Assembly: GCF_006345805.1 (NCBI RefSeq)
Contig: NC_042997.1
Coordinates: 18,848,001-18,912,000, forward strand
DNA: 64,000 bases
Origin: Octopus sinensis
Lineage: Eukaryota
Direction of reading: 5' to 3'
Positions 1 through 64,000 of the stretch are shown here, in pieces. How positions within the stretch are numbered: the stretch's first letter is position 1; each line of letters opens with the position of its first letter. The position numbers and the translations under genes are program-made. The notes below the pieces were generated by a model, which saw only the letters and a list, made by a program, of their open reading frames with translations, had not been told where the DNA came from and did not search any database.

Positions 1-1835
1 TCATCATCATCATCGTCATCATCATCATCATCAGTAGCAACAGTAGTACAGCAGTATTTTAGCTTAGTTTTTAAATTTGGATGCCCTTTCTATCATCAAG
101 CACATTATAAAATATCCTGAGTGCATTTCACCATGGTAACAGCTCTAAATCTTTGGTCATGTTACAATCATGACCCTATGCTATCTTCACTTAATTGTTA
201 TCCCCTTTACTGAGTGTACTGGATGCATTTCATTATGACACAACACCTTCTAAGACTAAAAAGTTCTCACTACCTTATGCTGAGTCCATTTGCGGAATAC
301 AACATGACCAAGAGGGTGAATAGCAAACGGAGTGATGGTAGGAGAAACTAGGGTGCATGTAGGGGAAAGGAACATGTATATGGTGGTAGAGACAGAGCTG
401 TAGGGGTGTGGAGGTGGGAATGTTGGCTGTTAGAATAAAAAGGATGATGATTGGGTGTATTAAGCAGAGGATAGTAGGAGGGTGCTCGAATACAGGGAAG
501 TCCAGGTCCATACCCCATTAAAGGAATGGTATAGTCCAGTGAAAGGAAAATGGAGAAATGTTTCAGAGAAAATACGGTTAGATAGGTACAATGACATCCC
601 TACATAGGAAGAATGACAGTGAGTAGGAGAAATTCACTAGTATCTAAAAAGGTGGATAGAAGACAAGGTAAGCTGACAGTGATAGGAAGGAGAGTGACCC
701 AGTAGAGAGTGCTAGAGCAAAAGATTGATAAAGAGAGATGAGTGGTCAAAAGATGTGAGAATGGGGAGAAGGCATTATGAGACTGGGCAGGCTGTAGACG
801 TAGAGTCAATGGGGAATGTTACATGGCACTGGCCTGAGGGTCTGAGGGCCAGTCAAGCAGCACTGGCATCGACCATGCTTAAATGGTGCTTTTTATGTGC
901 CACTGGCATGGGACCAGTCAGACAGCACTGTACATAAAAGAGGTGAAGTGGAGAGCAACAGTGTAATTAAACTGTGGGTGAGAAATAGGGATATGATGTG
1001 AATTATTAAGGATAGAAATGATGATAAGTGACAGAGATGAAGGTCAGAAGCATATAGGGGTGGATATAATGAGTGACAAAAAGGTGATGGATTATTGATG
1101 GTAGATATGAGAAGATATTTAGGGGAAAGACGTGTTCAATGGAAAATGCAGTGGTAAGAGATAAATTTGCCACAAGGGCAGCAGTTTTTGGAGAGGGGAT
1201 GAGTCAATTACATTGACCCAAGTGTTCAACTAGTACTTATTTTATTGACCCTGAAAGGATGAAAGGTAAAGTTGACCTTGGAAAAATTTGAACTCAGAAC
1301 ATAGCAAGAGATTAAATACTGCTAAGCATTTCTCCCTGCATGCTAACGATTCTGTCAGCTCGCTGCCTTATAGTGGTAAGAGATAATGATGAGAATGTGG
1401 GACATGTGACAAAGGAAGTGGTTGAAAAGCAGGGATAACTAGCATCATGACAGAAGGGATGGAATATGTGCAGTTCTGCTCTAATATAATAACAGCAGCT
1501 GAGGCAATAACATCATAGTGAGAAGGGTGGAAGAGGGAAGGGTTTTATGAATATGAATTATTGTTGGGAAGGCTTGAAGGGTAAAACTTGGATGTGAGGG
1601 CTTAGACATTCACGATTTGTATTTAAGAACTCAAGGACAGTAAATTATCAATCAACTCAGACTTTTGTCATCTCCACTCAGTCTCTGAGCTCAGTCTTCC
1701 CAGCTTTGCTCATGTCATTTTGGGTTTCCCTCTACTATAAGTTCCATCCATTTGTAGGGCACGTCTATATGCAGCTGTTTTCATCTATACACATCACATG
1801 ACAATATCAACACAATCTTCACTCCTGCACACCTT
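1..1835 (-). mobile_element. Old RTE-clade LINE 3' end (RT C-terminus remnant, probable long 3' UTR, (GAT)n tail)
   Basis: Minus strand 1835-1655 translates as GVQE*RLC*YCHVMCIDENSC, matching the RTE R-L-R-W-Y-G-H-V-M-R-M motif also seen at 7.6 kb. (CAT)n at 1-33 and A-like fragments at 60-260 and 820-935. Continuity of the whole span is inferred. Confidence 0.5.
1165..1371 (-). mobile_element. SINE group C (C2 tail)
   Basis: Body motif GAAAGGATGAAAGG..GTTGACC..ATTTGAACTCAGAAC shared by more than 10 copies; perfect 15-bp TSD AGTGGTAAGAGATAA at 1150-1164 and 1372-1386. Confidence 0.9.
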
Positions 1836-2839
1836 TAGTTATATACTCAGTCAGGTCTGATATGGGCTAAAGAACAGCACCTACAGAATTAGAAGAATCA
1901 TTATTTTATTCTCTGTTCAGTCATTTCTCTGTATGATCATTTACAATTCCCTATTTCATTGATGATAATTTGTTTAGCCATTATAACACAATGCCTTTTT
2001 TCAACGTTTTAAGCCCGGTATTACTTAAGAAACTGATTTGAAAAAAACCGAAGCTTTTTGTGTATGTATGTAAGGATTATGTCAACTTATTGAAAGTTGT
2101 TTTCTTCTAGATTCTTAATTCATTCTATTCTTTGTGCATCACTAGTCTTGACTGCTTCCATTCACCATGACTCTTTAATGAATTTTTCTGAGTGGTTCAT
2201 AGGTAAATATCTGATATGTCTCTTATTATTATGAACAAGTGTAGTTGTAAGATCTAATTATTATTATACCACAAACCTTCACACTGCTGTTTATTTACTA
2301 CTGGTAATGCTTATTCATTACTTCAGATTTTGTTGGAAACACTGCTTGTGTCACTGCACACATCAATAATAAAATTTGTGTTGTGAAAAGAACTGGTGTT
2401 ATGGACATCTATTCTGTTCTCCGACTTTTCAATCAGCTGAAAGAAAAATTTCTTCATATTTTCTTTATTCATAGATTGTGTTGTTGTGACTGTTTTGTTT
2501 ATTTGTTTTTTAATTGCAATGTCAGTCTGATAAAGGAAGAATTTCTATAGAGTTTTTGAGCCCTCTTTGACTATATATTAAGAATAACTGAGTGGTACTA
2601 TGGCAATCACTGGTCAGTTTGAATTGTTGCTGGTTAGATGGGATGAATAGTGATAGAATTTCCAAATGATGTAAATTTAAAAGCAAAATGGTTGGAAAGA
2701 AAAAATGCTTAGAACGTTTCGTAAATGATGATATGCAATGTTTTCTAAACAGTGGGGGGAAGTGATATGAAAAGGAAAGGTAAATACAGTATGTGTGAGT
2801 GATATGAACAGTCAAGACAATTTTGATTTTCGGTGACCA

Positions 2840-3070
2840 TTGCCAGTACCAACTTACTGGCCCTCATGCTGGTGGTATCTAAAAGCAGCCACTACACTCT
2901 CGGAGTGGTTGGCATTAGGAAGGGTATCCAGCTGTAGAAACTCTGCCAAATTAAGATTGGAGCCTGGTGCAGCCATCTGGTTCGCCAGTCCTCAGTCAAT
3001 TCGTCCAACCCATGCTAGCATGGAAAGCGGACATTAAATGACGATGATGATGATGATGATGATGATGATG
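2840..3070 (+). mobile_element. Group A RTE-related 3' element, 5'-truncated
   Basis: GAGTGGTTGGCATTAGGAAGGG..CCAACCCATGCTAGCATGGAAAGCGGAC followed by (GAT)n; same 3' region as the RTE at 7502-8511. Confidence 0.85.
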
Positions 3071-4319
3071 TTAAATTGTTGTAAAAGGAACACACTAATT
3101 TGTGAAACTACAAATAAATATAGAACCAGAGCCAGTGTGTTCAGAGCCATAAGCCAACACTACAATGTGTACTCCTGATAAAATCTGACATGAAATACTA
3201 TGGTTAAAGAAAAAAAACTACCAATTAAACATTTCTATACTGTATTTAATCATTACTTTGCATTTAGTTTAAAGAGATATGTTCAATGAAAAATTCAGGC
3301 AAAACATTAAAAATATAAACATGAAAAATCAGTTAATTATGTTATAAAAGTTACTCCTTATAGTTTATGAGGCTGATTTACTGAGATCTTGACAATTATT
3401 GTCCTGTCCACTCAAAGAAAGTTATTAAGCCTTCACCTTCCACTCAACAGTCCATTCTCACCCATACCAAATCGTGAAATAAGTCCTCATACAATACAAC
3501 CCTCACATTTCCCAGCACCAGTCTATCCCTGTCATCCATTCTCTTCTGTTTCAAAAATGGTCTCACTTGCCTTCTTTATTTCTAAGTTTGCACGTTATCA
3601 TTTGGATTATGAAATTTTGTTGAAGCTGTTCAGAATGTGTAGTGATGCCCTAGTTAGTCCCCATGTAGTCCCCAGTTTTGGACAAACAAAATTGATTTGT
3701 CTATCTTGTTGGTAGTTTTTATTTTTTAATAGCTGTAATCTATGAATGTTCTCATGAAATGTGTCATATTCTTATTTCTGTTGATAAGTCTGCAATACAA
3801 GAGACTTTGTTAGTCTTCTTTCATGAAGGTTGTGCAGGCTGGCATGTAGGTTTGCATGTAGGTAACAGTTTTATGCAAGTGGGAAGAAATTTACACAATG
3901 TAACTGTTAGCCTAGCCAAAAGCGTACTTGACTCTGACTATAAGTTGTTTGTGCAAAGAAACGAAAAACATGATTAAAGAAATCTCTAAAAGCAGAGCAA
4001 CCCTTGAGCTGAGAGAGGAAAAATTGGACAACATTCTATTAATACATACTGCGATGGAAAAATTATTAATGAGCTTCTGACCTATGCACTTATTGCTGAA
4101 AGTGCTTAAATCCAAACAGCCTTGCTTGAAAATTATTTGGATTGACAGTTTAAAATTTTATTGATATAAAAAAGACTGTTTTCTTTTTGGTGCTATGAGT
4201 GAAAGGCAATTGATGTGAGATATAAAAAATGTTTTCAAATGGTCAACTTTCATTACTTTTTAAAAATGAATACCTAAATTGCTGTACAATGTAATTGGTT
4301 ATAGTCAACTCAATAACAT

Positions 4320-4758
4320 AGTGGAGTGCTAAGAGTACCATATGAACGTGATCGTTGCCAGAGCAACAAGCTGGCCTCTGTGCCGATGGCATGTAAAAAG
4401 CACCATTTGAGCGTGATCGTTACCTGTGTCACCTTACTGGCACTTGTGCTGGTGGCACGTGAAAAATATCATTTGAGCGAGGTCGTTGCCAGTGCTGCTG
4501 GACTGGCTTCTGTGCAGGTGGCACATAAAAAGCACCATTTGAGAGTGGCCATTGCTAGTACTGCCTGACTGACCCTCGTGCCAGTGGCACGTAAAAGCAC
4601 CCACTTCACTCTCGGAGTGGTTGGCATTAGAAAGGGCATCCAGCTGTAGAAACTCTGCCAGATCAGATTGAGTCTAGTGCAGCTGTCTGGTTCACCAGAC
4701 CTCAGTCAAATTCTCCAACCCATGCTAGCATGGAAAGCGGATGTTAAACGATGATGAA

Positions 4759-4791
<33 letters not shown>

Positions 4792-4799
4792 AATGGTGA
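4320..4799 (+). mobile_element. Group A RTE-related element with internal tandem subrepeats
   Basis: Repeated TGGCA(C/T)GTAAAAAGCACC units and (GAT)n tail; degenerate TSD GTCAACTCAATAACAT (4304-4319) / GTTGACTCAGTAACAT (4800-4815). Confidence 0.85.
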
Positions 4800-5974
4800 G
4801 TTGACTCAGTAACATTATGTTTACCATGCTGCATTGAGAACATAGTCAATCAACAGAAAATTAAAAAGCTTGTCTTTCACAAGTTAACTCTTTCCATATC
4901 TCAATATCAGCTGGATGAAGAATTTGCTGAGTTCAGTAGCTCAAAGGTATACTGCTCAAGCTGAGCAGTGAGATACACAGCTGAGAATAGTCAAGCTCAG
5001 TTATCCTGTTCAACACAAACAATTAAAATTATTGCAATTGAGAACAGTGAGTATAAAAGTGGAGAAGACTGAGCAAGAGGGAGAGCCTAATATGAAATCT
5101 GTTGTATTATTGATCATTAAGGTAAATGCAAGAAAATATCCTAAGTGTATCACTTACACAGCCATTAACATAAAGAAATGATGGACAAAAAGGTTCAGCA
5201 ATGTTGACGAGATACTTTTGATTGTTGGGTTAAAAAGCTATAAGATGAGCTGGTTCAAAAAGGCAATTTTGGATTTGTGGGTGCTGGGCAGACATTCTAC
5301 AATAGCAACATATAAAAGTTTATGACCTTATCAATGTTAGCAAATATCAAAGCAAGATAACCATTGAGATAAAAGAACAAAGCAGTTTCATTGTGACAGA
5401 CAAGTATTTGAAATAGCTACCTAAATAGAAGACTACTTTGAAGGGATATTTAATTTAGTTTACATACTGTTTTTTAAACGTAATTTGAGATAGCATACGT
5501 ATTTTCTATGAAAATTTGAAGTTAAATTTACCAGTTCATCAGAAAACAGACAACAGTTTGAAATAGAGACAGCTTTGCTATATAATGCTGTTTATTCCTT
5601 CCTACATGAAATTGTGTTTCATGGATTGTCACTTTATATTTGAAGTCAGCAGAGCATTTCTCCATATAGTTTATCTACTGTCAGGTTACTTTTATCTTCT
5701 AAATTCAAGCAACATAAATTGTGACTGGCAAGTGTTTTGTTCTACTGTATAGCATTGAGTTTCAGTGACTATACGATAAATAAGACAAGATACCAACACA
5801 TCATGACTAATTCATGCAAAGAAAGCAACAAATATATTTGTGGTATATCATGATGACTGTAACAATGTAAAGCAAAGGTTTAACAAATAATTCATGTTAC
5901 TTTCATAAGTTTTTTGTCGCCACTATTCTTTTATTGTATCTTTTAAAGTAACTTCTATGTGTTGTTTCTGTATT

Positions 5975-6205
5975 CTTTTCTTTTATTCTTTTATTTGTTT
6001 CCGTCATTTGATTGCAGCCATGCTGGAGCACTGCCCTCAGTCGAGCAAACTGACTCCAGAACTTATTCTTTGTAAGCCTAGTAGCCTAGTACTTATTCTA
6101 TCAGTCTATTTTGCTGAACTGCTAAGATATGGTGGCGTAAACATACCAGCATCGGTTGTCAAACGATGTTGGGGGACCAACACAGACACACAAACATATA
6201 CACAC

Positions 6206-6257
<52 letters not shown>

Positions 6258-6445
6258 TCATACATACATACATACATATACACACATATATAATATATGA
6301 CGGGCTTCTTTCAGTTTCCATCTACCAAATCCACACACAATGTTTTGGTTGACCCGAGGCTATAGTAGAAGACATGCCCTAGGTACCATGCAGTGGGACT
6401 AAACCCAGAACCCTGTGTTTGGTAAGCCGCTCCCACACCTGTGCA
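5975..6445 (-). mobile_element. SINE group B (tRNA-like head, internal TA/TG microsatellite)
   Basis: Reverse complement aligns to the copies at 12886 and 49817. Confidence 0.85.
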
Positions 6446-7229
6446 CTTGTATCTGCCTTTTGTCTAAGACTGAACTGAACATCTTTGATTTTATTACAGA
6501 GTTTCAATGAGTTGATAAACTTTGCTAAGAACCTTAGCAAAGGAGAAGAAAAGTACCTTAGTAAGGATAAGAAAAATGCAACGTTAATATGGAGATAAAT
6601 TAGCACAACTAATTCATATCAAGATTATAGACAAGTGAAAGTGTGTACAAAGCTTTATGATGCATGAGACATGAAGTGTGATTTGCTTACACAAATGTCT
6701 CATGTTTACATGACCATCGGTTGACCAGTCAGTGTGTTTGTTGACCAAAAGACAAACAGACACATATATATAGATACAAAAATGTTATTGTTTGAATAAG
6801 AATTTTTCTGAAAGTAATGTTTTTCCAACAAGAAAGAAAGTGATTAATTTATTTGGTCACAATCAGCTGAAGAGCGTGCAACATCATTAAGTGGTTTCTG
6901 CAGTTTCTGCAATGAGCAAAACATCTCTGATGTTTATTTCATGTGTGTTCTTCAAATGTAATTTATAAACAGAGCTGTGAAAATATGCGAGATTATTCTA
7001 GAATTCAACAGGTAACTCTTCTCTGTTTTTGTTATCTAATTGACAATAAGACCTTTGTTTCTTAATTAGAATTCATTCCCTTCTTCATTGCTTCAAGTAA
7101 AAATAACCATAATATATACACACTTGTATGAACATATTCATATATGCATACACACAAATATGCATCCTTACATACATGCATGTTTTCATGCTTACATAAT
7201 GTGTAGGTACAAGCTTATATTAATCCATT

Positions 7230-8960
7230 TCCAATGCAACAAAATTCAAAATTAGATCAGTTTTGCTGAAAAGAACACAGAGAAGATAAAGCAAAGGAAA
7301 GGATTTGTGTGGACTACCAACAAAATTTATAGCATCTTACCTTCAAAGGCACCTCCATGTAATTCACTAGCAAGAAATCCTCACCAATACCTTATATACA
7401 AAAGACAGAAATCACGAGTGGACAATATATATAGATTACACCAAATGAAAACTGAAACATTATCCACATCATAGCCAACTGTGAGAGAATATATCTTCTA
7501 GGTGATAGTCGAGGACATGCTTCGGTTTGAAAGAAATGAAGCCAGTATGATTCACTGGCTGTGCAATGTCAGTGTGCATGTTTGACAGAGTGTAAGCATC
7601 TTGAGAGAAAAGTTAGGCATAAGAGACATCAGATGTGGTGTGCAAGGGAGATAAATGCACTGGTATGGTCATATGATGTGTATGGACAAGGACAGCTGTG
7701 TAAAGAAGTGCTGATCCCGAACTGTGGAGTGAACCTGTGATAGAGGTAGATTCAGGAAGGCATAGGGTAAGGTGGTGAAGCATGATCTCCAAACTTTAAG
7801 CCTCTCAGAGGCAACAACTAGTGACCAAAACCTATGGCAATACGTTGTGCTTGAGAAGATCCATCAGGCCAAGTGAAATCGTAGTCGTGGCTGATGCTGT
7901 TGTCACTTAAGTGGCACCTATGCTGGTGGCACGTAGAAAGCACTTTTGAACATTGAGCCTCGCAGAAGCAAAGTGGTTGAGTTCCTTTCAAATATTGGGC
8001 TTCATGGAGGCAATGACTGAGACCTTTGGCATTATGTTGTGCTTGAGAAGACTCATCAGTCCAAATAAAATTGCAGTCATGGCAGGTACCAGTGTCACAC
8101 AAATGGCACTCGTGCCGGTGGCATGTAAAAGCACCTTACAAGCATTGGGTCTCAAGGAGGCAAGGACTGAGAATATTTGGCATTATGCCAAGCTTCGAGT
8201 GTTGTGCCTCACAGAAGCAATGACTAAGTCCATTTGGCATTATGTCGTGCTTGAGAAGAAGACCCATCAAGCCAAGTAATGCCACAGTCACAGCAAATAC
8301 TGGTGTCATGCAAATGGCACACATGCTAGTGGCATGTGAAAGCACCCAAAACACTCTCGGAATGGTTGGCATTAGGAAGGCCATCCACCCGTAGAAATCA
8401 TGCCAAAACAGACTGGAGTGTAGTGCAGCCTTCCTGCTTGCCAACCCTGGTCAAACTGTCCAATCTATGCCAACATGACAACAGACGTTACATGACGATG
8501 ATGATGATGATTACCATCTCAAGACGGATGATGGCTTAGCCAGAGAAATTTACAATAGAATTAAAATAAAACAGCAACTGAAGATGACCAGTAGATCAAA
8601 AGATTATGGGTAGAACTGAAGAATGAAAACAGCAACAAAAATTGAAACTCAACTAACTTGATATTATTGTTTGCAATTATAAAATATACTATGTTGTTAG
8701 AAATCAGCTGTCCTCTTGATGTAAATGAAGTAAAAGGAAACATCTGTGGACTTTTGTTGATGAATCTGCAAATCCCATATGAGAAATACACTTGAAGTTT
8801 TATATGCTTTGTTATTGGGGTGGCAGAATATGTAATAAACAACTTCAATTAAGGTATGATTCAACCTAGTTTCTTAGATAAAGAATTTAGCTCTATAATC
8901 CACATGTTAAAGAAGGGTGATATATGGCAATAAAAATCTGCAAAATTTTCATAAAACTTA
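7230..8960 (+). mobile_element. Decayed RLE-type (R4/Dong-like) non-LTR retrotransposon C-terminal region, split by an RTE insertion
   Basis: NIIHIIANCERI just before 7501 resumes after 8512 as YHLKTDDGLAREIYNRI (zinc-knuckle/RHD region), then LDIIVC, EISCPLDVN, FVIGVAEY (restriction-like endonuclease region); many stops and frameshifts. Confidence 0.6.
7502..8511 (+). mobile_element. 5'-truncated RTE-clade LINE (RT C-terminus pseudogene plus 3' UTR)
   Basis: 7502-7876 translates VIVEDMLRFERNEASMIHWLCNVS..LREKLGIRDIRCGVQGR*MHWYGHMMCMDKDSCVKKC..RGRFRK..VLEKIHQAK*; continues into a group A 3' end and (GAT)n. Confidence 0.9.
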
Positions 8961-9039
8961 AATGGTGAATGGTTGCTCAAAGTTCTTTTGGAATACATGT
9001 CCATCAAACTAGAGGATACCAACAACACTGACAGGAAAA

Positions 9040-9735
9040 GTGGTCTCTGTGACCTATTGATAAATACATCTCATCCTGTTTGAAAGAATACTTCTTAACT
9101 ATTCAGAAACTACTAAATACTTTATTTATCACACAAGAGAGATAAGGATGGCTCCAAACCTCCCTATTTTCGTAGAAAATGTTGATTATATCACACCAGT
9201 GTTGAACATATAACTCACATTGTCAGAAGCTGTTTAAAAGTGCTTTCACTGTATTGCATTTCCATGTGATATGACATTGTTGCCAGAAGTATTCATAAAA
9301 TTATTCACTGGAACGTTTGTACTGACAGTCATATGAATAGAACACCAATATTACAATGGTGTTCCTTTCATATCTAACAATAAGAAATACTGGTGGAGCA
9401 ATCTAATGGAAATGGTAATCCAGTCCAAACATAACGGATTTGATATTGTTCTGTGGGGCAGAGAACAAGAAGTTATGCATTATTGTAGAGGACAGCTGCT
9501 TAGTAGACAGAGAATGGATTGAGAATCAAACTAATTGGAAACTTATAGCTCTTGAATCAAGGCTAAAGATTTTTTATTGTACCTTGTATAGAACTATCTA
9601 ACAATAAATTTGAACAAAAGTCTAGATAAGTTGGCATTTTCTATGAAAGAACAAATTTAACTGATTTTCATCCTATAAATTACATTGATTAGTGGATACA
9701 GTTAAGATTCGTAGAACATTTCAAATATTTTTTCA
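9040..9735 (+). mobile_element. Second decayed RLE-type retrotransposon 3' fragment
   Basis: KC*LYHTSVEHITHIVRSC..YDIVARSIHKII, then NNKKYWW..KHNGFDIVLWGR: degenerate CCHC knuckle and HNRPDIV-type endonuclease motif. Confidence 0.65.
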
Positions 9736-11422
9736 TCTGGATTTCCTGCATTGAATGTATCACACAATTCTGCGTGAATATGGAATATACACACATACAG
9801 GAAAAGTAGTCTCATACAAACACACACTCAAGTACTAAAGAGACTTGTACACCCATTACAAGAGTGCAAGTATATACACAAATAGGTACCTGTTGTCTCC
9901 CTGATACATTTACAAACTCCTGAACTGTCTTCACTCAAACAAAACTGTTTTTCCATAACCAGCTTGAATTCTGTGAGAAAAAACTTGAATTTCAACGAAA
10001 ATGTATATTTACAAACATACACAATGCATATATATCTACATACATGCATGCATACATACACATACATATAAATCCATACATGCATGTATATGCAAATGCA
10101 TTCACTCAAATACATACATACATACATACACACACACATACACATAGATGAACACATAGGCAGGCAGGCATTTAGAAAAGCTAACAGAGGGAACTGTGTA
10201 GAAATACGAAAGTGTACAAAAATATATTATTCATAAATATACGCTGGTGCAATAATGCATTATATAACATTCTCTTAATAACCTCAATTGCAGCAAATAA
10301 GCTACAGTAGTAACTGCACTAGTTTTAAAATACTTTATATGTTGTAGTTTTTCTTTTGGAAGACATTGTGGAATAGGTGAAAAAACAAAACTGGGAAACA
10401 TTTTTGAAATATTACTTAGCAAAGCATCTACTCATCTTAAATGAAACATATCAATATGAGATCAGCATAGTGCATTTCTTAAAAGTTATTCAAATTCTCA
10501 TTGAGATACTGTTACTGATTAAGTAAGTTCAAGTTTGGTCTCTTGGGAAGAAATATTCACCTGAAACTTGATAATTTTTAATTTACCACATTTTATTCTT
10601 AGTTATTAACAGCTATATAGCTTTTCTTAATAAGTGAGTTTCTACTTTTTTGGCACCAGTTCACAGAGAAAAATGCGTGAAAATATTTCTTATTGCAAAT
10701 AATTTAGCAGCAATAAAAATTTGTACTGTATAAATTCTTTCATATGTCTAACTTTATCAAATTAATCCTTATGTTAACTTAGTTATAACTTTTCTGATTT
10801 GATTGCATATCTCCAAGTCTAAGTTGTTGCTATTCATTGCTCATATATCATTGCAAGTAAACATCTAAAAAAAATACAGAGAATATTAATGGATTTTAGG
10901 ATTATTCTCTATATTGCAATTTATTAGAACTATTGTTAACAGAATATAGAAAATAACTAAAAAAAACAAAAAATTAAAACAGCTGCAAGAGTGTATTTTC
11001 ATTACCAAAGTCATCTAATATGCAATGCTTAACATCACACACAGTAAAAATGCAAACTGAAAAAAAGTAATAAAAAAAAAATGAAAGAAAGAAAGAAAGA
11101 AAAACTTGCTGCATTAATGGCTCTATGAATTTTTTTTCCTCAGCATTTAATGAACATAAATTCCAACAGGTAAAACATGTTTAAGCTGGGTATTATAAAT
11201 CAACGGGATTTTTTTCTACATTAGAGAGAAAAATATTACAAACATTAAGAATTTCTTTTAGCCTTATTTATAAGATTTTACATATTTAAAACTGCATATA
11301 TTTTCAGTATGTCTGTTTAAAGATTTTGATATGCTTATCTGATTAAAGTAACTAACAAAAGAAAGTTATGAATTCGAGTGAAGAATAAAGACTAAACTTT
11401 GTTTTTCAATATAATAATAAAT

Positions 11423-11877
11423 TTTCTTATTTCTTTATTGCCCACAAGGGGCTAAGCATAGTGGGGACAAACAAGGAGAGAAAAACGGATTAAGTCGATT
11501 ACATCGACCCCAGTGCGTAACTGGTACTTAATTTATCGACCCAGAAAGGATGAAAGGCAAAGTCAACCTTGGCGGAATTTGAACTCAATGTAACGGCAAA
11601 CAAAATACCGCTAAGCATTTTGCCTGGCATCCTAGTGATTCTGCCAGCTCGCTGCCTTAGATTCTTATTTCTTTATTGCCCACAAGGGGCTAAACATAGA
11701 GGGGACAAACAAGGATTATATTGTACCCAGTGCGTTACTGGTACTTAATTTATCGACCCTGAAAGGATGAAAGGCAAAGTTGACCTTGGCGGAATTTGAA
11801 CTCAGAATGTAATGGCAGACGAAACACTGCTAAGCATTTTGCCCGGGGTGCTAACGATTCTGCCAACTCGCCACCTT
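11423..11877 (-). mobile_element. Head-to-tail dimer of SINE C (C1 tail)
   Basis: Two copies, about 11423-11659 and 11662-11877; flanked by TATAATAATAA at 11410-11420 and 11877-11887 (possible TSD, low complexity). Confidence 0.9.
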
Positions 11878-12885
11878 ATAATAATAATAATAATAAAAAC
11901 TTATAATAATAAGTTTTCTGTCTACTGATTAAGTTACTTATTACCATAAGATATTTCAATAATTTTGCTATATATTGTATCATTTTCAACTTTACAGGGT
12001 TTAGAAACATCTTAAATGAAGAACTGATATCAAACTATTATCGATCAACTTGCTTCATATGAAAGTGTGAATTAATGATGATAAATTCTAAGCTTGCATG
12101 GTAGTCAAGGAGTGTTAGGCCATAGCATAAATCTATGACATCAATGCATTTGTAAATGTGAAAAAATGGCAATAGCATTTCAAAAATATTAATATGATTT
12201 AATATTTCCAATGCAACAATGACATTTTAACACCATTAATATTTGAGTTGGTTGAGTAACAAATTTATTTTTACCTTTTTTGCTGCAAAAATGGTGAAAT
12301 GGTTAACTGCTGCACATTTTTTCTGCTAATTACAATTTATATCATTAGAGAGAATTTCTGATATTGTAATAAACATATTCTATATCGGAGAATATTGGGA
12401 AGAATACAAATGTATGCTTGTATATTAGGATGCATACTTGAAAAATATGAGGAAAATTCAAAAGATTAACTAATGAATGTTAATTCTCCAGCATCTCAGC
12501 TAGATCCATTGGCACACAAAATGTACCAGACACTGAGCAAGTTTAACAAAGAATTTGTTAGCTTCAAAGGGACTATATTTCTTTGAACTACATTCTGTTA
12601 TGAACATGTCATGTGGAATTCTCTTTGTGCTCTTGTAATGACTATACAGAAAACGTGTAACATTTGTTGGAATGTACAGGTACCAGCCTGAGTGATGTGA
12701 AATTTAAAAAATAGTTCTCAAAAAGCTATTAAGTTTTGAGGTGGAATTATTTTTAAGGAGGTTACAAACAATTTAATGACAAACATCTAAAGGTTCTTTA
12801 TCACTACTTCATTCTAGCTTTTGAGTTTTTGCTTTAGCCTTGACTTACCAGTTTTATACAGATGCTCAAATCATTTAAATGAATA

Positions 12886-13283
12886 GGAGTGGCTGTGTGG
12901 TAAGTAGCTTGCTTACCAACCACATGGCTCCGAGTTCAGTCCCACTGTGTGGCACCTTTGGCAAGTGTCTTCTACTATAGCCTCGGGCTGACCAAAGCCT
13001 TGTGAGTGGATTTGGGAGACGGAAACTGAAAGAAGCCCGTCGTATATATGTGTATATATATATGTGTGTGTGTGTGTATGTGTGTCTGTTTTTGTCTCCC
13101 CAACATCGATTGACAACCGATGCAGCTGTGTTTACATCCTCGTAACTTAGCGGTTCAGCAAAAGTGATTGATAGAATAAGTACTAGGCTTAGCAAGAATA
13201 AGTCCTGGGGTCAATTTGCTCGACTAAAGGTGGTACTCCAGCATGGCTGCAGTCAAATGACTGAAACAAGTAAAAGAGTAAAT
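12886..13283 (+). mobile_element. SINE group B, full length
   Basis: A-box-like TGGCTGTGTGG, B-box-like GAGTTCAGTCC, CORE-like CC(T)TTGGCAAGT, internal (TA)/(TG), 3' hairpin CAGTC-AAAT-GACTG and GTAAAAGA tail. Confidence 0.9.
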
Positions 13284-13939
13284 AAAATATATAAGCTAGA
13301 TATCAGTAAGTATACTTTTTAAATATGGCAAACAAAATTCGATCTCTGCTCTATGACAGAAAAAGAGCACCTAAATTGGTTTCCATTGCTTTATTTAGTT
13401 TCTGAAATACTTTTTGTTCCTCTTTGTGTATTCCGTTGAAGGTGTAAATTCCTTTTCTTTTATATATTTTGCATTTGGGATGCTATGAAATGTGGCAGAC
13501 TGTAGAAGAAAGAGATAAGAAAGGATGCTTTGTGTATAATTTTCTATGTGGGTGCAGTGAGGCAAGTGAACATTAAAGGAACAGCCTAAAAGAGATTCTT
13601 GTGGGATACTATTTGAAAAAACTTATACCACTGGAATTTTTATCATTTAACTTTATCAATAAACTCATTGTGTGACAATAAATGCATGTGTGTGTGTGTG
13701 TGATTGTTGCTGTTTAGACACAAGACAACATCTGTCTAAAAGAAATTTGATGAAAGGTTTTTCACTCATGGCTATCTTGCTTTGGGATTTTTTTTAAGAT
13801 ATAATGCTTATAGGGATATAATATCAAATGTGTCCATTTTTCAAATACAGGGGTGTAAATTCGATGTCACCTTTATTGGTTCATATTTTGAAAGCTGGTT
13901 GGCTAGTTGTATTCTACATTTACTTTCTAAAGATGAATC

Positions 13940-14155
13940 AAATATTGCTTTCAAATTTCGGTACAAGGCCAGCACAAGGTGTATGTCGATTACATTCACT
14001 ATACTGTTCAACTGGTAGTTTATTTTATTGACCCCCCAAAAGTACAAAAGGCCAAAGCTGACCTTGATGGAATTTGAACTCAGAACATAAAGACGGACTA
14101 AATGCCTCAAAGCATTTTACCCAGCATGCTAACGACTCTGCTAGCTCACCACCTT
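13940..14155 (-). mobile_element. SINE group C (C2 tail)
   Basis: Aligns to the 1165-1371 copy. Confidence 0.8.
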
Positions 14156-16443
14156 TAATGGTTTAAATATTAATTAGGTGACTTAATGGTGGAGAATATA
14201 GCTGATGCATTAGTGTAACATATATTTCAGTTAAAATCCTGTATAAATTTCTGTCCGCCTGATGGCTATTTGCAATAAAAGGATTTAATAGTTTGCTGCT
14301 AATGTAAACAAAGCTTTGGTAGTTGCTTCTCTAAAGAATAATTTGTTGCGGAGCTTTATAAATGTGTGAAGTGTTTAATGATCAATGAGATGTTGTTCCT
14401 AAAAGAACAGTGAAGGCAGGTATGGGAATTAACGATGTTTTTAAATATGACATCCATTTAGAGTTAGATAATAACCGGTTTAGATGAGAAGGAAAATCAG
14501 TTGTAAAAGGAAGAATTAGGTGATTAATTTTATGGACATGGGTATCTTACTGCAAGGCATTGATTTAGGCTGTCAGTTATTCAGGACTCCACTAAGACAG
14601 TAGTTAACATTATAATAGAATTGTATGTCTACTTCTGTAGAATATGATACATCTAATCTACTCAGAGACCTTGACTTCTTTGGTGTTTTGTCTGACTGTA
14701 GTGCTAGCTGAGGCTAAAAAAAAAAAACTTTACCAGTTCCAGCATTTCAACCTCATAATAATTCACAGAAATGTTGCTCGAGATGCTTCCATTACCGTTG
14801 TTATCTTTGTCATCATCGTTATCATCATCATCATCATCATCATCATTTGTCTGTCCACTTTTCCATGCTTGCATTGGTCAGACAGAGTTTATTGAGGTAA
14901 CTTTCTGACAGCCAGATGCCCTTCCTGTCATCGACCCTCTCCTATTTCCAAGCAAATAGCAATGGTTAGTTAGACATGCTTTTCATGGAAGATTACAAAT
15001 GAATGACATCACTTGTATGACAGTAGGTTTCTTTTATAATACTTACATTTAATGACAAAACAAGGGGTAGCACAAATATGTACACACATACAGAAGAAGC
15101 AACACATGCACACATACACATGCGCATACAGATATATCCATCACCTCCATACACATATATAAATATGTACCTATATACAATGGACTTCTTTCAGTTAACA
15201 TCCACTAAATACACTCATAATCTTTTTTTATTGACCCAGAGCTATAGTAGAAGACATTTGCCCAAGATACCATTCAGTGGAACTTAACCCAAAACTTCAT
15301 GGTTTGGAATCAGGCTTCTTAACTACCCTGCCAAAATCAAAGTAAATAAATACTGTGTCAAGAAAGAGTATGAAGAATAAAAGTCATCTTTTTTAGCAAT
15401 CAAAGAGAAGCAATGTCAACAACATACCTCATCACCACTTTGGTTAGTGTGGTGAAACCCATATTTGGTTAAGGAGTTTTAATAGTACTAAAACTTGTCT
15501 AGATCTGTCTTCATACTTGCCAGAGTAATTGAAGTAATACCATTTATTGTTTGATATTGTTTCTCTCATCACATAATCATTTCTAATTAGCTTTGTAAAA
15601 ATCATTGCATGAGACATGGCAACACAACTTGGCTATTGTTTTTCTTTGTGAGGATGGTGTCTGAGTAATTTCAATAAACTGTTCTTTTGTAATTTCAGCT
15701 TTTTTCTTGTTTTGCTTCTTCATTTGCTTCCTATTGCGGGTATTTTCCATATATTTTTTCACACTGATTTCACCCCAATTATCACTTAACTCACATAATC
15801 CTATCAATATTGCACATGAGTAGACATTAAAATTATCATTCTTTAGAGAAGAAATGACTGAAAAGATTTATTCAAAGACACAATCTACACAATAAACAAT
15901 CCCAGATGTACTGGGATAGTAATGTTTTTCTTTTTGTTTCTGAAGGAACTATTGTATATACCTGCTCTTAAAGATATTTGCAAGATGAGAATATTTTCTG
16001 CTTAGTAGAACCTGCAGATAGAACTGTGTATGAGAGAGAATTATGTATCTTAGATGTTTGATTTCTTTGTAGACATGTGAATAATCCTGTTGCTCTAGGA
16101 TATCAGTTTGGTGATGTTTTTCTTACAACTATCACCTTCCTGAAAGAAAACTTAGCTTCGTGTAAATTAATACTTTATTCATTAAGTACTTTTCTCTATT
16201 AGACCACTGAACTTTACCCCCACCTTTTTTTCCCCTTATTAGACAGATGCAGCTTATACACATGTCTAATATGGTTCAAAAGCAAACATATAACATAATG
16301 CAAATACAGCTGTTGTTGAAAAATTTGCTTTGCAGCGTTTCTGAGTTTGATCTGACTGCATAGTTCTTTAGTGTCTTCTACTGTAGCTTTGGATTGAACA
16401 ATACCTTGTTAGCAGAAAATATGTAGAAGCATGTCATTTATAT

Positions 16444-16450
16444 TGTGTGC

Positions 16451-16516
<66 letters not shown>
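16444..16516. repeat. (TG)n microsatellite inside a degenerate SINE B (about 16300-16700)
   Basis: Direct inspection. Confidence 0.9.
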
Positions 16517-16519
<3 letters not shown>

Positions 16520-16784
16520 CATGCATGCATATGCATTTGTGTGTGCCTGTATGTATGTATACCAAGGTAAACTGGTTTGTTAAGATGTATTTTCTTTTTG
16601 TCACAACCTAATGGTTTGATAAATAGTGACTGATAGCATAAATAACAGTCTGACATTGGTATTGCATTTAATGCTCCAGTATGACCATTGTCTAATCAAT
16701 GAAACCATTCAGTCATTTGACTATGGTCATGCTAGACCATCACCTTTAGTGGAGCAAATCGCCCACAGGACTTATTCTTTGTAA

Positions 16785-17036
16785 GTACCAGTGGCACGTA
16801 AAAAGCACCAACCAATCGTGGCCACTGCCAGCCTCCCCTGGCACCTGTGCCAGTGACACGTAAAAAGCACCCACAACACTCATGGAATGGTTGGCGTTAG
16901 AAAGGGCATCCAGTTGTAGAAACACTGCCAGATCAGACTGGAGCCTGATGCAGCCTCCTGGCTTCCCAGACCCCGGTCGAACCATCCAACCCATGCTAGC
17001 ATGGAAAATGGACGTTAAACGATGATAATGATGATG
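16785..17036 (+). mobile_element. Group A element, 5'-truncated
   Basis: Two TG(G/A)CACGTAAAAAGCACC units, conserved 3' end, (GAT)n-like tail. Confidence 0.85.
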
Positions 17037-18604
17037 TGTTGACCAAAAATATGTAAACTGAGTGTAGAAGATACTCATAACAGATGACTGAGAAAATAAG
17101 AGTAGAAATGATGAGGTGAAATCTAATCACTCATAGATACAAAGACTTAGAAATAGGATTAGAGGTGATACACTATACAATAGACATAACAAATGTATTT
17201 GAACATGAAGAAACAGACTTTAAATCTGTGGTGACAATAGTGCTGCTATGGATCATGATAAGAAGTGGGTGATGACTAGAATCTTGACAATGATATTGAA
17301 GTAAAATTCTTGTTTCCTAGTTCTATCTTACATTAGTCACTCATTCTGAAATAATGTGGTGTTTAGCAAATTTGGCCCAGAGATTTTTAATAAATGATTA
17401 AAAGAAAAAAAAGAAAATATCTTTTGCCTTTTTGGGAAATGTAAATCTTTTCTTTAAATAAAATATTTTATTTACATTCAATATTTCTTCAAATGTTCTT
17501 TTCTGTATGTATATTGTTTGCCTTGTACTATTCATACTGCATCTGAAGCTATATAAAAAAAAATGTATATTTATTAAACTGAAGTAGTTTCATACTTTGT
17601 TTTTATTAAACCTTCAGAATGTAACTTTTTTACTTCAGCAAAGATCAATCATTTTTATTAAACAAAATTATAACATAGTCAAATATATTGAAGTTTAAAA
17701 AAACAAAGCAAAACAAAATTTTCCAATATTTTTCTTTAGAAATGCCTTCCCATTATTATGTTCTGAATTAATATATTTAAAGACAAAGTAGGTTGGGGCT
17801 GATTTGTTGTCTGTTATAAAAATGGGGACTAGAATAGGATGCTGGTTCATGCATTAAAATGTTGATATGAATTTTTTAGCCATTATTTTATAGAAAGTGT
17901 GTCAGTTTTTAAGAAATTAAATATGATTGAAATTATAGACAGAGGCAAAGTAAATATTTACATCAATCTTACATGTTATCTAAACATAGACAAGAAAAAA
18001 AGTCTTTTAAAAGTTATATTTTATATATATATATCAATTACAATATTACTTCATGCCAGAGCGTGATGTAGTTGATGATTTTGCATCAACATATTTGTAT
18101 AACTTTATAAAATATGGTCACCAGACATCTATTTGTTTGAATTTGTCATTAAAAACCATTGATAAATACATATTAAAAGCTAACAGATGAATATAAAGTC
18201 AAAACAACAATGTGTAAATTTGAGCGTAAAAAAAGAAGCCTAATAACTTGTTAACATAAACATAATTATATTCGCATGTGGTATTTTGTCATATCTTTTT
18301 AGCCTTCCTGTGTTTAATTAACATATTAATAAGAGTATGTTGTTTTTAAAATCTAGAGCAGGCTACTTATAAAATAAATTGATATATTATTAATCATAAT
18401 TTCAAGCATGCACACAAGGCTTTAAAATTGGTGGAGTAGTAGACCCAGCAATATCAACTTCAGTTCTTGCCAGATGCTTTATTTTATTGGCTATGGAATG
18501 TTCAAAGTTGGCTTCAGCAGGATTTGAAGTCCAACATGAGAGGACATAAACTAATTTCATTATGTATTTCATGTAGCATTCTATTGATTCTGCTTTCCAC
18601 ACAA

Positions 18605-18677
18605 TGATGATGATGACGATGATGATGACGATGACAATGATGGTGATGTGGATGATGATGATGATGATGATGATGAT
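18605..18677. repeat. Imperfect (GAT)n microsatellite
   Basis: Direct inspection; source of the poly-Met/poly-Ile ORFs. Confidence 0.9.
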
Positions 18678-18989
18678 ATATCTTGCTCCCTTTATGAAAT
18701 GGACTAAGGTGGAACTACAGAACTCAGAAGAACTAGAAAGCTGTTCACAAAGCATAATGCATTCCACCCTAAAAGCAATATTGACCAACTCTGCCTACCA
18801 AGGGGAATACTAAATGCAGAAGACATTGTCAACACTGCAATACCGGGCCAAAAACTTTCGATGTGCAGAGTAAATCAAGAATGTCTGGCAAGTTTCGTTA
18901 AGCTATTGATATTTTGCCTGACATCATACCTATTTCCACTGAATTATTTTATTTAATTTTTTCTGTTGTGCAAACAACATAAGCCAAGC

Positions 18990-19670
18990 TGTGTTTGGTG
19001 TATTACTTTGCATACACCAAATAGGAATCCTTTCAAATCTTTCCTTCTGTATAAATCATAAAATATCTGTATAACTTGTGCTGGAATTGACCTAACTCAT
19101 GTTGTTGCATAATCCCCACATATTTTGGTAGATCAATCCTGAATACCCCTTAATATTTTTTGAATGTATGACTTCCTGTCAATCTGCCTATTTAAATTTA
19201 CTTAATACATTTTTAATTCTGCACAACCTAAACAATGTTTCACTTTCAGATTAAATAATACATCCCCATTCTTCTCAACATGCAGATTCCTCTAAATCTT
19301 CCGTGCCCATTTTCCCAGCAAATATTGAACAGCTGTAATCTTAAATGTATTTCAGTTGCATTTATCTCATTTATTTTCATCCAGTTATTCAAGAATATCC
19401 AAAAAGACTATGGACATTTAATTTTTTCCTGAAAACTAAAAAAAAATAAATAACATAGGCAAGAACAATTAGCTATAACGAATTTTTACTATGAACATAT
19501 TACCTCCCAAGATTATAATTGACAAAACTGTTATTAGATTATCATCCATGAAATTCTTTTCTTCACTTCATCTGATAAGAGTTGATTTCTATTTTCATAA
19601 TTTACGCTGTGTACCAAGTTAACAATTAGACTTTTCTTACAATCTATTGAATGCACGCTTTCCCTTCCTA
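18990..19670 (-). mobile_element. Possible highly decayed CR1-group LINE RT remnant
   Basis: Only faint motifs on the minus strand (WMKIK*DKC; VEKNGD) in CR1-like order. Confidence 0.3.
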
Positions 19671-20195
19671 TGTTTATTTGTTGTTTATGGTATTTCTAAA
19701 TAAATTATTAATTCATATTATTCATTTTTTTATTGATACTTTTGAAGAAATGTATAACATGCAAACTGGCATAACTCCATATATAAATACTCTTATTAAG
19801 GAAACAAATATAAAATAGTTTATGGAAACACACAAACAGTAAATGCATTCCTTAAAATTCTATATTTCCCACCTCATTTGAAATACTGGTGATTAGTTTA
19901 TGGATATTGTTGGATAATGAACATCTATATCTTTACTTTCATCTATAGTGACAACAAAAACAGACTGCATGTTTTTACTAGAATTGAAAATAAATAATAC
20001 AATAAGTTGTTAAGATTTGTATCTCCACATATTAAGAGCATGAGGTAATATAGGTAATAATAGCTTGATACTTAATTTATCTACAATATCTTGGAAATAT
20101 CCCCAACATTAATTATTGCAGATTATGTATTGACATTGGTGATTTAATCCACACTTTCTTAAATACATGGATATTAATCAATGATCTAAGCATTA

Positions 20196-21183
20196 AATTC
20201 TTATTGTTAATTCTGTCCATGTTTATCCACTTACTAATCTCTACCCTGTCTACAAGGAACCTCATACCTGAAGCATAGAGTAGATGTTTTTGTTGTTGTG
20301 TGTGAAGACTTTCATTTCAAACTGTTTGTTATCATTGAATATTCTGCAGGAACTTTCCTTGAACCTGATCATTTCAGAATATTTTAAAGAGGATGTAGTA
20401 AAATTACATTCTACTGCTTACTTCAGCCCATAAGTGAAATTCAGATTTGTACTTCACTCTAATGAAAGTTATGTTACTGACACATTTTAATATGCAATAC
20501 ACTGAGATGAACTCTGTGAGGTGTCCGCCAAAATATACATAGAAAGGTAGTGGAATGGTAATTGATAGTTCAGTGTCTTTTAACAAACACATTGCAGCAT
20601 TAGTGTCAGGATATGATACATCAACTCTTTGGTTGATTGTCCAGCCTATTACCATTTTGATCACCTACAGCTGAGATAATATTATTACTTATGGAAACAA
20701 ATTGTCCAGATATAAAGAAGCTAATTGTCAAGACATTATAATTTTCCATTCTTGTTAGTAAAAAATTTGAATTCAAAGAAGATGAAAATTGTAATATCCT
20801 CATTATGCAGTTCTATATTTAAGAGATGAGGAATTATATATATTATTTACAATTGGCGGGTATTTGTCCTTATCTTATTTGTTGTTAACACAACGTTTCG
20901 GCAGGTGAAATTATATATATTATTTACAATTGGCGGGTATTTGTCCTTATCTTGTTTGTTGTTAACACAACGTTCCGGCAGGTGAAATTTCGAACCTGAA
21001 TTCTCATTCCTAAGGTTCAAGGAAAGTTCTTGCAGAATATTCAATGATAACAAACAGTTTGAAATGAAAGACTTCACACACAACAACAAAAACATCTACT
21101 CTATGCTTCAGGTATGAGGTTCCTTGTAGACAGGGTAGAGATTAATTAGTGGATAAACATGGACAGAATTAACAATAAGAATT
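20196..21183. repeat. 171-bp inverted repeat, arms 20196-20366 and 21013-21183
   Basis: Arms are reverse complements with 3 mismatches by manual comparison. Confidence 0.95.
20832..20985 (-). repeat. Two tandem 77-bp units of the PLE terminal (pLTR-like) sequence
   Basis: Units start at 20832 and 20909 with 2 mismatches; minus strand reads CACCTG-CCG(A/G)AACGTTGTGTT. Confidence 0.9.
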
Positions 21184-21416
21184 CCTATATGCTGTTCATA
21201 TCTGCACTCAGTCTGCTTAGGAGGTTGTTGTGTCATAGCATATGTGCTGCTTCTTTTAGTTTTCGTATTTTCCAGTGGTGCTCTCTGTCTATTAATTTAA
21301 TTTCATCCCACAGAGAACACCAGAGGAAAATATAAAAACTAAAAGAAGTAGCACATATGCTAGGACACAACAACCTCCTAAGCAGACTGAGTGCAGATAT
21401 GCATAGCATATGGGAA
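21182..21416. repeat. Hairpin/palindrome with 107-bp arms (21182-21288, 21310-21416) and a 21-nt loop
   Basis: About 10 mismatches between arms by manual comparison. Confidence 0.95.
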
Positions 21417-21484
21417 CCGGTATTAAGGAAGCATAGAAGAATATTGGATTTATAAGCCCTAAAATTCACTCCATAATTGCCCAT

Positions 21485-21558
21485 GGGCATATGGCATAGT
21501 GGTTAAGAGTGTCTGCTACTGACTCCAAGATTCCAAGTTCGATTGCAGGCAGTGACCT
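21485..21558 (+). promoter_or_regulatory. tRNA-like Pol III promoter module inside the PLE 3' region
   Basis: A box TGGCATAGTGG at 21492-21502 and B box GTTCGATTGC at 21537-21546 with tRNA-like spacing; imperfect acceptor stem. Confidence 0.7.
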
Positions 21559-21630
21559 GAATAATAATAATAACAACAACAACATCGAAGAATACCTTAG
21601 GAATGAGAACCCAGGTTCGAAATTTCCCCA

Positions 21631-21655
21631 AGACACCTGATGAAGGCTGGAAGGT
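21631..21655 (+). ncRNA. 5' half of a type I hammerhead ribozyme (incomplete, probably inactive)
   Basis: ACAC-CTGATGA-AGGCTG (core at 21637-21643); the matching GCC-GAAAC-GTT-GTGT half is missing here but present on the minus strand at 20881-20902. Confidence 0.6.
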
Positions 21656-22835
21656 TTAACAACAAACAATAATATTATAACCTCATTATCGTTACTGAAC
21701 ACGGTTAGTGCTTGATCATCTAAGATTTCTCTGTGAATTTCATCTGGCTCTTCATATGCTGGGTTTAAATACTGTCAAGGCAAACTTTGCATTTCATCCC
21801 TGGAGAAAATAAAATAATGTACTAGTCAAATACTAGAGTGAATGATATCTACTAACCACCTCTCCTTAAATTAAAAACAATTATTACTTAATACATAATG
21901 TATGTTATGGCTATAGACATGGTCCTGGATTCCGTCCCACTAGGTGGTAGCTTGTGCATGTGTCTTCTACTGTAGTCCTTAGCCAACCAATGCCTTGCTA
22001 GTGGATTTCGTAGGTAGAAATTGAAAACAACCCATAATGTGTGTGTGACTATATATATCATCTTCATCATCATCATACACACACACACAGAGTCTAGAGC
22101 AACGTAAAATAAAGTGTTTTGCTCAAGAATACAATGCATTGCCTGCTCAACGATATTCACCATGATATTCAATATTGATTTCTAACATAGACACACAAGG
22201 CCACACAATTTGGTAACAGGTTATAGTCAACCAGCACTAGTACTTGACCAGTACATTTCTATTTACTCTAGAAGAATGAAAGGCAAAACTGAACTCAGAA
22301 TTATTTGAACACAGAATATAAATATGACAAGTGTCTCTACTACTTCTACCAATCTCTCCCTCCCTATAATCATTATTAAATTCATTATTTCAATACCTTA
22401 AATTTAAGAACTATCTAATTCATGCTATCACTGGAAAATCAAATGAAAAATCAATTAGAAAGGAAAACAAACATAGCTACACAAATTTCTCTGAAGTCTT
22501 GCTATTGCAAGAAATTTTAGTTCACCAAGTCCCTTTGGGAAATGTTTGTTGTTTATTTACAAAAGTACACAGATTAAATTTCATAAAGTTAAAAGAAATG
22601 GTATCGATAAAATATAACCTCAATAATTGTTTATGGACTCAGGGGCCATGAAAATAAAACTGTAAGCTTAATTTCAAAACAGGTAAAGGGAAAGAAAGTC
22701 TAAAATCAAACTAAGATAAAATTATATTTATGGTCGAAAATGCAACCAGTGAATACAAATCTATCAATATTGGGTATATATGCGTATATGTGTGAGTGTG
22801 TACATATATGATTGATATCTATGTATGCATATGTT

Positions 22836-22866
<31 letters not shown>

Positions 22867-23149
22867 ATATGAGAATATACATGTATTTATGTGTTGGTAT
22901 GTTTATAATGTTTTCACTGCCCACAAATGAAATATCCCATTTCATCAACATATTAATCATGTCGACAAATGATATTTCCCACATTTAAATGAGAATACTT
23001 GATACTGTGTGTATGCATACCGAAACAGAAATGGATATTCAAACAAATTTATATTTACACATTCACACACGCATCCCTACCCATGCCCCACCCACCTACA
23101 CACACATGCAAAATCACTGACAAACACACACACACATATATATATGAAT

Positions 23150-23173
23150 GGTGTGTGTGTGTGTGTGCCTCTT

Positions 23174-23221
<48 letters not shown>

Positions 23222-23256
23222 AGCATATGCACAGAGAGGTTCAGGGATATAGATAG

Positions 23257-23299
<43 letters not shown>

Positions 23300-23300
23300 T
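23150..23300. repeat. Compound (TG)/(CT)/(TA)/(TAGA)/(GA) microsatellite
   Basis: Direct inspection. Confidence 0.9.
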
Positions 23301-24559
23301 AAGCTTAAGCTCTCTGCTGAGATTTGCAATTAAAATATTCAATTTCTTTGTTATAGATAAGAATTCTCCTGATACTCTGATTTATTTCTAGATCTACAAA
23401 AACTGAGTTCTTATTTAAGCTAGAAAGCTTTAACTCCTTTGTCACCAAAGAATACAAATCTCAAATTCTGTCAAATAATATTTCTCTAGTTTCTAGGATG
23501 AGTTTTTACATTGTTGCTAGGATCTATTTACAGGCTCATGTAGTTTAGTGTGGAACACTTAGCGTCCAGTTGAATGAAATTATTCTGTTCCCTTAGAATT
23601 ACTCAAATCTTAAAGAAATATGAATAAATGAACACTCCTGCCTATTTCATCATATGAGTATACAGTTGTTTGATCAACTAGACAACCTACTTACTGAATT
23701 AGTGCATGAAGTGGGTGAGTATTCCAGTGTATTGTTAAGGTAATCTTCAGGATCAGTGTTGCACAGTATCATAAAACTGGACTTTTGAATTACAGAGAGA
23801 ATTTCCCCAAAAAGTTTCTGCCCACTTCATATAACCTGATTTTGCTTTCAATGTTCAAGCCAACCCAAGAATATGGTAAAGACACTTTCTCAAGATACCA
23901 CAAAGAAGGATTGAACCCAGGACCTTCTGATTTCAGAGTAAAGTTTTAACCATCTATTCGGCCATACCAGCACTCATGACCTATGAATGGCTGTCATAAA
24001 GAAATATAATTTCTCATTTTAAGAAATAGGGACCTAGTGCGATTGATGAATGTCTTATAGTGTAATATGTACACATTTAAGAGCTCCTTTGAATGTAAAA
24101 AATACAATAAACTATAACAGACAATCCCTCAAATCTGCCATCAGTTATGGGATATTGTTTTAATGGAAGGAGAAAACACATATCTAGCATATATTGTTCC
24201 CACACCCTACATCATATTTTTGCCACTCTGTTACAAAACAGTTATTTGTGAAGTATATCTTATGCAAAGGTTGGACCCTGAGATATACCTGAGCTAAACA
24301 AAATGAGACTTGTGAAGGTTCTCTCAACAGTTTTAAGTGTCGAAAGACTTAATAAGAATTGCTAATAAAGGGGCTAGTACTAGGTGAAACTCAAATGTTA
24401 TTAGTGGAAACATCTTTGAAGATTTATCTAATTTCTTAAAGAAATCATAAGATATAACAGCTCAAATTTAAGTTAATGTGCATATAAAAACTGTTGGTAT
24501 AACATTTGAATGTATCATTAATTAGTGTACACTATTAAGGTTGTTAGTGTATATTTTAA

Positions 24560-25308
24560 CCCTTAATCACTAAACCAGCCCCATCCAGTCAAAATATTCT
24601 ACCTCTTTTATGTTCAATGTTGTTTGTCCCTTCTTGAGCCATGCCTGGCTCATAAGGGCCAGTTTCCAAGTTTCCTTGGCATAGAGGTTCCCCACCTGGA
24701 CGGGACACCGCTCTGTTGCAGGAGGAAAGAGTGTGAGAAAGTTGTGATGAAAGAGTCAGCAGAAGTTCGGCATTACCTTCTGCCGGAGCCACGTGGAGCT
24801 TAGGTGTTTCGCTCATAAACACAAACATTGCCCGGTCTGAGATTCGAATCTGCGATCTCTCGACCACGAGTCCACTGCTCTAACCACTAAGCCACATGCT
24901 CCCAGTACACGTCTGATACATGTTTTATCATTTCCAGAGGGATGAAAGGCAAAACAAACCTTTCAAGATGTGAAATCAGGAAGAAATTAAATGCCCAGAA
25001 GCGTGCTAAAATTTATGCACTCCTTGCTCTGCTTTCTTTCTACAGGTTTGGGATTGAAATTTTGTCGATTTGTTTTTTGTTCCTGTTTATTTTCCATTTT
25101 GTATTCTCTTCTGATATGATTAATATAGAAGCTATGAAAATATAATTATGTTCAATGTGGTCAAATCCAGCCTCTCACACTTAAACTATCATGTCATTCT
25201 AAAAATAAACAATCAAAATCTCAAAGCTACAAGATAATGCATGATGAATTCAAAACAATGTGAATGAATAAGCATTACTTTTGACAGAATAATCAGAATG
25301 CTGAAGGG
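24560..25308. mobile_element. piggyBac-like MITE carrying a nested composite insertion
   Basis: TTAA (24556-24559)-CCCTT...AAGGG-TTAA (25309-25312); about 210 bp remain after removing the nested insertion. Confidence 0.7.
24621..24903 (-). mobile_element. SINE group D (body 2 + tail V)
   Basis: Minus strand GGGAGCATGTGGCTTAGTGGTTAGAGC..GATTCGAATCTC tRNA-like head; tail GGTGTCCCGTCCAGGTGGGGAAC shared with the 47252 copy. Confidence 0.85.
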
Positions 25309-28251
25309 TTAAAGAGAGTTGGACAGTTGCTATAGTATTTGAAACTATTATCTAATAGAGCGTTGCTATAGTATTTGAAACTATCATTGAAATTAGAGTA
25401 TAGTCCCACGGTTGTTACTGCAGTATTTGAAATCTTCATCTAGATTAGTGACTATTTTAAAATTTGTTACTGTAGCTCAGAACCATTCTCAGTATAAGCC
25501 TATTGATAAAATGAAAATAAATTTATGATGCTGAAAGAAATGTTAATTTTATATGGCTGAAGCAGGAAGACCAAAAATGGTTTGGAAGTCATAACATGCC
25601 AGCAGAAAATAACATCACTAGGTGAGAAAAGCTGACACTGAATTAGCTTCGCTGATTAACAGGTGACGGTCGTTTAGAGAATGCATGGGCTAAGACTACA
25701 CGCCTTCATTGGTCAGTTATAGTTGAGACAGTGTCATGTGACAACTAGCTGGGGCTGCCTGCTGGAGACTAACAGCAGGTATTTAAAGGGAAAAAATTTG
25801 ACAAGTCAGTCAGTCGCCAGCTGACACTCCTTGATGCTTCATCAAAGAGGCCAGGGAACAGAAGAAAGAAGAAGACATGTACCCAACACCAGAGCTGAAA
25901 ATACCTCCGAAAGGGGGGTGGGGGTGCACCACGTCAAAACGGTAGAGGATAGGGGCCAAAACCGGGCGTGGTTCCTCCAGATGATGTCTTGAGCTAACTG
26001 GATCCTATAAAGGAGCTGTTATGGTAGCAGATCACGACACACTGTTGAAATTCCTCACACATAAAATGACTGGGTGACATTGCAATTCAGAAAAAGTTAA
26101 CAAACTGTGGCCTGCACTATTTTTAAAACATTAAAGCCAACTTAGTTAACACTTAAACTGTAATATATTAATGAAATATTTTCCATCATAGATCACCTCA
26201 TAGATGAAAAATAAAAATTAATTTTTTTTGTTTTCAGATAAAACTTTTAGTATAATTAAACAACATTGTGCTTCCTATGAAACCTACGTAAAATGGAATA
26301 TTTGAAATATTTTATATAAATTAACATTGAGGAAGAAATTTTAAACCTCTTTCTAAAAGATGAGAAGCAATGACAATGAAATCTCTCGCTTACTTGATAT
26401 CAATAAAAATAAACTGTTTTATTGCTTCTGAACATTTTAATCGCTTAAAAACCTAAAAGTTTTTTTGTTTTATTACATCTATATATTTTGTATAGGTTAT
26501 ATTTAGTTTGGAAAACTGACAATTTCAATTTGAATTATCAGTGATATAATTTTTCTTCCTCTTTTTTTCCTTCCAGAATATATGAACAGCAATGAAAATA
26601 CTAACTTCAACAACTCTCCTTCTGAAATCTTTTTCAATATTTTCCATTTCATATGTATACATAAATGCAATTTTAAAAATTTTACTTTTATTTTCTGAGT
26701 GAAAGTATTTTTTAGTGGAGAGGGGTTATGTTTTAGAAATTTATATACAGAGCTTGAATATTGGAATGTAGTTTGACAGAATAATTATTCAAAATTTTCT
26801 AATATATTTAGGTTTATGTATATTTTGGTTTTATCCTTATGAATTTGTATTCCTGACTCAATTTTGTTTTTAATTTAGTAATTCGAATATTATGGAAAAA
26901 ATCATATTTATGAGCAAAGTTCTAGGGTTTTTCTCCCATAACATTTATTTATAGCAGATCAGTTTATGTATGTATTATGTATGTACATATGTATGCATGT
27001 ATATACATATATATATATATATGGTTTTCATTTAGATATATATATATGTATATAGGCATGTATTATGTATGCATGTATGTATATGTGTGTACACACATAC
27101 ACACTCATATATATAATTAATAATTTCCTTCTATTTCCTCAATTTGATAACAAATCATTTTATCGAACAATAACAACTATCATTTAATATTCAGATCAGG
27201 ACATTTGTCTTGTTAACCCTATGCATATTTATGGATGTGCATGTGTGGTTGTATATAAATGTATATGTGCATGTTGCTTATGTGCCTGTGCGTGAATGTA
27301 TGGCCATGCATATGCATATAAGGATGTATTCCGTGGAATTGAAAATATTGTTTTTAATTTTAAATCAAGGAAGAGAAAGAAAAGAACATTTAATTTTATG
27401 TATGTGACATGCTGATATGAATTTATCTCTCCTCTCCGTTTGTCTGTCAATCTGTCTGTTTCACACTGTCTGTCTTCTTATATATGTGTGTATGAGTGTG
27501 TGTGTCTTTGTACATGTATATGTGTTTATGTATGAGTTAAAGCAATATATAAAGCAATGTAGCAGTAAAGTCTCAGACAACCTCCACAATTTTTACATCA
27601 CTTGGAAATCACTTGTTTTTTTAATTTTATTTAGAAATTGAAAATATTATTGTCTTATATGGTAAAGCAAAACATATGATAAAATAAGATATATATATTT
27701 TGATGCACACTTGTCTAACCTACATTAACTAGATGTTTGCACCAAATATTCATTTTAACATAGATACAAGACCACAACTTTGGGTTTATCGTATTGATCC
27801 TGGCAAAATGAAAAACAAAGTTAATTGAGACAGGTTTTGAAATCAGATCATCCGTTGCTCAGTACTGATATTATTCTGTCAGTTTTGTCTTGGAATTTGC
27901 TGATCATAGAATTCCTGGCTCTTTCTTCAGTTGTTTTATTGATTTCTAACTGTGGTACAAAGCCACAAATTAATAGGAGGGGACTTAATTGATAGAATTG
28001 ATCCCAGTACACGTCTGATACATGTTTTATCATTTCCAGAGGGATGAAAGGCAAAACAAACCTTTCAAGATGTGAAATCAGGAAGAAATTAAATGCCCAG
28101 AAGCGTGCTAAAATTTATGCACTCCTTGCTCTGCTTTCTTTCTCCAGGTTTATCATTGAAATTTTGTCTATTTGTTTGTTGTTCCTGTTTATTTTCCATT
28201 CTGTATTCTTTTCTGATATGATTAACATAGAAGCTATGAAAATATAATTAT
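24900..28251 (+). repeat. 250-bp direct repeat pair, 24900-25149 and 28002-28251
   Basis: Offset 3102 bp; first 142 bp identical, 9 mismatches in the remainder. Confidence 0.95.
25326..25475. repeat. Short imperfect minisatellite, unit core GTTGCTATAGTATTTGAAAC
   Basis: Units start at 25326, 25362, 25414 and (partial) 25466. Confidence 0.75.
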
Positions 28252-28419
28252 TGGAAATATAGATGAGAATAAATATCTGGTAACTTTATAATTTGAAACA
28301 GTCTAACTGTCTGTCTCCTTCTCTCTACTTCTCTTTTTCTCCTCATATTTTCTGCTGCAACATGTGTGAATTTTATGCTTTCATTTGAAGTAACTATTGA
28401 TAGGGAAAGAATGCCTACT

Positions 28420-28448
28420 ACACTCACACTCACCCACACACACACACA

Positions 28449-28536
<88 letters not shown>
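28420..28536. repeat. (CA)n microsatellite
   Basis: Direct inspection. Confidence 0.95.
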
Positions 28537-28540
<4 letters not shown>

Positions 28541-30551
28541 TATGTAGGTATGCATATCTACACGAAATGGGCTGCACAAACACTATATTTATTCGTTAGA
28601 ATGGGTTTTGCGACCATTTTAGTAATGAGTCTACCAGTTATTTGAATAATCAAAATGCCTCCACATTGCATTGCCGTTAGAGTAGCTAGATATATTCAAC
28701 AAGCTTTTCTGCCTTTACCATACTCCTCCAAGCAGATTAAGTGTGATGCCATATGATAAAGCAAAGTTTTTAAATTGCAGGCTTCTTCACAGTTTTTTTC
28801 CTGCCCTATGCATCTCACAAGACTTGAATTAACTTGTAGTTATGATTGAAGGCATTTACTCAATCTGCCAAGCTGTGGCAATCAAAGCTTAGTGCTTATG
28901 ATAATAAGAATATCATTTTAACTATTCTACCAGGCATTTTATACTTATTTATTGTAGTTGTAGTTGCAATAGGTTTTAGCTTTTGGAATATGAATTATCA
29001 AGTTCATCGTCTTTCTGCCGATCACTACACACGTTTTAATATTTAACTTCAAATGCTGGTTATTGATTAATAACGGTCTCCAAGTTATACACACACACAC
29101 ATATTCACACACACACACACGTGTTTGTGATTTTCCTATCATCTCTGTTCAATCCATCTTCCATTTTCTTCTTATCGTTACCAGCATTGTTTCTTTATAT
29201 GTAGCAAAGAATGCATTAACACCGAAAGCCTAGTAATGATTTAAAAAAATAATCAATTACAGGTTACATAAACATTTTTTAAATGTCCATTGTGTTATTG
29301 GCAAAAATCAAAATAAACTCTTCAATATATTATAATGAAATTAAAGATTAGACATGAATCTAAGAAATGATGAAAGTTAAGACATTGGGGTTTTGGGACC
29401 AACCCAAAAAGTTTAGTGGTGTAAATTAGATTGTTTCAAATATGAATCAAATAATGTGCCACAGAAAAAAAAAAAAAATATATATATATATACACATTTA
29501 TATATATATATATATACACACATTTTGTGACCTATATAGTAACTCTAAAAGTTATTTCCTCCCTCAGCATTAAACTACAGAATTAGGAGAAACAATAAAT
29601 AAAAAGTTGCGACATTTATACTTTCTTCAAAGACATAAGGTCATTAAGGGAAACAACAGATATATTGCTAAATAAAGAGTTCTGACATTTATATTCTTTT
29701 CCACTAGGCATTTGAACAAAGAATCAAAACCAGGATATCAATACTGTTTTGCTACCAGTTTACTATAATGATATTACAGATGTTAATGCTTATGTTTGAA
29801 GTTTAAATCCAATCAAGTTTAACTTAGCCTTTTATCCATCCAAGGCTGGTAAATATAGAACTGAGTAATGTATTATTATTTTATATAGTGTTGAATATTA
29901 ACATAACAATATAAATATATATCACATGAAGATTTGTGAGTATATGGTATGCATGCACATTTATTACAAAATGTGGATTAAATTACTTTGTTTATTGACA
30001 AATTCTAGAGTGTGAAATACATTTTTGATAATTTTCTGCATCTTTTGAATTATGTATTGCAACAGCAAAACAAAGTACCAGCCAAGTGCTATACATTGGT
30101 ATAAGGAGTCTTATACCAATATTGGTAATGGTGAATTTCATAACAATGCACATTACTGTATCAATGTAGTAAGAAGCTGTTGTGGATGAAGCAAATATCA
30201 CCTCATGATGGATTTCCACTGTTAGATGAGTTAACATCCAATAAATTATTTCATAACAGCTATCACACATAATCCTGAATCAGTATTGTTTAAATTTGAT
30301 AGCAAAGTGAAACAAGACAGTTGGTGGACACTGATTTCAAGTTGAACACTTCTAAATGTTTAACAGATAGAGCACCTGAGGTAATCTTGAGCAAGTTTTA
30401 TTTTCAGGAATGCAATGAAACACCAACAACAATTTTGAAATCCTGACCCACAAGCAAGTAGTTAAATACGTTGATCACTCAGTCACTTAAACTTTTATTA
30501 TATAAATATAAGGTAAAAAGTAAAAATGATTGACTAAAGATGAAGAAAATA

Positions 30552-30766
30552 TTCTTTTCTGCTTTAGGCACAAGACCCGAAATTTTAGGTTATCGGACCA
30601 GTCGATTAGATCGACCTTAGTACACAACTGGTACTTAATTTATCGACTCCGAAAGGATGAAAGGCAAAGTCAACCTCGACAGAATTTGAACTCAGAACAT
30701 AAAGAGGCGAAATACTGCTAAGCTTTTTGCCTGGCATGCTAACGTTTCTGCCAGTTCGCCACCTTA
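30552..30766 (-). mobile_element. SINE group C (C2 tail)
   Basis: Conserved C body; imperfect TSD ending AAGAAAATAT on both sides. Confidence 0.85.
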
Positions 30767-32134
30767 AGACAAAGAAAATATCAACACAACAATATAAAAG
30801 AGTCATCATCAACAATATAATGTACCTGCAATATATTTGTTACACAGCATTTTAATATAGTCTAACAATAGTAATAGGTAGCTAAATCTAGACACATACA
30901 AATGTATGCGCTTATAAAATCATGAAACTATTAACGGTGTATGCACAAGTCTTGGAGAGATTATTCATAAAAAATTAATCAATATTTCTCCTATAATTGC
31001 TTTGCCCCAATTACCCTGTCATTCCTGTACAGCAGCTAACTGTTATTATTGATAAATGCAAAAAGTCTTGTACACAACAACATAGGGCTATTGGTGGGGA
31101 AATAAATTACAATTCTGATCACCAAGTGGAACTTGGTTAGAACTACTATGGTTGACAGGAACAACAGTTAACTGTAATAGCTAAAAACAAAAATTCACTT
31201 AACAAAGATAAAGTGAGTACTGCCAACACTTCTGTTGCTAATAACAATTTAATTGTGATATATTTAAACTTCATTGGAAAGCCCATGAAAATTAATGGAA
31301 GGAATTGCATAAAATGACTTAAAATGTTAAGAAAAGTTTCTTTCTGAATTATCTGACTTATACCAATAAAACACCTCAACGGCCATTAAATTTCATGAAG
31401 GTTTAAAAAACATCAGTCTTGAACAATAATTTCAACTGAACTTGAACAAGAAGATTATTATTTCCAAATACACTAGGAATCAGCTGAGGACTAAAAATAT
31501 CACTATAATTGACAACTTTATTTCAAAATACAACCATATGACTATAACTTGACTACATGTACTAACAATAGTCACCTTACAAAACTGATTGCAAATGCAT
31601 ATCTATTACGATATAAAACTTATTCAAACACTTGAACTACCTTCATAAATTTGACTGTGCTCATTGCATGTTGGGAAAAAAAAAATTATCTCCTATTTTA
31701 TTGATCAGGCTGATCGTCAATGTTGAACTGAGAAATTATGTGATCACTAATACAATTCACAGTCATTGCTGCTAGAATCAATATGGCATTGAACTGCCTT
31801 GTTAGTGATTGTGCAGCATGATTATAGTTAAGATATTTAACTCTTCATAGTTTGGTCTGCTTAACTACAAATATCTATGATAGGTAGATAGAGATCACTG
31901 CCATTAGATGTAAGAATACTGTATGATCAGATAGTGTTTCATTAGCTTGCATTACTGAATACAATACAACCTATGAACCTAGAGTAGGATACAACTCTAA
32001 TTTATCATATATTATATCTATATTATAAAACTTTATAAAAGAAAAATGAAGAAAAATTGATAAAGCTTGTCAAACATGAATTTGAAGCATTAAGTATGAA
32101 ACTAAGTTGTCAATGTAATCTGCAGGAAACAAGC

Positions 32135-32312
32135 TAACGAGGTAGTTTCTATGTGATTATTTAACTGGTCAGAAATATTAGCCAAATCACCATCAAACCA
32201 TACCCTATTGTCTCAAAAACAAGCATACACGTCTTGAAAAAAAGACCAGGTGATTTTGGTTTGAGTCCCTTTTATCATAGGTCTGTTCAATGAAGGCTTA
32301 GTTGGGGCTAAC
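32135..32312 (+). mobile_element. Repeat group E (unclassified, probably non-autonomous)
   Basis: Degenerate version of the core CTAGAAATAGCAGCCAAATCTC..CAAATCA; related copies near 43505, 50955, 54632, 56337, 57665 (+) and 13700, 45065, 53740 (-). Confidence 0.6.
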
Positions 32313-33589
32313 CAATACTAACGATGGCAACAGCAATAGTAGGAGTGGAAACATGCTTAATATAGAATATATTAAAGTAATAAAGGAGTATCAAATAAAG
32401 AAAATACTCTGGAAAATGTCTGGAAATGTTCTGATCAAGCATATAATGTAACAGCAAGGAAATTAAGTTTGATGCTTGAAAGAAAATACTGCAGATACTA
32501 AAGCTCACATGTTAATCTGTGATTGACTAAAGCACAAAATTCCTTCCATAACAGTAGAAAACAATTATCATATAGTACATTTCAGCATTTACTTCTGCAT
32601 ATCATAAGGAGTAAGTAAATGGGTTTATGTCAGGAAGGGCATCCAATTGTAAAGCACTGCTTTAAGGAGTCCTATTCAATCCATTCTAGCATGGATTGCA
32701 CAAGGCATAAAAATGATGTAGATAAAGAAGATGATGATGATGGTGATGATGATGATGATGATGATGACTATGTATTCATGATAATTGATAATATCCAGAG
32801 ACTTAAAATGAAATTAAGGCATTTAGTTAGCTATTTAAACTCGGCATCATTCTCTTTCTTGCTAACTTTTCCACTCTCTTTACTTAGTTCTCACATCTAA
32901 CTTTCTCTCTCCTGTATTGTCCGTAAGAGCTCCCAAGATGTGTTTGATTATTTTTTTCATTTTTGCATATCTAAATTGTTCATTGGGATAATTGCCAATA
33001 TCACAGATATTTATGTATAACATCACAGGGGCACAAAATTAAATTAAGACAATATTTATTTATTTAATTTATCTATTTAAACCCAGCATGTTACCTTGTC
33101 TAGTAAAGATGTCTGCTTAGAAATATGTTGGTAGTTTCATTCTGCTGCCTCCTCCCTCTGTCTTGAAAATAATGACCAGCTGCCTTGTTCCAATTACTTG
33201 ATACTGACAAGTATGAACAGCTGTCATTAACCAAATTATTCCAATTATCCTCACAACATATGACAGCATAGAACTTTTTACATGATTGCTTACACAGTCC
33301 TAACTAGTATGTATAGAGGCAATGGCTCTCCAAATATAGTGTAGGTGATTTAACTCTGAATGAAATTCTGTATGATGGAAGTATAAATTTCAGCAATCAT
33401 AGTGATGGCAACCTTGACTAACACTTACCATATAAGTGCTTTACACATTAGCAGAGCAGCCAAATGGGAACATCTGGATGTGTATCAAAACACCTCAGCC
33501 ACCATAATATGATTACACCAACTCTCTTGCTTTCAGATGTAGAAAACATTTATTAAAGTATCTGCTTCTGAAAACACTCCTCAGGAAAG

Positions 33590-34260
33590 TTTAGGGCAGT
33601 TACCAGCAATGATGGCACAATGAAAAGTAGGTCTGGGGAGATTGTAGACATGTTAGAGCTAAGGCAAATAGCAGTGTATTATGAATAAGAGATAAGATAG
33701 CAGAGTCTCATCCACACTGCTTATAGAGAAGAAATAGAGATTCAAATATTTCTTGGTGTGTAACAGTGCTGAGTTGGGTAAAATTGGCTTTCTACTGGCT
33801 GAGAAATGGACAGATGAATTAATGACCTATACAGAATATGTCACAGAATAATTGTCTACACATAAACAATACAGCAGTAACAGTTATCTATGTATGTTCA
33901 CTCAGGACTGACTGAGCAAGTGCCTCATTTCTATAAGATTCTCTTGCATATCTCCTTGATAACAAATGATTGCAACTTTATTAGCATGGTTAATGTACAT
34001 GGTGAGATCATTAGAATAGCTACTCCAATGTGCATGGAGACACTGCAAATAGTAATATAAATGGAGAGAAATCAAGGCTCTTTGTGATGGAAATGAGCAA
34101 ACCATTTGCAATGAAAACTTCAGAAAACCTTTCAGCCCTCTGATTACTTATCAATCAGGCAAGTATGCTGACTGGAAAGATGTCATAGCCACAAGGAAAC
34201 GGGATAGATGAATAGTTGGGAATAATAAATCTTTTCTTGTGTGTATCTTAGCATTCAACA
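33590..34260 (+). mobile_element. Decayed RTE-clade AP-endonuclease domain
   Basis: VTSNDGTMKSRSGEIVDMLELRQIAV..GFLLAEKWTD..ICNENFRKPFSPLITYQSG match RTE APE motifs; stops and frameshifts. Confidence 0.75.
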
Positions 34261-34522
34261 TAGACAAATGATTAAGATAAGAACTAGTCACTCAGATACG
34301 CAAGATAATTTCAGAGAAGAAAAATAAAAGTGAAATAAACATAAGTTCAGTGAGATACTGGTTGTCATATGCTTACAATAAGTAGAATGAGTTGTCTTCT
34401 TGGAGCGTACAGTTGAGAGCTCCAAGAAGATAACTTGCTGGAAACAACAGCCTGAGAAATAAGAAAGAATGACTAAGAAATGTACAGAATATGTCTATCA
34501 ATGTAAGTATGACATATGCATG

Positions 34523-34553
<31 letters not shown>

Positions 34554-34799
34554 TGTGTGTGTGTGTGTGTGTGCATGTGTGTACATGTGTGTGTGTGTGT
34601 GTGTGCATGTGTGCATCAGTCCTAGATCTGGTTTTGGTGGAACACTGACCAATTTAGATCAATCAAGAATTTACAACAGGGCCTACCATTGACATCTGAT
34701 GGCTATTTTAAGCATTGTCAATTTTTATCTTTTCTTCAGGGACTGAAGAAACAGCAGCTTTTCAGTGATCAGAACAAATAACCACCTATTATAACTGTT

Positions 34800-36080
34800 T
34801 AGCAGCATGTACTGAGTCTAAAGATATCTGATTTCTTCTTTATTTTGTTAATGGAGACTTGTAGTGAAGGTTTAAATATATTAAGGGGCATCCACTCAAA
34901 TTGGGAAACAGGAGAGTCTCAGATGATATCAATGTCATGATGAGAAATTGAGGTGGTTGACACTTCTCTAGATAAATGACATGGGTAAAATAGCGTAAGA
35001 CAAGTTAATAAACATGCAAATGAATATTGAGGGATGCAAGTTTATGCAGCACAGCAATGTCTGTCACTTGATCAAGGGCCTTGTTAAAGTGCTTTGGATA
35101 TAGTTCAGATCTAATCTGCAATTTGCAGGTAGATTAAGAGCTAGAAAGAGGTCATGATTAAAATGGCTATCTTGACTCCAATGACTCCAAAATAAGCTAT
35201 GTAACAGGATGAGAGGTCCCTGCACTGGATGGGTGCAGCTCGCATCCTTTACATTAAAATATTAATTGAAGGAAAGAGTCAAGACTTCCGATTAACTTCA
35301 AGAGCATAAATATTTTATTTCTGGATTTGCAATATATACATTCTTCTTTCAGGGCAAATCGGCAGCCTAGGAGCTCATCACAGTAGTCAAGTGGAGTGAG
35401 CCAAATCCTGTCCGTTCAGTATAGCAGAGAAGCACCACTCAGTAGCAGCTTGAGAGAGCTGCTAAAACACGACTGTCCTGTTTGGCTGCCAGTGTTTGAG
35501 AGGAAGATATGAGGGAAATTTTGCTGCTGCTAGTTTTCTGCACATGTGCATGAGGGAACTGCCAGCAGGCCTCCCGGAAGAATCCAACTCTGCACATGTG
35601 AGCTGGAGATTTCCAAGATGGTGTTACTACAGCTAAAAGAAAATTATCCTTGAAAGATTAGATGAATGTAGATTATATATCAGACTCTTGTAGTTCATCT
35701 AAGTAAATACCTGACCAAATTGGAGAATATACTCTTTCATTTCTTGAGGAAAAGATAGGCTCTGCTGGTTTGGAGATCTTTCTGCTACCATTACACTCTA
35801 CTAGGGATCTCATGATGCCATGGATGTAGATGCACAAATATGTACTAAGGCAGTAACATCTGCAGTGATTCTTGGACAATGACAGCAACAACAGCAAAAA
35901 TGTTCAGATGTCATTTGAGTAAAATATATTTCCACAGTTTGTCCCTTTGATCAAGTTGCAGTGTTCTGTCAAACTCAGATCGAGATTGATTATTTGACAT
36001 CTGGAATGTTGTGTACCACAAACTGCATTGTACTTGAACTGAGCAGTTGGTGAAAAATCAGCACTCATGGTCTAATTATA
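34800..36080 (+). mobile_element. Decayed L1/Tx1-like RT region interrupted by a solo LTR
   Basis: SDDINVM (ADD box), GLVKVLWI*FRSNLQ, then after the LTR KRKLSLKD, LTKLENILFHFL and MPWM*MHKYVLRQ*HL, in the order expected for a Tx1-type RT C-terminus. Confidence 0.6.
35200..35631 (-). mobile_element. Solo LTR, 432 bp (Gypsy-like by 4-bp TSD)
   Basis: Termini TGTAAC...GTTACTACA; TSD GCTA at 35196-35199 and 35632-35635; GC-richer than flanks; minus-strand AATAAA near 35315; the interrupted LINE reading resumes after it. Confidence 0.8.
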
Positions 36081-36094
36081 AACAAGAGAAAGTC

Positions 36095-36095
36095 G

Positions 36096-36132
<37 letters not shown>

Positions 36133-36659
36133 TTAACGTCCGCTTTCCATGCTAGCATGGGTTGGACAATTTGACTGAGGAGTGGCGAACCAGATGGCTG
36201 CACCAAGCTCCAATCTTGATCTAGCAGAGTTTCTACAGCTGGATGCCCTTCCTAATGCCAACCACTCCGAGTGTAGTGGGTGCTTTTACATGCCACTGGC
36301 ACGAGGGCCAGTCTGGCGGTACTGGCAATGGCCATGCTCAAATGGTATTGTTTTATGTGCCACCTGTACGGGAGCCAGTCCAGCGGTACTGACAACAACC
36401 TCACTCCAATGTTTTTTCACATTCCACCGACACAAGTACCAGTAAGGTGACGCTGGTAACGATCACACTCGAATGGTGCTTCTAACATGCCACCAGCATG
36501 AAAGCCAGTTAATTGCTCTGGCAACGATCATGCTTGGATGGTGCTCTTAGTGCTCCACTAGCATGGATGCCAGTCATCAAATTTGATTTTGATTTCACTT
36601 GCCTCAACAGGTTTTCACAAACAGAGTTTAGTGTCCAATGAAGGAAGGGTATGCATAAG
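36095..36659 (-). mobile_element. Longest non-coding group A element (565 bp)
   Basis: 11-bp TSD AAGAGAAAGTC at 36084-36094 and 36660-36670; (GAT)n tail; subrepeat array; RTE-ORF-end-like GCAAGTGAAATC near its 5' end. Confidence 0.9.
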
Positions 36660-37021
36660 AAGAGAAAGTCATAATTTGAAATAAGAATTTTATATATGTG
36701 TTGTTTCAAAGCCAAAATTCAGACTGTACAAATATGGATTTCTGGATTAGCTAAAACTATACCAAATTATGAGTGTCACTCCCACTTTTTATAATATCAT
36801 CATCATCATCATCATCACATTCATCATTTAACACCCGCATTCCGGGTGGAACAGTGGAGTGTAATTTGATGGAAATTTGACTAATGTTTACTGCATGTCA
36901 AGCAATCACAAAGGGGCTGTCTTACTACCTTAGATAGAATTCATTGTGGCAGATTGTGGAAGACACTATGTAAAGTGAGAAACCGGGAGAAAGAAAGTTT
37001 GTTCGTTTATCTATATGCTGG

Positions 37022-37035
37022 TATGTGAGTGTGTG

Positions 37036-37080
<45 letters not shown>

Positions 37081-37270
37081 ATAAATACACATGCATGCAT
37101 ATGCATACACACATATAAAACCAGATTCATGAAGGAGAAATAAGAAAGAAAGTAAATGATAGTGAATGAAATTATGAGAAATTAGAAAAAGTGATGAAGA
37201 AATAGAGAGAATATCTGTGTATGCAAGTATGCAAGCATATGTGCATATGCATGTGGGTGTGTATATGCGT

Positions 37271-37315
<45 letters not shown>

Positions 37316-37318
37316 TGT

Positions 37319-37357
<39 letters not shown>

Positions 37358-37375
37358 TGTGTGTGTTGTGTGTGT
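37022..37375. repeat. Two (TG)n-rich microsatellite tracts
   Basis: About 37022-37080 and 37270-37375. Confidence 0.9.
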
Positions 37376-38047
37376 ATTAAAGTATGCGTGAATGAATATG
37401 TTCACTCCAGAACACAAATCTGCAACTCTTTAAAAGCATGCACATCGCATAACTAAGCCATCCTAGGTAACCATTTTGATGACTGCAAGATATTTGTAAC
37501 AGGAAAATATTTAAAAAAATTATATATAATTGATTTATAATGGGATGAAGAGAAGTGATGATGGCAACAGCAACAACGGCAGTAGTGGGTTGGGGGGGGG
37601 GGGAGGTAATAGCAGTAGCAGTGGTGGGGACGGTGGGGATGGTGCTGGTGTGCTGGCAGCACTGTTTGTGAGAGGAGAGTAAGCAGTTTCACTGTTAATA
37701 GGCTTAACAGTTAGACAGTTAGACAGTTCATTGCACAAAGAATATCATTAGCTAATTCTACTATTTAGTGAAAGCTCTTGCATATTTCCGCAACATACTG
37801 GCAACACTTGCATATTACTCTTTCACAATAAATTGTTGATCAGCCATTGACTGTTGAAGCAAGCAAAGCTGAAATTTTATTCCTCATATTTGAACTTCAC
37901 TAAATTATCCTTCAAAGGAATTATATTTCACAGAATGAGAAAGTCAATATAAAAATAATCAGCAGTTTGACCTCAAAATTGATGTGTAGGTGTCTTGATC
38001 TTTTATTGCTTTTATATGTTTTTTTTTTTACTTTATTTCTTTGTTAC

Positions 38048-38084
<37 letters not shown>

Positions 38085-39029
38085 ATGCATGCATTTTTCT
38101 TTTTACCCAGAGCTGATGTCACCATCTATAATTTTTGTCACTGTTCCTCTTCATTAATGAAAGAACAACTGAAGAAAAACTGAAATAAGAACAGCGGAGC
38201 TGATGGAGAGGCGACAAGAATGGTAGAAATTGTTAACAAGTTTGGAAACTGAAAATTGTTTGTATGCACATGTAGAGGTGGGTAGTTAAATATACAAAGA
38301 AGGTGAATACATGTGTGAGATAGCGAAGGAAAAAAAAGCAATGTGTGTCTATGTGTGTGTGTGCATGTGTGTGTATGTGTGTGTGTGTGCGTGTGTGTGT
38401 GCGTGTGTGTGTTCGTGTGTGCATGTGTGTGTGTGTGTCTAAGAGATAAAAGGAAAATGTGATAGCAGATACAAGAAAGGTGGGTGTCAAGAATGTCTCA
38501 TTTTACAGTTGGCTTGGGTTTTTTTTTTTTGTAGTTTACCTACTTCAGTGTACATCAGACTATGTTTGATGTTCATAAATAGCAGTTCTATGGTCTAGAA
38601 AATACTAATCTCTTCTTCTGTGAGTGGTGTTCAGTCCAGTTCTGATGCCAGTTTCTATTAGAAGAACACAGGCATGTTTCTGCTACATTGATATCATAAA
38701 TTCAAATAAAAAAAAAATAGATACACAACACTAATTATATGAAGGCATGTATGTTTGTGCATACTTTTGTATTTGACAATAAGTGTGTGTGGTATGTGTG
38801 TGTGTGTGTAGTTTCCATATCCATTATTATATAATCAATTGTTTTTTGAATTCTCAAATTCACATAAAGTTGTTTTCAGATGAATAAATTAACTGCTTAG
38901 GCATAAATTAAAACATAATACTTGTTCCAAGCCAAGTAGCTTGAAGCAAGTTAAATCTGACACATCATTATAGGTATTTGCATAGTATTACACTCACAAA
39001 TTTTTATAATATAAAATTAGTTTAAAGAA

Positions 39030-39257
39030 ACTCTTTTACTCTTTTACTCATTTACTTGTTTCAGTCATTGGACTGTGGCCATGCCGGAGCACTGCCTTTA
39101 GTCGAGCAACTCGACCCCGGTACTTATTCTTTGTAAGCCCAGTACTTATTCTATCAGTCTCTTTTGCTGAACCGCTAAGTGACAGGGACGTAAACACACC
39201 AGCATCGGTTGTCAAGCAATGCTAGGGGGACAAACACAGACACACAAACACACACAC

Positions 39258-39300
<43 letters not shown>

Positions 39301-39458
39301 TACGACAGGCTTCTTTCAGTTTCCGTCTACCAAATCCACTCACAAGGCATTGGTCGGCCCGGGGCTATAGCAGAAGACACTTGCCCAAGATGCCATGCAG
39401 TGGGACTGAACCCGGAACCATGTGGTTCGTTAGCAAGCTACTTACCACACAGCCACTC
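39030..39458 (-). mobile_element. SINE group B, full length, little diverged
   Basis: Near-complete reverse-complement match to the 12886 and 49817 copies; CpGs retained. Confidence 0.9.
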
Positions 39459-39784
39459 TACATGATATTAAATTTTTTTTTTGCAATAACCAGAAATGTA
39501 AGCAGACTGATATACATGTGGCTTTAGTGCATTTCTTAAAGCTTTGTTGTGAAAAGGAGATACTTCAGTTAAACAACGCTTTCCCACTCTGTGTCCAGGA
39601 AGAAGGAGATTGCTCTGGTTAGTTTCAACAATTTTTACTACCTTGTCAGAAGTTGGTTATTAACTTTTGTGACCACAGGAACATAGTAGTATATAGTTAT
39701 TTATATAAAAGACAAACTTAGTATTGAATTGGTCTCTTCTAATTTGTCCAACACACTGAGTATTGACTTTACATTAATTTATTC

Positions 39785-40235
39785 TCTTATTCTTTCACCT
39801 GTTTTAGTCACTTACTGTAACCATACTAGGGAACTACCTTGAAGGGCTTTAACCAATCTAATCAACTCCACCACATGTTTTTAAGTCTAGTTCTTACTCT
39901 GTCATTTATTTTTGCCAAATCACAAAGTTGTAAGAACATAATCAATCCAAACTGGTTGTCAACCAGTGAGAGACAAAAGACAATGATGCACACACAGACA
40001 CACACATGCATACAACCACACACACACACACACATACACACACATACACACACATATACACCACAAACACACAACACTCTTCTGAACAGCTTTTATCCAC
40101 CAAATTCACTCCCCAGGTATTGTCCAGTTATCCAGTTTGGGGCTCTAGTAGAAGACTCCTGCCCACAGTGTCATGCAGTAAGACTGAGCCAAAAACCATA
40201 TGGTTGCAAAGTGAACTTCTTACTATTTAGTTATG
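39785..40235 (-). mobile_element. SINE group B, degenerate
   Basis: Recognisable tail, internal (CA)n and head remnants. Confidence 0.65.
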
Positions 40236-40237
40236 CC

Positions 40238-40238
40238 T

Positions 40239-40297
<59 letters not shown>

Positions 40298-40328
40298 AAC
40301 AACAACAGCAACAACAACAACAACAACA
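40238..40328. repeat. Compound (CAG)n/(CAA)n trinucleotide repeat
   Basis: Direct inspection; no supportable coding context. Confidence 0.95.
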
Positions 40329-42395
40329 CACGCAGACACACACACACACATCATATATATATGTTGTGTAGCTCTTCACATAATATATTTACACACCTTG
40401 CAATAATTGGACAGTTATGCAAATTAGGGTAGAATATTCCTTCCTATCAAGGTCTGTGTATAATAATGAATAGATATATATTATTATTTTCTCTCTGATC
40501 AGAAAAATTAGTGACTGGGCCCTGATGAAGAGGTAAAAGAATTCATCTCATCCAATACCTTTTTCCTGGTCCCACAAGCAAAAATCAATGGTTCCATTAT
40601 GATAATCTACTTTTTACAGTGAAGAAAAAAGATGTCTATTAATAACTCATATCTGTAAGTTTTTATATGCACAAAAACATTTTAGTGCATAAACCTATCA
40701 TCTGGATATAATTACCTGTGAGATTTTCTGACTTTAATGTTAATTGTAACATAAAAGTACCTTGGGAAAAGTTCTGTGTATAATAAGAAATATAGTAGAT
40801 TGTGTGACCTTAATTTCTTTTAGTTAATATTGCTCTGATATAAATATTTCAAGAAATTATGATAAAGATGAGTTCTAATGATGCCAAACGAAATGAACTT
40901 CAGCAGACTTCAAGTTTTGTTTGCACAGAAAAAAAATCTGGTATTTTAAAAATTTATAGATTCCTCTTGGTCACTCAAAGTGTAAGAACTGAACCCAGAC
41001 TGCTCATACAAACTGATTTCAAATTCAACAGCAACTTTTAGACTTAAATGAGAAAAGCATCTGTTAAATTCAAGCAAACTTACAAAGTATTGATTTTAAA
41101 ATAAATAACAGAATTCGCAGAAATTGCAACTATATTTAAATTGAAAATCAAACATGAGAATTATTAAAGAAACGACTCGAAATAAAAATTATGAATTTGT
41201 CTATTTACCGATGAGTATATCTAAATTTTCAGATATTTGCTTTTAAATAAAATACATAAATATAAATAAACAAAACAGTTTATATATCTATCAATAAACA
41301 AATTATATCAGTATACTTTAAATATCTATTTAGAAATGAAATGCATTTATTTTTATTTTCTAATGTTCTCCTTTTTAATAATGAAATATTTCTAAAATGT
41401 ATCCATTGATATACAAATTATATTTGTAATTGTTTAGATATCCACAGAAAGTTAGAGTATATTTGCAATTCTTCAAATGCACAAAATAACTACTTTATTA
41501 AAGTTATATACTTTTTAAATTTACTTTTTTTTTTCATCATAATTTAGAACAATACTAACTTTCTTTGTTTCAGGCAAATTTAAATTTATTGAAAAATTTT
41601 GAAAAAACTATTCAATAAGTATTGTAATATTTCACATAAAATTTGTTCTCTTAACAAACTTTAGTTGATACATCACAAAATAAAATTTGATACATTATTT
41701 AAGAACATTTCCCATGCAGATGATACAGTTCAAATAAAATTTATTACTTTCTCTTGAAATCGCAGTAAATAGCTGGATAATATAACACAGGTCATGGACT
41801 ACTGGCCTGTTGCTTGTTAAATATTTTGCCACACCTTTGAAGAAGCATTTTAACTCCATTAATCTACATATTTATCCCTGTAAAGTGACTAGAAAATTAA
41901 TGTTTAGTTACCTGGGTATTTAACTCTAAAGTATATTAAAATGAGAGCATATAACTGAACTGGAATTAGTATTAATGATTAAACATTGTCACTATTAAAT
42001 CAACACATCTTTATTCTAGCCTTTGTTATGAGTTTAATATCTGAATAATTTACATTCACACATCCATACTCATTATAATTTACAATCAATCATAATAATC
42101 TTCATATTTGTGACATTCAGTAAATTATGGTTGATTGTTCTGAGATCTTACTTAAATTTCACTTTCCAGGATGTCAGCATCAATAAATTCTTTCAGTTGC
42201 TCTGATTGAACCCTCTCTTCCATTTCCATTACTCTAAGTTTACCTGGTGCTTCTTCCATTTATTAAACTCAAACTACCTCTAGAAGCTTTTAAAAAATTT
42301 CCTCCTACATATACTTCCATTTAAATTTAAATCCAGCGTCATAGGTTCAATGACAAATTTCTCTTATGGTTTTTTCCAATCTTTATACATACTTT

Positions 42396-42721
42396 GAGGG
42401 CGCGTGGCTTAGTGGTTAGGGCATTCGGCTCATGATCGTAAGGTTGTGAGTTCGATTCCCGGCGACGCGTTGTGTCCTTGAGCAAGACACTTTATTTCAC
42501 GTTGCTCCAGTCCACTCTGCTGGCAAAAATGAGTTGTACTTGTATTTCAAAGGGTCAGCCTTATCACTCACTGTGTCACGCTGATTATCCCCGAGAACTA
42601 CGTTAAGGGTACACGTGTCTGTGGAATGCTCAGCCATTTGCACGTTAATTTCACGAGCAAGCTGTTCCGTTGATCGTATCAGCTGGGACCCTCGTCGTCG
42701 TAACCGGCGGAGTCTTTTTTT
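42396..42721 (+). mobile_element. SINE group D (body 1 + tail X), young
   Basis: tRNA-like head (TGGCTTAGTGG; GAGTTCGATTCC), GTGTCCTTGAGCAAGACACTT core, CpG-rich; 14-bp TSD TTTATACATACTTT at 42382-42395 and 42722-42735. Confidence 0.92.
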
Positions 42722-43504
42722 TTTATACATACTTTATAAAACCTGCTTAAGATCGCCATCACCATTAAGTATATTTTATCAATACACTGACATACTGAAC
42801 ACTTTTAATCACTTTTCTGATGCCAAACAACTTTTACCCCACCAAAGTCTTTGTCTCTACAGAGCAGTGTGATCTTTTTTTGAGAAAGAGAATCCCTCCT
42901 GGATGGTATTGCAAACAGCTTCCAAACACTAATTACCCATGACTACTAAATGGTTGGCATTCTGTCAGTATTAAGCTGAAATTGTATATCCCAAACAACT
43001 TAACATGTGATTGAAACAAATATGTGCATAACATATCTCTCACACAACACTAGTTCATGGCTGTACTAACAAATATTTGGAGAGTGAGGCTCACAGTTGA
43101 CCAAGCTGACCAAGCATACCATTCTTGTGACCAAAAACTTAATGATGCTAATCATATCAAACTGTTTCTGACAGGGAAAATGGTGAATGGTTTCTGAGGA
43201 AGACAGCAACCATTTGGTAATGATAACCAATAAGATAATTAATGGATAAGAAAAAGATGATCCTAATCACATAACTGTCAACCTTCCTCGCTTCCCAAAT
43301 TGCAACCAAACTTTCAGGACACTTTCTAACAATGTACATGCTGAGTTTGCATAATTTTCCAGTACACCACTCCAAATTCAAAATGACTGTATAAGACATA
43401 GCCCAGCAAATACAGCCACATTCACAACCTGCTTTGATTCTGACACCATTTCCCAAATACTAGCATACACACACACATGAAAAATAATCTTGTAGATATG
43501 CCAA

Positions 43505-43690
43505 TGAAGGAGACTCTACATGGCTGCTACTCTAGCCTGCTAGAATTAGAAGCCAAATCTCCTTAAATCACACCCTACTGTCTTACATAAGACTATGATA
43601 CATTAGATAATGTAATCTAGATATACCAGATAGTCATAGCTGGATGCCTTTGACTATAAGTCTACTTGATCAGAGCTGATCAATGGTTAA
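43505..43690 (+). mobile_element. Repeat group E
   Basis: Best-preserved E copy; aligns to the 32135 and 57665 copies. Confidence 0.65.
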
Positions 43691-43769
43691 TCCCATATAA
43701 GAAGTAAATAGGATATATACACATCAGATGGTAATTTATGAACTTGTTTATCTTGTATATTGTACATAT

Positions 43770-44214
43770 ACTCTTTTGCTTGTTTCAGTCATTTGACTGT
43801 GGCCATGCTGGAGCACCACCTTTAGTCGAGCAAATTAACCCCAGGATTTATTCTTTGTAAGCCTAGTACTTATTCTATCGGCCAATTTTGCCGAACTGCT
43901 AAGTTACGGGGACGTAAACACACCAGCATCGGTTGTCAAGCGATGTTGGGTGGGGGACAAACACAGACACACAAACATATACACGCACACACACACACAC
44001 ACACACAACACACACACACACAACACACACACACATATATATATACGATGGGCTTCTTTTCAGTTTCCATCTACAAAATCCACTCACAAGGCTTTGGTCG
44101 GCCCAAGGCCATAGTAGAAGACACTTGCCCAAAGTGCCACACAGTGGGATTGAACCCGGAACCATGTGGTTCATAAGCTAGCTACTTACCACACAACCAC
44201 TCCTACACCAAATA
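43770..44214 (-). mobile_element. SINE group B, full length
   Basis: Full alignment to the group; TSD TGTACATAT at 43761-43769 and 44215-44223. Confidence 0.9.
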
Positions 44215-45108
44215 TGTACATATTTGCACAAATAATTTCATTATATATTCACTTGGTCTGCAAAATTTAAGGATACTAAATGATTGCATTGGAGTTGAAA
44301 GAATAAGAATGCCCATTCATATTAATCTGACTGATCTGTACACGTGTATTTAAAAACAATTTATATAAAATTCATAGGCAAAATATTCTCTTTCAGTTTC
44401 ACAAATTCTAAAAAAAAGATAAATCTCTAATTAATGGATTTGAAGGCTTAGTTTCACTTTCTTCCTGTCTGTATTAGAAAGTCAATTTTCCTTATAATTT
44501 TATTACAAGGAAAACTGCCATTGTTTTTAGCCTTTGTTTGTTTCATTCTTCATTCTTAAAGCAGGTGAATTCGTGCAAACTGTAGAATGGTGTAGAAATG
44601 TATAATGGTATTATGCCTACTGATCTTGACACATTATCAAATGAATAATTCAAAATTAATTAGCTCAGCAGCAAGAAATATCAATAGTAAGTTAACATTC
44701 CAATGATATTTACATATAGAGCCATTATAAGACAGACACACACACGCACACACACACACACATACACACACACACACACACATATATACACACACACTTG
44801 CATACAAATATCATTATAGAAAGCAAAATATTGTGATACACAGAGGTACATGGAGATGAAGGTAAAAACACAAGGCAATACAGAAACTGACACACCCTCA
44901 GTTACAGATATAGTACCACTTCTAAAGACATTTCACATACATACACACTGATATTAACACACATACATACGCACACACACATGCCTACATACTCTAACAC
45001 AGGAACAACTGCTTCTCCATGAAATTTTATGATTTCATATAGTAGTTGTCACAGATGGTTAACCCAGGTCATGGTTGCTTAACCCTAGTTGAGCAGACAA
45101 CTGATTAA

Positions 45109-45329
45109 CCCTTTCGTTATTGTATTTATTTTGAGATGCTCTCTGTTTCTTTCAATTAATTTAAGTATAACAAAGAATTTAGTGAAATAACTTAGTTATC
45201 ATTAAGCTAGTGTTAGGAACATAAATTGTGACTAAGATTTGGTGGAAGATTTTAATTCAAAACTTATGTAAACAAGACATTTGTATTACAGAGCCAGAGC
45301 TGGTTTCAGCCAGGTTGGTCTCAAAAGGG
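45109..45329. mobile_element. piggyBac-like MITE (221 bp) inserted in a group E copy
   Basis: TTAA (45105-45108)-CCCTTT...AAAGGG-TTAA (45330-45333). Confidence 0.8.
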
Positions 45330-45734
45330 TTAAAATTATTGTTCTCTAGACAAACTTTTCTTATTTCTATGTGCAATACATAGTTGACTACATTATCCAG
45401 TATGCCTTTCTTATTCTAAGACTGCAGAGAGTGATTTCAAGAAAGTCTGTGTACTATTTCTAGGAGATTGTGTTACCATGAAGGAGCTCACTTGTTTGCT
45501 TGTGACGAATATGGCATGTGGGTCTGTGCTGCAAGAGTTGAAGATGGGTAATGATTAGTCACGATGCTGATTTTGGTTTATCTGTCCAAAAATACATACC
45601 CTTTAGTGCCTATTACTTGTTTGCTATTATCTGGGAATTTTGGTTTACCAAAGGTAAGTATATCAATAACAAGCCTTTGCAAGGAATTAAGCAGTCATAG
45701 CTATCTTTCATTCAGTAATATTTAATTTCTCTCT

Positions 45735-46140
45735 AAGGTGGCGAGCTGGCAGAAATATTAGCATGCCAGGCAAAATACTTAGCGGTATTTTGTCTGCTGT
45801 TACATTCTGAGTTCAAATTCCGCTGAGGTCGACTTTGCCTTTCATCCTTTTGAGGTTGATAAATTAAGTACTAGTTATGCACTGGGGTCGATGTAATCAA
45901 CTTAATACCTTTGTCTGTCCTTGTTTGTCCCCTCTATGTTTAACCCCTTGTGGGCAATAAAGAAATAAAAATTGTTAGCTCACCAGGCAAAATGCTTAGA
46001 GTTCAAATTCTGCTGAGGTCGAATTTGCCTTTCATCCTTTTGGGATTGATAAATTAAGTACCAGTTGCATGATGGGCTTGATCTAATTGACTGGCCTCCT
46101 CCCCCAAAATTTTGGACCTTGTGCCTAGAGTAGAAAAGAA
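45735..46140 (+). mobile_element. Tandem SINE C1 + C2
   Basis: C1 about 45735-45968 followed directly by an internally deleted C2 about 45970-46140. Confidence 0.85.
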
Positions 46141-46321
46141 TATTAATTTTTCTTGTAAATGTCTGTTAATGAAATTGTCAGTTCTTATGGTATTGATATT
46201 TTAGCATCATTTGTATATGATTGACCAGTTATATACAGGTAACAATGTCTCCTAAAAGGAAATGTTAGAAACGCTATTTGTCTGTCTTGCTTAGATTTTA
46301 AATTTGAAATTTTTATCTATA

Positions 46322-46762
46322 TAGGCACACACATGGCTGTGTGAAGCTTGTTTTGCGACCACATGGTTCTAGCTTCAGTCTCCCAGTGTGGAACCTTGGG
46401 CAAGTGTCTTTTACTATAGGCCTTGGGTCAACCAAAGCCTTGTGAGTAGAATTTACTACTTCAGAGATTCCACTAGCTATGAAACATGTAACCTGAAATT
46501 TTGGATGTTTATTCACCTATACAACAAGCTATGTTGCTAACCATGAACTATAAAATTAACTTTTATCAGTTTATCATACTTCGATTTGAGAAAAATTCAT
46601 AACCTTCTATGTGAATAAACCACTTTTGTTCCTGAAAGTTGGTTTTTATACCTTCTACAGATTCCTTCAAGCCCACTAGCTTCCTATACCTTTATTCTTG
46701 GATCTTACCTTTACAAATCTATCTATCTATCTATCTATTAATCTCTCCCTCCCTCTCTCTCC

Positions 46763-46796
<34 letters not shown>

Positions 46797-47030
46797 GCTT
46801 ATATCTTTGTCTGTGTTTGCATTTGTTCCCCACCACTGCTTGACAACCAGTGATGGTGTGTTTAAGTCTCCATAACTGAGTTGTTCAACAAAAAGAGACT
46901 GATAGAATAAGTACTAAGCTTGAAAAGATAAGTCCTGGAGTTGATTTGTTTGACTATATTCCTTCAAGGTGGTGCCCCAGCATGGCTGCAGTGAAATGAC
47001 TGAAAGAAGTAAAAGATAGAAGAAAAGATA
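46322..47030 (+). mobile_element. SINE group B split by about 265 bp of unrelated sequence
   Basis: Head 46322-46455; microsatellite and 3' half 46720-47030. Confidence 0.7.
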
Positions 47031-47251
47031 TATTTTTTTGGTTTCCTGTATTTTGATTTGATACCATATTGGAGAAACGCCTTAAAAGAATTTAGTTGAT
47101 CCTATAAACTCCAGAGATTATTCAGTCTAGTACTTATTCTATCACTCTATATTACCAAATCACTATGTTATGCTTTGAAATAATTGTATTGTAGCTATGC
47201 TTGATGGTTTACACCAGTAAACATAATTTCAGACAAGTACTAGGACATACG

Positions 47252-47505
47252 TGGAGGCATGTGGCTAAGTAGTTAGGTTGTCAGCATCATGATTGTAAGA
47301 TTGTGGTTTCGATTCCTGGACCAGGCAACACGTTGTATTCTTGAGCAAAACATTTCATTTCACATTGCTCCAGTCCACTCAGCTGGGAAAAATGAGTAAT
47401 ACTGTGATGGACTGGCGTCCCATCCAGCTGGGGAACACACATGCCATAGAAACTAGGAATCTGGGCCCATGAGCCTGGCTAGGCTTTAAAAAAGGTGCAT
47501 TTTTT
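47252..47505 (+). mobile_element. SINE group D (body 1 + tail V)
   Basis: Head and core align to 42396 up to AAAATGAGT, then GATGGACTGGCGTCCCATCCAG tail shared with 24621. Confidence 0.8.
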
Positions 47506-49339
47506 TAATTATTACTTGAATATACATATATACAACAAGCTTCAACACTATTTCTATCAATGATTAAACAAAAGCTGTGGAAAATGACACTTGTCCAATG
47601 CGTTGTGCAGTGAGATTGAACTTGGAATCACATAGTTATGAAGTAAACATCTTAACCACATGCCTATGCCAGCATCTGAGTTTTAATATTTATAGCTCTT
47701 CACCTTTTAGAATAATTTACATTTTTTAATTTCTATTTTTTCTATAACATCCTATTTTCCTTTCTCATTATTTCGATAATTTATGGTGCTCATTATTATG
47801 GCAAGGGTTTTAACAAGGTTAATAAATTATTTAAATAATTGGAAGCAGAGAGATGAATACAACACCACTGCCACCGCCACCATCACCACCATCATCATTG
47901 CCATTGTAAAAATGGAGTTGAATAGGTCTTTCAGCATTTCTCAGTATTAGTCATTAAATATATGAGCCACAAATACATTTGATCATAACTAACAACTTCT
48001 TTCTAATTCATTTGTAGTCAAATTCATTATGTGTGGTGCACCAATTTGTGTCAGAGACAGGTAGCTAGGTAACTGAAAATGCTCTGAGCTTGTTAAGTAA
48101 GTTGATGTATACATATTTAATGAAGAGAGCATTAAAAATCTCATTAGAAGTAAGACACTAATGAGGAAAATATATATATATCAGTCAATGGCTAATAATT
48201 TTCTTTTTCTGGCAAGTACAAAAATGAACGTTGAGTATATTTCAGTCTTATTCTTACCTTATCAAAGAAGGACTCCTTAAGCCATAAGCAAACCATCAAA
48301 TAAACTTACACATTTGAGCTACCTAGCTAGTGGTGGCTGGATGGATGCATAGAAGGTGGGAGATTAAACAATAGATAAATTTATGAATAGATACATAAAA
48401 CTTCCTCTTGATAAAAGTAGTGTTTAACTAATAATATTACTCATAAAGACTGCATCAGAACTATGATTTTCTGCCTCAGTTCTAGTTACATTAATTATTT
48501 CTGTCCATTACACATGAAGAACTTCTTCATTATTCTGCTCATTTATATTTCCTACAAAAAAATGGAAACTAATCTTTTAAGATGGCAGTCAGTCATTAGT
48601 ATTTCATGAAAGTACTTTATTCCATTCTTATTAGTTTTATTTATTCTTTTTGTTTAAATAACATTACCAAATTCAGCAAATATTTTTAGTCATTTTATAT
48701 TCTTTCCAAGTTCAACAATTCTAATGAGAATTTTGCAAGAAATAAAATTAACAAAAATGAATTAAAAATTACCAGAAATTTCATTAAAATATTTTTATAG
48801 AAACACAATTTTTTTTTCAATGCCTTTAAATCATATAATGTTTAAATCAGATAGCAGAATTTTGCTGATAGTTTTCTAATGTCTTAGTTTAGTGTCTCGG
48901 AAGTAACTGGAATAGCATAAAATCTTTCCCTCCAACTTTTCCCAACACACATATGCATGCATTACTCACAACCACAAAACAACTAATTTACAAAAAGTTT
49001 TAGTTTATTTCATTCTTTCTAATCACATGCAATTATTTTAGGCCATTAGGGTGAAACTAGAGTCAAGTGGCCATAATAAAAGTTTTCTTTCACAGCTAAT
49101 GTCTTTATTCATATATATGTATAGATATTATGAGAAACATTCTTGTAACAATGGTTAGCGAAGCTAGGGAGTGAACGTTGCCAAAATTTTTGGGTAAAAA
49201 ATGCATTGATGATTGTTCATTTGATATATCATAGATCATTCCAAACTCTTGCTGCTTTGCTTTTATATTCAAAGTCACAAAGAGAAAAGAATATTAATCA
49301 TAAATACAGAACAGCATTGTTTGACAAGCTTGGCTCCAG

Positions 49340-50740
49340 TGAATAGGTGTCAGAGCTTTAGTTTGCATATTGTTTTCTATCTCAACCTTCGGGGGATGAA
49401 GTATGGCTTTAGAATTGAATAAGTCTACAATCTTTTAAAATTGTATTCAAATTTGTTTGGAGGAAGGACTGAGTGAAACGTTTAGTATAAAATCAAGGAG
49501 ATGAATTGAAGAGGAGGAGGAAGCATCAGTGAGATAAGCAAGTGTGTTTAGAGAGTGTATGCTGCCAGCTAGTTCAGAGAAACAATAAACATTATAGTAA
49601 TGATTGAAGGGGCAGAGAAAATAGAAAGCATGCCCATAAGTAGATAACTGAAGTATGATGGTAACTGAATATTTTTCAATCAGTCAAATAATCTTCTAGT
49701 GTGTGAGCTTGGATTTTGTGACTGCATATATGTGAGCAATATTCTAATGTAGGTCTTACTTGGACTAATAAAGATTAACACTTTAACTTCCATGATACAA
49801 ATTTGTCTAAGTTATCAGGAGTGGCTGTGTGGTAGGCAGCTTGCTTCCCAACTACATTGTTCCGGGTTCAGTCCCACTGTGTGGCACCTTGGGCAAGTGT
49901 CTTCTACTATAGCCTGAGGCTGACCAAAGCCTTGTGAGTGGATTTGGTAGACGGAAACTGAAGGAAGCCTGTCGTATATATGTATATATATATATGTATG
50001 TGTGTATATATGTTTGTGTGCCTGTGTTTGTCCCACCCAACATCACTTGACAACCGATGCTGGTGTGTTTATGTCCCCATAACTTAGTGGTTCAGCAAAA
50101 GTGACTGATAGAATAAGTACTAGGCTTACAAAGAATAAGTCCTGGGGTCAATTTGCTAGACTAAAGACGGTGCTCCAGCATGGCCACAGTCAAATGACTG
50201 AAACAATTAAAAGAGTAAAAAGAGTAATCTAATATAAAAGTGATTTGCCAAGTGGAATCATAAGACATTCTAGCAATTTTGTGGGTTTCAACTGTCTGTT
50301 GTTCATAACAAGAGAGGATGAAGTACTAAACTGTTTCCTGCATACGTGTAGTAATTGATTCCTTGATTGTTAAAAATCACTAATTACATGATCCCATTGA
50401 AGCACACTCTCAATATCTCTGATGAAGTATTCTGGCAAGAGATTATTCAGTTTTGTGTAGATGATACCTTTGTATGGAAGATTAATGTTAAAATGTCAAG
50501 GGTAGTAACATGTGCATAGAAAGGTATATTTTTAAGATTTGCACTATATAAACCATTAATAGAGAGAAAGAAGAGTTTAGGAAGCATTATCAAACTTTTA
50601 GGAGTTCCAGAGCTTACAGAATGTGGGTCTCCAATAGTGCTGCTTGATAAGAAGGTTCCAAAGCAAAAAATAAGAGGCATGTGTAGACTATAGGTGAGAA
50701 CATAAGTTGGAGAGTCATGCACCATATATCATCAATAGTT
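49340..50740 (-). mobile_element. Decayed CR1-group LINE RT and 3' region, interrupted by a SINE B
   Basis: SSGTPKSLIMLPKLFFLSINGL..IPFYAHVTTL (GVPQGS/YADD boxes), QVRPTLEYCSHI and CPFNHYYNVYCFSELAG in the correct order. Confidence 0.8.
49817..50226 (+). mobile_element. SINE group B, full length
   Basis: Same architecture as 12886; (TAAAAGAG)n-like tail. Confidence 0.9.
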
Positions 50741-51002
50741 TTTTGATATCAAATGTAACAAGACTGCAGTTGATGTGCAATTCTTGAACAGATTCCAATG
50801 TATTATGGTACTTATTTTATTAGAATCAGAGTGAGGAAAATGAAAAGTGACTTTGACAAAGTTTGAACCAAGATGGGATGAATTATAGCAACACGTTTTA
50901 ATGTACACTCTTGTTTCTTTGAGTTTCAGCAAGATTATACTTAATGATCAATTTGGTAGAAATGACAGCCAAATTTCTCCCAGTCATTCCCTGCTGTTTT
51001 CA

Positions 51003-51219
51003 AATATTGATTTCAAATCATGATTCAAGGCCAGCAATTTCAGAGGAGGGAATAAGAGATTACATCAACTCCAGTCTTCAACTGGGACTTAGTTTATTGA
51101 CCCTGATTAGATGAAAGGCAAAGTCAACCTCAGTGGAATTTGAACTCAGAACACGAAGACAGATGTAATGTGGCTAAGCATTTTGCTCAGCACAGTAATG
51201 ATTCTGCAGCTCACTGCCT
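51003..51219 (-). mobile_element. SINE group C (C2 tail) inserted in a group E copy
   Basis: C body; imperfect TSD TGCTGTTTTCAAAT / TGCTGTCTTGAAAT. Confidence 0.8.
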
Positions 51220-51789
51220 TGCTGTCTTGAAATGCTACAGACACATTGTACTTCAAAATATAATACAAAAAGCGGCATAATTACAAATGGAAAACCATAA
51301 TCGTGATTCTGCACATTCAGATCTAACCTCAGACAAACAACAATAACAATTTTGCTTTCTAAAAATATATACCTTATTTTACTGATTTTGTCACTGGACT
51401 ACAATTATGCTATGGTATTGCTTTCAAGAGTTTAAACAATCTCATCAACTCAAGTGCTTTTTTCTTTTTTGGTCTGGTGCTTATTTTATTGATCTCGATT
51501 AGTCAAATCACTAAGAATGGATACAAACCACATAGACATGGACACACATACATACATGCACATGTATGCATACCTTACCCACATTTGTACAACACACATG
51601 TACACGTATATATGTAGGTACAATAAACTTTTTCAGTTTCCATCTTCTAAATTCCACTCACAAAATTTGTGACTAAAATACTACACACACTTGGAGTGAA
51701 CCAAGATCTACATAGTTGTGAAGGAAATTTCTTAACTACAGGGTCATATCTATACTTTTGTAATTTAATATTTAATGATTTTTTTCCTT

Positions 51790-52085
51790 TATTATTGTAC
51801 TCCTTTCGGGTAAGATGATCCTGGATCCTGGATCTCTGGGGACTGTCGATCGGTCCTTTTTGGAGTCTCCTTAATCAGGAAGACTGTATCATTGATGTGT
51901 TCAGAAATTTTGTATACTACGTGTACTTTTATTTCGTTTCTCCCCCCTTCTCTTTTCTTCCCCACATCATTTATGTAACACTTCTCCACACACAAATTGT
52001 AAACTGTCCTTGTAATGTCCCCCTCATCTGATGCCTCTATGGCAAATAAAAAGCATCATCATCATCATCATCATCGTCATTATTA
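51790..52085 (+). mobile_element. Probable LINE 3' UTR fragment (AATAAA followed by (CAT)n)
   Basis: GC-richer block, pyrimidine tract, AATAAA at 52045-52050, simple-repeat tail; last 55 bp resemble the SINE C1 tail. Clade not established. Confidence 0.5.
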
Positions 52086-52984
52086 TTAGTAGTAGTATTA
52101 TCACATAGACTAAATTTCAACAACCCTTCGTGCTTTTTCTGTATAATTACATATTAAAATCTGCTGTTAGTTTTCATTTCACATATTGAAAGCTATCCAC
52201 TTGTGCATGTAGAAACATTCTCCTTTGATCTCCTCCATAAATTTTTCTCTATAAAGTGGTTTGATAATTAATTTTATCTTGATATTTTTGTAAACAGCAG
52301 GTGTGAACATATATAATATATACTAATGGAAGATAGATACTAATGGTGAATATAGTTTCACAGTCCCAATATAGTCGGTAAAAGCTTACATTTGATAGCA
52401 AATAAAAGTATCATAAATGCAAAACTGCCAATGATTTCTTTGTAACAGAACAATTTTTACATTACCCCCGAAGTCTTCATCATAGTCAAAATAATAAAAT
52501 GTTCATACATTTTTTTTATTTCAAAAAGATCTTTCATCCTTGCAAGAGGATAAAATTCCAGGAATCTTAAGAAAAAAAAAATGTTCATCTTTGACCCTTA
52601 GCGGTAGGGTGAGCTACAATAACTTTTATATGTTCAGTTTAAACAAAAATGACTAAGAACGAATTTTGAACTCATGACCTCTGTGTTAGTATTCAAGGGC
52701 CATGAAACTCAGCAGCCAATAAATGTTGTCATTGAACAATATTTTCTTCACCATTATTTTTTCTGTAGCTATTTTAATTTTTTTCATACTAAATATTATT
52801 GAGCTATAGAATATAATTTTCCAATGATAGATTTTTGTATATTGAATCTATGTATTTTTAATTTCTATTTCCATTTTTACCATTTTTTTTACTCCTTATA
52901 GACACAATGTTGTCACACTAACAACTTGTTGAGTCATTGTGCAGTTTTAGATTAACTAAGATTATACTACCAAAGTTTTTGTGC

Positions 52985-52993
52985 ATCTATCTA

Positions 52994-53077
<84 letters not shown>

Positions 53078-53132
53078 CCGGTTTGCCTGTCTGTTTTGTC
53101 AACCTATAATTGTCTACCAGTCTTTCTGTCAG

Positions 53133-53196
<64 letters not shown>

Positions 53197-53254
53197 CCTG
53201 CCTATTTGCCTGTCTGTTTGTCTACCTATAATTGTCTACCAGTCTGTGTGTCAG

Positions 53255-53286
<32 letters not shown>

Positions 53287-53300
53287 CCTGTCCATCCATT
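52985..53300. repeat. (TCTA)/(TCTG) microsatellite with a duplicated internal cassette
   Basis: TTTGCCTGTCTGTTT..ACCTATAATTGTCTACCAGTCT..TGTCAG occurs twice, about 123 bp apart. Confidence 0.9.
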
Positions 53301-53855
53301 CATTCATCCTATGCTGTCATCTGAATCACTATTCATACTGAAACCACTATGTCATTCATATTTACATTAATGTTCTTTTTTGCTGATGTTGTTGGGTGCA
53401 AGAATGGTCATATGGTTAAGCAGTTTGTTTTGCATGTATACAGTTTTGAGTTTGCTCTCATTTTTATGGTAGCCTGGACCAATGTCTGCTATCATAGCTT
53501 TGTATTAATCAAGGTCTTGCAAATGAAATTTGGTAGACAGAAAGTGAAGAATTTCATTTGTAAAATCATACCTGTTCGTGGGTGTAGACTTAATTTTACA
53601 ACTAATTTAACACCACCAGATTATCTTTGAGTATCTTTAGCAAAGCCAGCTCTCTTGTGATAATATATATATCATATCTCCAGCCTGTGAATAATTTCCT
53701 TTCTTCTTACCAGTCTTTGAAAAGCATCAGAAGTACTATCCTTCCCACTCTTGGTAAATCATAATAAAAACATGTTTAGGGTCTTCCTGATCAAGAAAAT
53801 CAATTCCATCTGTGACCATGCTATCATTTTAGGACTATGCTCGACTGAATTATCT

Positions 53856-54076
53856 TATTTCTTTACTGCCTACAAGGGGCTACACATAGAGGGGACAAAC
53901 AAGGACAGACAAATGGATAAGTCGATTATATCGACCCTAGTGCATAACTGGTACTTATTTAATCGACCCCAAAAGGATGAAAGGCAAAGTCAACCTCGGT
54001 GGAATTTGATCTCAGAACATAGCGGCAGACGAAATACCACTAAGGATTTCGCTCAGCATGCTAACGTTTCTGCCAG
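53856..54076 (-). mobile_element. SINE C1 inserted in a minus-strand group E copy
   Basis: TSD CTGAATTATCT at 53845-53855 and 54077-54087. Confidence 0.9.
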
Positions 54077-56454
54077 CTGAATTATCTAATGCATCATTCC
54101 TTTTTCCTAAATTGATCGGGTGCGATTTGAGGAAGATTTGGTTAATGTTTCTATTTGATTAAAGAGCCATGTAGTTGCTTCTTCATTGGCTAGTGCTTAT
54201 TGAAGGTGTAGCATTAAATAATAAAATATTCTAATTGATGCTAACACTTTAAAACAAAGTAAAATATGGAATAAGCCGAAGAAGAGTCATGGGGGACTGA
54301 GGCTGTCATTGAAAAGGTCACAGGATGTGTGATGAAAGAATTTTGACAAAGAAACTAAAATAATTATAATAAAGCTGAAGTAAAAACTAATTAGATAGTG
54401 TGAGTGTTTAATTGGCAAAATATGACCATCCCCAAATATAACAATATCCGTTTCAACACATGATTTCACATCAAGAATCTTGCAAAACAAATACATAAAT
54501 GTAAAATGTCTCTATTTTCACTTTCAAACAAAAATTGACAGATGAAAGGTTTATAATAAATAAATAAATAAACAAATAAATAACATAACATAACCACAGC
54601 ATCAGTATGTTACACAGCCTTTATCTGATTCAATGAGGGAGGCTCTATATGGCCACTAAATCTGCTAGAAATAATAGTCAATCTCTCTCTCTCTCAAATC
54701 ATATTCTACAGAATTTTTCCTAATTTAGATATACTTCTCCAGAAAAAAATTATTGTATTATTAGGCTTGAGTACCTTCACTGAAAAGTCTAAAGTGATTT
54801 TTCCATGAAACAAGTCTGGTCTAAATGTATGGAGATTCTGGGTTGCTTGAAGGCCATAGACCTCTTCTTATTTTTGCTAGCAGAATCTAAATTAGTTCAA
54901 AGTAGTACTTTTGACATCAGGTTGGTTGCAGAAGTTACAAAAATGGTGTCAAGTTTAACACTAGACTGCTTAAAGGCTTCTGATCCAAGGTTTACTCTCT
55001 AGCTTTTTCTCACAAGATAATGAGTCTGTAAAACTGGGGATTCATATCCTTGGTCAGTTTCTGTCAGCCAGAGCCAGCTGAGCCAAGTACGGAAGTCAGG
55101 CAGTCATCCTGTCTTGACTTCATTTTACCTATCCCAGTAAGATGCAAGGTAAAATTGAATGAGGACAGGATTTGATCTTAGAATATAAAGGATCACAACT
55201 AACTAAATTACACAAAATATTTTGTCTGATGTTTTACCAATTCTGCCAATCTTTTTATATCATAAAATATCAATATATTCACAATCTAAACATAATTTAG
55301 ATTTGAAAATCACAACACAAGATACCATTCTCAATAACTTGGTACCTGCAAATATCAATCACAACAAAATTTCTGCACTGATAACTGAATCTCTTGTTTT
55401 GACTTTCTTATTTCTTTAAAAACTTTAACAGAAATAAAAAAAAAACAGCAAAAAAAGAAATGTATTTCACTTTCTTCCATAATTGATGTTCAAAACTTTG
55501 AGCTGTCTTTGCATTTATACTTCATTTGATTGTAATTAATTAAAAAAAATACTCAGAGAATTTCCAGGACATTATTTATTTATTTAGTTGTTTGTTTATT
55601 TTGCTTATTTATTCATGTAAAGCTATTTCTTCTCCTGTATATAACTCAGTATGAAAGCATCACCACCAAAGAACTGTTGCTGCTATCAATTTTAGAGTAA
55701 ATTTTGTGATAATGTTAAACATATGCACTTTTTTCTTTCTTTCTTTGATGTTATTCCAAAATGAATGACTGATAAAATCTATGATTGCATTTGCTATATT
55801 GGTCGCTGGCATTTTAATGCTGTCATGATAAAGCTTCTGGAATTTCCTACCAATCCTGTACGGATTAGGTAGTATCTCTTTCTTTACACATTTCTTTACA
55901 AAATTCTACTGTGCAGAAATGGAGAAAAACCATATTATTGAAACACAGAGTGTCACAGCAAATCTGATAGCAATTCTGTTCAAACTGTTGCAACTCAGAA
56001 TAATGAAGAGAAACTGAGTAGGAAAAGAAAGAAGTAAGAAATAGACAACCGTTAAATGCATTGCAGTCATAAATAAACTAAAATAAAAACAGAAGTTTTA
56101 AAATATAGGAAAAGATAGTAGCAACTCTTAGAAGCATTAGTATCATCATTGACATCACTGCTATTATTGTTATTTTTTTCTGAAATTACTATCAACCACA
56201 ATATTATGTACTCTTATTTCTCCACTCCTGTTCCCATTAACATTTAGTCTTCATGGGACAGAAAGCTCAGTTCACAGAGTTTCTGTTAGTATTTAGCTTG
56301 GGGTTTTTTTTTTCATGCCACTATCTTTTGGGATCATGAGAGCTTGTATGCAGTTGCTCAGCCTGTTAGAAATAGCAGCCAAAAAAGGAAAAAAAAATTA
56401 AGAATATTGGATAAAGTTGTCTAACTCATGTCAACATGGGAGATGAACGTTAAA

Positions 56455-56507
56455 CGATAATGATGATAGTGATGATGACGAGACGATGACAATGATGGTG
56501 ATGATGG

Positions 56508-56548
<41 letters not shown>

Positions 56549-56625
56549 TGATGATGAAGGTGGTGGTGGTGATGATGATCATGATGGTGATGACAATGAC
56601 ATTAACGATGACAACGATGAAGATA
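56455..56625. repeat. Long degenerate (GAT)n tract after a short group A 3' stub
   Basis: ACGTTAAACGAT at about 56447 precedes the tract. Confidence 0.8.
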
Positions 56626-56640
56626 ACAATTATGTATTCT

Positions 56641-56880
56641 AAGATGCGGCGAGCTGGCAGAAACGTTAGCACACCGGGTGAAATGCTTAGCAGTATTTCG
56701 TCTGCTGCTACATTCTGAGTTCAAATTCCACCGAGGTCGACTTTGCCTTTCAACCTTTTTAGGGTCGATTAAATAAGTGCCAGTTACGCACTGGGGTCAA
56801 TGTAATCGACTTAGTCCCCTTGTCTGTCCTTGTTTGTTCCTTCTATGTTTAGTCCCTTGTGGGCAATAAAGAAATAAGAT
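56641..56880 (+). mobile_element. SINE C1, full length
   Basis: GCGGCGAGCTGGCAGAAACGTTAGC head, GAGTTCAAATTCC B box, C1 tail ending AATAAAGAAATAAG. Confidence 0.9.
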
Positions 56881-57100
56881 TTGACAAAAATGACAAAAAG
56901 AAACGGTCATTGCTTGAATGCTTTTTTACATATCTGCTTGACCATGACAGACTTGTTGATAAACAATAAATACAACTACTTTGTTGTTGGCCTTAAGACA
57001 TTGTGTAATTTCAACGAAGTTATACTATAAAGAAAATAAATGCTACAAATCCCTTTAAAAAATATCACTTGGAAATTAACTAATGAAAGATCAATGTTAT

Positions 57101-57432
57101 TCATCATCATCATCATCACCGTTTAACATCCACTTTCCATGATAACATGGGTTGGACGATTTTGACTGAGGGCTGGTGTACCAGATGGCTGCACCTGGCT
57201 CCAATCTTGATCTGGCAGAGTTTCTACAGCTGGATGCCCTTCTTAATGCCAACCACTCTGAGAGTGTAGTGGGTACTTTTTACGTGCCACTGGCATGGGG
57301 GCCAGTCAGGCAGTACTGGCAATGACCTTGCTCGAATCTTTTTACACATGCCACCGGCACAGGTGCCAGTAAAGCGACGTTGGTAACAATCATGCTCAAA
57401 TGGTGCCCTTTTACGTGCCACGGCATGGGGGC
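57101..57432 (-). mobile_element. Group A element
   Basis: Conserved 3' end and subrepeats; TGTTATT on both flanks. Confidence 0.85.
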
Positions 57433-58899
57433 ATTGTTATTATTTTTTCAGATAACCATTGACCACAATATCTATATCTATTCATAACTATTCACTATGA
57501 TCAAAGAGGAAGAGGAGGATCATGGTGGAGATGGTAGTAATACTGGGAACGATGATGAAGATGATGATGGTGACTGCAATAAGATGACAACGAGGGTGAC
57601 AGACATGACAACAATGATGACTCATGCATACCATTGTATGTTACACAAGGCAGTGAAAAGAATCGCAATGTGGTTGCTTGACTTGCTAGAAATTGCTGCC
57701 AAGTCACCTACATATCATAACCAGCTGTTTTTATAAAGAAATAAATGCATTTTAGATAATGTAGCATTTTTTATGGAAAAATAGATGGGAAGACTATGGC
57801 TGAATTGTGGCTAAAGAGCAACAAAAAATATATATATTGGGGGTCCTTATCATTTTTGCTATCAAAGAATTCTAGTTGCCAGAACACTAGACATCAGTGC
57901 AAAAAGTTTGGAAAATAAGATTGTTTACTGAATTGATGTAAGATGTAAGAACAAATTGAAAAACAAAACAAAATAGAAAACTGCTTCCTAACTTAGGAAA
58001 CAAAAAGTAAAATAATATAAGTTTGCTTAAGATTGTTTAGAATGGGGAAAAAATGAGTTAGAGAACGGGGAAAAATATGTGTTAGAAATCCCATTTTCTG
58101 ACAAATTGAATAAAATTAATCAATTTTACAGTATTGTACACATTGTTTAAGGCACTGATTGATCTTCAGTCTATCACTGTATTGAAAAGAAAACATTTAT
58201 TAATTATGCATGATAAAACATATTATATCAAAATGTCATTGCTTTTTCCTTATTGGTAATAATTTATAAATTTGTTAACATGCATTCTTGTTTTCCCTTT
58301 CAGCACACATATTATTCTGTTTTTCAAATATTTAACTCTGTCATTCAGAAAAAAACAGATAGCAAAAATAAACATTTCAGGAAAAAACGGTTTTACTAAA
58401 TTGTCGCCTCTACTATGAGGAATAATAAATCTAATGTTTTGTCCATAAGTTATTTCTGTGTCATTAAATTGAATGAGATGTAGGGAAATAAAAACATATC
58501 TTCCCGTTGGTTACAAATGGAATTTATTTCATTTAACACAGGTCATAAATTAATACTTTACACACACTCCCATTTTTACCTTCACAATACAGCTGTAGTA
58601 TTCTTGATAGTGTGCAGCAGTATGTGAAGAATGACACTTAAATCCTATGCTTTCTCTTTGCAGTAAAGTAGCTGCTGTGTCCAATTTTCAGATAAGTAAA
58701 ATAAAGAAACAAGTATCACATGTATTTCTCTTTAGTAAAAAGAGAACTGACAATGGAATTGGTCAAATTGATGTAGATACCTCTGATGAGAGAGTCCAGT
58801 AAGGTATGAAATTCGATTAAGACTGTTTATCATTAAACAGCAGTGCATCAGCATGGCCACAGCTCTGAGCTGAAACTAGAGAAAGAAAAAAATGGGCCC

Positions 58900-59100
58900 A
58901 AAGGCTAATGCAGAAGCAGGATCCTTCGGAAGCTCCAAAGTTTCAGCTGTTGAAAGTTCTGAACTTTTAGCAACCAGAGCAATAATTCCCATTTTAACAT
59001 CAGCAAGTTATGGATTAAAGAGTCAAGAGTATCCTGGAGTTTATGGTGTGAAATAGAAAAACAATGAAAAAAAAGCATTAAATTATTGTACACACATGGA
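58900..59100 (-). mobile_element. Possible RTE-type RT C-terminal remnant
   Basis: LKLWSFRRILLLH resembles the FEMWCYRRILRI motif. Confidence 0.35.
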
Positions 59101-59539
59101 TTTGTGTACATGTGCTTGGTCATAAGTTGCTTAATAATGCAAATTTGTCATGAAATTTTACACAGATATGTTTTTGACAGTGTGCACTACTACTTCGTTG
59201 ATAGATTTAATCCACGCATCATCATGGGACAGAAATAATTCATTAAAATAGGTATCCTTCTTGTCATTAACTCTTTTCTGTTTCTAAGCCAGGTGATATT
59301 TTCCCATGGAGATCATTTGTTTAATGGTAATGTTCATATGCAATTATCCTGTAATGTCATAATGTCAAGACAAGGAGATACAAGTATACATACACTATAT
59401 ATACATATATAACTGCTTATTTAAAAATCAAGCAAAAGAATATAGTATATAGATGTAGAGTGATGTCTGAAGGTAAGAGTTTCTTTTACATAGGAGCAGC
59501 AGAAAATTACATTAATAAGCACATCTAAAGTTACATTTA

Positions 59540-59961
59540 CATCATCATCATCATCGTTTAACGTCCGCTTTCCATGATAACATGGGTTGGACGATTTTGA
59601 CTGAGGGCTGGTGAACCAGATGGCTGCACTAGGCTCCAATCTTGATCTGGCAGGGTTTCTACAGCTGGATGCCCTTCCTAATGCCAACCACTCCGAGAGT
59701 GTAGTGGGTGCTTTTTACGTGCAACCAGCATGGGGGCCTGTCAGGTGGCGCTGGCAATGACCTTGCTGGAATCTTTTTACACATGCCACCGGCACAGGTG
59801 CCAGTAAAGCGACGTTGGTAACGATCACGCTCAAATGGTGTCCTTTTACATGCCACTGGCATGGAAGCCAGTTGGCTGCTCTGGCAATGATCACACTCGG
59901 ATGGTGCTCTGAACATGATCGTTGCCAGAGCAGCCAACTGGCTTCCGTGTAAAAGGGCACC
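59540..59961 (-). mobile_element. Group A element with a 5' fold-back inversion
   Basis: Conserved A sequence; inverted arms 59863-59893 and 59916-59946. Confidence 0.85.
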
Positions 59962-60124
59962 TTCAATAATATAAAACAAGTCATCTTGTACCAGCCTCAG
60001 TAAATTTATTTGGGAATTAAAGGACAAGAATAAAAACTCTTCTGTGGAGTTGGAGAGTGTAAGCAAGGTTAGTGCCTATAAAGTAGGAAATGCCTTTTAT
60101 TTTTCTCTGTATGGAGAAACTTTT

Positions 60125-60303
60125 CAAACAGATTCAGTTTGACATAGAGTGTCACAAGGCTGGCCCTCTGAAATACTGGTACAACAGAAACAGAAAGAAA
60201 GAGTGAGAGAGTTGTAGTGAAAGAGTACAACAGGGTTCACCACCAACCCCTGCTGGAGCCTTGTGGAGCTTTAGGTATTTTCGTTCAATAAACACTCACA
60301 ACC
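60125..60303 (-). mobile_element. SINE group D fragment (body 2 + tail X)
   Basis: 60190-60300 aligns to 24720-24830; 60135-60185 aligns to 42535-42585. Confidence 0.7.
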
Positions 60304-61226
60304 AAAGCAGTAGCTCTCAGATAAGATAAAACAGTTAAGAATAGAATAGCAAAGATAATGGACAGAGAAGTGTGAGAAATTTAAGCACTGTGGTAAAGGA
60401 GTGGGGATGTAGTAGTAGAAAAAATATGGTGAGTAAAAAAGAATTGTAGCTGAGATGATGCGAAATTATTATTTTACATAATGAGCAAAGGTCCAGTAGA
60501 ATTTATGTTTGCAAGCAAAGATAACATTAGTGAATCAATTCAGTAAGATTTCATTTTGGTGTAATGTAGTGAGCAATGCACAGCAACATGATTTACAAAT
60601 GCAATGATTTGCATTGTAGGGGGGTTCCACAGGATAAGGTGGAAGGTATGCACTGGATTTTGAGACAGAATATGTAGGTGGCTAGAGAAAGTATATTGTT
60701 TAGAAGGTAGCATCACTTGACACCTGTTGTACCTCCAATGTTGACCATTGCCTGTAAATGTGGGAATGAGGAGTTGTGACCAGACATTTATATACAACAT
60801 TATTCTGCAAGCAATTCTTCTTTAATGGTCAGAGTTGGAAAACTTAACAATTACAGATTTTCCTACTGTTGATAGACTGGTGCTCATTTAGCATCCTATC
60901 ATGCTCAATGTTATTGTTTATTCCACTGCTAGAAACCGGTGTGTTAGTGTCACTGCCATTAAGACAGTAAGGGTTTTCATGATCAAGGAGAGGTATGGCA
61001 GACTTATTACTATGAATAGGTGGACTTAATCAGTAATAGTTGTTTCAGGTATTGCTTTATGATATAGTAGTGGTAGGATGTGTCATGGGAATGATGATTT
61101 ATTTTCACTTCACCATAATTACTAGTGTTAATGCAGAAAATTATTGGGACATTAGTGGTATCCAGGATTATGGTGTTAATATTAACTTGATTACAGTGGA
61201 GGCCTGATCAGTAGTTCTCAGGTCCC

Positions 61227-61355
61227 ACATACATACATACATTCATACATACATACATACATTCATACATACATACATACATATATACATACATACATAC
61301 ATACATACATACATACATACATACATACATACATACATACATACATACATACATG
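61227..61355. repeat. (TACA)n microsatellite next to a SINE B head remnant
   Basis: Direct inspection. Confidence 0.9.
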
Positions 61356-61679
61356 CACACACACATGCACAGGGTGATTGAAGAAGATTCTTATCTGAAG
61401 TGTCTCACAGTAGGATTAAACCTGATATCATATGGTTGGGAAGCAAAGTTCTTAACCAATCAGGATGACAGCACCTTGCACACTTAAGGATACCCAAAGC
61501 GAATTTTCTTTACAAAGTTTTCTATGTGGAAAGGCTTTCAATAATCAATAATATTGCTTTGAGGAAAAAATGCAAACATATGTTTAATTAATTGAATAAT
61601 TTAGTGAAATATAAACACATCGTCAAAAATTCCTTTAAAGTGTTCAGTTATGCAAAACTGAGAATTCTAATAATTAAAT

Positions 61680-62400
61680 TAAACAGGCTTGATGTGCACT
61701 TTTTAAAACAAATGTTTTTTGTTATTTCACTGAAGGTAATTCTCCCTACCACTTTGCTCTCAATACTAAGCATGGCTAGGTCATTCAGTCTTTCCTGTGT
61801 CACCATGATCCTTAAAAAAAGTTTCTAATGGGCTTTAGATTGCTGAATGATCTTTCATCTGGTGCTACTTTAACTGGCAATGTGCAGGGTATTCACAAAG
61901 CAATACATGTTTCTGGAAAGATGCTATTTATTGTATTCAAAAATTGATGTGGCTGCCATCACTTTACCAAAATTTGACACATGTATTACCATAAAGTGCC
62001 TTGTTTCCTTCTGCCTGGTTTCTAAGGTATCATTTTCATTTACATCCAATTTACTTGCATATGAAAGACTGAGTTTCCTTTCTTTCATATTTTGATATTG
62101 CTTCAGAATGCAAAACATTAAATATGTTTGTAATGCTGAATCACTTTGACATTTTGACAATCAGTTTGAAAATGTTGCTTGAGCCTTTAATTTTCAAAGC
62201 TGTTGGTATGAATTTGAATCTATTCAACTGTATCAATATTGTTCAAAGGAAGCAATGCAAATCCTGTTTCTATGTGGCTCAACATACTTATGTGAAAAAG
62301 GCTTTTCTGCCTTAGTATGTGTAAAAGTAAACTATGCACATACTAAGTCAACTATAAGTTAAAATGACTTACCTTGATAAGGATTTGACCAAGAATCGAT
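61680..62400 (-). pseudogene. hAT transposase relic (C-terminal dimerisation domain)
   Basis: FPETCIAL*IPCTLPVKVAPDERSFSNLKPIRNFF / VTQERLNDLAMLSIES matches the hATC motif LPVT-A-ERSFS-LK..RL-LA-LSIE. Confidence 0.85.
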
Positions 62401-62699
62401 GAACTTATAAAAAACATATCTAGGATTATTAAGTTTTTATTTCTGTGGATACTTCTCATTAAATTATATTTCCAGATTAAAAATTTTTCTACAACCTGAA
62501 TGAAGAAAGAATGAATTATTTATTGTGCATTCCCATGAAAAAGTGTGGAGGGGGAGTGTTCACTACTATTTTGTGGGATGAGGCTTGTAGCTCTTAGTGT
62601 GGGAAATGTGTTTTAGAGCATTTAAGTGTGTTGTGCACCATTTAAATGGTCATATGGTTTGTGACCTGATGAGTTAGATAATTGGTCATATGGCTTGGT

Positions 62700-63176
62700 A
62701 GTATTTACAACACCAACTGTTCATATTAATGGATATCATCAGATAAGTTTGGCTTAGAACTAATCATATGAATGATAGTGTTCTCTGTGGTATCATATTT
62801 TTATGATTATTTATAAGACACTGGTTAGTGGCAGTATGCAGACAACAAATAGGTGAGGCGACAATCTGTTCCCTTGAAAGATTCCTCTTGATATTTACCT
62901 CTCCCTGCTTATCTCCCCATGCAGTGAGTTCAGTTTGCCACGTTGTCATAGAGTTTTGTATTAACTTCAGGACATTGTGAGAGACCTTAAACAGTTTAAG
63001 GCATTCAATAATCCATCAGTGTGGGACCATGCCATATGTTTTCTTGTAGTCCACCTATACTATTGCCAAATTTTTGGGCCTCTTCTTGCAGTCAGCTAGG
63101 ATAGACTTATCGATTAGTAATTGATACTTCATTCCTCTGCTCTTACATCTACACTCCTGGTCGTAGGTCATTCTCA

Positions 63177-63177
<1 letters not shown>
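62700..63177 (-). mobile_element. R4/Dong-like reverse transcriptase fragment
   Basis: CKSRGMKYQLLIDKSILADCKKRPKNLAIV*VDYKKTYGMVPH*WIIECLKLF..WQTELT..GEVNIKR. Confidence 0.85.
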
Positions 63178-63210
<33 letters not shown>

Positions 63211-63211
<1 letters not shown>

Positions 63212-63520
63212 CTTCGTAACACTGTAGGTAAAAATGCACCAGTCTTTAGTCATCTGTCAAGTCACAACAAGGACCTCAGACAGATAATACTTTCCTTAAG
63301 ATGTGCGCTGTGCCCAATAAGGCTACTTTTTGTAAGACATCAATCTTGCATGGGATTTCCAGTTGCCTTAAGAAATTTTGAAGTTTCAGTGGGACTGAGC
63401 CCAGTGCTCCAATCACCACTGGTAGCACTTTTATATTACCCTCTCACATTCCATTCAGTCTTGTCATTTCCACTTTCAATTCGGAGTATTTGGTGACTTT
63501 TTCAACCTCTTTACTCACAA

Positions 63521-63557
<37 letters not shown>

Positions 63558-63669
63558 AGTATTTGTCTCTCTTATTCAATATGACAAAATCCAGCTGATG
63601 GTGTTTGATTACACGATCCGTCTGAAAATCATAGCCCCAGAGTATCATTACTTTTCCATCCTTCTGCAA
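63211..63669 (-). mobile_element. R4/Dong-like element 3' end (RLE domain, short 3' UTR, (TAA)11 tail at 63178-63210)
   Basis: KVMILWGYDFQTDRVIKHHQLDFVILNK..EKVTKYSELKVEM..VLPVVIGALGSVP..LQKVALLGTAHILRKVLSV*, stop at 63276-63278. Confidence 0.9.
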
Positions 63670-64000
63670 TTTAAGAAAGACCAGAGAGAGCAGATGAAGA
63701 AAATTTGGCAGGACAAGAAAATGCACATTCAGTGCTTGAAGAATAAAGATGAGATTGATTGGAACAGGGTCCACTGAGACATTAGTGTGCAGTGCTCAAA
63801 AACAAGCTCTCGGAACAAACTACTCAAAATATCACATTGATAAAAGCGCTGCCTAGCCACAGTGTAGGATGTACTCTGGGAAGGGAGAAAGTATAAGCTA
63901 TATTGTTAGTGAGTGCTGTAAGCTCGCACAACAAGAATACAAAAGGAGACACAACAATGTGGCCAGATATGTCCACTGGTTTTTGTGCAGTAAAGCAAAC
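63670..64000 (+). mobile_element. Inverted upstream segment of the Dong-like element (CCHC/RHD region), running off the window
   Basis: WQDKKMH..TETLVCSAQKQALGTNY..CRMYSGKGESISYIVSECCKLAQQEYKRRHNNVARYVHWFLC. Confidence 0.85.

Follow-up and report, generated by a model that had tools for sequence, protein, structure and literature searches.

The window analysed here, 64,000 nucleotides of the Octopus sinensis genome (NC_042997.1, positions 18,848,001 to 18,912,000 of the forward strand), holds at 21310-21669 the 5'-truncated end of a Poseidon-type Penelope-like element (PLE). The end of its ORF, a 29-nt spacer, a tRNA-derived head with A and B boxes, an (AAT)n tract and a minimal hammerhead follow one another (Table 1), and tRNA +1 of the head is position 21485. 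An earlier note made from the letters alone had listed an ORF stop, a head with A and B boxes, a repeat tract and a hammerhead sequence, and all were found where it had placed them. With its inverted pieces included, the whole insertion spans ∼20808-21669 and exceeds the extent first described.

Table 1. Features of the PLE insertion in the window (positions are those of the window).
Feature	Position	Strand	Remark
Left 9-bp direct repeat	20798..20806	+	same 9-mer at 21681
Inverted pLTR piece with outer (+270) tail end	20808..20902	-	91-93% to family model
More inverted pLTR fragments: second copy of +175..245, and +107..139	20909..21016	-	
Inverted 171-bp duplicate of host DNA (source 20196-20366) within the insertion	21013..21183	-	98% identical
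Inverted ORF end, head-to-head with main copy	21182..21313	-	
PLE ORF C-terminal end (GIY-YIG endonuclease tail), 5'-truncated	21310..21455	+	
29-nt 3' spacer; its end is a short palindrome across the head start	21456..21484	+	
tRNA-derived head, start of the pLTR; no cloverleaf	21485..21559	+	
A box	21492-21502	+	window head
B box, damaged in window copy (conserved C61 to G)	21536-21546	+	
(AAT)/(AAC)n spacer, length varies between copies	21560..21584	+	
ORF start carried in pLTR, through hammerhead; ATG at 21603	21603..21669	+	
Minimal type I hammerhead, 5' half only	21632..21659	+	
Right 9-bp direct repeat	21681..21689	+	same 9-mer at 20798

The window copy is a dead element, and the damage already suspected was confirmed at three places. 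The ORF end, whose stop ends at 21455, carries an in-frame stop at ∼21333, the B box is changed, and ∼20 nt comprising the 3' strand of stem II, GAAAC and the cleavage site are deleted from the hammerhead, so that CTGATGA at 21637 is followed by no GAAAC in the next 60 nt. A second B-box-like word at 21614-21624, in the ORF start, has neither the conserved C61 nor a partner A box. The 9-bp direct repeats around the insertion are a possible target-site duplication. The source of the 171-bp host duplicate lies ∼430 bp left of the insertion, and the inverted, nearly identical copy suggests a template switch onto nearby target DNA. Rfam matches to miRNA hairpins at 21219-21379 are explained by the head-to-head inversion of the ORF end.

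A 361-bp query from the locus gave 4,891 candidate matches in the genome, and since all 40 that were scored cover the whole unit of ORF end, head and tail, the arrangement is not due to chance. Walking upstream through genomic copies reached RT sequence and then the N-terminus. The resulting majority sequence (minimum coverage 12) has 2,652 nt per unit and one open frame of 835 aa, with RT followed by GIY-YIG. The repeating unit reads head, (AAT)n, ATG, hammerhead, ORF, 29 nt and head again. We regard this architecture as practically certain. BLASTP of one copy (L300) against an A. carolinensis PLE protein (P0108) gave 36% identity over 547 aa (E 6e-105) covering RT and EN; a Pfam search of two mutated single copies returned no match. 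The nearest proteins (P0001-P0013) are 53-69% identical to the family ORF, and one relative (P0010) opens with the same hammerhead-coded peptide. In the family ORF, in P0010 and in P0001 the second GIY-YIG motif is YKG, not YIG, which marks a sub-lineage. Similarity and domain order point to assignment among Penelope/Poseidon PLEs, and the copies display typical PLE traits: partial-tandem pLTRs, 5' truncation, inverted 5' arms and an optional 3' tail.

Genome-wide counts of exact 21-mers, which are lower bounds, were 11,407 for the outer tail, 6,812 for the ATG region, 3,847 for the head and 888 for the upstream spacer. At non-CpG sites the copies have diverged by 4.4-5.2%, which makes the family look inactive in this genome. 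One locus (L153, G000:C6:89429000-89438900) packs at least 7 direct or inverted family pieces into 8 kb. In contigs from sequencing runs, ORF end, head and tail were present under four organism labels, and contigs spanning the spacer-head junction under one of the four (run X20). These contigs give no starts, strand or level, and a depth step at the head is not copy number. In run X20 (organism F) the region L155:6500-7290 carries many high-share variants missing from the other three runs, which suggests a lineage-specific, perhaps younger subfamily. Within the literature covered, which took in few subscription papers and neither Repbase nor Dfam, we found no account of this element. The family may already be catalogued in repeat databases or in the repeat library of PMC13282606, a paper that lists octopus Penelope families without detail.

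Compared with a profile built on 27 distinct tRNAs of this genome, the family head gave a match at E 1.4e-5, the best one among the six amino-acid types sampled being to tRNA-Arg(TCT); the window copy gave no match to the same profile at E≤10. The head has no acceptor stem and no cloverleaf. ARAGORN called no tRNA in the window. In the family head it made no call at -ps80 or above, and one at -ps70 was rejected because it is in the wrong register. A tRNA match was also lacking when the window and copies close to the majority sequence were searched with Rfam. Both A and B boxes, assigned by the type 2 Pol III consensus, are intact in the family and lie at tRNA spacing.

The head is the fixed first part of the pLTR of the element. 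It is contained in all 40 scored matches, and at least part of it lies downstream at 30 of 30 spacer-anchored loci (some are overlapping pairs or the window itself), so that a one-off SINE insertion was rejected and the module is family-wide. Two of 29 loci anchored on the ORF N-terminus have a 5' pLTR that includes the head, and several others begin further in; tandem ORF-end sequence upstream of the 5' pLTR was seen at none of the 29. In the full-length copies (L205 and L210/L313) the sequence begins at head +3 and -2 and continues as far as the ORF N-terminus, and L313 is collinear from head +1 through the ORF to the second head. The head start lies ∼115 nt upstream of the ORF ATG. No head with a different body was found among 30 head-only loci or 212 head matches, and other SINE heads scored only 11-16 bits against this head. 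The window also holds other abundant SINE-like repeat families (D12, D14-D17), one of which has a tRNA head weakly like that of the PLE (13 bits) and is a possible donor family. The tRNA-like sequence at L222:3062-3136 precedes a PLE ORF fragment by ∼480 bp, is absent from the 3' pLTR of that fragment, and is probably an unrelated SINE.

The hammerhead core of the family is, judged by its motifs, intact; that of the window is broken. A minimal-core pattern had 5,199 exact matches in the genome and a reversed control had 1, and all 100 of the matches listed look like this family. The predicted ribozyme has CUGANGA and GAAA cores, stems I and II with all pairs standard or G-U, an NUH site (the triplet GUU) and a palindromic core suited to dimers, and a common family variant sits on the free position 7. 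The active dimer is predicted at -22.3 kcal/mol, compared with an MFE of -29.2 kcal/mol. The identification rests on the motif pattern: the CUGAUGA/GAAA core that the earlier note required was recovered, and a match to the Rfam hammerhead model was absent from the window and from close-to-majority copies. In the predicted structure we see no difference of substance from the minimal type I hammerheads described for PLEs, with which it has in common an unpaired base before stem II, a 6-bp stem II, a 5-bp stem I, no stem III and the dimer-suited palindromic core (PMC4209133). Three further loci (L002, L005, L025) have, like the window, independent-looking deletions of the 3' half near the cleavage site.

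About 21 of 30 loci found with a head-only query began at the head, and samples ordered by position were therefore drawn. Sample 1 took the first places on contig C1 anchored by the tail 21-mer (88 loci minus 2 duplicates) and yielded 112 pieces, inverted arms being counted as separate pieces in this and the second sample. A head was found in 70 and not in 42, the latter mostly beginning in the (AAT)n tract. Among the 61 pieces extending as far as +17, 48 end in the interval from -20 to +17 and 13 continue into the ORF, so most head-bearing copies begin at the head and have no ORF, as the earlier note had envisaged. Stop density at the head is 0.022-0.033 per nt, compared with 0-0.005 in every other bin. 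Sample 2 (90 anchors, partly overlapping sample 1) gave 26/34, or 27/37 after three reassignments by eye. About a quarter of sampled pieces begin in the (AAT)n tract (loci L357-L446), several of them fused to the (AAT)n tails of other repeats. Since the Anolis carolinensis element PAc nicks at ATT, the tract may be a self-target or a site of microhomology.

The commonest single start is tRNA +1 (7/70), and many others fall at -2 to -8. Those at -14 to -17 represent fold-back doubles of the head, which puts the true ends nearer -8..+8. Transcription from a type 2 Pol III promoter starts a few nucleotides before tRNA +1. Copy ends report on such a start indirectly, and a palindrome at the same place (see below) blurs them. 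In our view the pile-up very probably marks the 5' end of the RNA. That this end is set by RNase P, cutting at the tRNA-like head, and not by transcription is extremely improbable; the preference for tRNA +1 would fit such a cut, but the absence of an acceptor stem or cloverleaf would not, and the starts at -2 to -8 lie upstream of where the cut is expected. Among 24 upstream flanks examined for shared non-element sequence, which would have indicated upstream promoters, we found none beyond remnants of inverted heads and one 16-nt simple match, in a comparison of low power.

Inverted element pieces lie upstream in 32/53 head-starting copies. The remaining 21/53 were assigned by script, ∼2 of them wrongly, and a target-site duplication of at least 8 bp was found in 2 of these 21 (null 2.4%). 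A perfect palindrome with 5-bp arms occupies -7..+4, exactly at the pile-up of 5' ends, and together with the frequency of inverted arms this means that fold-back could inflate the peak. In its strongest form this would make the head a passive SINE relic in an element transcribed by Pol II, with ends piling up through cDNA fold-back or RT release at the palindrome. Of four palindromes with 5-bp arms in the pLTR and the last 700 nt, this one is indeed the most GC-rich, it forms the centre of many junctions, and a small cluster of starts (4/90) occurs at another palindrome near +128. Yet a 4-5-bp hairpin would hardly seem strong enough to halt some three quarters of RT runs, starts at the other palindromes amount to ∼0.004 per nt and those at the head to at least 0.017, and the passive relic leaves a unit free of T4 runs (see below) unexplained. 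Non-inverted copies share the head start, as do those in which a template jump joins it to ORF sequence (L086, L105, L188, L190), and we therefore read the palindrome more as a result of, or a helper to, a fixed RNA end than as its cause. We therefore consider the passive relic quite unlikely.

The 3' ends of copies are also fixed. Among 141 copies, 34 end at +270 and 29 at +244, both inside the ORF and 85 and 59 nt beyond the hammerhead cut, which is +185 of the pLTR. At the cut itself there was no clear excess of 5' ends (5/90 in +184..195, 0.0046 per nt, compared with 0.002-0.004 nearby), and cleavage as the source of copy ends was rejected. The short copies are thus not units running from hammerhead to hammerhead, since their ends do not lie at the cut. 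In PAc, both RT start sites lie within the first part of the ORF, and the enzyme works mainly on uncleaved RNA (PMC11167929). By analogy, an RNA that begins at the head and is primed internally would yield exactly the solo pLTRs found here.

Do the solo pLTRs form a lineage of their own? They bear the tRNA head at the 5' end, as tRNA-derived SINEs do, and they retain both boxes about as often as ORF-linked copies. No A-tail of the LINE type was present on the copies. Non-CpG divergence is 4.4% for head-starting and 4.9% for ORF-linked copies, and subfamily variants are common to the 56 head-starting and 66 ORF-linked pLTRs compared (G63A in 25/56 and 28/65; T133A in 16/55 and 9/63, p 0.07). 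The sole differences were at head positions 0 and 2 (p 0.02 and 0.04, uncorrected), beside the junction. The agreement in divergence and variants speaks for one set of master elements, and a non-autonomous SINE lineage with its own masters was rejected on these grounds. A non-LTR retrozyme was likewise set aside, as locus maps show solo, inverted-pair or ORF-linked copies and same-strand neighbours are rare. Of the proposal in the earlier note, the Pol III unit has held up as the best reading; the idea of a SINE or retrozyme as an independent element inside its helper has not, because the head is the start of the pLTR and the two kinds of copies have divergence and variants in common.

The closest surviving form of that proposal, SINE-like satellites of the tip of the element itself, would have two polymerases at work: Pol III making short pLTR RNAs that are copied in trans by the element protein, and Pol II read-through supplying the coding RNA. 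It would account for the excess of short over ORF-linked copies (3,847 vs 888 exact 21-mers) and for the boxes kept in solo copies, and it removes the problem of translation discussed below. We nevertheless judge it unlikely: no terminator follows the pLTR in the element, the head also starts full-length copies, the whole ORF is without T4, and solo copies show neither specific subfamily variants (the nearest being T133A) nor a younger age. Moreover, the RNA of PAc must reach well past the RT start sites, and the solo copies have no such extension.

Pol III halts at runs of at least four T, as is well established (PMC3141230), and T4 runs therefore bear on which polymerase reads the element. 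The sense strand of the 2,652-nt unit has no T4 run, compared with 31 A4 runs. For the ORF, 2.9 T4 runs are expected by synonymous shuffling (P 0.03; 0.025-0.03 across codon shuffles) and 5.1 by third-position resampling (P 0.003), and all eight synonymous sites able to form T4 use C. Against Markov nulls the absence was not significant (P 0.075, first-order; 0.26, second-order), and G4 runs are also absent from the unit (expected 1-2.3). In 137 real copies, which confirm the shortage, we counted 0.30 T4/kb, with no shared site above 4/59.

A control from the same genome was sought with the anole protein, but this search gave the present family alone (30/30 loci), and controls were for that reason taken from metagenome contigs. 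Of 80 metagenome PLE loci, 41 were used and 39, with no open frame of at least 350 aa with an RT motif, were left out. T4 was present in 40/41 control ORFs, at a median of 4.7/kb and an overall observed/expected ratio of 1.1, and the eight control ORFs with similar T content had 1.9 T4/kb; the family unit is here a majority sequence and the controls are single copies. Four low-T control ORFs from unrelated PLEs (L256, L262, L263 and L292) have 0-1 T4 runs, and three of them avoid T4 at 7/7, 8/9 and 8/9 sites; no head is visible in the four, whose pLTRs lie mostly off the contig. Upstream of the match at L198 lies a fragment rich in T4 runs, presumably from an N-terminal-type GIY-YIG PLE (Naiad-like by motif). 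The deficit is a modest one and moderately supports read-through by Pol III.

The stop-to-hammerhead region points the same way. Control regions contained T4 in 9/9 and an A/B head in 0/9, and the T-rich tracts seen in 9/9 control PLEs are absent from the pLTR of this family. We think it probable that the head descends from a SINE with a tRNA head, inserted into the 3' UTR of an ancestral element, where it displaced the usual T-rich Pol II promoter region. It is conceivable that this CpG-rich, SINE-derived region instead serves as an internal Pol II promoter that starts near tRNA +1 by chance. Described PLE promoters are internal and LINE-like, the pLTR of D. virilis Penelope containing an internal promoter of the TATA-less kind (PMC2377424), and for Chlamys-3 the start is likewise placed within the pLTR (PMC8557442); RNA from such a promoter would be capped and translated normally. 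Starts a few nucleotides before tRNA +1, where a type 2 Pol III promoter would put them, the preservation of both boxes in the family and the missing T-rich tracts make this very unlikely in our view.

Taken on sequence evidence, the RNA that begins at the head is likely to be made by Pol III, and we lean towards the head being the element's own promoter of the Pol III type. Starting a few bases ahead of tRNA +1, Pol III would encounter no T4 terminator and could read on through the whole unit into the next pLTR. The RT of the element would then prime internally at two sites, +244 and +270. Priming in the first pLTR would run off at the RNA 5' end and leave a dead solo pLTR of ∼245-270 bp that looks like a SINE, and priming in the second would give ORF-linked, usually truncated copies such as that in the window. 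Fold-back of the cDNA end, made possible by the palindrome at the head start, would produce the frequent head-to-head doubles. The full form of this model is more tentative, and somewhat less likely than not: Pol III would make the entire 2.65-kb RT/endonuclease RNA, the ORF would have been purged of T4, uncapped RNA would be translated by way of an (AAU/AAC)n leader, and internal priming would have generated tens of thousands of SINE-like solo repeats. This requires some way of translating an uncapped Pol III RNA, and the frame that begins at the first ATG of the head is two codons long. According to Kojima (2024), the processivity of Pol III keeps such elements short (PMC10886601).

In its architecture, hammerhead and tails the element is an ordinary Poseidon-type PLE (PMC4209133, PMC8557442, PMC11167929). 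As in PAc, there is one ORF of ∼835 aa with RT then GIY-YIG, it begins in the pLTR at or near the hammerhead, the two 3' ends correspond to the two internal RT starts of PAc, and the tail is optional (PMC11167929). Also alike are 5' truncation with inverted arms and a hammerhead cut that is not mirrored in copy ends. Unlike PAc as described there, the octopus element has a pLTR whose first parts are a tRNA-derived A/B-box head and (AAT)n, as well as a 3' spacer of only 29 nt, a T4-free unit and a strong pile-up of 5' ends at the head. The nearest counterparts with a tRNA promoter in the terminal repeat are TRIMp3 elements (Cassandra, Helenus, Ajax), which have a Pol III promoter derived from a small RNA inside the terminal repeat, probably from a SINE insertion, with a tRNA part that is no functional tRNA (PMC10886601). 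TRIMp3 are, however, short non-coding LTR elements (<1.3 kb) with PBS and PPT, and their author expects the autonomous partners to use Pol II (PMC10886601). In the octopus element the promoter-like piece sits in an autonomous, protein-coding PLE whose repeats flank the PLE ORF, and identity with TRIMp3 was rejected, the likeness lying in promoter placement alone.

An A/B-box tRNA head opens thousands of dispersed copies of 250-270 bp, as in tRNA-derived SINEs. Unlike SINEs, the copies form no lineage apart from the coding element, their body is the ORF start of the PLE itself, they carry no poly(A) or repeat tail, target-site duplications are infrequent and inverted arms are frequent. Schistosoma SmAlpha is reportedly a hammerhead-bearing tRNA-derived SINE. 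The octopus SINEs OK, OR1 and OR2 belong, by description, with the tRNA-derived SINEs; OR2 has been named as a CORE SINE (PMC4758252). Metazoan non-LTR retrozymes also contain a type I hammerhead and are derived from or related to PLE pLTRs, and are tandem non-coding repeats with a hammerhead per unit (bioRxiv 10.64898/2026.07.22.740005, PMC7761336). In contrast, the copies described here stand alone or as head-to-head pairs, and the cut site does not determine where they end.

Non-coding parasites such as SINEs and TRIMp3 are known to have Pol III promoters, and their autonomous partners have been assumed to need Pol II. No autonomous PLE driven by Pol III was found in the literature covered (most subscription papers, Repbase and Dfam lay outside it), and a Pol III start in an element encoding its own copying enzyme would, if true, be unusual. 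It would let one ask of a natural system whether Pol III transcripts of such length can undergo translation and retrotransposition, and would show a direct route from a coding retroelement to SINE-shaped elements that involves no separate parasite. The sharp 5' ends are a rare genomic read-out of where a PLE transcript starts, and they fit the internal-priming model of PAc. Thousands of short copies in this genome, which annotation would class as a SINE, are pieces of a PLE.
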